The notes under the pieces were generated by a model. That model made no database searches. It saw only the letters and a program-made list of their open reading frames with translations, and was not told the origin of the DNA. Both the position numbers and the translations under genes were made by a program. Below, piece by piece: positions 1 through 55,180 of a DNA stretch of 55,180 bases (the first letter of the stretch is position 1; each line of letters starts with the position of its first letter). Source of the DNA: an uncultured archaeon (lineage in GTDB: Archaea > Asgardarchaeota > Lokiarchaeia > Sigyniarchaeales > SOKP01); assembly GCA_964493385.1 (NCBI GenBank), contig CAZBNW010000002.1, forward strand, positions 19,793-74,972, written 5' to 3'.

Positions 1-148
1 GCATCAAAAGTAGCAAAAATCTTAAAGATTCGACTTTTTGAGTAATGGTTCAAATCTATCGTAGTAGAACTTTCTAATTCTAAAAACAAAACTTAAAACA
101 ACACCTATTTTATAATAAATTAAATTAAATTCTAAATTTGGTATAGAA

Positions 149-876
149 TTGTTAAAATCTATTAAGGATTTATTAATTAGTTTAAAAACCAGATATAATA
201 ATTCAAGCACCATCCAGAATAAATTTATTCAATCCTTTAGATGCTGTAGAGGGCGACTTCTGGATGCCCTCAGTAGCCATTAATGATGTAGACAATCCTC
301 TATCTGCATTTTTTTACATTAAAAATATTGATCAAGAAAGTCGATTAAAAGTATATACTATGAAAAATTTGTTATTCAGGAGTACTCCACGAAAGTGGGG
401 ATATTCATGGAAAGTTAAGGAGAATATATTTTCAAAAGAATCCAACAATTTTGAATGGTTACATTGAATTAGCCAAAATTGCTTGGAAGTCAAGATTTGC
501 ATTGATACGCCGTGATTGGAGGCAACTAGGAAAATACTTTAAAGAAAATACGAGAATAATGAATAAAATAATGAAAGAAGCGGGTTTTAAATATGGAATT
601 GGATTAGCTAATAATATTTTAATTAAGATTATAGAGGAATATGCTGACGTATACGCTGCTAAATTAACTGGTGCTGGTGGTGGAGGATCTATTTTTGCGT
701 TAGTTAATCCAAATAAAATAGATGACATTTTAAATTATTGGAAAAGTAAATTGTATGAGCTTATTAAAAATAGAGTGCTTTTTTTTTCAAGATTTCCGTC
801 ATTTCCTTTTGAAATGACAAAAGAACTTAAAAAGCGTCAATTTTTTCGAATAATGATAGATAATAAGGGGGAGTGA
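149..876 (+). pseudogene. Degraded GHMP-kinase family gene (sugar kinase-like), frameshifted and apparently internally deleted
   Basis: The frame from 186 gives the GHMP N-terminal motif (APSRINLFNPLD). A different frame (451-876) gives the C-terminal motif AAKLTGAGGGGS. The central ATP-binding GxGLGSS motif is absent, and at least two frame breaks are needed. Confidence 0.65.
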
Positions 877-929
877 AAAAGTTATAATCAATTGGACATT
901 ATATAAGTAAAAACAATTGGAGATTTAAC

Positions 930-1097
930 TTGAGTAAATTCGAACGGTATAAACAAAAAGCTGAAGTTTATATATATCCACACAAACATTGCAAAAAGTG
1001 TGGAGAAATGATTTCTGAAGCTTATTCTTATTGTGCCGAATGCTATAAAAACTTAAAAGAAAAGAAAAAAAGAAAATGGTTCAAAAGGAAAAAGTAA
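930..1097 (+). CDS. Small Zn-ribbon protein (DUF2116-like), 55 aa, not in the ORF track
   Basis: TTG start after GGAG. Translation MSKFERYKQKAEVYIYPHKHCKKCGEMISEAYSYCAECYKNLKEKKKRKWFKRKK has PHKHCxxCG...CxxC and a basic tail. Confidence 0.75.
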   Translation: MSKFERYKQKAEVYIYPHKHCKKCGEMISEAYSYCAECYKNLKEKKKRKWFKRKK

Positions 1098-1144
1098 AAA
1101 GCTAATTCATAAGATTTTTCCTTTTATTTGGTTTATTCAAAAAA

Positions 1145-2851
1145 TTAAATATTAAATCTTTCTAATAGCCAACTTTTATCTAAAAGGGATAAAAATGGTC
1201 CTAATCGTGGACCACTTTTTTTACCTAAAATAATTTGATAGATTGCTTCAAATAATTTTCTTGGAGGAAGATTTAAATCATTTTTTGCTATAGAAAAAAT
1301 TTTATTTTGAATAAAATCTGCATCTAATCCATCATTTTCATTTAAAAATTCCCTTAATAGATGTATCCCCTTGATTTGTTTTTTATCTAATTTCTTTATC
1401 ACATTCCTAGTTATTTTATTTGGAATTGTGAAAATCTCCACTTTTCTTAGGATCTCTTTTTTAACTTTAGGATCTTTTTCGCTTTCTAATATTTTTTTTA
1501 TTCCTCCAATCCAATTATTTGTTTTGGTTAAGGTTGCCTCAAATTCTTCTACACTAATTACATTATCAAAGTTGTGTTTTTCCATGTAGGATTTTGCCTT
1601 TTTATAGAGTGTATCTAAGTCTAAAATATTTTGAATTTGTGCGAAAAAAGTTAAAAGCTTCAAGGGTAGTTTTTTTGATTTTGTTTTAGGGACATCATTT
1701 ATTTGTGTTAATGGAAAAATGTATTTAAAAAATCTATTTTCTTCAGAATCTTTTGATATTTCTAAATCATAATAAGAATTTTCCATTTTTTCATAATATT
1801 CATAATATTGAGGAAGTTCTTCAATCCTAAAAGCTATATGTTTTAATGGAATTGTTCTTAAAAGAATTGTCCTATAAATCTTTGGATCAGCCATTTCTAG
1901 ATACTTTTTTGGTGTAAAGACAATACCTTTAGATGTTTTCATATCATAATTTCCAAGTCTTAACCATTCATAGGGAACTTTTACAGGGCCTTCATATCCA
2001 TATATTTTTTTACATAATTCTAAGCCAGTATCATATGCTCCTCCCTTTACACTATGATCCTTGCCTGCAGGTTCACACGTCGTTTTGTAGATCGCCCATT
2101 TTGCGGGCCAATCTATTCGCCAATTTAATTTTAACCTCCCACTCCATATCGATATTTTTCCAGAGTGTCCACATGCGTTACATATATATGCCACTTTTTC
2201 TTCGTCATTAAAATATTCTTTTGCTCTATTTGGTTTAATAGAACCATCCTCATTTACATGCTGAATTGAATTGCATTCCTCACAAATAACCATGACTGGT
2301 AACCAGTTTTTTTGCATTTCTATAAATTTTGGCTTTAATTCTTCTTTTAGAGTAGGCAATATATATTTTTTCAAGATTTTCTTAATTCTTTCAGTATTTT
2401 CCAGAGCAATTTGTATTTTTTCTTGCATCCTTTTAGTTTTGTATAACTCATGCGACCAAATTATAGTAATTTCTATTCCAAAATCGGGAAATGATTCCAT
2501 TAATTCATTACCAAAATGATGTGCATAGTTTTCGCATTTACAATCTTCGTAAGGGCATGGAATCATAGCAAATGGTTTTCCAAGATGTTTTTTCTGAAAT
2601 TCTTCAGGCACATATGCTGGAAATCGTTTAGCTGCATCTAGACTATCAAAAAATAATAAATTATTAACTACATCACCATTTTTTTCAAAAATCCTTCTTA
2701 ATGCGTCACAAATTATTATTTCTCGTAATATTCCTAAATGGATATGACCCGATGGAGTTTTACCTGTAGAAAGAGTAATTTCATTAACTTTGCGTGAGTA
2801 AATTTCTTCAACAATTTCTTCTACCCAATGAACTGGAAAATCTTCACTCAA
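1145..2851 (-). CDS. lysS: Lysyl-tRNA synthetase, class I
   Basis: TPSGHIHLG (HIGH-like), KLNWRIDWPAKW, EPAGKDH, MKTSKG (KMSKS-like) and C-terminal GPRLGPF. Confidence 0.97.
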   Translation of the reverse strand: MSEDFPVHWVEEIVEEIYSRKVNEITLSTGKTPSGHIHLGILREIIICDALRRIFEKNGDVVNNLLFFDSLDAAKRFPAYVPEEFQKKHLGKPFAMIPCPYEDCKCENYAHHFGNELMESFPDFGIEITIIWSHELYKTKRMQEKIQIALENTERIKKILKKYILPTLKEELKPKFIEMQKNWLPVMVICEECNSIQHVNEDGSIKPNRAKEYFNDEEKVAYICNACGHSGKISIWSGRLKLNWRIDWPAKWAIYKTTCEPAGKDHSVKGGAYDTGLELCKKIYGYEGPVKVPYEWLRLGNYDMKTSKGIVFTPKKYLEMADPKIYRTILLRTIPLKHIAFRIEELPQYYEYYEKMENSYYDLEISKDSEENRFFKYIFPLTQINDVPKTKSKKLPLKLLTFFAQIQNILDLDTLYKKAKSYMEKHNFDNVISVEEFEATLTKTNNWIGGIKKILESEKDPKVKKEILRKVEIFTIPNKITRNVIKKLDKKQIKGIHLLREFLNENDGLDADFIQNKIFSIAKNDLNLPPRKLFEAIYQIILGKKSGPRLGPFLSLLDKSWLLERFNI

Positions 2852-3081
2852 ATTTTCTTCACTATACAGCTTTTTCTTTATTGGTGTAATGAATCTTTCC
2901 TTTTTAATCTATTTCGGTATAGATAAAGTAGACTATTTTAATTATAAAGACAAAAAGATAATTCTTTGTTATTTAAAATATTTATTTATTCAAAATACAT
3001 AATCGAAAGTTATATTTTAGCAACAGCAAATAGCAAATTATAAATGATCATTTTTGCTTTTAAATGTTAGTGAGTTAAATA

Positions 3082-4914
3082 ATGAGGATTGCTGTTTTAA
3101 ATAAGGATTTTTGTAAACCAGACAAATGTAGTCCTTTTGGAAAAAAACCTTGTATAAAATATTGCCCCAGAGTGAGAACAGGAGACAAAACAATAGTTTT
3201 AAGCCCAGATGAGAAGTATGTAATCATTACTGAAAGTTTATGCTCAGGAGAAGGTATATGCATTAAAAAGTGTCCTTTTAATGCAATTAGTATTGTAAAT
3301 TTACCTGATCCGTTGGAGAATCAAATATCATATCGATATGGGCAAGATCAGTTTTCATTATTTCGAATGGCAATCCCTAAAAAAGGAAAAGTTCTTGGAT
3401 TAATCGGACAAAATGGAATTGGAAAAAGTACATTACTAAAATTGCTATCAAACGAGCTAAAAATAAATCTAGGAAAATTTGGAGATGAAGCTCCTGAATG
3501 GAAAGAAATAATTGAACATTTTAAAGGGTCAGAACTACATCAATATTTTATTGAAATTAGAGATAGTAAGATTAAGATTGTTCATAAACCTCAAAATATT
3601 ACAGTAATCCCAAAATTCGTATCAGGAAGGGTATTTGATCTATTGAAAAAAAATGATATAGGAGAACAATTAGATCAAATCTGTGCGAAATTAAATCTTA
3701 TTGAAATCTTAGAAAGAGAAATATCAGTATTATCTGGAGGTGAATTGCAAAGAGTAGCCATTGCAGCAGCTTATCTCAAAGATGGAGATATATATTTATT
3801 TGATGAACCAAGTTCATATTTGGATGTAAGTGAAAGAATTAATATGGCAAAATTAATTCGTAGTTTATCTGAAAAAGGTAAAACAATTATAGTTGTTGAA
3901 CATGATTTAGCAATTTTAGATTATTTGAGCGATTATGTTTCAATTTTATATGGACAACCTAGCGTTTATGGAATAGTTTCACATCCGCAGGGTGTTAGAG
4001 TTGGTATTAACATTTATTTAAATGGATATATAAAAGATGAAAATGTGAGATTCAGAGAGGAACCTATTACATTTCATGAACGGCCACCCCAAGAATCACT
4101 ATTCGATACTGGAGATGTCGTTTTTTCTTATGATGATATTGAAATTTCTTTAGGGAACTTCCATTTGACTGCTTCTGGGAGTGAAATTCATGCGGGTGAG
4201 CTTATTGGGATTCTAGGGGCAAATGGAATTGGCAAAACTACATTTATTAATTCGCTTGCTAATAAAATCCATACTGATAATGAAGAATATAGTGAAAAAA
4301 CTGAGGAGAATAATGTAGGAAATATTCAAAAATTAAAAGTTATTGTGAAGCCACAATATATTAAAATTGAAGAGGAAGGGTTAGTATCTAAGCTCATTAC
4401 ACAGATTAAGTTAGCTCCCCATTTGAGTCAATCTTATAAAAAGAGATTGATTAATAATTTAAATCTAGAAAATATAAAAGAGAGGAATTTTTCAGAATTA
4501 AGTGGTGGGGAATTACAACGCGTTGCAATTGCTAAGTGTCTTTCAACTGAAGCAGATATTTATTTATTAGATGAGCCTTCAGCATTTTTAGATGTTGAAA
4601 TGAGATTGCAGGTTGCTCAATTACTAAGAAAATCTATCGAGGAGTTAAAAAAATCGGGTTTTGTTGTAGAACATGATATTATAACGCAAGATTTTATAGC
4701 TGATTCAATATTAGTATTTGATGGTACTCCTGGATTAGAAGGTAATGCTTTACCACCTCAAAATTTAAGGGATGGGTTTAATACATTTCTTAAAATGATG
4801 GGAATTACATTTAGGAGAGATTCTATTACCAAAAGACCTCGCGTAAACAAACTAGGAAGTAATAAGGATATATATCAGAAGCGGATTAATGAATATTACT
4901 ATATCCCAAAATAA
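3082..4914 (+). CDS. rli: Ribosome recycling ATPase ABCE1/RLI
   Basis: N-terminal Fe-S domain (CKPDKC...CIKYCP...CIKKCPF) and two ABC domains (GQNGIGKS, GANGIGKT, LSGGELQR twice). Confidence 0.97.
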   Translation: MRIAVLNKDFCKPDKCSPFGKKPCIKYCPRVRTGDKTIVLSPDEKYVIITESLCSGEGICIKKCPFNAISIVNLPDPLENQISYRYGQDQFSLFRMAIPKKGKVLGLIGQNGIGKSTLLKLLSNELKINLGKFGDEAPEWKEIIEHFKGSELHQYFIEIRDSKIKIVHKPQNITVIPKFVSGRVFDLLKKNDIGEQLDQICAKLNLIEILEREISVLSGGELQRVAIAAAYLKDGDIYLFDEPSSYLDVSERINMAKLIRSLSEKGKTIIVVEHDLAILDYLSDYVSILYGQPSVYGIVSHPQGVRVGINIYLNGYIKDENVRFREEPITFHERPPQESLFDTGDVVFSYDDIEISLGNFHLTASGSEIHAGELIGILGANGIGKTTFINSLANKIHTDNEEYSEKTEENNVGNIQKLKVIVKPQYIKIEEEGLVSKLITQIKLAPHLSQSYKKRLINNLNLENIKERNFSELSGGELQRVAIAKCLSTEADIYLLDEPSAFLDVEMRLQVAQLLRKSIEELKKSGFVVEHDIITQDFIADSILVFDGTPGLEGNALPPQNLRDGFNTFLKMMGITFRRDSITKRPRVNKLGSNKDIYQKRINEYYYIPK

Positions 4915-5241
4915 GAAACCTGGGTTTGAATCATTATCTAATTCATTTTTAATAATTAAACATTTCTTTATACTCCATTATTTCGATTGGAGAAATTCTT
5001 ATTAAGCAAATAGAGATTTAATTTGAAAATCTTTGTTATTCTTTTCTTAATAAGATTATTTAAATATTTTTAAAGTATAATTAACTGGGCTCTATTCAAA
5101 AATTTATATATATAATTTTTTTTCACTATTCTAAAATAAAATTTGCAGTGGAAATATAATAGTATATATTGATAATATTATCTTATTAACATACTCCTTT
5201 GAATTATGTAAAAAAAATATGAAATAAAGAAATTAATATTT

Positions 5242-5496
5242 TTAACCTCTTAATTTCCAGAAAACGAGGGGACGACCTCTTTTTCCGTCATTGCGTGAGA
5301 ATTTTTCGATTAATCTTCTTTTTTGGAGTTTTACTAGATTATCATATATGGTTGTTCTTGGAGTTTTGAGTTCTTCTACTAAATCCTTTCGAGTTACAGG
5401 TCCAATTTCCTTTAAAGTTTTTATTAAATTATATTGCATAGGTGATAAATATTCTTTTGGGTCATAATAACTATTAATTAAGGTTTTATTTACCAT
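5242..5496 (-). CDS. Winged helix-turn-helix transcription regulator (TrmB-like)
   Basis: TRKDLVEELKTPRTTIYDNLVKLQKRRLI HTH and GRP wing; GGAGGAG SD upstream. Confidence 0.8.
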   Translation of the reverse strand: MVNKTLINSYYDPKEYLSPMQYNLIKTLKEIGPVTRKDLVEELKTPRTTIYDNLVKLQKRRLIEKFSRNDGKRGRPLVFWKLRG

Positions 5497-5707
5497 ACTT
5501 TACTCCTCCACTTTTAATATAGATTTAAAAACGACAATTTTTCGACTTTTTAATTTTTAAAGTGAAAAGTTTATTCTTATGATCTAATAAATTCCAAATG
5601 ATATATAAATGATGCTTATTTATGCATTATTATCATCAACTAGCATAATTTTTAATAATATAAATTTTTCTTTACTTAATGTAGAATTATATATTTTCAA
5701 TCTAATA

Positions 5708-6079
5708 ATGACTGAAACTACAAGAACAACTGTCACTTTAAACAAAAGTTATATGAAATTAATTGAAGATTTAGTTGATGTTTTTGGAGCTACAAAAGCA
5801 CAGGTAATTAGTAATATTGTAGAATATTTTTTTAACGATAGCAAAAATGATCCTCTTTTAGAAAAATTAAAGGCTAGAAAAAGAAAAGAAAAACCCCCTG
5901 ATAAATCTGATATTGAATATAGAATTAGGAAATATTTAGAAAGAGCAGATAAAATACCTTTTGAAGTATTTGTGAATCATTTAAAACTAGATACTGAATT
6001 TGTAATAAATCATCTTGATGAGTGGGGTGAAAAATATGATTTTATGTTTATTGATAATAAAATAATTAAAACTAAGTAA
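5708..6079 (+). CDS. Ribbon-helix-helix (CopG-like) domain protein
   Basis: Likely start is ATG 5708 (the track starts at 5609). RTTVTLNKSYMKLIEDLVDVFGATKAQVISNIVEYF fits an RHH pattern. Confidence 0.6.
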   Translation: MTETTRTTVTLNKSYMKLIEDLVDVFGATKAQVISNIVEYFFNDSKNDPLLEKLKARKRKEKPPDKSDIEYRIRKYLERADKIPFEVFVNHLKLDTEFVINHLDEWGEKYDFMFIDNKIIKTK

Positions 6080-6114
6080 AATCTAAACTATTTACTCAAT
6101 TAATATTCTAAGCA

Positions 6115-6315
6115 TCATCTAAATAATTCTAAGAAGTTATTCGAAAGTCCTACAGTCCAATCTAATATTGAAGTGATAACTCCAACAATAATAAAGAAAA
6201 CAAATAAAGCAAAACCAATTAATAAGGCATATTCCACAAGATTCCCTCCATATTCATCAGAGAAGAATTGTTTAATTTTGGATCCAAATTTTTTAATGAG
6301 ATTTTTAAAATTCAT
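6115..6315 (-). CDS. Flp/Fap-type (Tad) pilin-like protein
   Basis: 66 aa with a basic leader, FFSDEYG|GNLVEYALL (E+5/Y+6 Flp motif) and a hydrophobic helix. Confidence 0.7.
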   Translation of the reverse strand: MNFKNLIKKFGSKIKQFFSDEYGGNLVEYALLIGFALFVFFIIVGVITSILDWTVGLSNNFLELFR

Positions 6316-6390
6316 TGCTACTGTATTTTTTAATTTAGTTTTATAAACTAAACGATTTTTAAATAAAAAATAGATTTGAATAGATAAATC

Positions 6391-6804
6391 TTAAGAAATT
6401 AAAATCCTAAAGACTTCATTAAGATCATCTTCAGGCGCTTGGTTCCTTGGGATTTTAATTCGAAATTTTTCGTCATCGAAGTTTCTTGGAATGATATGGA
6501 CGTGAAAATGTTTTATTACTTGACCAGCAGCTGCAAAATTATTTTGAAGTATATTATATCCATCAATTTTTAATTTATCATGAATCATAGTTGCCAGGCT
6601 CTTTACAACTTTATATAGTTCAGTAAGCTCATAATCAGGTATATCCTCTAAATTTGAATAATGGGTTTTGGGTACTACAATTGTGTGTCCCTTAGAAATG
6701 GGAGAAATATCTAAAAAGGCAAGATTTAAGTCATTTTCAAATACAATTTTTGAAAGAATTTCCCTATTCGTTATTTTACAAAATATACAATCTTTTTCTT
6801 TCAT
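6391..6804 (-). CDS. HIT family nucleotide hydrolase
   Basis: DCIFCKI N-terminus, GHTIVVPK and histidine triad HFHVHIIPR. Confidence 0.95.
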   Translation of the reverse strand: MKEKDCIFCKITNREILSKIVFENDLNLAFLDISPISKGHTIVVPKTHYSNLEDIPDYELTELYKVVKSLATMIHDKLKIDGYNILQNNFAAAGQVIKHFHVHIIPRNFDDEKFRIKIPRNQAPEDDLNEVFRILIS

Positions 6805-6944
6805 ATCTTTTAAACATTCTTTAATTTTAAGATATTTTCAATATAATTTATATAATTTAATTTAAAATTAAAAAACCTTTACTCAGTTTTATCATATTAA
6901 AAAATGCAGATTTTTCATCTTAGTGCTCGTAAATAGTAATTGTA

Positions 6945-7760
6945 ATGTTGCTTCAAGAAATAAAAGCGATATTGAAGAATAGATTGTCTCCTAAACCATT
7001 TAGGATGAATTCTGAGATATATGGGATGCATTATGGTAAGAATAATAATAGTAAATTAATAAAGAAGGTAATGTTTACGATTGATTTAAGTTTAGAAGCG
7101 ATACATTTTGCCCTAAAAAATAAGGTTAATTTAATTATATCTTATCATAGTTTAATTAACAAACCGATAAAAAAATTTAATCAAATCATCATAAATAAAT
7201 TATCATTGCTTTCGAAATACCCATTCTCTATATTTGTATTAAATTCGTCATTTATTGCAGCAGAAGGAGGGATTTCTGATACAATTGTGGAAGTACTTTA
7301 TCTAAAATTAGAAACCATATTTCAAGTGAAAAATAATAAAGGTATTAAAATTCCTATTGGAAGAATTTGTTCACCTATGATTTATTTAAATAAAAAGCAC
7401 CCATTTACATTAGAGAATCTAATAAAGCGGATAAAAACAAATTTGGGTTTAGGTAATGTTTCATATGTGGGAGATCTTAAAAGTGTAATAAAAAAAATTT
7501 GTATTGTGGGAGCAAATATATCAAATATAGATCATATTAATAAAGCAATGAAACTTGGCTGTGATTGCTATATATCAGGAAAAATTAATTATTTTGATGC
7601 AATTTTTGCCCGAGATATAGGACTTAATTTAATAGAAACATCTTATTATGAGAATGGATTATTAGCGATGAAAAAACTAAGTAATATCTTGAGTTTAGAG
7701 TTTCCTCAGGTTGAATTTATAATATTTGAATCTAAGAATCCTATTAAAACTTATATCTAA
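6945..7760 (+). CDS. NIF3/YbgI-like protein with degenerate metal ligands
   Basis: IKKVMFTIDLS...AIHFALKNKVNLIISYH, GRI, IKKICIVG and CDCYISG match the NIF3 layout, but the HH/HTNLD/HY ligand motifs are altered. Confidence 0.8.
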   Translation: MLLQEIKAILKNRLSPKPFRMNSEIYGMHYGKNNNSKLIKKVMFTIDLSLEAIHFALKNKVNLIISYHSLINKPIKKFNQIIINKLSLLSKYPFSIFVLNSSFIAAEGGISDTIVEVLYLKLETIFQVKNNKGIKIPIGRICSPMIYLNKKHPFTLENLIKRIKTNLGLGNVSYVGDLKSVIKKICIVGANISNIDHINKAMKLGCDCYISGKINYFDAIFARDIGLNLIETSYYENGLLAMKKLSNILSLEFPQVEFIIFESKNPIKTYI

Positions 7761-7857
7761 GAGATTTAATAAAAGTTTAAATCTTTTAAGATATATTTTG
7801 AATTTAAAATATTAAAACTTTTCATTTCATATTCGATAAAATATTAGTGAGAAAATT

Positions 7858-8439
7858 ATGACCATAATGGAGTATAATGGGAAAAAACCAGAAATAAGTC
7901 CAATTAGTTATGTTTCACCAATGGCGACACTAATCGGAGATATACGTGTTAACGATAATGTGATAATTTGGCCAGGGTCAATTATACGCGCAGAAAATTC
8001 ACCAATTAATATAGGTGAATATACTACAATCTTTGACGGAGTTATGATGTTAACGCGTTCTCAAAAAAGCTCAATAAATATTGGGAGATATTGTATAATA
8101 GAGTCTGGAGTAACTCTTTTAGGATGTTTTTTAGAAGATTATGTTCAAGTAAAAGAGGGTACCTTAATTTTTGAAGAAGCTTCTATTGGCGAAGGGGCAA
8201 TAATTCTAAATCAGAGTCAAGTTCCACCAGGTTTAACAATTCCTGCCCGAGCTGTGATGAGAGGAATTCCAGTTGAACCGATAAGAGAACAAACTCGTAA
8301 TGATGTACTTAAACAGAAAGAAAAAGCAGAAAATTATTCTCAGTTATTTATTAAAATCAAAGAACTATTACCAAATGCTCAAAGCTATTTATTAACTTTA
8401 CCAGATTTCATTAAGTTAATGTTAAAAAAAGAAGATTAA
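7858..8439 (+). CDS. Gamma-carbonic-anhydrase-like left-handed beta-helix protein lacking Zn ligands
   Basis: KPEISPISYVSPMATLIGDIRV...IWPGSIIRAE hexapeptide repeats and the GIPVEPIRE motif; the protein has no His. Confidence 0.8.
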   Translation: MTIMEYNGKKPEISPISYVSPMATLIGDIRVNDNVIIWPGSIIRAENSPINIGEYTTIFDGVMMLTRSQKSSINIGRYCIIESGVTLLGCFLEDYVQVKEGTLIFEEASIGEGAIILNQSQVPPGLTIPARAVMRGIPVEPIREQTRNDVLKQKEKAENYSQLFIKIKELLPNAQSYLLTLPDFIKLMLKKED

Positions 8440-8461
8440 AAAAAAGAATTAGAATTTTAAG

Positions 8462-9349
8462 TTATACCATAATATTTAACATTTTTACAAGTTCTTTATA
8501 GCGTGAGCGAAGAGTTACCTCAGTTACCCCTACCAAATTTGCTATTTCCTTTTGTGAAATTTTTTTATCTTTCTTTTTACAAACTAAATATAACGCTCCT
8601 GCACATAAACCTTTTGGATCTTTCCCACTTGTAGAAAATTTGGTAGTAAATGTTTGTAAAATTTTTATTGTTGTATTTTCCGCATCTGCGTCTAACTCCA
8701 ATTCTGCTATAAATCTAGGAATAAGGGAGATGGGATCTGTTGAAGGAGCTTTTAAATTTAATTCTCTAATTAATGTTCTATAACATCGTCTTACATTTTT
8801 AGCACTTATGGATGTCTGATCTAAAATTTCCTGTAAAGTTCTTGGAATTTTTCTCTCTCTACATGCGAAATATAAACAAGCAGCAACCATCCCATTAATG
8901 GATCTTCCACGAAGTAACTTCTTTTTGAATGCTTCTATATATAATCTTATTGCTGCTTTTTTAACATGATTTGGTAAATTTAAATTACTCCCAATCCGTT
9001 TTAATTCAGTTGTCGCAATTAACATATTCCTTTTATCCCATGTCATACGAGAATTCCATTTAGCAGCTCTTTTCAAATCGGGGCTTTTAATATTAGTTTT
9101 ATCTATAATTGTGCTTAACCCCATATCTGGTAATAAAATTGAAATTGGAGATCCTGTTCTTTCTCTAGACTCTTTTTCCTGTTTAGTAAATGCCCTTTTA
9201 CCACTATGAGATATATCAACAATTCGCTCACTTATTACTAAACCACACTGTCCACACACAGTTTCTCCTTTCTCATGAAGTAAAATAATCTTGCCCTCAC
9301 ATTCTGGGCATAAATTCGATAAATTACTTAAATCTGATTCAACTTCCAT
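8462..9349 (-). CDS. tfb: Transcription initiation factor IIB (TFB)
   Basis: CPEC...CGQCG Zn ribbon and cyclin repeats (LLRGRSI, PRTLQEI, GKDPKGLCAGALY, VGVTEVTLRSRYKEL). Confidence 0.95.
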   Translation of the reverse strand: MEVESDLSNLSNLCPECEGKIILLHEKGETVCGQCGLVISERIVDISHSGKRAFTKQEKESRERTGSPISILLPDMGLSTIIDKTNIKSPDLKRAAKWNSRMTWDKRNMLIATTELKRIGSNLNLPNHVKKAAIRLYIEAFKKKLLRGRSINGMVAACLYFACRERKIPRTLQEILDQTSISAKNVRRCYRTLIRELNLKAPSTDPISLIPRFIAELELDADAENTTIKILQTFTTKFSTSGKDPKGLCAGALYLVCKKKDKKISQKEIANLVGVTEVTLRSRYKELVKMLNIMV

Positions 9350-9596
9350 AATAAAAACCCTATATTGTTTTTAAAAATATTAATTTTCCTATTACTTAAT
9401 ATTAGCGCTTTTTTAACAGATTTTAACCCGTGTAGCGAATAAAATATTGTTTTGAAGATTGATTAAATCTTATGTGACTGAAAATCTAATATATTCTTTG
9501 ATGCAAATAATATATATATAAATATATTATATAAATGTTTCGCTCAGAATCTGAGGGTATTTAGAAAATGCAATATATATTTTGGTAATTAATTTA

Positions 9597-10229
9597 TCAT
9601 AGAAAAAATGGAAGACATGTATTGAATCCAAATAAAATTCCTTCCATAACACCAGAAATTAAAGCATATATCGCTCTACTAGGATTATGAATTAAACGAT
9701 TGTTATTAATTAAATACCATAGACTTACTAATACCTGTAATAAAGCAAATAAAGAACCAAGGGAGAAACAATAATAAATAGTTTTTTCATGAGGATATAT
9801 TGCAGTCTCAAGGTCCATTATACCGTTCAAATAAAATGGATCAAACCCACTAAATGCAATAAAATTATAAATTAATCTATCAGGTAAAGGATCTAAAAAC
9901 CAAATTAAAAAATATGTGATATAATTAAATAAAATTCCGAAAGCTAAAACAATATAAGAACATCCTAAGATTAATCTTGGTTTTATAAATAGATCTTCTT
10001 GGTTATCTTTACTAACTAATCTAGATTGACGATAAACACCTCTTAATCTTAATAAGGTTAAAATTCCAATAGATAAAATAATAAAAACAAAAATATATTT
10101 CAGATATTTGCATAAGATTAAAAAGAGATTATTAAAAGCTATACACCAGCTTTTTAAGCCATCTATTATGTAATTAAACACATAATCTATGGATAATATT
10201 TTCCTATTGATTTGTCCATACAAATCCAT
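9597..10229 (-). CDS. Hypothetical multi-pass membrane protein
   Basis: 210-aa ORF with about 4 hydrophobic segments. Confidence 0.7.
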   Translation of the reverse strand: MDLYGQINRKILSIDYVFNYIIDGLKSWCIAFNNLFLILCKYLKYIFVFIILSIGILTLLRLRGVYRQSRLVSKDNQEDLFIKPRLILGCSYIVLAFGILFNYITYFLIWFLDPLPDRLIYNFIAFSGFDPFYLNGIMDLETAIYPHEKTIYYCFSLGSLFALLQVLVSLWYLINNNRLIHNPSRAIYALISGVMEGILFGFNTCLPFFL

Positions 10230-10285
10230 GACATAATAATATTATATGCGGCGAATTTAAAGTCTACAAAATCTTTTACACTAGT

Positions 10286-10717
10286 TTAAGAAATTTTTTC
10301 ACACTCTCGGTTAATAACTTTCATTGTTATATTAAAATCTTTCCACCAGTCTTGCCCTTGTTGAGCTACTAATATTGGATCTCTCTTGCGGGAGTTTAAG
10401 CATCTAATTTCCTCTTTTTGGGTTTTAATTTTACCTTTCCATATCTGAGAAATTACATTTTGCAAATTGATTTTTACTTTTTTAACTAATTCTTCATATG
10501 GAACTGAAACGTCTTCGGTCTTTTGTAATCTTTGAAGCTGGTCAAACTTTACCTTTTCTTTCGCCCGATTTAAATCACTACAACTGATTTTGATAGAAAA
10601 AGGTTCCTCTTTACCCCATTTACAATACTTTTGAATATCACATAAAGAACAATAACTTTCAAAGCTAATAGTGTAATCTTCAAGACCAATAATAGAATAA
10701 TTTAAAATTCTAGGCAT
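10286..10717 (-). CDS. Hypothetical Cys-containing protein (possible metal binding)
   Basis: 143-aa ORF with a CSLC...YCKW...C cluster. Confidence 0.7.
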   Translation of the reverse strand: MPRILNYSIIGLEDYTISFESYCSLCDIQKYCKWGKEEPFSIKISCSDLNRAKEKVKFDQLQRLQKTEDVSVPYEELVKKVKINLQNVISQIWKGKIKTQKEEIRCLNSRKRDPILVAQQGQDWWKDFNITMKVINRECEKIS

Positions 10718-10866
10718 TTTTCTTCTTTTGTTTATTAATTATTAAATGCACCCTTTGATCTATTATATTTTAGGTCAAAAAATTTTTTAAATACGATTTA
10801 TTAAAATTATACGTTAACTAACGATTTTTAAAACGTACATTTTTAGACTGTTAAAATCCCCATTAA

Positions 10867-10940
10867 GGGAGAGTGGCTTAGCCTGGTATAGCGCACGGCT
10901 GATAACCGTGAGGTCGGGGGTTCGAAGCCCCCCTTTCCCA
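10867..10940 (+). tRNA. tRNA-Ile (GAT)
   Basis: Acceptor GGGAGAG/CTTTCCC, anticodon arm CACGG-CTGATAA-CCGTG, T arm GGGGG-TTCGAAG-CCCCC; CCA not encoded; T-run follows. Confidence 0.97.
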
Positions 10941-10991
10941 TCTTTTTTAACACAAATTAATTCCAATTAAGTTCATTCAATTTTTTAATTA

Positions 10992-11609
10992 TTGTTCTCT
11001 ATTATAAAATTAGAAATGAAAAATATCATAATATCTGGAACGCCAGGTTGTGGAAAAACTTCAGTGGCAAGAGAAGTATCTAAGTTAGTTGACACTAAAA
11101 TAATATCTCTCAATGAATTAGCGATTTCAGAAAAATTTTTATTCGAATATGACAAAAAAAGAAAAACTTACATTGTCGATTTTGAAATTTTTCGACCTTA
11201 TGTATTAAAAAAGATAAAGAAGATCCAGAAGAGTAATCATCCATTTTTAATAATAGAAAGTCATTTTTCTGATATCATTCCGGATAAATATATTGATTAT
11301 GTGTTTATTTTAAGATGCGAACCGGATGAATTAATTAAAAGATTAAAAAAAAAAAATTATGACTCAAAAAAAATTATTGAAAATATTCAGGCAGAAATTT
11401 TGGGAAATTGCGTAAATTATTTTATTCAGAAACAAATAAAAGTACCTCTTTTTGAAATTGATACTACTCATCTTGATATTGAATCGATTGCAAAAATTAT
11501 TATAGATATTGTAGTTGGAAATAAAGATGGAGACAATTATCATATAGGGAAAATCGACTGGTTGGAAAAATTATTTCAAGAAAACCGTTTAGAAGAATTT
11601 TTTGATTGA
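10992..11609 (+). CDS. Atypical adenylate kinase (AK6/Fap7 family)
   Basis: P-loop GTPGCGKT, hhhESH motif and LRCEPDELIKRL...KIIENIQAEIL; likely start is ATG 11016. Confidence 0.92.
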   Translation: MFSIIKLEMKNIIISGTPGCGKTSVAREVSKLVDTKIISLNELAISEKFLFEYDKKRKTYIVDFEIFRPYVLKKIKKIQKSNHPFLIIESHFSDIIPDKYIDYVFILRCEPDELIKRLKKKNYDSKKIIENIQAEILGNCVNYFIQKQIKVPLFEIDTTHLDIESIAKIIIDIVVGNKDGDNYHIGKIDWLEKLFQENRLEEFFD

Positions 11610-11627
11610 AAATCTAGTTTAAAAAAT

Positions 11628-13289
11628 GTGGAAAATATGAAATGGGAGATATCTGATTTTGACGCTCTAGGAAGAATTGGAAAATTAACTGTAAATAAAA
11701 AACAAATTACTACTCCTAATTTATTTCCTGTAGTTCATCCCTTTAAAAATCTTATTTCCACTTCAGATTTGAAGAAAATAGGTGCTCAATGTGTTTTTAC
11801 AAATGCTTATATCATTTATCAGAATCCTCGGAGACGAGATGATATCTTAAGAAAAGGTCTACATTCACATTTGAATTTTGATGGAACAATCGCAACTGAT
11901 AGTGGAGCTTTTCAAAAATATATCTATAATAAAAGTAATCTAGAAATTCAGGCAGAAGATATTGAAAAATTCCAAGAGGATATTGGTACAGACTTTGCCG
12001 TAATCTTAGATGAACCCGTCCAGCCAGATGATGATTATGAAACAGCTAAGAAGAAAGTTGATATAACAATTGAGAGAGCTAAAGACAATATTAATCGCAG
12101 AATAAAGGATACCTGCTATTGGTTTGGACCAATTCATGGGGCACAATTCGATGATTTATTAAAAACAAGTACTCTTGAGATGAGTAAATTAGATTTTGGT
12201 GTTTATGCGATTGGGGGTTTAGTTAAATCACTTTTAAATTACAGGTTTGACTTAGTAATTAGGATACTTCTAAACGTAAAAAAGAATATTGTATGGAATA
12301 AACCCATTCATATGTTTGGATTAGGATTACCACAATTCTTTTCCTTGGCTGTAGCGTGTGGATGTGACCTAATGGATTCAGCAGCATATGTTTTATTTGC
12401 AAAAGAAAATAGATATTTCACATTATCTACAGGAACAAGAAAACTAGAAGAATTAGAAGAATTTCCATGCCATTGCCCTATATGCTGCAAATTTAAACCC
12501 AAAGAAGTATTAAATCTCGATAAGACATTAAGAACTGAATTATTAGCTAAACACAATTTATATATTTCTTTTTCTGAATTAAGAACAATACGTCAAGCCA
12601 TTAAAGAAGGTAATCTATGGGAGCTTGTTGAACAACGGATTCGAAATCATCCAAATTTAGTAAAAGCTTCAAAAATGATTAAATCATATTTACCTCTATT
12701 TGAGAGCCATGAGAAATTGTATAAAACGCATGGCAGACTATATTCCTCTCCAGAGAGTGTCCAGAGACCTCTCCTATATCGTTATGAATCAAAATTAAAA
12801 AATAACTATCGAGTTCCAAAAGATACAAAATTTTTAGTAATTTTACCTGAATTAGATGTAAAGGGAGATCAATCACCAAGTATTAAGAAATGGCTAGAAG
12901 AATTAGACACTAATTCAATAATTCCTAGAAAGTTTCTCCATATATCATTTTTTTCCGATTTTTATGGGGTTATACCATTAGAACTAATTTCCTCTTTTCC
13001 TATGGGTCAGCATGAAGCAATAAGACTATTAAATGAAAATGATGTAACTTATCAAAACTCGGTGCAAAAAATAGAATTATTCTTTAATCTCTATGCTAAT
13101 TTTTATTCTAAATGTGGAATATTAATCCCTAATAATTTTATTAATCAATTCAATGAAATTGTGGAGTTTCCGAAAAAAAATATCATGATAAATTTAACTG
13201 AAATGTTAAATTCTAATTTTAAATTAAAGATTGATTCTTGTAGTGACATAATCCCTCTTATTAAATATTTAAAAAGTGATGAAAAATAA
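11628..13289 (+). CDS. tgtA: Archaeosine tRNA-guanine transglycosylase
   Basis: GRIGKL, TPNLFPVV, TDSGAFQ, HMFGLG, GCDLMDSAAY, Zn site CHCPIC...HNL and GNLWELVE. Confidence 0.95.
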   Translation: MENMKWEISDFDALGRIGKLTVNKKQITTPNLFPVVHPFKNLISTSDLKKIGAQCVFTNAYIIYQNPRRRDDILRKGLHSHLNFDGTIATDSGAFQKYIYNKSNLEIQAEDIEKFQEDIGTDFAVILDEPVQPDDDYETAKKKVDITIERAKDNINRRIKDTCYWFGPIHGAQFDDLLKTSTLEMSKLDFGVYAIGGLVKSLLNYRFDLVIRILLNVKKNIVWNKPIHMFGLGLPQFFSLAVACGCDLMDSAAYVLFAKENRYFTLSTGTRKLEELEEFPCHCPICCKFKPKEVLNLDKTLRTELLAKHNLYISFSELRTIRQAIKEGNLWELVEQRIRNHPNLVKASKMIKSYLPLFESHEKLYKTHGRLYSSPESVQRPLLYRYESKLKNNYRVPKDTKFLVILPELDVKGDQSPSIKKWLEELDTNSIIPRKFLHISFFSDFYGVIPLELISSFPMGQHEAIRLLNENDVTYQNSVQKIELFFNLYANFYSKCGILIPNNFINQFNEIVEFPKKNIMINLTEMLNSNFKLKIDSCSDIIPLIKYLKSDEK

Positions 13290-13720
13290 CTATTTTAGAC
13301 AAAATATATGCTTATGGGCATGAGAATATTTTGGGTACTCATAACACAACTATAGAACTTACTAAGGACAAAAACTTAACAAAGAAAGGAAAATGCATAA
13401 TAGGGATTAATGCTACAAAAGCTTGTGCTGATTTAAGCCCCGATTTAAAAAAAAGTCTCAAAAATGGAAACAAGATAAAAATCACGTTAAAAATTGATGA
13501 TCTTCAGGATTACTTTTATGGTTTTGGAAGTAAAGAATTAAGATTATTAGATAAGGATGATATTGTATTTCGCAAAAGTAGTTATATATGTGATAGAACT
13601 ATTTTGATAAACTGTACTAAACCATCAAGCGAGTTAAATCGTGAATTAATTGAAAAATTAAAAATCCCTAGAAATAAATTATCAATCATATTTGAATTAA
13701 ATGAGATAAATGGGAAATAA
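13286..13720 (+). CDS. DUF371 family protein
   Basis: IYAYGHENILGTHNTTIELTKD, CIIGINATKAC and IVFRKSSYICDRT. The conserved N-terminus extends upstream of the track's TTG (13331) to an ATA at 13286. Confidence 0.85.
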   Translation: MTILDKIYAYGHENILGTHNTTIELTKDKNLTKKGKCIIGINATKACADLSPDLKKSLKNGNKIKITLKIDDLQDYFYGFGSKELRLLDKDDIVFRKSSYICDRTILINCTKPSSELNRELIEKLKIPRNKLSIIFELNEINGK

Positions 13721-14867
13721 TAATAATAAACCAGAAATTCCTTATGTTAAATTGAAAAATAAAGATGGACAGAATTTTATTGATTTTATAAAAAATAATC
13801 TTAATTCTACCCCATTTGTTAACCATAAATTTAAAATTTTACATGAAAATGATTATATATTATTTCCAATAGTTAAAAACCAAGTTCTAGAAGATAAAAT
13901 AACTAGAATAATAGATAAACAAATTAATCTTGAATTTGTTTCCAAAGAAGGAAAACCCAATGAATATTATAAATATAGAACGCTTCAGGAAGCATTAGAA
14001 GGTAAACTTCCAGATAGATATTTAGTGCTAATCCCAAAATCGTATGATATTATTGGACATATCGTAGTAATTGAGTTTGATAAGTTTAATCATATAAATG
14101 ATAAAGAATTCAATGATTACAAGAAAGAAATTGCTAAAGCGATATTATACGTAAACAAAAACATTAAAACTGTTTATGAGAAAAAAAGTCAAATAAAGGG
14201 AAAATACCGCTTAAGAGAATTAGCCCATTTGTATGGTGAAGATAAATCTGAAACAATTCATAAAGAAAATGATTGTAATTTTAAATTAGATATTAAGAAA
14301 ACCTATTTTTCTCCAAGATTGGTTTTTGAACGACGAAGAATTGCTTCAAGTGAGATAAAAGAGAATGAGTTAATCGTTGATATGTTTGCGGGAGTTGGTA
14401 CATTTGCAATACAGATTGCAAAAAAAAAAAATGTGGAAATATATGCTTTTGATGTTAACCCAGATGCTTATAGATACCTTCAAGAAAATACGAAATTAAA
14501 TAAACTAGAAGGAGAAATAATCCCATATAACATTGATGTTAAAGATCTCCTTAAACCTGCCAACCAAATAGGTCAATTATTATTACATAAAGTAGATAGA
14601 ATAATTATGAATTTACCCGAAAATTCGATTAAATTCATTGAGGAAGCTTGTTTTTTAATGAAAAAATCTGGTGGTGTACTGCATTTCTATCAATTTTCAG
14701 AAAAACCAAAACCAATTGAAAAAACTTTAAAGATTCTTGAAGAAAACTTGTCGAATTTAAATTGGGAAATTGAAGATGTAACTAATTCTAAAATAGTTAA
14801 ACACTACTCGCCCAGATCTGATTTAATTGTCGTAGATTTAAAAATAAAATCTATGAAACAATCTTAA
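13710..14867 (+). CDS. trm5: tRNA (guanine37-N1)-methyltransferase, Trm5 family
   Basis: PKSYDIIGHI, TIHKEN, YFSPRLVFERRR, VDMFAGVG, DVNPDA and DRIIMNLP. Confidence 0.92.
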   Translation: MGNNNNKPEIPYVKLKNKDGQNFIDFIKNNLNSTPFVNHKFKILHENDYILFPIVKNQVLEDKITRIIDKQINLEFVSKEGKPNEYYKYRTLQEALEGKLPDRYLVLIPKSYDIIGHIVVIEFDKFNHINDKEFNDYKKEIAKAILYVNKNIKTVYEKKSQIKGKYRLRELAHLYGEDKSETIHKENDCNFKLDIKKTYFSPRLVFERRRIASSEIKENELIVDMFAGVGTFAIQIAKKKNVEIYAFDVNPDAYRYLQENTKLNKLEGEIIPYNIDVKDLLKPANQIGQLLLHKVDRIIMNLPENSIKFIEEACFLMKKSGGVLHFYQFSEKPKPIEKTLKILEENLSNLNWEIEDVTNSKIVKHYSPRSDLIVVDLKIKSMKQS

Positions 14868-14952
14868 AATGCTGATAACATAGAGAATATGTAATAATCG
14901 GGATTAAAATATAAGAAATATAAATTGCTAGTCTATTGTTTAGGAACAATAG

Positions 14953-15027
14953 CGGACCTAGCAGGATTCGAACCTGCGACTTTCGGATTAGAAGTCCGAC
15001 GCCCTATCCAGGCTAGGCTATAGGTCC
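14953..15027 (-). tRNA. tRNA-Arg (TCT)
   Basis: On the minus strand: acceptor GGACCTA/TAGGTCC, anticodon arm TCGGA-CTTCTAA-TCCGA, T arm GCAGG-TTCGAAT-CCTGC. Confidence 0.97.
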
Positions 15028-15312
15028 TCTATTTATCTATAAAATGTCTTATACTTAATAAAATATCATATATGATGTTTAAATTTTATTATGATTTTTA
15101 AGCATATTTCACTTATGAGGTAACTATAAATAAAAAGGGTTTTGCAATAGCTGCATGAATTTAATTTATGTCGGATATTTTGAGTTAAGGTTTCTTAATA
15201 AATTAATAAATTGTTAACATATTCTTTTTAATAAATGAAATTCTTTAATAAAATTTGAGACTTATATTTATTATATTATCTAGATTTGGTAAATTAAAAG
15301 AGAGTATTAATC

Positions 15313-16035
15313 TTGCTTAAGAAAAAGAATTTTCTTCATCAAAATATTCCATATTCCTTTAACTGGAATAAGATACACCATAAAGAAAAATACTCTCAAT
15401 TAACTGCAAATCGAAACGAATTAAATAGACTCAAGAAACATTTTAAAAAAGTTTATGATGGATTAATCCCTAACAATTTATTTAATTCAAGAGAATTTCC
15501 AAGGGTATCTCAGTTTAAAATTAAAGGTATTAAATCTGCTTTTATAAGAAGTTTTAGCAAAAATTTGATTAGATCCGGTAAGATTCGATATCATGATTCT
15601 AATTCGAAATTGCCGATGTATGTTCAAAAAGTTTTTGATAATTATCGGGCGAATAATTTAACAGCCACGCCCGGACATGAACCAATTTTAAAGAATATTT
15701 TAATTAAGGATAAAAATGCTATTGCAATAGAAGTTCCGATTTGGAATGAAGAAAAAAATAAAGTTATTACAGGTCATATTGATTTGATTCAAATTGAAAA
15801 TGGTATAGTTAAAGTAATTGATTATAAACCCGAAGGAAATTTTTTACTTTCTCTACCACAAGTTGCCATGTATGGAGTTTTAATTAAATCTAAATTAAAT
15901 ATTAAAAAACTTAGATGTATTTCATTTAATAACCAAGGTGCTTGGGAATATGACCCAAATATATTAAAAATGGACATTAAAGAATATTTAATCTCCCATC
16001 GAATCAATGAAAGACCCTGGGAAACTTTTCTTTAA
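15313..16035 (+). CDS. PD-(D/E)XK nuclease family protein
   Basis: IEVPIW...ITGHIDLIQ...VIDYK...QVAMY are RecB-type nuclease motifs. Confidence 0.8.
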   Translation: MLKKKNFLHQNIPYSFNWNKIHHKEKYSQLTANRNELNRLKKHFKKVYDGLIPNNLFNSREFPRVSQFKIKGIKSAFIRSFSKNLIRSGKIRYHDSNSKLPMYVQKVFDNYRANNLTATPGHEPILKNILIKDKNAIAIEVPIWNEEKNKVITGHIDLIQIENGIVKVIDYKPEGNFLLSLPQVAMYGVLIKSKLNIKKLRCISFNNQGAWEYDPNILKMDIKEYLISHRINERPWETFL

Positions 16036-16047
16036 AATTATCTTTAA

Positions 16048-16323
16048 TTAGAGGTTCTTTCCTTTTGGCTTTGAAGGTTCAGTTTTTTCCTCTGATTTTA
16101 AATATCCGCGGAATAAGAAATAACATAAAAGTAATGAGATAAATTCGGTAATAATACCAAAAAATGTAATTATTGTACCATTATATCCTAAATATCGGAG
16201 TAATAAAGCGCATGCTAAACCGGTAGATGCTAAAATTACAAAAATTATCCCTTTTATAATTTCAAAAAAAGAATCTTTAATATACACAAGTTCTTTTTTA
16301 ATCCATGAGAATATTGAAGCCAT
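16048..16323 (-). CDS. Small hypothetical membrane protein
   Basis: 91 aa with two hydrophobic helices. Confidence 0.7.
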   Translation of the reverse strand: MASIFSWIKKELVYIKDSFFEIIKGIIFVILASTGLACALLLRYLGYNGTIITFFGIITEFISLLLCYFLFRGYLKSEEKTEPSKPKGKNL

Positions 16324-16485
16324 AAGAATATAGTCCTTGTTTTCTGACTAGCTTTTAAATAAATTAAATAAAGAATATTTTAATATCTTTATTATTTCCA
16401 AAAAATTATTTAAAAACAAGTTATTAAAAAAATAGATTGTTATATCTTTTGTGGAAGACATAACGGCAAAAGATTTTGATCAATA

Positions 16486-18900
16486 TTAAAATGATTTCTG
16501 TTTACTTTTGAATTTTGTATATAATGCTTTATCTAATAAACGTCCTATTTTTACAGCAATTTTGGTCCCAATTTCATACCTTTCTCCATCAAGTAGATTT
16601 CTTTTTTCCTCAGGAGTGGGTATTTTACCGAGTCTTTTCATTAAGATTTTTTCAATAATATCATTTACGACATTTTTAGTTTTTTCATAATCAGGTAATT
16701 TAATATCTGAAGTGAAGTTTTTAATTTTTTCAATGGCGAAATTAAAAAATTGGCTGATTAACTCTATAGGATCCCCTTTTATTTCACTGTGAAGTTTGAT
16801 ATTATCTATTGCTATTTTTGTATCTTTTTCTTGCCAATATAACTGATTTGGGTTAATCCCAGGACTATTAATTCGCATAAGTGAACTGGTGATTCTACGT
16901 TCAATCCAATTTAAAGTGCTTAATTCTTGTTCTTCTCGTATTTTTTTTGCTTTCTCTTCTTTTTCTTTTTCTTTCGATTCTATTATTTGTTCAACCTCTA
17001 ACTTACGTGTTTCTTCAGATTTTTCAAATCTTTTAATAATGTCATAACCAATAGAATATGAAATGGGAGAAATTAAATCCACTTTTAACTTTAACGGAGC
17101 AATATCCTCATATATTGGACTTTCTTTGTTTTTTAATTCTGAAATAGCATTTTTTAAAGATATCTCCATCAATCGACCCAAAATGAACCCATTAACTAGA
17201 AATGGTTGATTATCAGCATTAAATACAATAACTAATTCTTCTTGTCTTTTATTTAATCGTTGAATAATCAATTCTTCAAGTTTGATTTTAACCCATTCCT
17301 CTGAGTCAGTCGTTCCGTAGATTTTTTTTAAAGCTAAGAGAAAAAGTGATCTATCATTAGAAACCTTAAAATACAACTCTATTATTCGACTAAGTTGCCT
17401 TAAAATCTTGGATAATATATAAAAGAAAATATCTTTTGCTAATTGATTAATAATGTCTTCGAATTCCAAAATAAATAATATATGAGAGTAATTAATTAAC
17501 TTTAACTCATCTAAAAAGACTTTATCGATAACTTGCTTTTTTCCGATGTACTCTCTTAACTTATTAATGCTCGTTCCCGTTTTTTCTTCTAAAACTCTTA
17601 GTAAATCTGGATATTTATTAAGATCTTTATTTATTATGTTTATTAAGTCAAATTCGGAGATTTTATCGGATTGATCTACGATTTCCCTGATATATTCAAA
17701 ATTCAATTTGGAAATCGCCTTTTTTGCTAAATAGATTAAATTTTGTTTATCATCATTTAAAGATACAATATCTAGTTTTTTTATATTATATCTAACCATG
17801 TTTCTTTTTACTTTATTAGATAATTCTTCATCTATATTTAAGAAATATAAAACATTGTAAACACCGTATTTATTCAAAACATAAATTATATCATCAAAAC
17901 TACATTCATTTAAGCATTCCAAGAAATAGATAAAATCATTCGGATTCTCTTTTAATTTTTTAATTAATACGAATTTTAAAAAGCTTAATACTTTTTTTTC
18001 AAATTGATCATAATTTATTTTCTCTTTAAGACCATCTTCAATTTTTTTTATTAAATCTTTCTTCAAATTATTTGCTGCTATAAAAGTATTCAATCCAGGT
18101 ATTGAAATAGGAAACCGGTCAAAATTGAAATCTAAAACTTTCCTTTTTATCATTCTAACTGGCATCGCTTCTATTTGTAATTCTTTATAAGATTTAAACT
18201 CAAAATCCTTTCGGATTTTTTTTATTAATCGATTTAATGTCGCTAATTCTATGAATCTATCTTCCTTTTCTTCTAATTCTAATTTTTTCTCCAATTCAAC
18301 AGATATATCTTTAAAAGCTGCGCTTTCTTCTAAAATTTCTTTTTTGACTTCATTGGTCAGTCCTATTAAATCACCTATTAAATCGTAAAAATAAAAACGT
18401 GGATAATTTAATATAATTTCTCGTAATTCTTGCTCAATTTGAATTTCTATATCTTTTATCATCTTCTCTTTTTGAATTTCTTGAAGTTCAGGTTTTCTTT
18501 CTTCAATTAACAACGAAATAAATTTATTTTCTAAATCAATCAATTTATTGAGAAGATTAACTTCTAAAAATAATGAGTCTTTTAATAGGGAACTAACCTC
18601 TTCAATAATAATCTTTTTTTCTGTAAGTTCTAAATTCTTAGTAGAATCGTAAGTAAATTTATCTAAATCAAGAGTCTTTTGAACTCTGATTCCTAAACTA
18701 TGATATATATGAATAGTTGCTGTAGCAATTAATAAATCATTAAAGCTAGATTTCTGGCTAATAAGTTCAAAGATTTTATTCTTATCAGCTTCCCTTTTAA
18801 AATGGGAAATTATTAAATCAACTGTTTGAAAAAATCTAAACGTACTTTCAACTGCAGTTGTTTTTCTCTTAACTCCGCTAATCATAATTCCTTCACCCAT
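16486..18900 (-). CDS. Large hypothetical alpha-helical/coiled-coil protein (804 aa)
   Basis: Long uninterrupted ORF, E/K/L/I-rich, no recognisable motif; overlaps the end of the upstream gene. Confidence 0.85.
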   Translation of the reverse strand: MGEGIMISGVKRKTTAVESTFRFFQTVDLIISHFKREADKNKIFELISQKSSFNDLLIATATIHIYHSLGIRVQKTLDLDKFTYDSTKNLELTEKKIIIEEVSSLLKDSLFLEVNLLNKLIDLENKFISLLIEERKPELQEIQKEKMIKDIEIQIEQELREIILNYPRFYFYDLIGDLIGLTNEVKKEILEESAAFKDISVELEKKLELEEKEDRFIELATLNRLIKKIRKDFEFKSYKELQIEAMPVRMIKRKVLDFNFDRFPISIPGLNTFIAANNLKKDLIKKIEDGLKEKINYDQFEKKVLSFLKFVLIKKLKENPNDFIYFLECLNECSFDDIIYVLNKYGVYNVLYFLNIDEELSNKVKRNMVRYNIKKLDIVSLNDDKQNLIYLAKKAISKLNFEYIREIVDQSDKISEFDLINIINKDLNKYPDLLRVLEEKTGTSINKLREYIGKKQVIDKVFLDELKLINYSHILFILEFEDIINQLAKDIFFYILSKILRQLSRIIELYFKVSNDRSLFLLALKKIYGTTDSEEWVKIKLEELIIQRLNKRQEELVIVFNADNQPFLVNGFILGRLMEISLKNAISELKNKESPIYEDIAPLKLKVDLISPISYSIGYDIIKRFEKSEETRKLEVEQIIESKEKEKEEKAKKIREEQELSTLNWIERRITSSLMRINSPGINPNQLYWQEKDTKIAIDNIKLHSEIKGDPIELISQFFNFAIEKIKNFTSDIKLPDYEKTKNVVNDIIEKILMKRLGKIPTPEEKRNLLDGERYEIGTKIAVKIGRLLDKALYTKFKSKQKSF

Positions 18901-21188
18901 TCTCTATAGACTTCTTTAAAATTGTCTAATATTTCAAATCTAGCGTTATTGTGCCAAAATTTGAAATCTATTACATGAAAAAGATCCCCTTTAAATAACT
19001 CTCTTTCCTCATTTGTTAAAATATGTTTTAAAGTTACCGTTAAAGGTCTTGGTATTAATTTCGAAAAATATTTTAATTCTATATTTTTAATATAATTATA
19101 AAATGTCTCGTCCTCATCTAGATTAAAATAATTAAGGGGAATTATTTTCTCTATTTGAGGATTTAGATTATTCAACTCATTTTTAATATTATTTTTAACA
19201 TACTTCGGAAAATCAATATTAATATCAATACTAAATTCATAATTCTTATAAAATTCAAGTAATAAACTTTTTTCTTCAGGATTAGGTACTTTTGCTATAT
19301 ATATATCTAAAAAAGTCAGAAAATTTTCAATTTGTTGCTCATTTGATTCTCTCTCTTCAAAATATCCAATAAAATCATTGTATATCTCTGTTAAAGTCCA
19401 TATCTTTTGTTCTTCTGGTTTAAGAAATTTCTTAGAATAATCTTTTATCCAATCTAGAATATAAAATTTCCATTCAAGGTTTATACCTCCTATTCTCTTT
19501 TCTAAAAATCTATGAAATCTATTCGAAAAAGTTACAGGATCACTGATTTCTTTATCAGGTTCCTCCTTAATATAGCGATTAATTGTAGAATGCCTTAAAA
19601 CATAGCTTAATAAATAACGTAACTCTCTTGAAAATTTCTTAAATTTTTCAAGATGTTCTCTTATTCTTCCAGTATTAGATTCCATCTGGATTTCTGCAAA
19701 AGAGATTAAATCATCTATTTTCAAATCTATTACGTTAAAATAAATATCAATATTCTTATCAACTAATAAAATAAACTCTTTTATAAGTTCTGCTTCATTA
19801 TATTTGAGATCCTTTTTTAATAGAATCGAGTGTGTTTTAATTTGATTGAAAAGAAATGCTTTAAATTTTCCAATTAATCTCTGCCCTAAAATTTTCGCCG
19901 GTTTTTGCTCCCTACTAAATTTTTCATCTAGTTTTTCAATTAATTTTATAGTCAGAGTTTTTAATCGACGATGAGAAAGATACTTTGGAAGTGATATTCT
20001 AATTAAATTTAGACTTTTTTTAATAATTTCAGAAAAATAATTGAAAACCGAACTCAATTCTATTATTCTCAAACTTTTTTCTTGCTTTATTGATTGCTTG
20101 ATAAATTTTTTAGTTATTTTACATATATCTTCAAAATTTTCACTTTCTAATTTTCCTTTATTTAAAATAAAATGCTCAAATTTGTTTAATAATTCATCCA
20201 AATTTCCTATTTCCCCTGTACTGAGAAAATTTCTAGAATATTCTAAAAATTTATTTAGAAATCTTTGTAATACAATTAATAACTCATAAATATAGGAGAT
20301 TAGCCATTCTGCTGTATGAGGTTCACCATATTCTTTTATTTTTTTGCCAATATAATTAATTATAAAAACAATTATTTCATCTTGAGATTCATCTAAAGTT
20401 CCTGTATTTGCTAAATTAATGAGATTAGTTCCTAAGTTTAAAGTCTTGTCAACAATGAAATTAGCACTTGGTTCAGATATTGAATATTTAAGATGCTCAA
20501 TCGCTTGTTGCCCATCAAATGGAGTTTTAAGCTTTTGAAATTTAGAATTTAAAAAATTTATTTCCATAGGTTTTTTATACCATAAAATTTCTACGTTAGA
20601 GATAATTCTCGCATATGTATTCAACATTTCCTTTTCTGTTGGGAGAGTTCTGCTTAAACCAATTAATTTCTTGTTCCATTTATCTTCAATTAGTTCTCCA
20701 TAAAGTTTTTTACTAAATCTAGAGGCGAATTTATTATACAACTGTTGCTTATTTTCTTTCTTTAACTCTGGGTGATTAGAAAACTCTTCTACCTCAAAAA
20801 ATAATTTACTTATATTATTCAATGATTCTCTAGATTTATGTACATCTAAAACTCCTGTTTCAGGTTTTAAAGCAAGTAATAGGCTTTCACAATCTTTAAA
20901 TTTGCCTGGTATGAAAATCATTGATTTTGGGTAAATATTAATTCGAGCACTTTTTTCATCAAAGTTGTATAAATCAAACTCTATACTAAACACTTCTGCT
21001 CCTGTATAATCCCGTAAAAATGCATTGTACATTGTTAAAAATTTAATAACTTCTTGTGAAAGCTCATTAACTTTTTTTCTCGTTAACCTTCCAGGGCCAA
21101 TTACATCTCCAGCAATAACATCATTTGGCGAGGAATATCCAAATATCAATGAAAATTGGTAACTTATAGATTCGCGAGTTGTTATCAT
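18882..21188 (-). CDS. Large hypothetical protein (768 aa)
   Basis: Long uninterrupted ORF with no recognisable motif; coupled to 16486-18900. Confidence 0.85.
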   Translation of the reverse strand: MITTRESISYQFSLIFGYSSPNDVIAGDVIGPGRLTRKKVNELSQEVIKFLTMYNAFLRDYTGAEVFSIEFDLYNFDEKSARINIYPKSMIFIPGKFKDCESLLLALKPETGVLDVHKSRESLNNISKLFFEVEEFSNHPELKKENKQQLYNKFASRFSKKLYGELIEDKWNKKLIGLSRTLPTEKEMLNTYARIISNVEILWYKKPMEINFLNSKFQKLKTPFDGQQAIEHLKYSISEPSANFIVDKTLNLGTNLINLANTGTLDESQDEIIVFIINYIGKKIKEYGEPHTAEWLISYIYELLIVLQRFLNKFLEYSRNFLSTGEIGNLDELLNKFEHFILNKGKLESENFEDICKITKKFIKQSIKQEKSLRIIELSSVFNYFSEIIKKSLNLIRISLPKYLSHRRLKTLTIKLIEKLDEKFSREQKPAKILGQRLIGKFKAFLFNQIKTHSILLKKDLKYNEAELIKEFILLVDKNIDIYFNVIDLKIDDLISFAEIQMESNTGRIREHLEKFKKFSRELRYLLSYVLRHSTINRYIKEEPDKEISDPVTFSNRFHRFLEKRIGGINLEWKFYILDWIKDYSKKFLKPEEQKIWTLTEIYNDFIGYFEERESNEQQIENFLTFLDIYIAKVPNPEEKSLLLEFYKNYEFSIDINIDFPKYVKNNIKNELNNLNPQIEKIIPLNYFNLDEDETFYNYIKNIELKYFSKLIPRPLTVTLKHILTNEERELFKGDLFHVIDFKFWHNNARFEILDNFKEVYREWVKEL

Positions 21189-21536
21189 AATTTAATTCTA
21201 TTAACAGATGGTAATTCTTAAATCAATCAATCATAAGTATTAAATATTTAGGCAAAAACCTTAAAAAAAAATCAAAGGTTGTTTTAAATATTTTTAAGTT
21301 TATAAAGTATTAAAATTTACTTTTGAATAGTAAATAAAGTACATCTATAAAAATATTATAGTAGAAATAAGAGAGTGAGATAAGGAGTAGTATAATTAAA
21401 ATATATAATGAATTTAAAAGTCTTGATTTATTAATTGTACCCTATAAAGATAATTTAAGTTTTAAAAATAAAAATATAATAAGAAAAAAACTATATTAAT
21501 AATAATAAAAACTTAAAGCATTCAAGGTGTTGGCTT

Positions 21537-21941
21537 ATACAATTTGGGTCTGATTTAGGAATTAATCAAGAGGATATTGAAAAAATTAGTCCTCAAATTA
21601 CTTTTATAACATCTAACGCAGATATAGAAGCTATAGCACTTGTAAGTTTTGAAGGGTATCAAATAGCTTTTTCAGCTTTACCACAATATCATGTTGATGG
21701 AGATCAATTTTGCGGGCTTGCGAGTGCGCTATTAATGACAGGAAGATCAACAATTCAAACTTTATTTCAGGAAGATTTAAGTGAAATCATAGTTCGAGCA
21801 CAAGATGGTTATATCGTAATTACTAATGCGGGGCGATTAGTGATTGTCTGTGCGGGAACAATAATTGATACACTTATGAAGACAGTAAAAGTTATGCGCA
21901 TTGCAGCAAAGAATCTTTACAAAATTTTCGAAGATCGCTAA
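21537..21941 (+). CDS. Roadblock/LC7 (MglB-like) domain protein
   Basis: The frame is open upstream of ATG 21735: DIEAIALVSFEGYQIAFS...LASALLMTGRSTIQTL...LSEIIVRAQDGYIVITNAG. Putative ATA start at 21537 after AAGGTG. Confidence 0.85.
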   Translation: MQFGSDLGINQEDIEKISPQITFITSNADIEAIALVSFEGYQIAFSALPQYHVDGDQFCGLASALLMTGRSTIQTLFQEDLSEIIVRAQDGYIVITNAGRLVIVCAGTIIDTLMKTVKVMRIAAKNLYKIFEDR

Positions 21942-22133
21942 ATAATATTCTCTTTTTAATTAACATTTAAAAAAATAATCTCCAATTACTTAATTTTCAT
22001 TCAAGAGTTAAAAATTTTAGATATTGAAAGTGTTCAAATTTTTCAATCAATTTTTAAAAAATTTCCATAAGTTTTTATTTATAGATGTATAAATAAGATT
22101 CAAAAATACTTGAATGATTTTTTTTTTACATTT

Positions 22134-22184
22134 ATGCCAATTATAAGAAGTAGTACTTGGCAATGGCCTTGGCGTTGGCAATAG
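22134..22184 (+). CDS. Putative Trp-rich leader peptide (MPIIRSSTWQWPWRWQ) upstream of trpB2
   Basis: ATG 22134 to TAG 22184; four TGG codons among the last eight sense codons; 156 nt before the trpB2 start. Confidence 0.75.
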   Translation: MPIIRSSTWQWPWRWQ

Positions 22185-22255
22185 AGCCAACTGCAATGGT
22201 TTAAAATTATTTTTTCATTTTAATATTTTTTCTCATAATATTAAAATCTCTTTTT
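22172..22255 (+). promoter_or_regulatory. Putative attenuator hairpins and T-tracts in the trpB2 leader
   Basis: Hairpin GTTGGC-AATAGA-GCCAAC (22174-22191) spans the leader stop. An 11-bp perfect inverted repeat ATTTTAATATT/AATATTAAAAT (22217-22247) is followed by a T-run. Confidence 0.5.
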
Positions 22256-22340
22256 AAATGCGCATTAATTGTATTGATTTCCAATATATAAATGATACAC
22301 ATCTTAAGATGTGAAAAAATGAAAATAAGCGGTAATTAAA

Positions 22341-23744
22341 ATGGTAGATTATTTTAAGGGAAGAATTTTTTTACAACCAAATGAGATTCCAAAAGAATGG
22401 GTAAACATCTTACCAGATTTACCCTCTCCTATGACGCCCTTAATCAATCCGATGGATGGAAAACCAGCTCCCCCAGAAATGGCATTTGCTATATTTCCTA
22501 AAGAATGTGTAATGCAGGAAGTTTCTCAAGAGCCTAATATACCCATTCCTAATGAATTAAGGGAAATATTTGCGAGCATTTATCGCCCTAGTCCTCTCCA
22601 TCGTGCTTTGAGTTTAGAAAAAGAATTAGGCATAGAAGGTGATGATATTAAAATTTTTTATAAAAATGAATCTTTATCTCCTACTGGTTCGCACAAACCT
22701 AATACTGCTATTGCCCAAGCATATTATGCGAAGAAGGAAGGAACAGAAGAACTGGTCACCGAAACAGGTGCGGGACAATGGGGTTCAGGCTTAGCATATG
22801 GATGCAATCTATTTAGACTTAAATGCACTGTATACATGGTAAGAGCAAGCTTTTTCCAAAAACCTGGTAGAAAAATTTTAATGAGATCTTTTAATGCTGA
22901 AGTACATGCAAGTCCTTCGAAGCTGACTGAATCTGGAAAAATTTTCTTAGAAAAAGATCCAGAACATCCAGGTAGTTTAGGAATCTCGATATCTGAGGCA
23001 CTAGAGCATAGTATGAGAAGTGATAAAATAAAATATTCTCTTGGAAGTGTAGTCAATTTTGTTCTTTTACATCAAACCATTATAGGACAAGAGACTAAAA
23101 TTCAACTGGCGAAAATGGGTATTGAAAAACCAGATATAGTAATTGGGTGCATGGGAGGCGGTTCAAATTTTTCTGGTTTGATGATTCCATTTGTAAGAGA
23201 TAAACTCAATGGAACAAGTCCAGATATAGAGATAATTGGTGTGGAACCTCGAGCATGTCCAAGTGTATGTAAAGGGGAGTACAGATGGGATTTTGGGGAC
23301 TCCTCGATGAAAGGCCCTATAGTAAAGATGCACACTTTAGGACACACTTTCATCCCAAGCCCAATTCATGCAGGAGGATTAAGATACCATGGAATTGCTC
23401 CTATTGTTTCAATTCTATACAACAATCGAATTATCAAAGCTATTATGCATCATCAAACTGAAGTTATTAAGGCAGGTATTCAATTTGCTAACACTGAAGG
23501 AATACTTCCTGCCCCAGAAACTGCTCATGCTGTAAAAGAAACTATTGATCAAGCATTAAAAGCTAAAGAAAACAATGAGAAAAAAGTAATTTTGTTTAAT
23601 TTTAGTGGTCATGGTTTCTTTGATTTATTAGCTTATAAAAAATATATGACCGGAGAATTAAAGGAGTATGAGTTACCATCAGAAGAAATTCAAAAAGCTT
23701 TAGCGTCAGAAGAAATGCCTGTAATTGATGAAACTCAATTTTAG
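22341..23744 (+). CDS. trpB2: Tryptophan synthase beta chain, TrpB2 type
   Basis: YRPSPLHRA, SPTGSHKPNTA (PLP Lys), TETGAGQWG, GSLGISISEA, GGGSNF, HAGGLRYHG and PAPETAHA. Confidence 0.96.
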   Translation: MVDYFKGRIFLQPNEIPKEWVNILPDLPSPMTPLINPMDGKPAPPEMAFAIFPKECVMQEVSQEPNIPIPNELREIFASIYRPSPLHRALSLEKELGIEGDDIKIFYKNESLSPTGSHKPNTAIAQAYYAKKEGTEELVTETGAGQWGSGLAYGCNLFRLKCTVYMVRASFFQKPGRKILMRSFNAEVHASPSKLTESGKIFLEKDPEHPGSLGISISEALEHSMRSDKIKYSLGSVVNFVLLHQTIIGQETKIQLAKMGIEKPDIVIGCMGGGSNFSGLMIPFVRDKLNGTSPDIEIIGVEPRACPSVCKGEYRWDFGDSSMKGPIVKMHTLGHTFIPSPIHAGGLRYHGIAPIVSILYNNRIIKAIMHHQTEVIKAGIQFANTEGILPAPETAHAVKETIDQALKAKENNEKKVILFNFSGHGFFDLLAYKKYMTGELKEYELPSEEIQKALASEEMPVIDETQF

Positions 23745-23851
23745 ATAATAATAATTATTATTTTTTTTCATAATTTACACTCTTAATAATCAAGAAAATC
23801 TTAAAATAAAAGAAACCTTTAAATATTAAAATCTTATGAGTTTGGTCGTTA

Positions 23852-24835
23852 TTGAACATTTTTTCGATAATAATTATATGCTCTTTGTATGCTTATGGTT
23901 TAATTCTTTTATATATTACTTATTTAGCAAGAAAAAATGGAGAAAAAGGGGCATTTATCAATAATTTGACAAACGGGTTAGTTTTAATAACATCAATTAC
24001 TGCTAATCTCATACTGATAAATTTTTTAAACCTCTCTGATAAGGAATTTATAGTTTTTCCTTTCAATATTTTAATGATCGGCTTTATTGGATTATTTTTT
24101 CCCTTATTCTATCTTTTTATTTCTCGAGAGAAACATAAAATTAAAAAAAGGAAGAAAAACATACGTAAGATTGAACTTCAATCATATACAGAACTACCCC
24201 TTAAATATGATATATATAGAAAACTAACCCATTTAGTTGTATTAGGAATAATCTTTTTTTATTTTACTTTTGGATTTTTAAATCAAAATTTAGTGGTTTT
24301 TTTAGTGGGGATCTCATTGATTGGTTTATTATCTGCTGATATTGTAAGAGTTTTAACTCCTGAGATCTATCCTTTAAAACCAGTTAATCAGATTTTACGA
24401 GAAAAGGAATTACATATGAGGTTAGGACCCCATATTTCTATGAGTATTGGATGTTTCTCAATAATTATGTTATATGGTTTAATTCAACCACTTGGACCAG
24501 TAATAATCTGTACTTCAATGGTAATGTCTATTTTTGGAGATATAACCTCTAATTTAATAGGCAGAACAATAGGTAATATAAGAATTAGAAAAACAAAAAA
24601 AACTTACGAAGGATTATTTGCTGGTATCATTGTCGCTTTTATCTCGGGAATAACTGTCTTATTTTTACTAAGAAATTTGTATAGATTCAGTATCTTAGGG
24701 TTATTTCTAATTCCCTTTATAGGTGCAATGATTATTGGTATATTGGATTATTTAGACTTAGAGATCGATGATAACTTGTCTTATAATTTCTGTTTATCTA
24801 CAGTATTATTTTTTATTTCAAGTTCCGTATTATAA
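23852..24835 (+). CDS. CTP-dependent polyprenol/diacylglycerol kinase family (SEC59/DGK1/VTE5-like) membrane protein
   Basis: RKLTHL, FGDITSNLIGR...KKTYEG and IDDNL motifs with many TM segments. Confidence 0.85.
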   Translation: MNIFSIIIICSLYAYGLILLYITYLARKNGEKGAFINNLTNGLVLITSITANLILINFLNLSDKEFIVFPFNILMIGFIGLFFPLFYLFISREKHKIKKRKKNIRKIELQSYTELPLKYDIYRKLTHLVVLGIIFFYFTFGFLNQNLVVFLVGISLIGLLSADIVRVLTPEIYPLKPVNQILREKELHMRLGPHISMSIGCFSIIMLYGLIQPLGPVIICTSMVMSIFGDITSNLIGRTIGNIRIRKTKKTYEGLFAGIIVAFISGITVLFLLRNLYRFSILGLFLIPFIGAMIIGILDYLDLEIDDNLSYNFCLSTVLFFISSSVL

Positions 24836-24892
24836 CGGAATTTATATTATTATTTAATAAACAAAAATTTTTTCAATCAAGGTATTTTTTTT

Positions 24893-25405
24893 ATGAAAAT
24901 GTTAGAAGAAAAATTAAAAATTGATAAAATTTCTAAAGGGACTGTTATTGATCACATTGATGCAGGATATGCTTTAACAATTCTTAATCTTACCGGTATT
25001 GATGAATCCAAAAATTTAATGACAATAGGAGTTAATGTTTCATCAAAGAAATATCAAACAAAAGATATAATTAAAATTGAGAATATATTCTTAAATGAAA
25101 CTCAAATGCAACAGATATCTATACTTTCCCCCAATGCTACTATTTCTTTAATTGAAAATTATAAAGTAATTGAAAAGAAAAAGGTAGAACTTCCACAGCT
25201 AATTAAAAAATTGATTTTATGTGTTAATCAGACTTGTATTTCAAATTCAGAAAAAGAACCAATATCAACTGAGTTCATGGTTCTTGAAGAAAAGCCACTA
25301 AAAATTCAATGTGTATATTGTGAACGTATTTACAAGCTAGAAGAAATCGTTTTCACCTCAAAAGAAAAGAAAGAGAAGAAAATAATACAAAGGATACAAT
25401 TGTAA
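24893..25405 (+). CDS. pyrI: Aspartate carbamoyltransferase regulatory chain
   Basis: GTVIDHI, KDIIKIE, SPNATIS and Zn site CVNQTCIS...CVYCE. Confidence 0.96.
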   Translation: MKMLEEKLKIDKISKGTVIDHIDAGYALTILNLTGIDESKNLMTIGVNVSSKKYQTKDIIKIENIFLNETQMQQISILSPNATISLIENYKVIEKKKVELPQLIKKLILCVNQTCISNSEKEPISTEFMVLEEKPLKIQCVYCERIYKLEEIVFTSKEKKEKKIIQRIQL

Positions 25406-25423
25406 AAAAGAAATTAGTTTATC

Positions 25424-25864
25424 CTATAGAAAGAGCTCGAGAACTGACGAGAAGCCGGGTATATAAAAAAGAACTGTTTCAAGAAAAACACCTACAATCA
25501 TAAATAAGAAGAAAAAAATACCTATACCTGGCAAAATAATATTTTTCCAATGCCATTCTTCTTTATCATAATCATATTTTAAAATTATAAAACTCACAAA
25601 AAAAGGAAATAAAAACCACCAGACCAGCATCCATGACAATAAAAACCAACCTATTAACCCGAAAATAAGTCTTCCTACGAGAGCACTTAGAGCTCCGGTA
25701 AGTGCGCGAATCCAATACAACTTTGTTTCCTTTTCTAAACGAAGATCTAAAGTTTTTGATGGTCTTTTTTCAATTTGAATAGACTTTTTTTGTAGTTCTT
25801 TCTTCTTCTCTTTTATTAATCTTTGTCTTCTTTTTTTAATATATACCTTCTTGCGCTTTCCCAT
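25424..25864 (-). CDS. Membrane protein, probable EMC6/Rab5ip-like
   Basis: Basic N-terminus, then three TM helices with YWIRALTGALSALVG and KNIILPGIGIFFFLF resembling the EMC6 pattern. Confidence 0.55.
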   Translation of the reverse strand: MGKRKKVYIKKRRQRLIKEKKKELQKKSIQIEKRPSKTLDLRLEKETKLYWIRALTGALSALVGRLIFGLIGWFLLSWMLVWWFLFPFFVSFIILKYDYDKEEWHWKNIILPGIGIFFFLFMIVGVFLETVLFYIPGFSSVLELFL

Positions 25865-25935
25865 AATTATTATTATAAATATTATTTATTATAAAAATCA
25901 TTATATATATTGACAAACTAAAAATCAAACATAAA

Positions 25936-27993
25936 ATGATTAAAGCGGCTAGAGAATTTTCTAATTTTGACGTATTCGCTATTGTTAAAGAATTAGATTC
26001 GATCTTGATTAATGGTACAATTCTAAATATATACGAAATAGAAGATTTATTGATAATAAAAATCAATACTACTTTTGGAAAGAAAAATTTAATTATTAAA
26101 AAAGATTCTCGGATTAATTTAACTGAATATAATTATCCTATTCCAAATTATCCCAGTCAATATATTAGTTCTCTACGAAAGTTTTTAAAAAATCGGAGAG
26201 TATTAAAAATTTCCCAACACCAATTTGATAGAATTATTATAATTGAATTAAGTAATAAAGATAACCAACCTTGGAGATTTGTTATAGAATTATTTAATAA
26301 GGGAAATTTCTTACTGTTAGATGAAAAAAATGTTATACAAATTGCCAAAAAATATAGGAAGTTTAAAGATAGAGAACTTCTCGCTAAAAAAGAGTACATT
26401 TTTCCCAAATCTCAGGGAAGAAATTTTTTAACTATAAATAAAGAAGAATTTAAAGACTTATTTGAAACTTCAGATGTAGAGATTGTTAGAGATCTATCCA
26501 GAAAGATCCATATTTCTGGCTTATATAGTGAAGAAATATGTTACAGAGCAAATATTAATAAAAAAGCTTATGGAAAGAACCTTAATGATGATGAATACCA
26601 ACAATTATATGAATCTTTCAAAAAATTAAGAAATCAATTATTATTTGGCCACATTAAAGCACAAATTGTGTTTGATCAACACGGGAATCAAATTTCTGTG
26701 CTTCCTTTTGAAATTGAGATCCTTAAAGATTATAATAAAAAAAATTTTACTTCATTTAATAATGCTGTTGATGAATATTTTTCAAAAATCGATTCTGATG
26801 CTCTGAAGAGTCCAAGTGATCAAAAAATTGAGGATCAAATAAAAACACAGGAGAAAATATTAAAAAATCAACAAGAGTACCTTGAAGAGCTGAAAAGTAA
26901 AAAAGAAAAATATTATAAAATCGGGGATCTAATATATGCTAAATTAAATTCATTAGAAAAATTAAGATCTGTAATTTTAGAAGCAAAGAAAAAAAATTAT
27001 CAATGGGAAGAAATAAATAACAAATTAGAAAAGGCAAAAATGAAAAATCTAAATGGAACTGAATTCTTCGAAAGAATTATTCCTTCAACAAATCAACTCA
27101 TAATAAAAATCAATGGTAACAACGTTTATTTAGATTTAAAGAAAAGTGTTGGACAAAATGCTAATTCCATATATACTAAAGGAAAAAAAGCTGAAAAGAA
27201 AATAAATGGAACAATTATCGCAATTACTAAAACTGAGGAAAATATTGATAGATTAAAACTTAAGAAAGAATCAATAGAAACCAAGATTGATTTCTTAATA
27301 AAAAAGCCAAAGAAAAAATGGTATGAGAAATTCAGATGGTTTATCTCTTCTGATGGATTTTTAGTTATTGGAGGTAGAGATGCTAGCTCTAATGAAGCGA
27401 TTTTTTCAAAATATTTAAACTCATATGATTTAGTCCTACATACCAATTTTCCAGGTTCACCTTTAACTGTAATAAAGAATCCTGAAAATAAGAAAATTCC
27501 AGAGGGTACTAAACAAGCAGCAGCTGATTTTGTTGCAAGTTACTCTAGAGCATGGAAAGAAAATTGGGGGATCGTTGATGTTTTTTATATAATGCCTGAA
27601 CAAGTATCTAAAAATGCCCCTTCAGGAGAATTTTTACCAAAAGGGTCATTTATGATATCTGGTAAGAAAAACTTTATTAAAAATGCAAAAACAGAACTTG
27701 CAATAGGTTTGAATTTCGTAGAAATAGAAAATGAAATAGTTAATGGTGTTAAAATCAACTATCCTAAAATAATCTGTGGTCCTAAACGAGAAATAGAAAA
27801 TCAATCTGAAAAAATTATCATAATAAAGCCATCGAAAATAGGATTAACCAAAGGGAAATTAGCTAAAGAAATAAAATCCTATTTCCTTAAAAATACAGAT
27901 AAAAAATTAAAGAAATGGGTGAACTTATTATCTCTTGATGAGATTATTTTATATCTTCCCACTGGGTTTTCTATAATTGAATCACCCAATTAA
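25936..27993 (+). CDS. rqcH: Ribosome quality-control factor Rqc2/NEMF (NFACT family)
   Basis: FSNFDV, LRKFLKN, QFDRII, IELFNKGN, WYEKFRWFISSDGFLVIGGRDA and GEFLPKGSFMI. Confidence 0.95.
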   Translation: MIKAAREFSNFDVFAIVKELDSILINGTILNIYEIEDLLIIKINTTFGKKNLIIKKDSRINLTEYNYPIPNYPSQYISSLRKFLKNRRVLKISQHQFDRIIIIELSNKDNQPWRFVIELFNKGNFLLLDEKNVIQIAKKYRKFKDRELLAKKEYIFPKSQGRNFLTINKEEFKDLFETSDVEIVRDLSRKIHISGLYSEEICYRANINKKAYGKNLNDDEYQQLYESFKKLRNQLLFGHIKAQIVFDQHGNQISVLPFEIEILKDYNKKNFTSFNNAVDEYFSKIDSDALKSPSDQKIEDQIKTQEKILKNQQEYLEELKSKKEKYYKIGDLIYAKLNSLEKLRSVILEAKKKNYQWEEINNKLEKAKMKNLNGTEFFERIIPSTNQLIIKINGNNVYLDLKKSVGQNANSIYTKGKKAEKKINGTIIAITKTEENIDRLKLKKESIETKIDFLIKKPKKKWYEKFRWFISSDGFLVIGGRDASSNEAIFSKYLNSYDLVLHTNFPGSPLTVIKNPENKKIPEGTKQAAADFVASYSRAWKENWGIVDVFYIMPEQVSKNAPSGEFLPKGSFMISGKKNFIKNAKTELAIGLNFVEIENEIVNGVKINYPKIICGPKREIENQSEKIIIIKPSKIGLTKGKLAKEIKSYFLKNTDKKLKKWVNLLSLDEIILYLPTGFSIIESPN

Positions 27994-28733
27994 CTTTTAC
28001 TTAATATCTTTTTTATTTTTGGAATATTTTTATGATTATCAAAAAGTATTCCATCAATCTGTATTTCGATAAGACGTTTTATCTTTTCAATTGGGTTTTC
28101 ATAATCAAGAAAATCCCAAGAAAGGGCAAAAAAATCATTTTTATGACAAACTTCTATGAAGTCTTTATTAATTAAATTTGATCTTAGGCTGATCATGTCA
28201 ATTTTAAAAGGGAGGCTTTTTTGGCTTCCTAATTTAAGAAAATCTTCTAGTTTTAATTCTAATCCTTTTGTTATATTATAACATATTTTACTTTCAGGAA
28301 ATCTTTTTTTGATCTGTTTTAAATCATTTAATCGCCTGCAGCTAAAAATACATTCATTTATCAATCCTTTTTTTTGAACTAAATTACAAAGATCTTTTAT
28401 TACATTCTCCCCTTTTAATTCTATCATGAATTTTACTTTCCCTTTAAATTTTTCTAAGACATCTGACAAGCTTGGTATTTGTTCTTTTTTAATTTTTGTT
28501 TTAAGTTTTCTAATTTCTTTAAAAGACCAGTCTTTCACTAATCCATAACCATTTGTAGTTCTGTCTAATGATGGATCATGCAAAATAATAAGCTGCTCAT
28601 TCTTAGTTTTATGAATGTCAAACTCTATATATTCTGCCCCAAATTCTATAGCCTCTTCAAAGGCACCAATCGTATTTTCATCAAAATTAATTCTAGTTCC
28701 TCTATGTCCAATATAAAAAAATTCTGAGCTCAT
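27990..28733 (-). CDS. Glycerophosphodiester phosphodiesterase family protein
   Basis: IGHRG...ENTIGAF...IEFDIH...HDPSLDRTT...IELK. Confidence 0.93.
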   Translation of the reverse strand: MSSEFFYIGHRGTRINFDENTIGAFEEAIEFGAEYIEFDIHKTKNEQLIILHDPSLDRTTNGYGLVKDWSFKEIRKLKTKIKKEQIPSLSDVLEKFKGKVKFMIELKGENVIKDLCNLVQKKGLINECIFSCRRLNDLKQIKKRFPESKICYNITKGLELKLEDFLKLGSQKSLPFKIDMISLRSNLINKDFIEVCHKNDFFALSWDFLDYENPIEKIKRLIEIQIDGILFDNHKNIPKIKKILSKS

Positions 28734-28757
28734 AGCCTAATTATAATAGATTCTGTT

Positions 28758-29174
28758 TTATAGCTCTTGAACAATATATAAGTAGATTAAAATAATAGCG
28801 AGTCCAAAAAGAGTAAAAATAAAAACCCAAGGATTTAGGATTGTTTGTCCTATTGAAAATCCAATAAGTAAAAATAATTCTTTCCAATCTAATGGTTTGC
28901 CAATTAATTCTTTATAATTAGCGAGACTAGTAATCATAAACAAAAAAAACAAAAGGATCACGATTCCTTTAATCAACACATCAAAAATAGTCCACAATAC
29001 ACTCTGATTCAAAAAAATAGTTATTATTCCAAGATTAAAAAAGAGTGAAATTATATAAAAAATACCCCCTAAAATAGCAGATATAATTACCGATCTATAT
29101 GCAAAAATTTCATCAGATCTATATCTCTTCCTCTTTTTTAGCACCTTTTCTGGTTCTTTCGGAATTTTTGACAT
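28758..29174 (-). CDS. Hypothetical membrane protein
   Basis: 138 aa with about 4 TM helices. Confidence 0.75.
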   Translation of the reverse strand: MSKIPKEPEKVLKKRKRYRSDEIFAYRSVIISAILGGIFYIISLFFNLGIITIFLNQSVLWTIFDVLIKGIVILLFFLFMITSLANYKELIGKPLDWKELFLLIGFSIGQTILNPWVFIFTLFGLAIILIYLYIVQEL

Positions 29175-29175
29175 T

Positions 29176-29985
29176 TTATCGTTTTATCCTTTCTATTTTT
29201 TCTTTTAATTTAAAAATTTTATAAATATAAAACCCATAAAGAATTCCCAGAATACTAAAAATTATAATACTTAATATAAGGATAACTAGATTCCAAAGTG
29301 GTTGTTCTGTAGTGGGAAATGATTTAATATTAATCAGTATTATTGTACTTTTTATGATCCCACTTGGATAAAATGGCGTTTTTCCGTAAGTAACGTTAAA
29401 AGCATAACCATTACCATAATCTAATAAAACATCTTCCTCGTTTCCATTGATGCTAGTAATTGGAATTGAAAATTCGTAAATTGAGGAACTATCTTCTAAT
29501 TTTGCTGCTCCATCACCATCATAATCACTGTCGTTTAAAAATATGCTATTATTTATGTAATAATCGAGGTAATTAAATTGATTTTCCGAAATATTTGAAA
29601 ATTGCACAATTTTAGCATCAATAAAATCTTCTTTATTCTCTGAAGAACTATTTGAAATCATAATCCCAACAAATTCAGTGGTATTATGATATTCATGTTC
29701 TAAATCGATTTGTACAGAGATATAAAGATTCGAATTATCTTGCATAACCCATAAATTAATAGGTAAACCTTCAGGAGGTGAGCCACCTAAATCAATCTGA
29801 ACTTTTGTAGCCTTATTCCATTCTTGCGAGGAAATATCAATATATCCATCAATAACAGGAGCTTCTCCAAACTGAGAATCAATTTCTTCAGTTGCACCAT
29901 AACTATTAGATATAAAAAGCAAGGAAATGATGGATATGTTTATTATTATGATGAAGATTATTCCTCTAAGAATTATTTTTTTCAA
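29176..29985 (-). CDS. Membrane-anchored extracellular protein (CBM9/DOMON-like beta domain)
   Basis: N-terminal signal/TM, APVIDG...EW, DNSNLYISV, YEFSIP, N-x-S/T sequons and a C-terminal TM. Confidence 0.7.
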   Translation of the reverse strand: MKKIILRGIIFIIIINISIISLLFISNSYGATEEIDSQFGEAPVIDGYIDISSQEWNKATKVQIDLGGSPPEGLPINLWVMQDNSNLYISVQIDLEHEYHNTTEFVGIMISNSSSENKEDFIDAKIVQFSNISENQFNYLDYYINNSIFLNDSDYDGDGAAKLEDSSSIYEFSIPITSINGNEEDVLLDYGNGYAFNVTYGKTPFYPSGIIKSTIILINIKSFPTTEQPLWNLVILILSIIIFSILGILYGFYIYKIFKLKEKIERIKR

Positions 29986-30184
29986 GATTATTAAGCCATT
30001 TATTTTATATTGTTCTAATTTCTGTATAATTCAATAATAAAATTGATAATTAAAATTTAATTTAATATTTTTCGCATCTTCCTTGTTTTTTTCTAAATAG
30101 ACAGTACTTTAATATAAAATTTAACTATTAAATGTAAAAAATAGGGATTCAATTATCCAATTAAATTATCTTGAATATGTTAAT

Positions 30185-30634
30185 TCAATAAAGATAATTA
30201 GGGAGCATAATAACGCAATTAAATTTATTTAAATATACAACAATATAATTTATCAGACTTTTAATCTCACGTTTTGCCTCTAGTAAATTTTTGTTATTGT
30301 AATCTGCAAAGGGTTTCGGCCCTATCGCAACAAGAATTCCAGATAAATCTTTTTCTCTTTTAATGAAAAACCAGAAAGGTTTTTTTTTCTCATTATCTTT
30401 TACAATCATAAGCATCCAAGGATTTAATGTCCAGTCAACATTATCAGGCCCTATAACTTTTACTATTGCTTTTTGAGTATTATATTTTTTTGTCATCTGT
30501 ATCGTTTTAACAAGAGCATTAAAGTAGCTTCTTTTTATCTTTAAATATCCTCCAAAATATGTTTTGGCATCAGATAATTCGAGTTCTTTGTCTATACCCT
30601 CTGAAGATTTCAAAAAAACTCTCCAAATGTCCAT
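30185..30634 (-). CDS. Hypothetical protein
   Basis: 149-aa ORF co-oriented and tightly packed with the rnp genes. Confidence 0.75.
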   Translation of the reverse strand: MDIWRVFLKSSEGIDKELELSDAKTYFGGYLKIKRSYFNALVKTIQMTKKYNTQKAIVKVIGPDNVDWTLNPWMLMIVKDNEKKKPFWFFIKREKDLSGILVAIGPKPFADYNNKNLLEAKREIKSLINYIVVYLNKFNCVIMLPNYLY

Positions 30635-30636
30635 AA

Positions 30637-31077
30637 TTAATTTTCTTTGCTTTTTTCTAGTTGAATTTCTTCTATTTTTATTTCTTTAAATATATTTTTA
30701 ATCTTTTCTAATGATACCTTTAAATCCTTACCTTTTATTTCAGCTAAACTTAAATTCAAATAACACTCATAAAAAAGTTGTTTTGCAATTAGTAGTACTC
30801 CTGATGTGTGAATAACTTGAAAATTTTGGAGGACTTTGGATATCTCATCAAATATATCATTGGAAAAATTAAATCCTGTAAATGTAATCTTTACAATTTT
30901 ATCATTTTTTAGTGGATAAACTGATAATTTTATGGAGTTCTCTATTGTTGATTGAATTATTAAAAGAAATGGATAATTCTCTATATTTTTGATGTCTAAT
31001 AACGAAATTTTTAATATAGTTTTGGAAACATCATTAATACGCTGAATATAAGCTTTTGTTAAATTATAAACTTTCAT
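30637..31077 (-). CDS. Hypothetical protein (possible ACT-like C-terminal domain)
   Basis: 146-aa ORF; IHTSGV...YECYL beta-alpha pattern. Confidence 0.7.
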   Translation of the reverse strand: MKVYNLTKAYIQRINDVSKTILKISLLDIKNIENYPFLLIIQSTIENSIKLSVYPLKNDKIVKITFTGFNFSNDIFDEISKVLQNFQVIHTSGVLLIAKQLFYECYLNLSLAEIKGKDLKVSLEKIKNIFKEIKIEEIQLEKSKEN

Positions 31078-31119
31078 GTTTAGTTAAAATATATGTTTTT
31101 CATCTAAACCTATCTTTCT

Positions 31120-31455
31120 TTATTGATTCGCTTTTTTTATTGATCGTATAGTCCCTGAAGTTTTTATAGGTGAAAATATCACCTTAGTTCCATTAATTTC
31201 TTTCACAAGGCTCAAAGCTGAAATTATTGTTTCTTTAGTCTGGTGAGAGCATCTTATAATTCCATAATCTTCGTCTAAATTAAGCTCTATTAACCATAAT
31301 CCAATTTTATTTGCCTCCTTCATTCCAAAATAACGCCATATTGATTGCCAAATTGATTTTAAAATTGAATTTTGTGTAAGATTTATTTTACTTTCTTTAA
31401 TTATTTTAAAGAAGATATATCTTTGCCTTTCCTTTATTGTTATTTTAATCCCCAC
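31120..31455 (-). CDS. rnp2: RNase P protein Pop5/Rpp14
   Basis: ERQRYIFFKI, GIIRCSH and TSGTIRS; adjacent to rnp3. Confidence 0.92.
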   Translation of the reverse strand: MGIKITIKERQRYIFFKIIKESKINLTQNSILKSIWQSIWRYFGMKEANKIGLWLIELNLDEDYGIIRCSHQTKETIISALSLVKEINGTKVIFSPIKTSGTIRSIKKANQ

Positions 31456-32164
31456 CTTTAATTAATCTAACTTCAGGTTCAAAATTATTATCACGACGTT
31501 TTTGAGTTTTTTCTAATAATAAAATTGGATTTATGTTAAAAATTTTTTTTGCTTTATCTAAAGGAATTTCTAAAAGAGAATGACATATGCTTATTAAAGC
31601 TCTTGGGTGCCTAAAGTCATACATATCATCAAAATTTCCACTTATAATACAATTAGCTTTTAATTTTAGACCTAACTGTATGAATTTATAAAGATTTCTA
31701 AAACTTTTTGACTGAATTGCCTTGTTTCTTACCATGATCGGTGCCAATGAAAATTCTATAAATGAATTATTTTGTTTAGTTAGTGAAATTACTCCTGGAG
31801 TAAGTGTCTTTATTATTTCTGGATCAGAAAAAGATACAATATCCACTCTTGAATCTCTTGCTGCATATAATTGAACTTCTTTATTTAAAGACTCAATTGA
31901 AAGAATGTCCGAAAAATTATTAAAATGTTTTATCTTTTTTTTAAAATCTTCAGGATTATTTAATCTTAAATTAATTCGATAGAAAGTATTTATTTTCGTT
32001 TCTTTTTTTATTTCCTCTTTTATGTTTAGCGGTATTGCGAGTTGATTACTTTTAGGTTCTAAAATTACATTTTTTATCCCTAATTTTTCATAAAATTTTA
32101 GTCTCTCTATAATATCGTTAAAATTATCGAAATTTACTAATAGCCTTGATTCAAAATATGACAA
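31445..32164 (-). CDS. rnp3: RNase P protein Rpp30
   Basis: AARDSRVDIVS, FIEFSL and IISGN...DFRHPR; overlaps rnp2. Confidence 0.88.
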   Translation of the reverse strand: MSYFESRLLVNFDNFNDIIERLKFYEKLGIKNVILEPKSNQLAIPLNIKEEIKKETKINTFYRINLRLNNPEDFKKKIKHFNNFSDILSIESLNKEVQLYAARDSRVDIVSFSDPEIIKTLTPGVISLTKQNNSFIEFSLAPIMVRNKAIQSKSFRNLYKFIQLGLKLKANCIISGNFDDMYDFRHPRALISICHSLLEIPLDKAKKIFNINPILLLEKTQKRRDNNFEPEVRLIKGGD

Positions 32165-32290
32165 AAATAATATAACCTCAAATGAACTGTTTGACTCTTT
32201 ATAATAATGTTAAGGATGGTAAAAATAAAAAAATTTTATTATAAATAAATATTTAAAATGTTAGTTTTTGAAATTAAGTGAGGATTTCTA

Positions 32291-33580
32291 GTGGTTAAAA
32301 AAAGAACACATTCAGAAATAAGAAAAAAGATTGAGAATGGCTCTGCAGTTGTATTTACTGTTCAAGAATTAATAGATTATATCAGTGAAGGTAAGAAAGT
32401 TAAATTTGAAGATGTTGATATTATTACAACAGCAACTAAAGGACTCATGAGCGGCATTATGGGAATCTTCTCATTTCGACTCTCCCCTCCGAAAACATTA
32501 AGAAAATTTACTGAAGTAAATATCAATGGAATACCTGCTTTTCCAGGACCATGCCCAAATGAATATTTGGGTATAGTAGATCTAATTATTTATGGGACTG
32601 CTCAAAGTAAAACAATAGATAATTATTGTGGTGGTTCTCTTTTTAGAGAAATTGTAGAAGGAAAATCCTTAGAAATCATAGCTAAGAGTGCTGAGGGTGA
32701 AACCATTGAAAAAAAAATGAATCTTGAAGATATGCAATTCGCTAAATTAGCTGGGACAAGACAAGCTATTAAAAATTATAATGCAATGATCAATTGCGAG
32801 CCATATAAGGTTGATACTATCTTTTCTTGTCTTCCTTTTAATGAAAACAAATCCCAAATCACATTTTCTGGATGTGGAGCTTTAAACCCATTTCAAAATG
32901 ATCCTGAATTTGAATCATTTGGTGTTGGATCTCCTGTTCTTGTGAATGGGACAATAGGGTATCTCATGGGTCCTGGAACTCGTAATTATATCGAAAAGCC
33001 GAACATGATGACTATTGCACAATTTGAGGGAATGAAACCAGAATATATGGGCGCGTTTAAAACTTCTTATGGATTAGAACCTATCTGTAGCTTGGCGCTC
33101 CCAATTCCTATATTAAATGAAAGAATTTTTAATAATATAGTGAAATCTGATAAAGACGTTAACCTCTCAATATTAAGTCTCGTAGGTCGTGAAAAAGTAG
33201 GAGAAATCACTTATGGTGATGTGTGGGATAATAATTTCCTTATGAGGTTTAATCCTGATGCTTGTAAAAATTGCGTAGAATGTAAAGCTATTGATAAATG
33301 TCCTACAAATGCTTTTATTATAAAAAATGGAATGATTTCAGCTATAGATCGATCTCGTTGTTTTAATTGTGGTAATTGCACTCATTTATGTCCAGAAGCT
33401 TTTATTCTAGATTTAAAAACAATTAAATTCGAAAATAAAGAAATACCAATAGTTTTAAGACAATCAGACAGATATAATGCTATATTGTTAGCTGAGCAGT
33501 TAAAATCAATGATTCTTAAGGGAGAATTTCCAATAAGAAAGCCAATTAATAAACTGCAATTTGCACAAACAGTAAAATAA
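32291..33580 (+). CDS. DUF39 (homocysteine-biosynthesis sulfur-incorporation) domain with a ferredoxin domain; methanogenesis-marker-16-like
   Basis: KIENGSAVVFT, VDIITTAT, GPCPNEYLG, FSGCGALNPFQNDP, CKNCVEC...CP and CFNCGNCTHLCP. Confidence 0.85.
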   Translation: MVKKRTHSEIRKKIENGSAVVFTVQELIDYISEGKKVKFEDVDIITTATKGLMSGIMGIFSFRLSPPKTLRKFTEVNINGIPAFPGPCPNEYLGIVDLIIYGTAQSKTIDNYCGGSLFREIVEGKSLEIIAKSAEGETIEKKMNLEDMQFAKLAGTRQAIKNYNAMINCEPYKVDTIFSCLPFNENKSQITFSGCGALNPFQNDPEFESFGVGSPVLVNGTIGYLMGPGTRNYIEKPNMMTIAQFEGMKPEYMGAFKTSYGLEPICSLALPIPILNERIFNNIVKSDKDVNLSILSLVGREKVGEITYGDVWDNNFLMRFNPDACKNCVECKAIDKCPTNAFIIKNGMISAIDRSRCFNCGNCTHLCPEAFILDLKTIKFENKEIPIVLRQSDRYNAILLAEQLKSMILKGEFPIRKPINKLQFAQTVK

Positions 33581-33597
33581 AATACAATAAGGAAATT

Positions 33598-34041
33598 ATG
33601 TCACAATTTAAATTATCAAAGTATGATCAAATTGGAATTCTAGTGAAAGATATTGAGAAAGCAGCCAAATTGTATAATGCTTTACTGGATTTTAAAGGAA
33701 AACTTAATATTGTTGAGCAAACTAATATCGTTTTTTATAAAGGAAAAGAGGCAACATTTAAGATGAAAAAAATTATGCAGTATTTTGGGGGGACTCAATT
33801 TGAAATTATTGAATTATTAGAATCTACTAGTGATCATCTATATTCAGAATTTCTTAAAGAAGGAAAAGAAGGTATTCACCATTTAGGAATATATACTAAA
33901 AAAGCAGATGAATTAATTAAATATTTTAAAAATGGATATGATATTAGTGTTGTTCAAACTGGAAAATATGGAAAAGTGAAATTTGATTATTTAGATACTA
34001 AAGAAGCTATTGGTTTTTATTTGGAATTAATTTCTTTTTAA
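33598..34041 (+). CDS. VOC/glyoxalase family protein (methylmalonyl-CoA epimerase-like)
   Basis: DQIGILVKDIEKA, FEIIE, EGIHHLG and YLELI. Confidence 0.88.
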   Translation: MSQFKLSKYDQIGILVKDIEKAAKLYNALLDFKGKLNIVEQTNIVFYKGKEATFKMKKIMQYFGGTQFEIIELLESTSDHLYSEFLKEGKEGIHHLGIYTKKADELIKYFKNGYDISVVQTGKYGKVKFDYLDTKEAIGFYLELISF

Positions 34042-34110
34042 TAATGCTCTTTTTTTTACATTTTTGATGTTTTACTAATGTTTATTTTTTATTTTTAATA
34101 ACTTTTTAAT

Positions 34111-35847
34111 ATGTCTAACCAAACATTAGATGGTGGAGATTTAGTCGTTAAATGTCTTTTAAAGGAGGGTATCAGAAAAATCTTTGGAATTGTTGGTGGA
34201 GAATTATCGAGAATATATGATGCTATAGAAAGATGGGGCCGTGAAGAAGGCATTGATACTGTAATGGTTCGGCATGAACAAGCAGCAGGTCATATGGCAG
34301 ACGCATGGGCAAGAGCAACCGGGGAGATTGGAGTGTGCATGGGCACTGCTGGACCAGGGGTAACTCATTTAGTACCTGCAATTGCAGCAGCAAATGCCGA
34401 TTCTATTCCGCTTTTAGTTATTGGTGCTCAAATAGCAAGAATGTTTGATGATACAGGAATTTTACAGGGCGGACTTGATCAAATGGCTTTAATGAAACCT
34501 ATAACAAAATTACAAATTTCCGTTGAACACCCATATGAGATACCACATGCAGTACAAAAATGTTTTAAAACAGCCATGTCTGGAAGGAGGGGTCCGGTTT
34601 TTCTTGAATTAAGAGAAACTGCATTAGTAAGGAATGCCAGTGAAGAGGATATAAAAAAAATTCTAGATCCAGATAAGTATCGAGCTAGTTTTCGACCTGC
34701 TGGTAATCCAGAGGTAATAAAAAGGGCTGTTAATGTTTTAAAGACAGCAAAAAAGCCAATAATTATTGCAGGAGGGGGTGCGATTGCCTCAGAAGCACAT
34801 AAAGATTTACAGAAATTATCTGAAACCTACCTAATCCCCACAGGAACATCTTTTAATGGTGTAGGTACAATTGGTAGAGATAAAAAAACATTTATTGGAT
34901 CCAAACTGACTTCTAATACTTATAGAAGTGCTGCCTCTGAAGCAGATGTGGTTTTATCCCTTGGTTGCACTTGGAATCATACATTACTTTATGGTGCGGC
35001 ACCATTTTGGAATCAAAATCAAAAAATAATTCAGGTAGATATTGATTCAAAAGAAATTGGTAAAAATAGACCTGTCGAAGTTGGTATTATTGGAGATGTA
35101 AGGGCTGTTATCCAACAACTTCTAAAAGAGATGGAGGGAATGCTTCCTAAAGAAAAAATTACAGAATGGTCTGAATGGAATGATTATTTACAAGAGCTAA
35201 GAAAAAATGATGAATTACAAATTCAGAAAATATTAAAATATGAAAAATTGCCCATGAAACCTCAAAGACTAGTATTTGAAGTGTTAGATTTTATCCCTTC
35301 TGATACTCAGTTAGTAATTGACGGTGGGGATATATTCGTATTTACAATGGATCTAATTAATCATAAAAATCGTCCTCCAAGAAGTTTTTTCCGTTCTGTG
35401 TCAATGGGACATTTAGGAACAGGAATCCCTTATGCTATTGGTGCTAAAATGGCAAAATCAGATAAACTTGTAGTATGTATAACTGGAGATGGTAGCTTTA
35501 TGTTTACAGTACAAGAATTAGAAACTGCTGTAAGATTAAATCTTCCTATAATCATAGTAATTGCAAATAATTGTGCTTGGGGTATGATTAAGAGTTATCA
35601 AAAAAATAACCTACAAAAAAGGTTTTGTGATGTTGATTTTCCACCTATTAATTACGCTGAAATCGCTAAAGGATTTGGATGTTATGCTGAAAAAATATCA
35701 AAACCAGAAGATATTAAACCTGCTTTACAACATGCGATCAATTCTAAAAAACCAGCAGTCCTAGATGTAGAAATTGCCTTTGAAACGCCCCCTGCGATGA
35801 AGTTCCTTGGTCTCTATAAGAAAAATAAAGGATTATTTGGAAACTAA
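34111..35847 (+). CDS. Thiamine-diphosphate-dependent enzyme (acetolactate synthase / 2-hydroxyacyl-CoA lyase family)
   Basis: VRHEQAAGHMADAWAR, TAGPG, GRRGPV and ThDP motif GDGSF...NN. Confidence 0.93.
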   Translation: MSNQTLDGGDLVVKCLLKEGIRKIFGIVGGELSRIYDAIERWGREEGIDTVMVRHEQAAGHMADAWARATGEIGVCMGTAGPGVTHLVPAIAAANADSIPLLVIGAQIARMFDDTGILQGGLDQMALMKPITKLQISVEHPYEIPHAVQKCFKTAMSGRRGPVFLELRETALVRNASEEDIKKILDPDKYRASFRPAGNPEVIKRAVNVLKTAKKPIIIAGGGAIASEAHKDLQKLSETYLIPTGTSFNGVGTIGRDKKTFIGSKLTSNTYRSAASEADVVLSLGCTWNHTLLYGAAPFWNQNQKIIQVDIDSKEIGKNRPVEVGIIGDVRAVIQQLLKEMEGMLPKEKITEWSEWNDYLQELRKNDELQIQKILKYEKLPMKPQRLVFEVLDFIPSDTQLVIDGGDIFVFTMDLINHKNRPPRSFFRSVSMGHLGTGIPYAIGAKMAKSDKLVVCITGDGSFMFTVQELETAVRLNLPIIIVIANNCAWGMIKSYQKNNLQKRFCDVDFPPINYAEIAKGFGCYAEKISKPEDIKPALQHAINSKKPAVLDVEIAFETPPAMKFLGLYKKNKGLFGN

Positions 35848-35891
35848 ATTATATTTCTTGTTAATTGTTAATTTAATTTGAGGGAAATTAA

Positions 35892-36689
35892 ATGAAAAAT
35901 GAAAAATTTTTAGAAGGAAAAGTAGCCCTAGTTACAGGGGCAGGAAGTGGATTTGGTCGTGAAATGGCAATTGCATTTGCAACCAAAGGTGCCAATTTAG
36001 TATTAAATGATATAAACCTTGAGAGTATCGAAGAAACGAAGGATTTGATTTTAAAATCACACAAAGTTGATATTTTGCTAGCAAAAGCAGATATTTCTGA
36101 TGAAAAACAAGTAATTGAAATGAGTAAGAATGTTTTTAACACATTTGATAATACATTTGTGTTAGTAAATAATGCTGGTGTAAGAGGGGGTACATCTTCT
36201 CTGAAAACAAAAATCGAAGATTATAATAAAGTTATGGATGTAAATGTGAAAGGAGCATGGAATATTACGAAGTCTTTTTATAAAAAAATGAGAAAACAAA
36301 AATTCAAACCAGTAGCAGGAAAAATTATTAATATTACTTCATGTGCTGGTACTGAATGTGGTCTAAATCCTTTTATTGGGATATATAGCGTAAGCAAAGC
36401 TGCTCTTATTGCTTTTACAAAACTTTGGGCTCTTGAATTAGGACAAAATAATATAACTGTCAATGCAATTTGTCCAGGGATTTTCCTTACACCAATATAC
36501 GATAATGATGAAAAATTTATTAGAGAATGGATTAAATTACGACAGATTAAACTCCCTATTGATAAGATAGGAGAAAGTAAACAAGTTGCTGATGTTGCTT
36601 TATTCTTAGCTTCACCGGCAGCAGATTACATTACAGGTCAAAATATAATCCTTGATGGTGGAATGACAATTAGTATAAATAAGTTATAA
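35892..36689 (+). CDS. SDR family oxidoreductase
   Basis: TGAGSGFG, NNAG, YSVSK, NAICPG and ITGQNIILDGG. Confidence 0.95.
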   Translation: MKNEKFLEGKVALVTGAGSGFGREMAIAFATKGANLVLNDINLESIEETKDLILKSHKVDILLAKADISDEKQVIEMSKNVFNTFDNTFVLVNNAGVRGGTSSLKTKIEDYNKVMDVNVKGAWNITKSFYKKMRKQKFKPVAGKIINITSCAGTECGLNPFIGIYSVSKAALIAFTKLWALELGQNNITVNAICPGIFLTPIYDNDEKFIREWIKLRQIKLPIDKIGESKQVADVALFLASPAADYITGQNIILDGGMTISINKL

Positions 36690-36732
36690 TTTCTTTTAAA
36701 TTTTTAAAAAGAGATAATAAAATTATAAAAAT

Positions 36733-37317
36733 TTATTTACCACGACCTTTTTTTGCTCTAATACTTGGTCGTGTTTTTTCTGATCCCCAACCTTTCTTAT
36801 GTAATCCTCGGGCTCTTTTTCCTGCAGATGTGAGACCACGAGTTACTCTTTTTGTATGTTGAGATTCAGTTATCCAATTTATTTTAGGATCGGACTTTAT
36901 GACAGGGTGGTTTGGATCCACTAAGATAACTTCATAGTACCAATGTCTACCATCAGAATAAACTTTATAGCTATTTAGAACCTGCATGTTTGGATATTTT
37001 CTCTGAACACGTTCCTCCGCAATCCACTGAAGATTCTTTCCTGTTGTGTATTTGGAGACACCCATGGCTCTTGGTTTTCTGCCTCGCTTCGGACGAGTTT
37101 TATGCATTCCTCCTTTTCTTATTCTAGCTCTCACTATTATATATCCTTGTTTTGCCTTATACCCTAAAGTTCTTGCTCGATGGAGTTTAGTTGGTTTTTC
37201 GACTCTTTGAATTGATCTACCCTTTCGGTATTCTATTCCACGTTCCCAATGTGGTGTTTGATACCCTTTTTCGTGTTTCTCAAAAGTTTCTTTCAAGTAG
37301 CTATATCCAGACTTCAA
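36733..37317 (-). CDS. rpl15e: 50S ribosomal protein L15e
   Basis: RARTLGYKAKQG, NLQWIAEERV, VLNSY, YEVILVDP and RGLTSAGKRARGL. Confidence 0.98.
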   Translation of the reverse strand: MKSGYSYLKETFEKHEKGYQTPHWERGIEYRKGRSIQRVEKPTKLHRARTLGYKAKQGYIIVRARIRKGGMHKTRPKRGRKPRAMGVSKYTTGKNLQWIAEERVQRKYPNMQVLNSYKVYSDGRHWYYEVILVDPNHPVIKSDPKINWITESQHTKRVTRGLTSAGKRARGLHKKGWGSEKTRPSIRAKKGRGK

Positions 37318-37396
37318 TTTATCTTAGCACATCCGTAAAGTAATATTTATTAAAAATAAGCATATTTTATTATTTTTATGGTTATTTAATTTTGAC

Positions 37397-37455
37397 CCTG
37401 AATTCCTAAATTATTCGGTTAATTTGGAGTTGACGTTATCGTCTTTTATTCAAAC
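37397..37455 (-). promoter_or_regulatory. Putative structured leader RNA upstream of rpl15e
   Basis: The minus strand folds into a three-way junction: UUUGAAU/AUUCAGG encloses GACG-AUAA-CGUC and UCCAAAUUA-ACCGAA-UAAUUU(A)GGA. Confidence 0.4.
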
Positions 37456-37516
37456 AACTGTTTAAGTAAATTACAAGTTTTCTTTAAATACTTAAAATCG
37501 GACTATAAAATGAATT

Positions 37517-38743
37517 ATGTTCAAATCAAAAAGACTCGAATCTGAATCATATTTTAAAATAAATAACATTTCACTTATATTTATCTATTTAGCTTATTCC
37601 TCTATTTTTCTTTTTCTTAACAGTTATTTTCCAATTCTTTTTTTTGACGTATTAGAGATTAACCGATTTGTGCTAGCATTTATGCAATTTTTAGCTTACT
37701 CTATTTTATTATTTCGTCCTGTGTTTGCAGCAATAACAGATAAATATAGAATCAATGGTTATCAACGGAAATATTATATTATACTTTCAGGATATTCTTT
37801 AGCTCTTACCTATATCTTAATGGGACTTTTTTTTACTAACGTTTTTGTTTTTGGAGTTTTTATGTTTTTAATTTTTATTTCAAGTACAATGTTAGATGTG
37901 TCTACAAAATCGTTAATTATCGATATTTCACCAACTAATGAAATTAAGAAACGTCATCTTTTTTTTATGTTTGTTGGTGAAGCTTTAGGAAAGTTTTTTC
38001 CTTTCTTTCTATATTTCATTTTAATCAATGATGTTTATTCATTAAGCTCTTGGGAAAATTTTATTATTTGTAGTTATCTTTTTTTAATACCTTTATTAAG
38101 TATCTTACCATTTATTAGGGAGATTAATCAAGTTAAACCTCAAGTAATTGAAAACTCTGAAAATCTTAATATATCTGGTCATAATGATGTAAATTTTTCT
38201 CCATTTTCTAAGATTACATTTATCTTGTTTTGTGTTTTTGTATTTTTTGCTTTTAGTGACGTAATTTTTGCTTATTCTTTTTTCCCATTTTTATTGAATA
38301 AATTTGGACCTGAAAAATTTAACTTTTTTAACTTTATTTTACTTTTCTACTTCCTATTAAGTATAATGAGTAGTGCAATTGGGAGTTTTCTTATAAAAAG
38401 AACAGAACCTAAAAAAATTATATTAATTTTAATCCCAGTTGTAGGAATTATATATATGATGTATACTGTTGTCCCTTTTACATTCTTTACCGTATTATAT
38501 TTTATTGGATGTTCTTTAGCGACAATTATTAATCTTAATATTTCAGTTTATATGATGAAATTTAAAAAAGGAAATAAATCAATCTACTTTCATCTTATTG
38601 CATCCTTCAGACAGCTTTCAATCTTCATATTTCTTCCATTAGGAACATTACTTTCCAGCGTCATCACCATAGAATATCTTATTATAATTGGGGCTATTTT
38701 ACTTAATCTATCTCTTATTCCTTTAATATTTATAAAACTCTGA
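37517..38743 (+). CDS. MFS transporter
   Basis: 408 aa, about 12 TM, RPVFAAITDKY...QRK motif-A-like loop and LDVSTKSLIID (AmpG/BT1-like). Confidence 0.85.
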   Translation: MFKSKRLESESYFKINNISLIFIYLAYSSIFLFLNSYFPILFFDVLEINRFVLAFMQFLAYSILLFRPVFAAITDKYRINGYQRKYYIILSGYSLALTYILMGLFFTNVFVFGVFMFLIFISSTMLDVSTKSLIIDISPTNEIKKRHLFFMFVGEALGKFFPFFLYFILINDVYSLSSWENFIICSYLFLIPLLSILPFIREINQVKPQVIENSENLNISGHNDVNFSPFSKITFILFCVFVFFAFSDVIFAYSFFPFLLNKFGPEKFNFFNFILLFYFLLSIMSSAIGSFLIKRTEPKKIILILIPVVGIIYMMYTVVPFTFFTVLYFIGCSLATIINLNISVYMMKFKKGNKSIYFHLIASFRQLSIFIFLPLGTLLSSVITIEYLIIIGAILLNLSLIPLIFIKL

Positions 38744-38764
38744 TACTAGAATCAATTTTTTTGG

Positions 38765-38803
38765 AAAAATAAAAAAAAAATATAGAATCCTCTATGGATT
38801 CTA
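38765..38803 (-). terminator. Hairpin plus long T-tract downstream of micro-ORF copy 1 and the ThiF operon
   Basis: TAGAATCC-(5 nt)-GGATTCTA perfect inverted repeat (38783-38803), followed on the minus strand by T10ATTTTT. Confidence 0.65.
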
Positions 38804-38858
38804 AAGCCATTTAACCTCCTATTTCTCCACTATATGGCATACTATATATCTTCATTCA
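38796..38858. repeat. Dispersed direct repeat, copy 1 (63-bp core)
   Basis: GGATTCTAAAGCCA(T/A)TTAACCTCCTATTTCTCCACTATATGGCATACT(A/T)TATATCTTCATTCA also occurs at 41995 and 42320. Confidence 0.97.
38811..38840 (-). CDS. Putative RiPP precursor micro-ORF MPYSGEIGG, copy 1
   Basis: ATG CCA TAT AGT GGA GAA ATA GGA GGT TAA on the minus strand; TTTAAAAA about 20 nt upstream and a hairpin plus T-tract downstream. Confidence 0.5.
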   Translation of the reverse strand: MPYSGEIGG

Positions 38859-38893
38859 AGTTTTTAAAATGAAAGAAAAAAAGTTTCTAATTT

Positions 38894-40020
38894 TTATGTT
38901 TTATATGGGGCACATTCACATTTACTATCCCTTTTTAAGGGTATTTTGGTTATTCTACAATTAAAAGTGTCTAGTAAGATGTACTGACTCCGCTTCGGTT
39001 CTGAAATGCATATGTCATGAAGAACTAAACTTGATACAAGAGTTCCAGTAGCAATTACGGTAGCTCCTAATATACCCCCAATTGGAGACACACGCGTATA
39101 GCGATATGCTTGAGAATCACTATAAAAACTATCTTGACCGTATATACATTGTATACAAGGGCTATCCTTCACTGGAAGGAAATTAATAATATGACCATAA
39201 GAAAACCCACAAATCACAAAATAGAGAGGTTTTTTGTTTAAAACGCATAAATCATTAATTAAATAAGGTGCTCCCTTATAATCCATAGAATTGATAATAA
39301 TATCCCCCCATTTAATTATATCATTGATTTCTTTATAATGTGGTAAAAAATGCCTGCCTTCCGACGCAAGAAGATTCCTATCAGGGGGATAATCTATACA
39401 TAAATTATAACCTTCAACATTTACTTTTGGATTTATCTCTAATAGTCTTTCTTTGGAACCTTTAAATTTATGTTTCTTGATGTCATTGAAATCATACAAG
39501 GTTTGCCTGTTTAAATTGGAAAGTTCAACAATATCGTTATCAACTATTTTAAAGTTAGAGGCACCTGAATAAATTAAACCGAGTAAAACATTGGTTCCAA
39601 CCCTCCTAGCCCAGATACTACAATTTTCGCTTCATTAAGTTTTTTCTGATTTATTAGCGGGTGATCTAATTGGCGTTCCCATCTTTCTCTCTCATATTCA
39701 TCTAGAGAATTATTATCTGAAACCCTCTTTTCTTGATTTACTAAGTTAAAATAATTAATATTTATATCTTCAAGGTATTTCAAGTAATCTTTTTGAAGTT
39801 TAGGTTGTTTAGAGAACCTCAATTCCGCAACTTTTTCAATGTACCTTTTTATTAAGGGAATACCTTCAATATCGAGTAAAGTGTCTAAATTAATATTACC
39901 TTCTCTTCCTAACAACCAATTATAATAAAAATCCTTATTCTTTATTGGTTTGATGTGCCTTCTTCTGAGTTTTAGCCCCTTCTTTTTATAAAATAATCTT
40001 ATTTTCCTTTCCAAACTCAT
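38894..40020 (-). pseudogene. ThiF/MccB-like adenylyltransferase (~375 aa if repaired), split by a single-base frameshift
   Basis: ORF 39574-40020 ends at ERWERQ...KIVVSGLGG. Adding one G in the GGAGGG run (~39601) continues as VGTNVLLGLIYSGASNFKIVDNDIVELSNLNRQTLY into ORF 38894-39499, which has PCIQC and a C-terminal KCEC. Could be a sequencing indel. Confidence 0.85.
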
Positions 40021-40060
40021 TCTTTTAACCCCTTCATTAAATTACTTCTTTAAATATTAA

Positions 40061-41710
40061 TTAGGGATATATAAAGCCTTGTTTCCAAAATTCGGGAATA
40101 AATGAATAATAATCTACATCCTTATTTTTATACATATGAGTAAATTTAAAGTATCCTTCCCTTAATATTTTGAAATCACCCTTGTCGTAAAAAGGAGTCT
40201 TATTATTTATTTGATCTCTTAGGAATTTTTTAACCCATTCATAGTTCAATCTTAAAGAGTCAAGGAAATCCAAATTTTTATTTGGCTTTACAATCTTATT
40301 ATAGACGCGGTGATTTTCAAGAGGCATTCTCCACCATCCTTTATAATATATTTTACCACCATATATTTCCTCACACATGTCATAAAGAGTATGCCCAGGG
40401 ATTGCTTTATAATATCGTATATCTAAAATAATATTGTATTTTTCACTTAAAGACTTTCCATTGAATCTCTTTTCCAAAAAAAATTTTTGATTATCTTCTA
40501 TAACTTCTCGTGTTTCACCAGGAAGTCCTATAATTAAAAACATTGATATATTCAAATTAATTTCATTTGAAAATATAATGAGATTTTCTACTTTCTTTAC
40601 ATATCTTTTAAGATCTCTCTCATTTTTGGAGTTTATTTTGTTTAAAATTTTTAACATTGGAATTGAAGCGGATTCAAAACCGATATCAGGTTTTATATTA
40701 AATTCTTTGTAATAAAAGAGATCTTCTTTTGAGCATACGTCCGCTCTATCATAAATGGTTATAGAATAGGGAAAATTTCCTTCATTTTCTATAAATTTTC
40801 CAAACTTTTTGTAAAATTCATCTCGGATACTTCTCTTAGGGAAGAAAACTGGATCACTAATAGCAATGGTATTAGTTTCTAACCATTTAGTATCTCTAAT
40901 GATTCTTAATTCTTCAATACACTTATCTACTGATTTAAATCGAACATTTTTATAGAAAGGTAATTCCGTTCCAGTTGAAGGAATGCAGATCTTACATCGA
41001 AACATACAACCGCGCCCAAAGTCTATATTTAATCGTCTACCCTTTAATTTATCCTTATACCTTTTTAGAAGACTAAGGTCAATAGGAGGTAACTCATCAA
41101 GCAAAGGGAATGTTTCCCCTTCTAAGATATTACAGTCTTTATTTACTTTATTCCCATCTTTTAATTCTTTCTTTAGAAGTTGTTTTATTAATTTGAAAAA
41201 AGTAATTTCCCCTTCTCCTTTAATTAAATAATCAAAGATTTTTTTTTGTTTTGGAAAATGTTCATGAATAAGCCTTGGTAATTTACTAGATTGAAACTCT
41301 TCAGGAAAAATAGTTGGATGATATCCCCCCACTACAATTTTAACTTTAGGATTTATGTAAGACTTAATTAGACTTGCTACTACTACTGAATTCAAATATT
41401 CATAAGATGAATAACAAGAAATTGCAACTAAATCAAAAAAGAAATCTTTACAAAGATTTTTTAATAGAGATTTTAACCCCTCTAAATAAAGGTCTAAATC
41501 TTGAAAACTGAAGGGGGGTAAATCCTCAAGTCGTAAATCAACATAGATTTCCTTAATCTTATAAGACAATTCCTTTTTTCTCGAATTCAAGTAATTAGAA
41601 ATCCTTAAAAAATAGGTATAGATGGCATTAAATCCTTTGAAAGGACCTACTTCTTGAGGAAAAAGATACATAATTCTGAATTTTTCTTTATTATGATATA
41701 ATCGTTCCAT
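40061..41710 (-). CDS. Cobalamin-binding radical SAM enzyme (class B methyltransferase-like)
   Basis: B12 domain DLVAISC...KIVVGGYHPT...IKGEGE; GRGCMFRCKIC (CxxxCxxC); GFESAS...LNK; IIGLPGET. Confidence 0.93.
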   Translation of the reverse strand: MERLYHNKEKFRIMYLFPQEVGPFKGFNAIYTYFLRISNYLNSRKKELSYKIKEIYVDLRLEDLPPFSFQDLDLYLEGLKSLLKNLCKDFFFDLVAISCYSSYEYLNSVVVASLIKSYINPKVKIVVGGYHPTIFPEEFQSSKLPRLIHEHFPKQKKIFDYLIKGEGEITFFKLIKQLLKKELKDGNKVNKDCNILEGETFPLLDELPPIDLSLLKRYKDKLKGRRLNIDFGRGCMFRCKICIPSTGTELPFYKNVRFKSVDKCIEELRIIRDTKWLETNTIAISDPVFFPKRSIRDEFYKKFGKFIENEGNFPYSITIYDRADVCSKEDLFYYKEFNIKPDIGFESASIPMLKILNKINSKNERDLKRYVKKVENLIIFSNEINLNISMFLIIGLPGETREVIEDNQKFFLEKRFNGKSLSEKYNIILDIRYYKAIPGHTLYDMCEEIYGGKIYYKGWWRMPLENHRVYNKIVKPNKNLDFLDSLRLNYEWVKKFLRDQINNKTPFYDKGDFKILREGYFKFTHMYKNKDVDYYSFIPEFWKQGFIYP

Positions 41711-41994
41711 TTTCAGTCTTCCTTACATTTGGTTTGAATATAATTCGAATTAATTTTAATATGTAAATAATCTTCTCTACTTTTCTTTTTAAACAGCTAT
41801 AATTTCTGCTATTTAAATTATTTTCTTTAAAAATCTATTAATTTAATAAGTGTTATCTTTAAAAAACAATCAAGATCGATAATATGAAAATTCCTAGAGG
41901 AGTCTACTGCTATAAGTGGTGGATTCTAAACAAATATAATTTTTGGAATCAAGAGAAGTTGAAAAATAAGAAAATAAAATATGGAATCCGTAAA

Positions 41995-42075
41995 GGATTC
42001 TAAAGCCAATTAACCTCCTATTTCTCCACTATATGGCATACTTTATATCTTCATTCACATTTTTAAAGTGAACGA
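41995..42075. repeat. Dispersed direct repeat, copy 2
   Basis: 81 bp matching copy 3 with one mismatch; preceded by hairpin GAATCC-GTAAA-GGATTC. Confidence 0.97.
42010..42039 (-). CDS. Putative RiPP precursor micro-ORF MPYSGEIGG, copy 2
   Basis: Identical 30-nt ORF. The optional 5-codon extension (MKIYS) is broken by TAA in this copy, pointing to the second ATG as the start. Confidence 0.5.
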   Translation of the reverse strand: MPYSGEIGG

Positions 42076-42319
42076 AAAAACTTTTATACAAATATTTGGT
42101 GTCTTGTGAATATTTCCCTTTTAAAAATAAAATCCATTGAAATGAATTATAATCTAAAGACTCGATTATTAAAGTATTTTATAGTCAGAAATGACCGTTT
42201 GGAATCACGTAAGATCAATTAAAGCTAATTTACCAAAAAAGGTTTGTTTTATGATATTATCATCTGAAATTATAAAAAGATTATTTAAAAAATAGAGAAA
42301 TAATGTTAGAAACCTCTAC

Positions 42320-42400
42320 GGATTCTAAAGCCAATTAACCTCCTATTTCTCCACTATATGGCATACTATATATCTTCATTCACATTTTTAAAGTGAACGA
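42320..42400. repeat. Dispersed direct repeat, copy 3
   Basis: Same core; preceded by imperfect hairpin TAGAAACC-TCTAC-GGATTCTA. Confidence 0.97.
42335..42364 (-). CDS. Putative RiPP precursor micro-ORF MPYSGEIGG, copy 3
   Basis: Identical 30-nt ORF with the same TATA spacing and downstream hairpin/T-rich tract. Confidence 0.5.
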   Translation of the reverse strand: MPYSGEIGG

Positions 42401-45400
42401 TAATAAATTAAAAAATAGAAAAATATTTAATAATAAAATAAAGAATTTAAAATTTTTTTATATGCTTGGATACATTGTTTACGAAACTTTAGAAGAATTA
42501 TCTAAGGCAAAAGAATTAAGCCAGATACAAAATATTTTTACCACACTTATTTCTGAATTAGCTGATTATCTTAAGCTACAGCCCATATGCCAAGATATAA
42601 CAATAAAGTTACTCGATAAAGAAAATTTTACAAGAAGAGAGCGTGTATCCATTCTTGATTTTGGAGTTAGAAAAATAATCCAAAATAATAACTTAGTAAT
42701 ACAAATTGATAAAACCTATAAAAGGTTTTTACCTTTTATTTTGCTTAGAGAAGCATATTATTCTTTCGTTCCTAAAGAAGCAAGTGAGCTCGTTAAAATA
42801 TGTATTAACCAAATTGTAGAAAATAATCTCAGTAAGTTATCAGTTTCCAAAGAATGGGAAAATTTAACAAGAGATTCTTTAGTAGATAGTGATTTTTTGG
42901 ACTCTCAATTTGACAAATTACAAAAATTTTTCAAAATTGAAGCAAAAGAACCGTTTGAAAATACTCTACAATTTTTTTTCAAGGAAATGAGGGATAAAGC
43001 GCTATTAAGCCATGATGGAAATATTGATAAGTTATATGATGTACTTTTCGAAAGTTATGAATATAAGACCTCTAGATCCTTATTTAATAAAGATATTGTA
43101 GAAACATTAAGGATATTAATTAAATTATTTTATGAAAATAAATCATACATACATCTTTCCGATTATCAAGCCCTATTTAAAAAATTCAAGGAAAATCACC
43201 AAATTGAAACCGATTTAAGTCTACGAAAATTTAATGAGAGTCTCCAATGGATTAATAAATGTACTTCCATCGCCCCCACTTATGATGTTTCTCGTAGTAT
43301 CATTGACCTTTACCAAATTATAGGAATTATAAAATTCAATCCAATTTTAGAAAAAAACAAAATCAAGACGTTAATGGAAGTTTGGCCGTTCTATCAAAAC
43401 CCAAAATTTTCAGAAAATAGTTTTGCAACAGAAATCTCTTTGTACATCAATGTCCCTAAGGCGTATTTAAATGATTTATTAAAATATTTTGATAGATTAG
43501 AAGCATTGGGATATATTATTAAAACACAATTTTACCGTGTCTTAAATAAGACATCAAATATCAATCTAAATTATTATACAGACATAATCAATATAAATAG
43601 AATTATTGATCCAAATAATATCAAGTATGAAAAGAAATATGAAATTGAAACCATAATAGAATTTCCTACTATTTCTCGTCCACTTCAACTATCTATTTTT
43701 GATTGTACTATTTTAGAACGTGTAAGATATCTTTCAGTTACAGGTCTAACTTTTGATAAAAGAGTAGAAACATTAAATGCCATAAAAGAAGATGTCGAAA
43801 ATGAATTGAGAAAACAGATCATAATTAATAAAAAGTTTAATAAAAGTTTAGATAAAGTATTGAATTCAGCCAAGTTAAAGCAACAATTTTTATGGTTTTT
43901 AAATGAAAATCTGGAAAAAATGGATGGATTTTTCTATTTACATGAAAAAATAAATAAAATTGTGAGCTACTTATATTTAATAGAAAAAATATTAAAGAAC
44001 AACCCAGATATTTCTAATATTTATCAGCTTCAGGCGTTTCTAAACACAAGTACAGTTTCTAAGACCATTAAAGACCATCTACTTATTCGAAATAAAAATA
44101 TCAAAAAAATTGTTTTTCATGAGACTCTTCCTTTATATTTTCAATCTAAAAATATATTTAGAAAAGAAGTGGAAAAAATTCAAGTCTTTTGCAACGTGTT
44201 TAATGCCTGTTATGACCTAAAAATTTTAGACCTAAAAGAGTTGAGAAGAATTGTTCAAGAGGGTAAAGTAGAGGATTCTAGTATAGCTGAAGAAATCTAT
44301 CGAAAAAGAGAAAAAAAATATGAGAATGTTTTCAAATCCGTAAGCTCATATAAAATAACGAAAGAGAGGATGGAATCTACAATTGATGCATTTTTAAATC
44401 ATAATCCACCCTTAATTCAACCCATTTTAATAAATACAATCCTTGCAAGCTTGTTTGCAAAATATTATCCCTTCTTAGTACTTAAAGATACCCCCGAAAC
44501 TCATGAAAAACTTAATAAGCTAAGAATTTACTTTCCTAAAGTATTTATATGGGAAATGTTAGATTTAACCAATAAAAAAAGTTATATTTCCTTGCTAATT
44601 TATCTCGTAAACCTAAAGGAAAAGGACCTATTTTTATCTATTTTATATACTTATTTTAAAGATTCTATTATTACAATAAACCGTTATTTTTGGAGAGGTG
44701 TTGAAAGAACATCACTTATTCCAAAAGATTTCTATGATTTTGAAAACAAACAATTTTTTTACGTAAAGGGGCTTTTTAACCAATTATACACTTATTCTCA
44801 AAAAATTCTTGGTGAAATATTGGAATGGCCTAAGTATCAATTGAATGATAATATACAGGAAATTTTCTGGTCAACAAAACAAAACATGGATACATTGATA
44901 AAGACTGTAAAGCATAGAATTTCACATCAAAAAATAGAGTTTAATTTAAGAGAATTAGATGATATGTCAGAGTTTAAAAAAAATTTGGAGACCAATTTAT
45001 TGGATCGTGCTAAATTTATAGATGTAAAAGCTAAAAAATTTTTCAAGAGATATATAAAGTCAATAAAATTTCTTCCGGCTTTTCAAAAAATCGGCTTTTC
45101 ACAATATTATCTTTATTTTCGTCCGTTTTATTATAGATCTCCTACTTTTGAAATAGACTTCAGACTATTATTTATAAATACGTTCCAAAATATTAAATAT
45201 CCTGCTTGTATTGAGCCTAACACACCAATTATTTGTAAGTATATTTTTCCCTTCGGGACTCCTAATAAGACTTATTTAAATTGGCTTGTAAAATCAAAAA
45301 AAAATGTTTTTGAGTATTGTCTGTTCTATAAAAAGAAATTCTATGACATTTTCCACTTTAATCGCAATTTAACAAATGAAGGTTGGAATTACTCATCAAT

Positions 45401-46127
45401 TAGATTTAAATCATACATGCAAGATGTTTTATTCAATCCTACATATAATCCAAAGATTTCAGGAATAAGAGAATTCGATATAAATGAAAAATCCGAGCCT
45501 GATATTTATGGACCAGAAACTCAAGAATATGAATCTTTAACTCAAATATATAATATTCATTCTATTGATGTTAAATCATATTTAGGAACAAGAAATTATT
45601 CCATTATTAACAATATTACTGAACTCCTTCAAAAGAAATTAATTTTCCCTTATTTATCATTAAAAAATTTAGATTTTCAAGAGAAAATTTCAATAATTTT
45701 ACCCAATATTAAACAGGATTTAAATGATGAGATAATAAAAATATTTGGTTTTTTTAATGTGTGTCGAATATATGAAATTGAAGGTGAATACTTTATCTAT
45801 GGTTTTGAAGACATAAAGCCATTTAAAAATGGACTTTTAATCGAAATTTGGTTCCCTAAATGCGAAGTTGATGAATTTTTTGAAATTTTTGACTTGCTAT
45901 TTCAATTTTTTAATGTGAAATATCGCCTAATCTTGAGTGATTTAGTTAATGGAAATACCTTACTCAAGTCAATTTACGGAAATTTGGACTTTTTAAATTC
46001 ATATAATCCGCTATTAAACCTTAAATGGAATGAAAAGGATAAGATCTGGATGAACCATACGCTTTTTAATGAAAAATTCGAACCAATTTACCCAGATTTA
46101 ATCCTTAAGAAAAAGGATCAGGTTTAA
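42393..46127 (+). CDS. Very large hypothetical protein (up to 1244 aa)
   Basis: 3.7-kb uninterrupted ORF rich in F/Y/K/N/I; alternative start at ATG 42462; no catalytic motif recognised. Confidence 0.88.
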   Translation: MNDNKLKNRKIFNNKIKNLKFFYMLGYIVYETLEELSKAKELSQIQNIFTTLISELADYLKLQPICQDITIKLLDKENFTRRERVSILDFGVRKIIQNNNLVIQIDKTYKRFLPFILLREAYYSFVPKEASELVKICINQIVENNLSKLSVSKEWENLTRDSLVDSDFLDSQFDKLQKFFKIEAKEPFENTLQFFFKEMRDKALLSHDGNIDKLYDVLFESYEYKTSRSLFNKDIVETLRILIKLFYENKSYIHLSDYQALFKKFKENHQIETDLSLRKFNESLQWINKCTSIAPTYDVSRSIIDLYQIIGIIKFNPILEKNKIKTLMEVWPFYQNPKFSENSFATEISLYINVPKAYLNDLLKYFDRLEALGYIIKTQFYRVLNKTSNINLNYYTDIININRIIDPNNIKYEKKYEIETIIEFPTISRPLQLSIFDCTILERVRYLSVTGLTFDKRVETLNAIKEDVENELRKQIIINKKFNKSLDKVLNSAKLKQQFLWFLNENLEKMDGFFYLHEKINKIVSYLYLIEKILKNNPDISNIYQLQAFLNTSTVSKTIKDHLLIRNKNIKKIVFHETLPLYFQSKNIFRKEVEKIQVFCNVFNACYDLKILDLKELRRIVQEGKVEDSSIAEEIYRKREKKYENVFKSVSSYKITKERMESTIDAFLNHNPPLIQPILINTILASLFAKYYPFLVLKDTPETHEKLNKLRIYFPKVFIWEMLDLTNKKSYISLLIYLVNLKEKDLFLSILYTYFKDSIITINRYFWRGVERTSLIPKDFYDFENKQFFYVKGLFNQLYTYSQKILGEILEWPKYQLNDNIQEIFWSTKQNMDTLIKTVKHRISHQKIEFNLRELDDMSEFKKNLETNLLDRAKFIDVKAKKFFKRYIKSIKFLPAFQKIGFSQYYLYFRPFYYRSPTFEIDFRLLFINTFQNIKYPACIEPNTPIICKYIFPFGTPNKTYLNWLVKSKKNVFEYCLFYKKKFYDIFHFNRNLTNEGWNYSSIRFKSYMQDVLFNPTYNPKISGIREFDINEKSEPDIYGPETQEYESLTQIYNIHSIDVKSYLGTRNYSIINNITELLQKKLIFPYLSLKNLDFQEKISIILPNIKQDLNDEIIKIFGFFNVCRIYEIEGEYFIYGFEDIKPFKNGLLIEIWFPKCEVDEFFEIFDLLFQFFNVKYRLILSDLVNGNTLLKSIYGNLDFLNSYNPLLNLKWNEKDKIWMNHTLFNEKFEPIYPDLILKKKDQV

Positions 46128-46191
46128 AAACTATAGAATCGAATAAAATTTAAAAGATTTTAAAAAACTAATTACGAGAGTTACTGAATCT

Positions 46192-46677
46192 ATGGAAAAA
46201 GATAATAAAAACGAAGAATCACCCAAAAAAATCAAAGTTCAAGATAAAGAAGGTTTAACAGTATCTTATGATAAGGAGGAGTTAAATGAAAAATTCCCCC
46301 ATTTGATAAGGGAGATGTCGGAAAAAACGAAATCAATAAAAATTGATTCCATTGATATGGCTATTGAGCAAAATCATAAAGAAGAGGTTCAAGAAACTAA
46401 TAATTTATATCCAAATGAATTATACAAACCCGGAGCAATTGATTTTATGAGAAGATGTACAAAAAAAGAGGAGGCAATTGATATTTTGGATTATTTATTG
46501 CAAAGGAATGAAATTACTCAGGAAGATTATAATTCTTACAAAAACATCATTTCGGAAGAAGGAGGTTTGAAGAAGCTTATTAATGAGAGCGGTGGTCCAA
46601 AAAAGCCGGGATATTATTTGGAAAAATATTATTTTAAGAACGATAAAAATCAAAAATTAAATAGTAATGAGGATTAG
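46192..46677 (+). CDS. DUF2095 family protein
   Basis: KFPHLIREM, PGAIDFMRRCTKKEEAIDILDYLLQRNEI and GPKKPGYY. Confidence 0.85.
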   Translation: MEKDNKNEESPKKIKVQDKEGLTVSYDKEELNEKFPHLIREMSEKTKSIKIDSIDMAIEQNHKEEVQETNNLYPNELYKPGAIDFMRRCTKKEEAIDILDYLLQRNEITQEDYNSYKNIISEEGGLKKLINESGGPKKPGYYLEKYYFKNDKNQKLNSNED

Positions 46678-46684
46678 TATCATT

Positions 46685-46759
46685 TGACAGATGATGACCT
46701 TATGACAAAGTTAGCTGCTTGCTCGGTAGCGATGACGTTGTCGCCCCAAACTGATGTCA
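46685..46759 (+). ncRNA. Probable C/D box guide sRNA
   Basis: Terminal stem TGACA/TGTCA, C box ATGATGA (46691-46697), D box CTGA (46751-46754) and internal C'-like CGATGA; GC-rich island in an AT-rich intergenic gap. Confidence 0.75.
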
Positions 46760-46773
46760 TCCCTTATTAAAAA

Positions 46774-47022
46774 TTATTCTCCTAATCTTTTTCGAAAAAG
46801 GAATCCTTTATTTGTTAAGAAGTATTCATTATTGTTTTTTGTTATAAGACCCAATTCAAGTAAAACTGGAATTCTACCATTTATACAGGATATTGGCAAA
46901 CCAGAAAACAATTTAATTGTTTCATAATTTCTTGCACCTTTATCGATTGCTACAAGAATTTCAATTCCCATATAACCTAAAAGGTTTTTTAAATCTTCTT
47001 GAGTTTCTTTTTCCTTAGTCAT
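46774..47022 (-). CDS. Small winged-helix protein
   Basis: EILVAIDKGARNYETIKLFSGLP...LLELGLI...YFLTNKG wHTH pattern. Confidence 0.75.
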   Translation of the reverse strand: MTKEKETQEDLKNLLGYMGIEILVAIDKGARNYETIKLFSGLPISCINGRIPVLLELGLITKNNNEYFLTNKGFLFRKRLGE

Positions 47023-47043
47023 TATAAATCGTTTGAATAAGTA

Positions 47044-48255
47044 TTATTTTTTGGGAGTTGTCCTTTTTTTAGAATTTTTACTTTTTTTACTTTTTGAAGT
47101 TTCTTTACGTTCTTTTAACTTGGTTATATATTTATCTGCAACTACAGGTTTGGATTCTTTAGGTAATAATTTCCTCATCCATTCAGGAAAAGCTGTGGTA
47201 ATTTGTAAATTTGTTTTTAAAACAATATAGGTTTCTCCGTTGTAATTTAATTCTTCAATAACATCATATTTTTTTAAGAAATCTATATTTTCCATTAAAG
47301 AATCTAAAGATTTTTTTGATACTAATTTAGGTAATTTATCTTTTGAAATTAATCCATTTCTTAATTCTGAAAGAACATTATATTTCTTTGGATCCGCCAT
47401 TATTTGAAATAATGTAAAAGCATCTTCTTTTATTTCTTCCTTAGTTTTCTTCTCATATTCACTAAAGTATTCTTGAACTTTGGGAAGAAGTAACTCTATC
47501 AGTTCTGGTTTATCATCAATATACTCAATGACGCTATCTGGGGGGATTCTTTCAGCATTTACTTCTTTTACTAGAAGTACATATTTCTCTACTAAGCCTA
47601 TTTGATTAATAAAAATAAATTGCCGTTCATCTAAAGTTTCAATAATTTCATTAAAATCCTTTTCAGGGAAATTTTCAATAAACCATTCTCTTAGCCCTTC
47701 TAACAAGATAGGACCTTCTGATAATTTTTCATGGGTCTTAAATATATGTCTATCATTTAATAAAATGGCAATTTTCTCTTCTTCAGTTTTTTCTCTTGTG
47801 TCTTCGATAATTGCCCAATATAAATTATTTACCCATGCTTTTATTAGAGAGTCGTTTTTAATAATGCTCTCCTGATCATCATCGTCAAAATTGTTTATAT
47901 CTTTTATATAAAATGCTGTAAAAATCTCTTCATTTGATTGCAACTGTTCTGAAAACTCAGCACATAAAATCGAGATTCTCTCTTCAATCTCAGGAGGAAT
48001 TTGTTGATCAAGAATTGTTGAAACCATTAACATTTCTTTGTTTCCTCGAGCCCAATCAGAATGGATCTCAAAGTAATAATTCATTGATTTTAGATTTTCA
48101 AACGAATGTGTGAAAAAACCCTCACTAAATTGCTGATCCATGATGTTAGCTATTTTACCTGATAAGTCCTTATCTAATATATCCTTCGGATAAGAATAAA
48201 ACACTAAAGGACCAATTTTTCGATGAAAATATGATAAGGCGACGATTGTCTTCAA
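47044..48255 (-). CDS. Longin/uDENN-like domain protein (eukaryotic signature protein)
   Basis: N-terminal IVALSYFHRKIGPLVFYSYP resembles the F-H-x-x-x-G-P start of uDENN/Npr2-type longins; YYFEIHSDWARG; C-terminal wHTH-like repeats. Confidence 0.65.
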   Translation of the reverse strand: MKTIVALSYFHRKIGPLVFYSYPKDILDKDLSGKIANIMDQQFSEGFFTHSFENLKSMNYYFEIHSDWARGNKEMLMVSTILDQQIPPEIEERISILCAEFSEQLQSNEEIFTAFYIKDINNFDDDDQESIIKNDSLIKAWVNNLYWAIIEDTREKTEEEKIAILLNDRHIFKTHEKLSEGPILLEGLREWFIENFPEKDFNEIIETLDERQFIFINQIGLVEKYVLLVKEVNAERIPPDSVIEYIDDKPELIELLLPKVQEYFSEYEKKTKEEIKEDAFTLFQIMADPKKYNVLSELRNGLISKDKLPKLVSKKSLDSLMENIDFLKKYDVIEELNYNGETYIVLKTNLQITTAFPEWMRKLLPKESKPVVADKYITKLKERKETSKSKKSKNSKKRTTPKK

Positions 48256-48452
48256 TTAATGAATCTCCATAGCGGTTTATTTATTAAATAACAAGAATAG
48301 CTAATATTTATCTGTTTAACTTAAAATAAATTAATATTAAAGATTATATATTATTAAAGATAAATAAATTTATCTTAACTTAACCTCTAATATCCTAGGA
48401 TAATTAATATAAGCGATCAACTTTCATTATTATTATAAATTTAAGATAATAA

Positions 48453-49208
48453 TTGAATATGACAATGTGTCCCATAAAATTAGTTGGCTTTGATTTAGAT
48501 GATTGTTTATTTGACTCTACAGGATTATCTGAAAGAGCTAGAATTAAAGGAATTGATGCGATGATTAACTTAGGCTTAATAATAGAAAGAGAGAAAGCAA
48601 TTCGGGCAATAAAAGAAATAGTGAAAGAATATGGCTCAAATTCTTCAAAGCATTATAATTATTTCCTTCGAAGATTGAATCAGATGGATGAAAACATAGA
48701 ATTTATATCTTATAACGACCGATATAAATATATCGCTGCTGCAGTTATGGCATACCATGAAGAAAAGGTAAATTCAATAGAATTATATGATGGTGTTGCA
48801 GAATGCTTAAAGAAATTACAGGACCTATCAATAAAAACAGCAATTATAACCGACGGAATCCCTATAAAACAATATGAAAAAATACTAAGACTTAAAATTG
48901 ATGAAATGATTGATTTAGTAGTTATTTCAGATGAAATAGGAATAAAAAAACCTAATCCTGAGCTATTTAAATACTGCTTGAAAAAGTTTGGAGTTAAAGG
49001 TCATGAAACAATATATATTGGAGATCGAATTGATAAAGATATAATTCCAGCAAATTTGAATAATATTTATAGTATTTATCTTCATAGAGGAGGAAAATAT
49101 GACACTTATAAAGAGAATCTTAAAATCCAAGAAAGATTTAAACCTGATTATGAGATCTCTAATTTAAATGAATTATTTGATATAATCGACGAGATAAACA
49201 ATAAATAA
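48453..49208 (+). CDS. HAD-superfamily hydrolase
   Basis: FDLDDCL, IITDG, KKPNP and IGDRIDKDI. Confidence 0.93.
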   Translation: MNMTMCPIKLVGFDLDDCLFDSTGLSERARIKGIDAMINLGLIIEREKAIRAIKEIVKEYGSNSSKHYNYFLRRLNQMDENIEFISYNDRYKYIAAAVMAYHEEKVNSIELYDGVAECLKKLQDLSIKTAIITDGIPIKQYEKILRLKIDEMIDLVVISDEIGIKKPNPELFKYCLKKFGVKGHETIYIGDRIDKDIIPANLNNIYSIYLHRGGKYDTYKENLKIQERFKPDYEISNLNELFDIIDEINNK

Positions 49209-49212
49209 TTGT

Positions 49213-50046
49213 ATGGTAATATATGAAATGAGAGTAGCGTGTATTCAACCCCAAATTTTTCAAGAGAGAACTAGATGCTATTTTGAAATTGAGCAAATTT
49301 TAAAAAAGCTATTAGAAAAACATAATAAATGCGATATAATATGTCTACCGGAAAGGTGGGTTCCATTTTTCAGCAATTCAATTAAAAATTTTCAGGAAGA
49401 AAGAGGAAATGATTATAATTTCGTAAAAAATTTAGCTAAAGAGTACAATATAAGATTTTTATCTGGAGCTATTTGGGAGAAAAGAACTAAATTAAAAAAA
49501 CCAGCCATTACTTGTTATTTTTTTGATGAAAATGGTGAAGAAATCGGCCGACAAGATAAAATTCACCTTTATGCTTATGAACAAGAATATTTTGATCCCA
49601 GTAAAGAATTGATGCTATTTAAAATTAACAACTCCTACTATTTTACAATTCTTATCTGTTTTGATATGGCCTTTTTTGAAACTCCTCGATTGGCAGTCGA
49701 AAATGGAGCAGATATTTTATTTTCTCCCACTCAAATAAGGGAGGATGGAATGGAAAATTGGAATATTTATCTAAAAGCACGTGCTCTTGAAAATAGAGTG
49801 CCTGTTGTGGCGTGTAACACTTTTGGAAATTATTTAAAAAGAAAATTTCTAGGGAATAGTAAAATAATTTCTTTCTATGAAGGAAATATATCTCCGTCTA
49901 AATTAAAAATTGTAGAAGGACCAACAGGTTCAAGTGGTTTTATTTTTGATGAGATAGATTTAAATTTTCCAAGAAAATTAAGAAATATTCGGCTAAAAGA
50001 AAAAATTGATAAGAGCAAAATAAAAGTTAAAATAATTAATAATTAA
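49213..50046 (+). CDS. Carbon-nitrogen hydrolase (nitrilase family)
   Basis: LPE, QDKIHLY and ICFD (E-K-C triad); ARALEN. Confidence 0.92.
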   Translation: MVIYEMRVACIQPQIFQERTRCYFEIEQILKKLLEKHNKCDIICLPERWVPFFSNSIKNFQEERGNDYNFVKNLAKEYNIRFLSGAIWEKRTKLKKPAITCYFFDENGEEIGRQDKIHLYAYEQEYFDPSKELMLFKINNSYYFTILICFDMAFFETPRLAVENGADILFSPTQIREDGMENWNIYLKARALENRVPVVACNTFGNYLKRKFLGNSKIISFYEGNISPSKLKIVEGPTGSSGFIFDEIDLNFPRKLRNIRLKEKIDKSKIKVKIINN

Positions 50047-50075
50047 AGAAATCAAACATGATCCTGTAAATTGAA

Positions 50076-51032
50076 ATGAATAGTTCTAAAGAACTCAAAA
50101 AAATACTTTTCTGTGGTTTAGAAAGTGGCGGAAAAACATCAATCCTATTATTATTAGATAAAAAATTTAGCCTATTACCTACAGTTAAACCAACTATAAA
50201 AGCAAAAAGAACCTTTTATACAAACTCATTATTGGGAATTTCAATTGTCCGTTGGGATTTAGGTGGTCAAAAAAGTTATAGAAAAATATATTTAGGTGAA
50301 AAAAGCAAATATTTTACCGAAACGCAATCGATTTTTTATGTTATAGATATACAAGCACCCGAAAAATTTGAAGAAGCATTAATTTTTCTTAAAGATATTA
50401 TAAATATCACCTCAGAATCGCATCCCGATAATTTTCAGTTCTTAATCTTATTACATAAATACGATCCTGATATTAAAAATAATAAAAACATAATAAATAA
50501 TGTAAATTACTTTGAAAATGAAATCTCATCAATCATTAAAGATGTCAAATTTTCTATATTTAAAACTTCAATATATGATGAACCAAGCTTATTGAAGGCT
50601 TTCTCTGATGGTGTTTTTTACGCCACTCACAAATCTAAAATGTTTCAAACCTTATTGAAAGATTATATGGGTAAAACTTACAGTAGTTCTACACTTCTTT
50701 TAGATCAGAATGGCTTTATTGTTGCTAGTAGAAGCACAAATGAGGCTTATCAAAAAGTATGTGAAGCTATTGCTCCAAGGTTAACAAAAGCATTAGAGAA
50801 ATTAGAGGAATGGGATATAAATACAATTGATATTGTAACAAACGTAGAATTCCCAGAGAAACAATCAGAATTTCAAAAAGAAGGAATTATTTTTCTTAGA
50901 AAATTAGATATAGGTGATACCAGACTTTATTTGGTTGCGCTCTGTTTAAATAAGAAAGTAAAAATTAAGTCTTATGAATACTTACCATTATTAGCTGATA
51001 ATTTAAAAAATTTATTAGAAAGTTTTGATTAA
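50076..51032 (+). CDS. Small GTPase (Arf/Rag-like) with a C-terminal roadblock/longin-like domain
   Basis: G1 GLESGGKT, G2 PT, G3 WDLGGQ, G4 HKYD, G5 KTSI; C-terminal TLLLDQNGFIVAS. Confidence 0.85.
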   Translation: MNSSKELKKILFCGLESGGKTSILLLLDKKFSLLPTVKPTIKAKRTFYTNSLLGISIVRWDLGGQKSYRKIYLGEKSKYFTETQSIFYVIDIQAPEKFEEALIFLKDIINITSESHPDNFQFLILLHKYDPDIKNNKNIINNVNYFENEISSIIKDVKFSIFKTSIYDEPSLLKAFSDGVFYATHKSKMFQTLLKDYMGKTYSSSTLLLDQNGFIVASRSTNEAYQKVCEAIAPRLTKALEKLEEWDINTIDIVTNVEFPEKQSEFQKEGIIFLRKLDIGDTRLYLVALCLNKKVKIKSYEYLPLLADNLKNLLESFD

Positions 51033-51248
51033 CCTTTAACTATAAATTGAAATTCTTCTTTAATTTCGTTAATTTCAATTTGGAGTAATTTCCATATAAT
51101 ATTGCCCAAAAACTCTCATTACTTTTATGAATTAGAATTTACCAACAATATCTCACCAATATATAATTTACTTTTACTTTCAGTGACCCCTCTGGGGGTG
51201 GGGTTTAAATACTCATGTCCAAAATCAATTAAAATAAAGGTTATAAAA

Positions 51249-52439
51249 ATGACTATGAAATCCAATCTTAATAGAATTTTTATAGGACCGAAAGCTTTAT
51301 TTGACCCAAATTATATCCCACCACATTTGTTGTATCGAAAAAACGAAGAAAAATCTTTATTCTCAATCTTAAATGATTCTGTTTCTGATAAGTTTTGTCT
51401 TAATATTTTATATCAAGGTGTTAGCGGTATTGGGAAAAAGGTAATAGTAAATAAAGTAATTAATGATCTTTTAATTCAAAATAAAGATTACATTAAAATT
51501 AATAAAGTTAGTGTGGATTGCAAAGAAAAAAAGCTTGAAGAACTAATATTTTCGTTATTAAATGAACTAAATAGTTTTTCTAATCTTAACTTTGATCTTC
51601 GATCAATCTTAAATTCAGATATTCACCATTTATGGAATACTTTTAAATTTATTTGTAATAAAGTCAATTCTCATCTATTTTTTATATTTAATAATATCGA
51701 ATATTTAGAGCCTGAAATATTCCACAAATTCTTACAATTTAGTAAGGAAACCAATATAACTCTAATATCGACAGTAAATAAAACTTTAAGACAAGGAAAA
51801 ATGGATTTACTTTCCGAATTTGATTTCAAAAACAGATTAAATTTTTTCACTTATCATGAGCTTTATTCTATTCTTAAACAAAGAGTTTTATTGAGTTTTT
51901 CACATGAAATTGATAAAGACTTAATTAGATATATAACAGATTTAATTTGTGAGCAATATGTCCCTGTTCCTGGAAAAGGAATTGAAATCCTTCGAGATAT
52001 ATATCCATTATTAAAAAATAATAAAGGTTTTTGCAATTTTGAGTTGTTAGAGATTTGCCAGGAAGAATTTGATACATCTCAAATTTCTGATGAATTTAAT
52101 ATAATAAATTATCTTTCTGAAGAAGATATATTAACTGTTATATTCTTGGACAATCTTTCGAATTATTTTATAAGTAAAGTAAATTATTATGTCTCTTTAA
52201 ATGAATTACAAGAATTGTATGAACTTTCTTGTGAATCATTAGAGTTTACAAAAAGTATTAGTGAATTTCGCAAAATAATCGAAGAAATGTTAAATATAGG
52301 GCTTATAAGACCCTCAAAAAGGACATCTTGTAAAAATAATACTTATGAGAGTTTTAATAATGTAAATTGTGATTTTTTCTTTATATTGTTAAATCCTAAA
52401 CAAATAAAGGTTATAATTGATACAATTTTTAACCAATGA
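51249..52439 (+). CDS. Cdc6/Orc1-like AAA+ protein with degenerate Walker motifs
   Basis: ALFDPNYIPPHLLYRKNE, YQGVSGIGKK, VSVDC, FIFNNIEYL and ELYSILKQRV; likely start is ATG 51249 (the track starts at 51102). Confidence 0.85.
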   Translation: MTMKSNLNRIFIGPKALFDPNYIPPHLLYRKNEEKSLFSILNDSVSDKFCLNILYQGVSGIGKKVIVNKVINDLLIQNKDYIKINKVSVDCKEKKLEELIFSLLNELNSFSNLNFDLRSILNSDIHHLWNTFKFICNKVNSHLFFIFNNIEYLEPEIFHKFLQFSKETNITLISTVNKTLRQGKMDLLSEFDFKNRLNFFTYHELYSILKQRVLLSFSHEIDKDLIRYITDLICEQYVPVPGKGIEILRDIYPLLKNNKGFCNFELLEICQEEFDTSQISDEFNIINYLSEEDILTVIFLDNLSNYFISKVNYYVSLNELQELYELSCESLEFTKSISEFRKIIEEMLNIGLIRPSKRTSCKNNTYESFNNVNCDFFFILLNPKQIKVIIDTIFNQ

Positions 52440-52612
52440 TAAAAACATTTAAAATTAAATCTGATTTTTTTAAAATTTCAGTAGAAATAATTAATTAGAA
52501 ATGATTTCGAAAATCGGAAAATGTAAATCAGATTTTTTTTATATGGAATATTATATATTTATAGGTGTAATCACACTATTTTTTTAATAATAAATAGATA
52601 TGGAGATAAATT

Positions 52613-55180
52613 TTGACTCATATTAAAAAAATTTCCATGAGTGGATTTAAATCATTTGGAGATCGAACAGTAACAATTAGACTTTCTAGCGGATTTACGT
52701 GCATAGTAGGACCTAATGGTGCCGGAAAATCGAACATTATAGATGCCCTTTGTTTTGCGTTAGGTCGATTAAGTAAGAAAACTATGAGAGCAAAAAGTCT
52801 GGAAGATCTCATCTTTGCTGGTTCACGAGGAAAAAATCCCTCCCAAAGAGCTTCAGTAACATTATATTTTGATAATTCTGAAAATCTTTTTCCAGGAGGC
52901 ACGGATACTTTTGAAATTACACGTACAATCAAAAAGGGTGGGGGAGGTGGATATAAAATGAATGCAAGAAAAGCTACCCGCCAACAAATACTTAATGCAT
53001 TAGCTGCAGCAAACGTAGATCCAGATGGAAGTAATCAGTTTGTCCTTCAGGGAAAAATTGTTGAATTGACTCACATGAATGCTGAAGATCGAAGAAATTT
53101 TATTGAGGAATTAATTGGCCTTCAAAAGTATGATGAAATGAAAGATGCTACATTAAAAGAGTTAGAAAAAGCAGAAAGAGACTTAGGGCAATTTGAAGCA
53201 ATCTTCAAGGAAGTTTCTGCTCAATTGAAAAAAGTTGAAAAAGAGAAAAATGACGCATTAGCATGGAGGGAATTGGATGAACAAATAAATTTTTTGAATT
53301 CACAGCTGATTGCATTAAAAATCTCAAAATTACGAGAAGAAGAAGATGAATTGGAAAGGAAAATTGAAAATTCTTTAAAAATCATTGAAGAATTGCAAGA
53401 AAAAATAAAACGACAAGAAGATATTTTAAACCAAGAATCAATTGTTATGGATAATATTCAAAAAACCATTACTGAGAAAGAAAAGGAAAGAGAGGCAATA
53501 ACTGAAAATATTACTCAGATAAAGACACAAATATCTTCAAGTCAAACTACATTAGACTTAGCAAAAAAATCAATCGAAAAATTGACTAAAGAAATTGAAA
53601 CTTTAGAAAGTAAACAAATGAAACTTGAAGAGGAACAAACATTTGATTCATTAATAGAAAGTGTATCAAATGTAATTTTGGAAAACGAGAATCATATTGA
53701 AGAAGCTAAGAAAGAAATTGAAAAAAGACAACAAAACCAAGCTCAACTAGACGCTAAAATTAATAATACCGAAGATGAAAAATCTCTTTTTAAAGCAGAA
53801 ATTTCCAAAATACAACAAAGTATTTCATCTAATAACGCTCAAATTAAGATGCTTAGAGGAAATATAAAAAAAAATGAAGAAAAGAAGGAAAAATTAGAAA
53901 ATGAGTTACAAAAATTAAAGAGAGACGCTGAAAGCATCGATGAAGCCATAGCAGCAACTAAAAAGGAAGAATCGGAAATTAGAAAACGAATAAATAGCTT
54001 GAATGTCAAAATATCTAAAGAAAATCATAACCAAAAAGAATTAGAAAATAATATAAATGAAATTCAAGCAGAAAAAAATCAATTAAATTCAAAGCTTACA
54101 GATCTTCAAGCTTCTTTATCATCATTAAACACAGAAATTAAGATGAATCAAGGCAATATACAAAAACTTAATGAAAAGAAAATTTCTATTGAGAAAAAGA
54201 TTGCGGATTTAAGTAAAGGAAGAGACGCTGAAAAAGCTGTAAAAGAATTACTGAAAGAATATGAGAATATTAAAAAAGATTTAAGTGATTTAAGGGTAAA
54301 ATCTACGCAAGAAAATTCAAATTATAGGAAAAATGAGCAAGATCTAGAATTGATGAAAATGAAGAAGTATTCCTATGAATCTGAAATTAATGATAACAAT
54401 GCAAAAATTGATAACATAAATACAGAACTGAAAATCATTACAAGAGAACTAACTAAATTAGATCGAGAGAAAAATAATTCAGAATTACAAGCTAATACCT
54501 TAAATAAAAATCTTACAAATATCACAAGTGAATTAGAAAAACTTGAATACAAAAAAGAAAATGTTCAAAGGCGGTTAGAAGACCTTTCACAAGAAAAAGA
54601 AAGTCTCACTAAAAAGATAGAGTCTTCTGAAGAAGAATATGAGAAGAACACGAAAGATATAACAGGAATTCTCCAAATTTTGAATATGCTTACCCAGAAT
54701 ATTAACATCTCAGTTGAATCTATTAAAAGTAATATTCAGCAATCAAACGCAGAAGCTATAGAATCATCTGCTGAGGATTTCAAAAAGTTTATTCTAGATA
54801 TCATTGATATTATGAAAACAGTTGAGGGCATTGGGGTTGATGAAGAAAAACATGCTGAAATGACAGAAATGATTAGCTCTATTATGCAAACTTTAAAGAT
54901 GTTTACAGATAACGCCGATGATACAATTATTCAATTAATTGATAAAGTAAAAGAGTCCGCTGATGTTGAGGTACAAACTTCAACATCTACATTTGATAGT
55001 TTTGTTCAAGACCTAATGGAAATTCTTGAAAATGTATATCTCTCTTTAAGAAAATTAACTATGTCTAAAAGCCAAGAATTATACAAACAATTGGAAGAGA
55101 TCTCAGAAAGCATAAAATATCAAACTGATGATTTTAACAGAATTGAGAAACAATTAACCGAAAGTTATATTCAAGAAAAA
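52613..55180 (+). CDS. smc: Chromosome segregation protein SMC (partial, runs off the window)
   Basis: TTG after GGAG. MTHIKKISMSGFKSFG...IVGPNGAGKSNIIDAL...MRAKSLEDLIFAG...FVLQGKI, then a long coiled coil. Absent from the track because there is no stop codon. Confidence 0.95.
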   Translation, partial: MTHIKKISMSGFKSFGDRTVTIRLSSGFTCIVGPNGAGKSNIIDALCFALGRLSKKTMRAKSLEDLIFAGSRGKNPSQRASVTLYFDNSENLFPGGTDTFEITRTIKKGGGGGYKMNARKATRQQILNALAAANVDPDGSNQFVLQGKIVELTHMNAEDRRNFIEELIGLQKYDEMKDATLKELEKAERDLGQFEAIFKEVSAQLKKVEKEKNDALAWRELDEQINFLNSQLIALKISKLREEEDELERKIENSLKIIEELQEKIKRQEDILNQESIVMDNIQKTITEKEKEREAITENITQIKTQISSSQTTLDLAKKSIEKLTKEIETLESKQMKLEEEQTFDSLIESVSNVILENENHIEEAKKEIEKRQQNQAQLDAKINNTEDEKSLFKAEISKIQQSISSNNAQIKMLRGNIKKNEEKKEKLENELQKLKRDAESIDEAIAATKKEESEIRKRINSLNVKISKENHNQKELENNINEIQAEKNQLNSKLTDLQASLSSLNTEIKMNQGNIQKLNEKKISIEKKIADLSKGRDAEKAVKELLKEYENIKKDLSDLRVKSTQENSNYRKNEQDLELMKMKKYSYESEINDNNAKIDNINTELKIITRELTKLDREKNNSELQANTLNKNLTNITSELEKLEYKKENVQRRLEDLSQEKESLTKKIESSEEEYEKNTKDITGILQILNMLTQNINISVESIKSNIQQSNAEAIESSAEDFKKFILDIIDIMKTVEGIGVDEEKHAEMTEMISSIMQTLKMFTDNADDTIIQLIDKVKESADVEVQTSTSTFDSFVQDLMEILENVYLSLRKLTMSKSQELYKQLEEISESIKYQTDDFNRIEKQLTESYIQEK

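Follow-up and report, generated by a model that had tools for sequence, protein, structure and literature searches.

Ribosome-mediated attenuation follows from coupled transcription and translation in bacteria, and among its examples is the leader of the enterobacterial trp operon, trpL (Rfam Trp_leader, RF00513), which attenuates transcription. Related principles operate in other leaders. In Escherichia coli's tna operon, translation of a leader controls Rho-dependent attenuation, and in translational attenuation of the ermC type, stalling on a leader peptide frees the ribosome-binding site. Trp-responsive control of trp genes is also exerted by proteins: TRAP of Bacillus binds (G/U)AG repeats, of which a TRAP-regulated leader carries 9–11, and the TrpY repressor of the Methanothermobacter trp genes, the known archaeal precedent, acts on promoter DNA.

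More recent work has extended the range of such designs. Leaderless short ORFs encoding polycysteine are described as Cys-responsive attenuators in mycobacteria in one preprint (bioRxiv 10.1101/834739), and a 2026 review of termination cites uORF-linked premature termination in mycobacteria and states that archaeal termination relies on U-tracts and is strengthened by aCPSF1/FttA (PMC13675443). The word stem “attenuat” does not occur in the review, and the uORF4u paper makes the generic statement that uORFs act in archaea (PMC10219788). A full-text search of the literature outside subscription journals returned no archaeal Trp leader or ribosome-mediated attenuator. Here we describe the leader of trpB2 in an uncultured archaeon of the Lokiarchaeia, in which a small upstream ORF (uORF) is probably a Trp-sensing leader peptide that controls trpB2 in cis.

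The trpB2 Locus and Its Leader ORF

Positions refer to the window, the whole 55,180-nucleotide stretch of DNA that was analyzed, which belongs to a 2.79-Mb genome with a GC content of 0.297 that is rated 92% complete. The putative regulated gene, trpB2, lies on the + strand at 22341–23744 and encodes a TrpB-like PLP enzyme of 467 amino acids that matches the profiles NF009057 (632 bits) and TIGR01415 (585 bits), each above its cut-off. In this 92%-complete genome trpB2 is the sole trp gene detected, with no match to TrpA, IGPS or the anthranilate synthase fold and only a weak match to Glycos_transf_3 (66 bits). A lone trpB2 would therefore fit indole salvage in a Trp auxotroph, and would make a starvation signal physiologically sensible. 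ARAGORN finds five tRNAs only in the genome.

The uORF, MPIIRSSTWQWPWRWQ*, comprises 16 codons at 22134–22184 (+), and 156 nt separate its stop from the trpB2 ATG (22341). Its four Trp codons (W1–W4, at 22158, 22164, 22170, and 22176) all lie within the last eight sense codons at a strict 6-nt spacing, mostly as UGGC, and are followed by a TAG stop at 22182–22184; the in-frame ATG, the Trp cluster and the stop are all retained in relatives. GC content reaches 0.45 across 22140–22199, compared with 0.08–0.22 in the neighboring 60-nt segments. The motif TTGGC occurs at W1, W3, and W4, W2 reading ATGGC, and copies of GCCAA are present at 22136–22140 and 22186–22190. The initial annotation, made from the DNA alone, had described a four-TGG ORF in a GC-rich island upstream of trpB2, with three TTGGC motifs over the Trp codons, GCCAA at the ORF start and after the stop, and T-tracts and an 11-bp inverted repeat beyond it. 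The ORF is borne out by its translation, coordinates and base composition, and the motifs, T-tracts and repeat lie where they had been placed.

That annotation had also considered four TGG codons beside a trp gene unlikely to arise by chance, and the count across the genome agrees. Four Trp residues within eight are encoded by only three of the 36,945 ATG-started ORFs of 6–45 amino acids in the 2.79-Mb genome. Of these ORFs, 6,227 stay clear of long ORFs, and 2,066 of the latter are followed by a long ORF at most 400 nt downstream; the sole four-Trp case among these intergenic small ORFs is the trpB2 uORF (binomial p 4e-7, uncorrected). Leader ORFs for other amino acids were sought in the same genome, and six of the top I-, V-, and W-rich candidates were rejected, as none of the six stands before a biosynthetic gene; the genes behind them encode an ABC ATPase, a molybdopterin oxidoreductase, a DUF1028/TPR protein, SMP-30, FrhB/FdhB, and an aldehyde:ferredoxin oxidoreductase.

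Conservation of the Leader ORF in Relatives

A protein search of 61 genomes identified full-length trpB2 genes (81–94% identity) in congeneric genomes. All 27 congeneric trpB2 upstream regions, counting that of the source genome, contain a small ORF about 160–235 nt upstream of the gene, and these ORFs end in W-Q-W-P-W-x-W-x-stop or a near variant of it.

To this we added a tally of 53 distinct leaders from 12 genera, all of them bearing the HC/H3 element described below. Clustered Trp codons, three to six in number, are present in 50 of these leaders (three in 9, four in 31, five in 8, and six in 2), a count which, like the others from this set, overstates the number of independent events because the leaders come from kin and are not independent. 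Two of the remaining leaders (L154 and L155) have two Trp codons only, and one (L146) has no uORF while still carrying HC/H3. An in-frame ATG is found in 49 of the 53, with GTG in one (L158) and TTG in another (L160), and the final Trp codon stands 0–3 codons ahead of the stop in 47. In the 51 leaders for which the real uORF was picked, 53–87 nt separate its stop from HC.

Among the matches listed for Asgard archaea beyond the family, trpB2 is preceded at 16 of 19 loci, one of them from Borrarchaeum, by a small ORF whose last eight codons include two or more for Trp. By the same measure, and again among the matches listed, the feature occurs at 2 of 76 non-Asgard loci and at none of nine loci from named other archaea, whose place is taken at 9 of the 76, every one of them bacterial, by the classical W-W-W type. 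The initial annotation had named a lack of Trp codons in relatives as grounds against its reading and had proposed a test for Trp-rich uORFs upstream of trpB2 across Asgard genomes; such codons are present within the genus, in nearly all of the wider set of leaders, and at most of the Asgard loci outside the family.

Hairpins on the Trp Codons

The anatomy of the leader (promoter block, hairpins H0 and H1, a spacer with hairpin H2, the hairpins HC and H3, and the SD region) was established from an alignment of 29 leaders, referred to as A2. The helix set of A2 is 81% paired by cells, compared with 34–46% when the partners are slid, and 19 of its pairs changed on both sides, compared with 10.6 in shuffles and with 0 of 500 shuffles as high, although the set was derived from the very sequences tested, which favors it. 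Folding of the whole leader with RNAalifold yields just 11 pairs (-4.5 kcal/mol) and recovers HC only.

Two of these hairpins include the Trp codons themselves. H0 (22135–22162, +) pairs TGCCAA (22135–22140) with TTGGCA (22157–22162), which contains W1; in most relatives codons 2–4 pair with W1-Gln-W2 instead, and the helix is 80% paired with few compensatory changes. H1 (22174–22191, +) pairs GTTGGC, which contains W4, with GCCAAC, leaving the stop codon in the loop, and has an outer extension in which 22165–22171 pairs with 22194–22201. Across the leaders one or more of the final Trp codons are paired with the bases immediately past the stop, which lies in the loop or in the 3′ arm; this helix is 84% paired, and its arms differ by clade yet stay complementary. 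In a register-free test, 42 of 50 leaders can form a stem of at least 4 bp that includes their final Trp codon, compared with 21.6 expected from dinucleotide shuffles, and segments around H1 fold no better than dinucleotide shuffles (median z -0.79, not significant). The TTGGC/GCCAA pairings had been put forward as mutually exclusive stems; the pairings themselves match the conserved helices H0 and H1, but the two helices can coexist.

The HC/H3 Element

The part of the leader that is most conserved, judged by invariant columns, is a pair of tandem hairpins adjoining the ribosome-binding site of trpB2, HC/H3, which spans 22252–22339 (+) as a match to the model R1. HC is a nested hairpin, with 22263–22267 paired with 22290–22294 and 22272–22276 paired with 22282–22286, and H3 pairs 22298–22303 with 22308–22313. 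An A-rich stretch follows on the 3′ side of H3, and then an SD-like GGTAA (22331–22335) located 6 nt before the ATG. HC/H3 was not among the features of the initial annotation, though it is the most conserved part.

R1, a covariance model of 88 positions built from 28 leaders, has a single match in the source genome (97 bits) and matches 92 of 151 genomes of the order: 91 of the 131 in its own family, spread over 12 of the 13 genera that were sampled, and none of 19 from three sister families. Within the genus, 28 genomes have a TrpB-type match, and R1 is present in 27 of them; the remaining one is rated 58% complete, and its match is a fragment. R1 is absent from all eight genomes that lack a TrpB-type match. 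Several genomes encode a second copy. Four such copies (L134–L137) head trpD-trpC-trpF-trpB operons (assigned with Pfam), each with a Trp-rich uORF upstream, for example MANEKIIPFRWHWSWRA*, MATEKIILFRWQWLWRA*, and MATVKSSAWRWQWPWR*, and with an H1 whose GC-rich arms are quite different in sequence. Two further pairs of matches belong to duplicate trpB2 genes, each gene with a leader of its own (L138–L140).

Among the 53 distinct matches, HC/H3 is 86% paired, compared with 21–52% in slid controls, and 13 of its 16 pairs changed on both sides, with 0 of 500 shuffles as high, in an alignment that was fitted to R1 and so leans towards the structure. Pair 15-47 of HC, for example, is AU in 31 cases, GC in 10, GU in 4, UA in 3, and UG in 2. 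This tolerance of G-U pairs, together with the compensatory flips, indicates RNA on the + strand and thus a spacer that is transcribed together with the gene. Similarly, both sides have changed in 10 of the 13 pairs of H2. The stem covariation by which the initial annotation had proposed to judge the leader is therefore present as compensatory change of the RNA type in H2, HC, and H3, which speaks for transcription of the spacer as a whole on the + strand. When 21500–22900 was searched against Rfam (cmscan, E up to 10), the four weak matches that resulted all fell outside 22134–22340, and neither Trp_leader, the T-box nor any other curated family matches the leader. HC/H3 constitutes a new RNA element with clear limits, which accompanies trp genes in 12 genera. 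Comparison among relatives shows conservation, specificity to trp genes and RNA structure for the uORF with its Trp codons, for H0/H1, and for HC/H3.

The leader may have two independent inputs, with the uORF reading charged tRNA-Trp while HC/H3 offers a separate RNA site, for a protein responsive to Trp or for a small ligand, through which initiation at the adjoining start codon is controlled. Such a second input, which is compatible with the explanation that we prefer, is possible though on balance unlikely. The conservation of HC/H3, the strongest within the leader, its occurrence only at trp genes, RNA covariation such as that of pair 15-47, its persistence in L146 where the uORF is missing, and the lack of a matching Rfam family all speak for it. 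However, the stems of HC are conserved while its internal and apical loops are variable, unlike a ligand pocket, and 52 of the 53 HC/H3 elements follow a uORF. Moreover, no candidate binding protein was identified, and a search of the 92%-complete genome for TRAP (PF02081, Pfam TrpBP) found no homologue, with the B. subtilis control positive.

Candidate Promoter, Spacer, and Possible Output of the Leader

In an alignment of 27 sequences the sole strongly conserved block upstream of the uORF is A-A-G-T5-A-T (22069–22079, +), about 56 nt upstream of the uORF ATG, which we take, on the archaeal BRE/TATA consensus, to be a candidate BRE/TATA box of the leader promoter. From its position, the transcription start is predicted near 22100–22105. 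A promoter and terminator scan of the bacterial type, whose models are not applicable to archaea, returned just the H3 palindrome, on the minus strand.

Between the uORF and HC lies a U-rich spacer (22210–22255, +), a candidate site of premature termination, which consists of T6, H2, and then CTCTTTTT. Its T-runs are T6 at 22210–22215, T6 at 22226–22231, and T5 at 22251–22255. H2 is an AU-rich hairpin formed by the 11-bp inverted repeat of 22217–22227 with 22237–22247, and it holds the second T6 in its loop. This layout of T6 and H2 plus T5 is present here and in most of the genus; H2 is deleted in the relative L015, and 9 of the 53 leaders, including L134–L136 of the trpD operons, have spacers without any run of T5 or longer. 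In coding DNA, T-runs are as frequent as composition predicts and are not depleted (T6 at 0.99 per kb, A6 at 2.9 per kb), so T5–T6 alone is probably a weak terminator in this organism. A helix that would join the T6 tract at long range to the A-run behind H3, predicted with a p of about 0.2, was rejected, as it found no support over shuffle and slide controls.

From this anatomy we infer stalling of the ribosome on the uORF, an output through premature termination, and a role for HC/H3. Transcription would start about 30 nt upstream of the uORF and run through a leader of about 240 nt, while a ribosome translates the uORF, with the four UGG codons lying inside H0 and H1. If charged tRNA-Trp were scarce, the ribosome would stall on UGG, hold H1 open and shield the nascent RNA behind the polymerase, and with the ribosome stalled the polymerase would pass T6, H2, and T5 and complete HC/H3 and trpB2. 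If Trp were ample, the ribosome would reach the UAG and depart, H1 would close, and the naked U-rich RNA would lead to termination, either intrinsic or with aCPSF1/FttA reading the U-tract.

That transcription termination is the main output of the leader has, in our estimate, somewhat less than an even chance. In its favor are the U-rich tracts, the succession of H2 and a U-run, and the dependence of archaeal termination on U-tracts, reinforced by aCPSF1/FttA (PMC13675443). By our own geometric estimate, a ribosome stalled at W4 would be separated by just a few nucleotides from a polymerase positioned at the first T6. When the Trp codons of the 29 leaders are masked as they would be by a stalled ribosome, H0 and H1 are lost and the pairing of H2, HC, H3, and the SD region is unaltered, so that no conserved antiterminator is predicted. 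Likewise, neither a conserved terminator/antiterminator alternative nor an alternative partner for the 3′ arm of H1 was found among these leaders; the motif CA(A/T)TGG after H1 was considered as a partner of the invariant CCAAT of HC and discarded, as it varies without compensation. The initial annotation had proposed that ribosome stalling under Trp limitation controls termination at the U-tracts or translation of trpB2. Its sensor is supported, in that the Trp-rich uORF is conserved in relatives, but no conserved hairpin switch for termination was found in these leaders. Some spacers are free of T5+ runs, and that of L015 is free of H2.

The same UGG-stalling sensor might instead act on translation or on mRNA stability, with HC/H3 and its flanks gating the trpB2 ribosome-binding site in the manner of ermC, or with the stalled ribosome protecting the transcript from 5′-to-3′ decay. 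HC/H3 ends about 10 nt or less from the start codon in trpB2 and trpD leaders alike, and because it always adjoins the start codon, control of initiation fits it better than termination does. In ensemble folds, moreover, the SD and AUG regions have mean unpaired values of only 0.38 and 0.36, and a candidate helix between the 5′ flank of HC and the SD (A2 columns 198–207 with 285–294) is 69% paired, compared with 42–57% when slid. This SD-covering helix is, however, AU-rich and marginal, its observed values being reached by 26 and 20 of 500 shuffles. Masking of the Trp codons also leaves HC, H3, and SD pairing as they were in the model, and the leaders revealed no conserved helix joining HC/H3 to the 3′ arm of H1. 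We regard an output of this kind as possible, though rather unlikely to be the main one.

A second uORF, MIHILRCEKMKISGN*, which extends over 22292–22339 and ends 1 nt before the trpB2 ATG, was considered and set aside, as it is not conserved: the stop of this frame ends at most 2 nt from the ATG in 9 of 26 scorable relatives, and four have ACG in place of its ATG.

The Probable Signal Read by the Leader ORF

In the preferred reading, ribosomes would stall on the uORF for want of charged tRNA-Trp. TGG does not change at the Trp positions of the alignment, whereas the intervening codons do (R, C, Q, H, S, W), in some cases synonymously (CAA/CAG; CCT/CCC/CCA). Gap intervals are divisible by three in 3 of 4 cases within the uORF, compared with 7 of 35 in the spacer, and the one non-triplet gap in the uORF shifts just the tail past the last shared Trp. 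The N-terminal length of the uORF is variable and the frame is retained. On these comparisons of aligned leaders, the uORF in all likelihood senses Trp through its own translation, that is, through charged tRNA-Trp.

A nascent peptide with the residues W-Q-W-P-W could alternatively sense free Trp in the exit tunnel and arrest the ribosome at the stop codon, as in TnaC. The Gln and Pro residues between the Trp residues are indeed conserved with some synonymous change of their codons, and the Trp residues adjoin the stop codon. The last one or two residues, however, differ greatly from leader to leader (Q, R, L, H, I, A, S, Y, F, C, W), the last codon is not a fixed Pro, the number of Trp residues ranges from 2 to 6, and the GGC/GCC pairing of H0 and H1 largely explains the Gln and Pro. 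Moreover, the genes controlled are biosynthetic (trpB2 and trpD-trpC-trpF-trpB) and not catabolic, and we regard an arrest peptide of this type as improbable. Most improbable of all is that the UGG repeats go untranslated and serve a regulatory protein like TRAP or TrpY, either as a periodic site on RNA or as an operator on DNA: the strict 6-nt period, mostly of UGGC, would suit such a site, and Trp has a single codon, so that conservation of codon and of motif are indistinguishable there, but an in-frame start with a nearby stop is found in 51 of 53 leaders, indels keep the frame, as do changes in N-terminal length, no match to the TRAP family exists in the genome as searched, and the G-U-tolerant covariation is that of RNA on the + strand and not of a DNA palindrome.

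A broader proposal can be made, and we make it tentatively. The leader could represent an amino-acid attenuator that is found throughout the Asgard lineage and operates without the bacterial hairpin switch, in which the position of the ribosome on the terminal W-x-W would set factor-assisted (aCPSF1/FttA) or intrinsic termination and HC/H3, as a new trp-specific RNA motif, would let a protein or ligand act on the start codon as a further input. A conserved Asgard Trp leader would show that ribosomes follow RNA polymerase closely enough for regulation. It would also offer a natural test bed for the communication of translation with archaeal termination, including U-tracts, aCPSF1/FttA, and Spt4/5, and a sequence-level marker of Trp limitation for uncultured Asgard populations.

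Comparison with Known Systems

Like TrpY and TRAP, the leader would provide Trp-specific control of trp genes. Unlike either, it is marked by the conservation of RNA hairpins and of an ORF with the look of a translated one, and in place of the (G/U)AG repeats of a TRAP leader it carries UGG four times with a period of 6 nt. The polycysteine ORFs of mycobacteria offer a likeness in principle, a small ORF rich in one residue that senses the pathway of its amino acid by a design other than the enterobacterial one; those ORFs are bacterial and leaderless, and differ in their downstream logic (bioRxiv 10.1101/834739).

In the Rho-type leaders of tna and of mycobacteria, the position of the ribosome on the leader ORF gates the access of a termination factor, and the archaeal counterpart here would be aCPSF1/FttA on U-tracts. 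However, aCPSF1/FttA is a nuclease and not a helicase, and the polarity of the response must oppose that of tnaC. With ermC the leader shares structured RNA beside the ribosome-binding site of the main gene and, putatively, the stalling on a leader peptide inside a hairpin. In contrast to ermC, the signal would be the charging of tRNA-Trp and not an antibiotic, about 150 nt lie between the leader ORF and the ribosome-binding site, and no conserved chain of alternative helices connects the two.

The enterobacterial trpL leader offers the most parallels. In both, a short ORF in which Trp codons cluster precedes genes of trp biosynthesis, both hold the Trp codons and the stop within a hairpin (compare the 1:2 hairpin of trpL), and in both U-rich sequence and a hairpin follow. 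The differences lie in the archaeal host and the lack of an Rfam match, in Trp codons that alternate (W-x-W-x-W-x-W) and stand directly before the stop, in the absence of a predicted conserved antiterminator/terminator alternative, and in a candidate terminator that is AU-rich and dispensable in some relatives; to these the archaeal leader adds a conserved tandem hairpin, HC/H3, adjoining the start codon. Taken together, the leader is very probably an archaeal variant of leader-peptide control, a kind of regulation so far described for bacteria, joined to a trp-specific RNA motif.

Duplicated leaders and a uORF-less leader among relatives

Some genomes carry two leader-controlled loci, each with its own Trp-codon uORF and its own HC/H3, the conserved tandem hairpin element that adjoins the trpB2 ribosome-binding site. 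In genome G075 these are trpB2 paralogues lying 15 kb apart on one contig, C50 (loci L139 and L140), while G137 combines a trpB2 (L138) with a trpD operon (L137). The trpB2 leader at L146 (G105:C8) retains HC/H3, which scores 64 bits against the covariance model, and the Trp-rich uORF is wholly absent, with ~140 nt separating the end of the upstream Roadblock gene from the hairpin element. This leader looks like a natural deletion variant.

Neighboring open reading frames

A second small ORF, MIHILRCEKMKISGN* (window 22292-22339, + strand), begins inside HC's 3' arm and ends 1 nt short of the trpB2 ATG; it is probably not functional, because the matching frame extends to the trpB2 start in just 9 of the 26 scorable relatives. 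Directly upstream of the leader lies a Roadblock/LC7-domain gene (21483-21941, + strand; domain match 32 bits), whose C-terminal motif is also found 5' of trpB2 in two other genera (L139 and L146). In its open frame, which spans 152 codons, ATG, GTG and TTG are all absent upstream of codon 85; the gene may therefore be truncated or use an unusual start codon. Farther upstream in the window, the minus strand at 16486-21188 holds two large ORFs, encoding 804 and 768 aa, and the 768-aa protein matches no Pfam family at E 0.001.

A conserved ORF of 83-90 aa is located between the leader HC/H3 and trpD in three genomes from two other genera (L167:41-313; L168:2294-2545, minus strand; L169:18-275). 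Searches against Pfam assigned it to no family (best E 0.02), and it may represent the first gene of the trp operon.

Comparison with bacterial leaders

Among the loci listed, runs of W-W-W or W-W-W-W occur in small ORFs that lie upstream of several bacterial trpB2 genes (L072, L087, L071, L060, L062, L040 and L106). These W-run ORFs represent the classical bacterial leader type, in which the Trp codons are not C-terminal.
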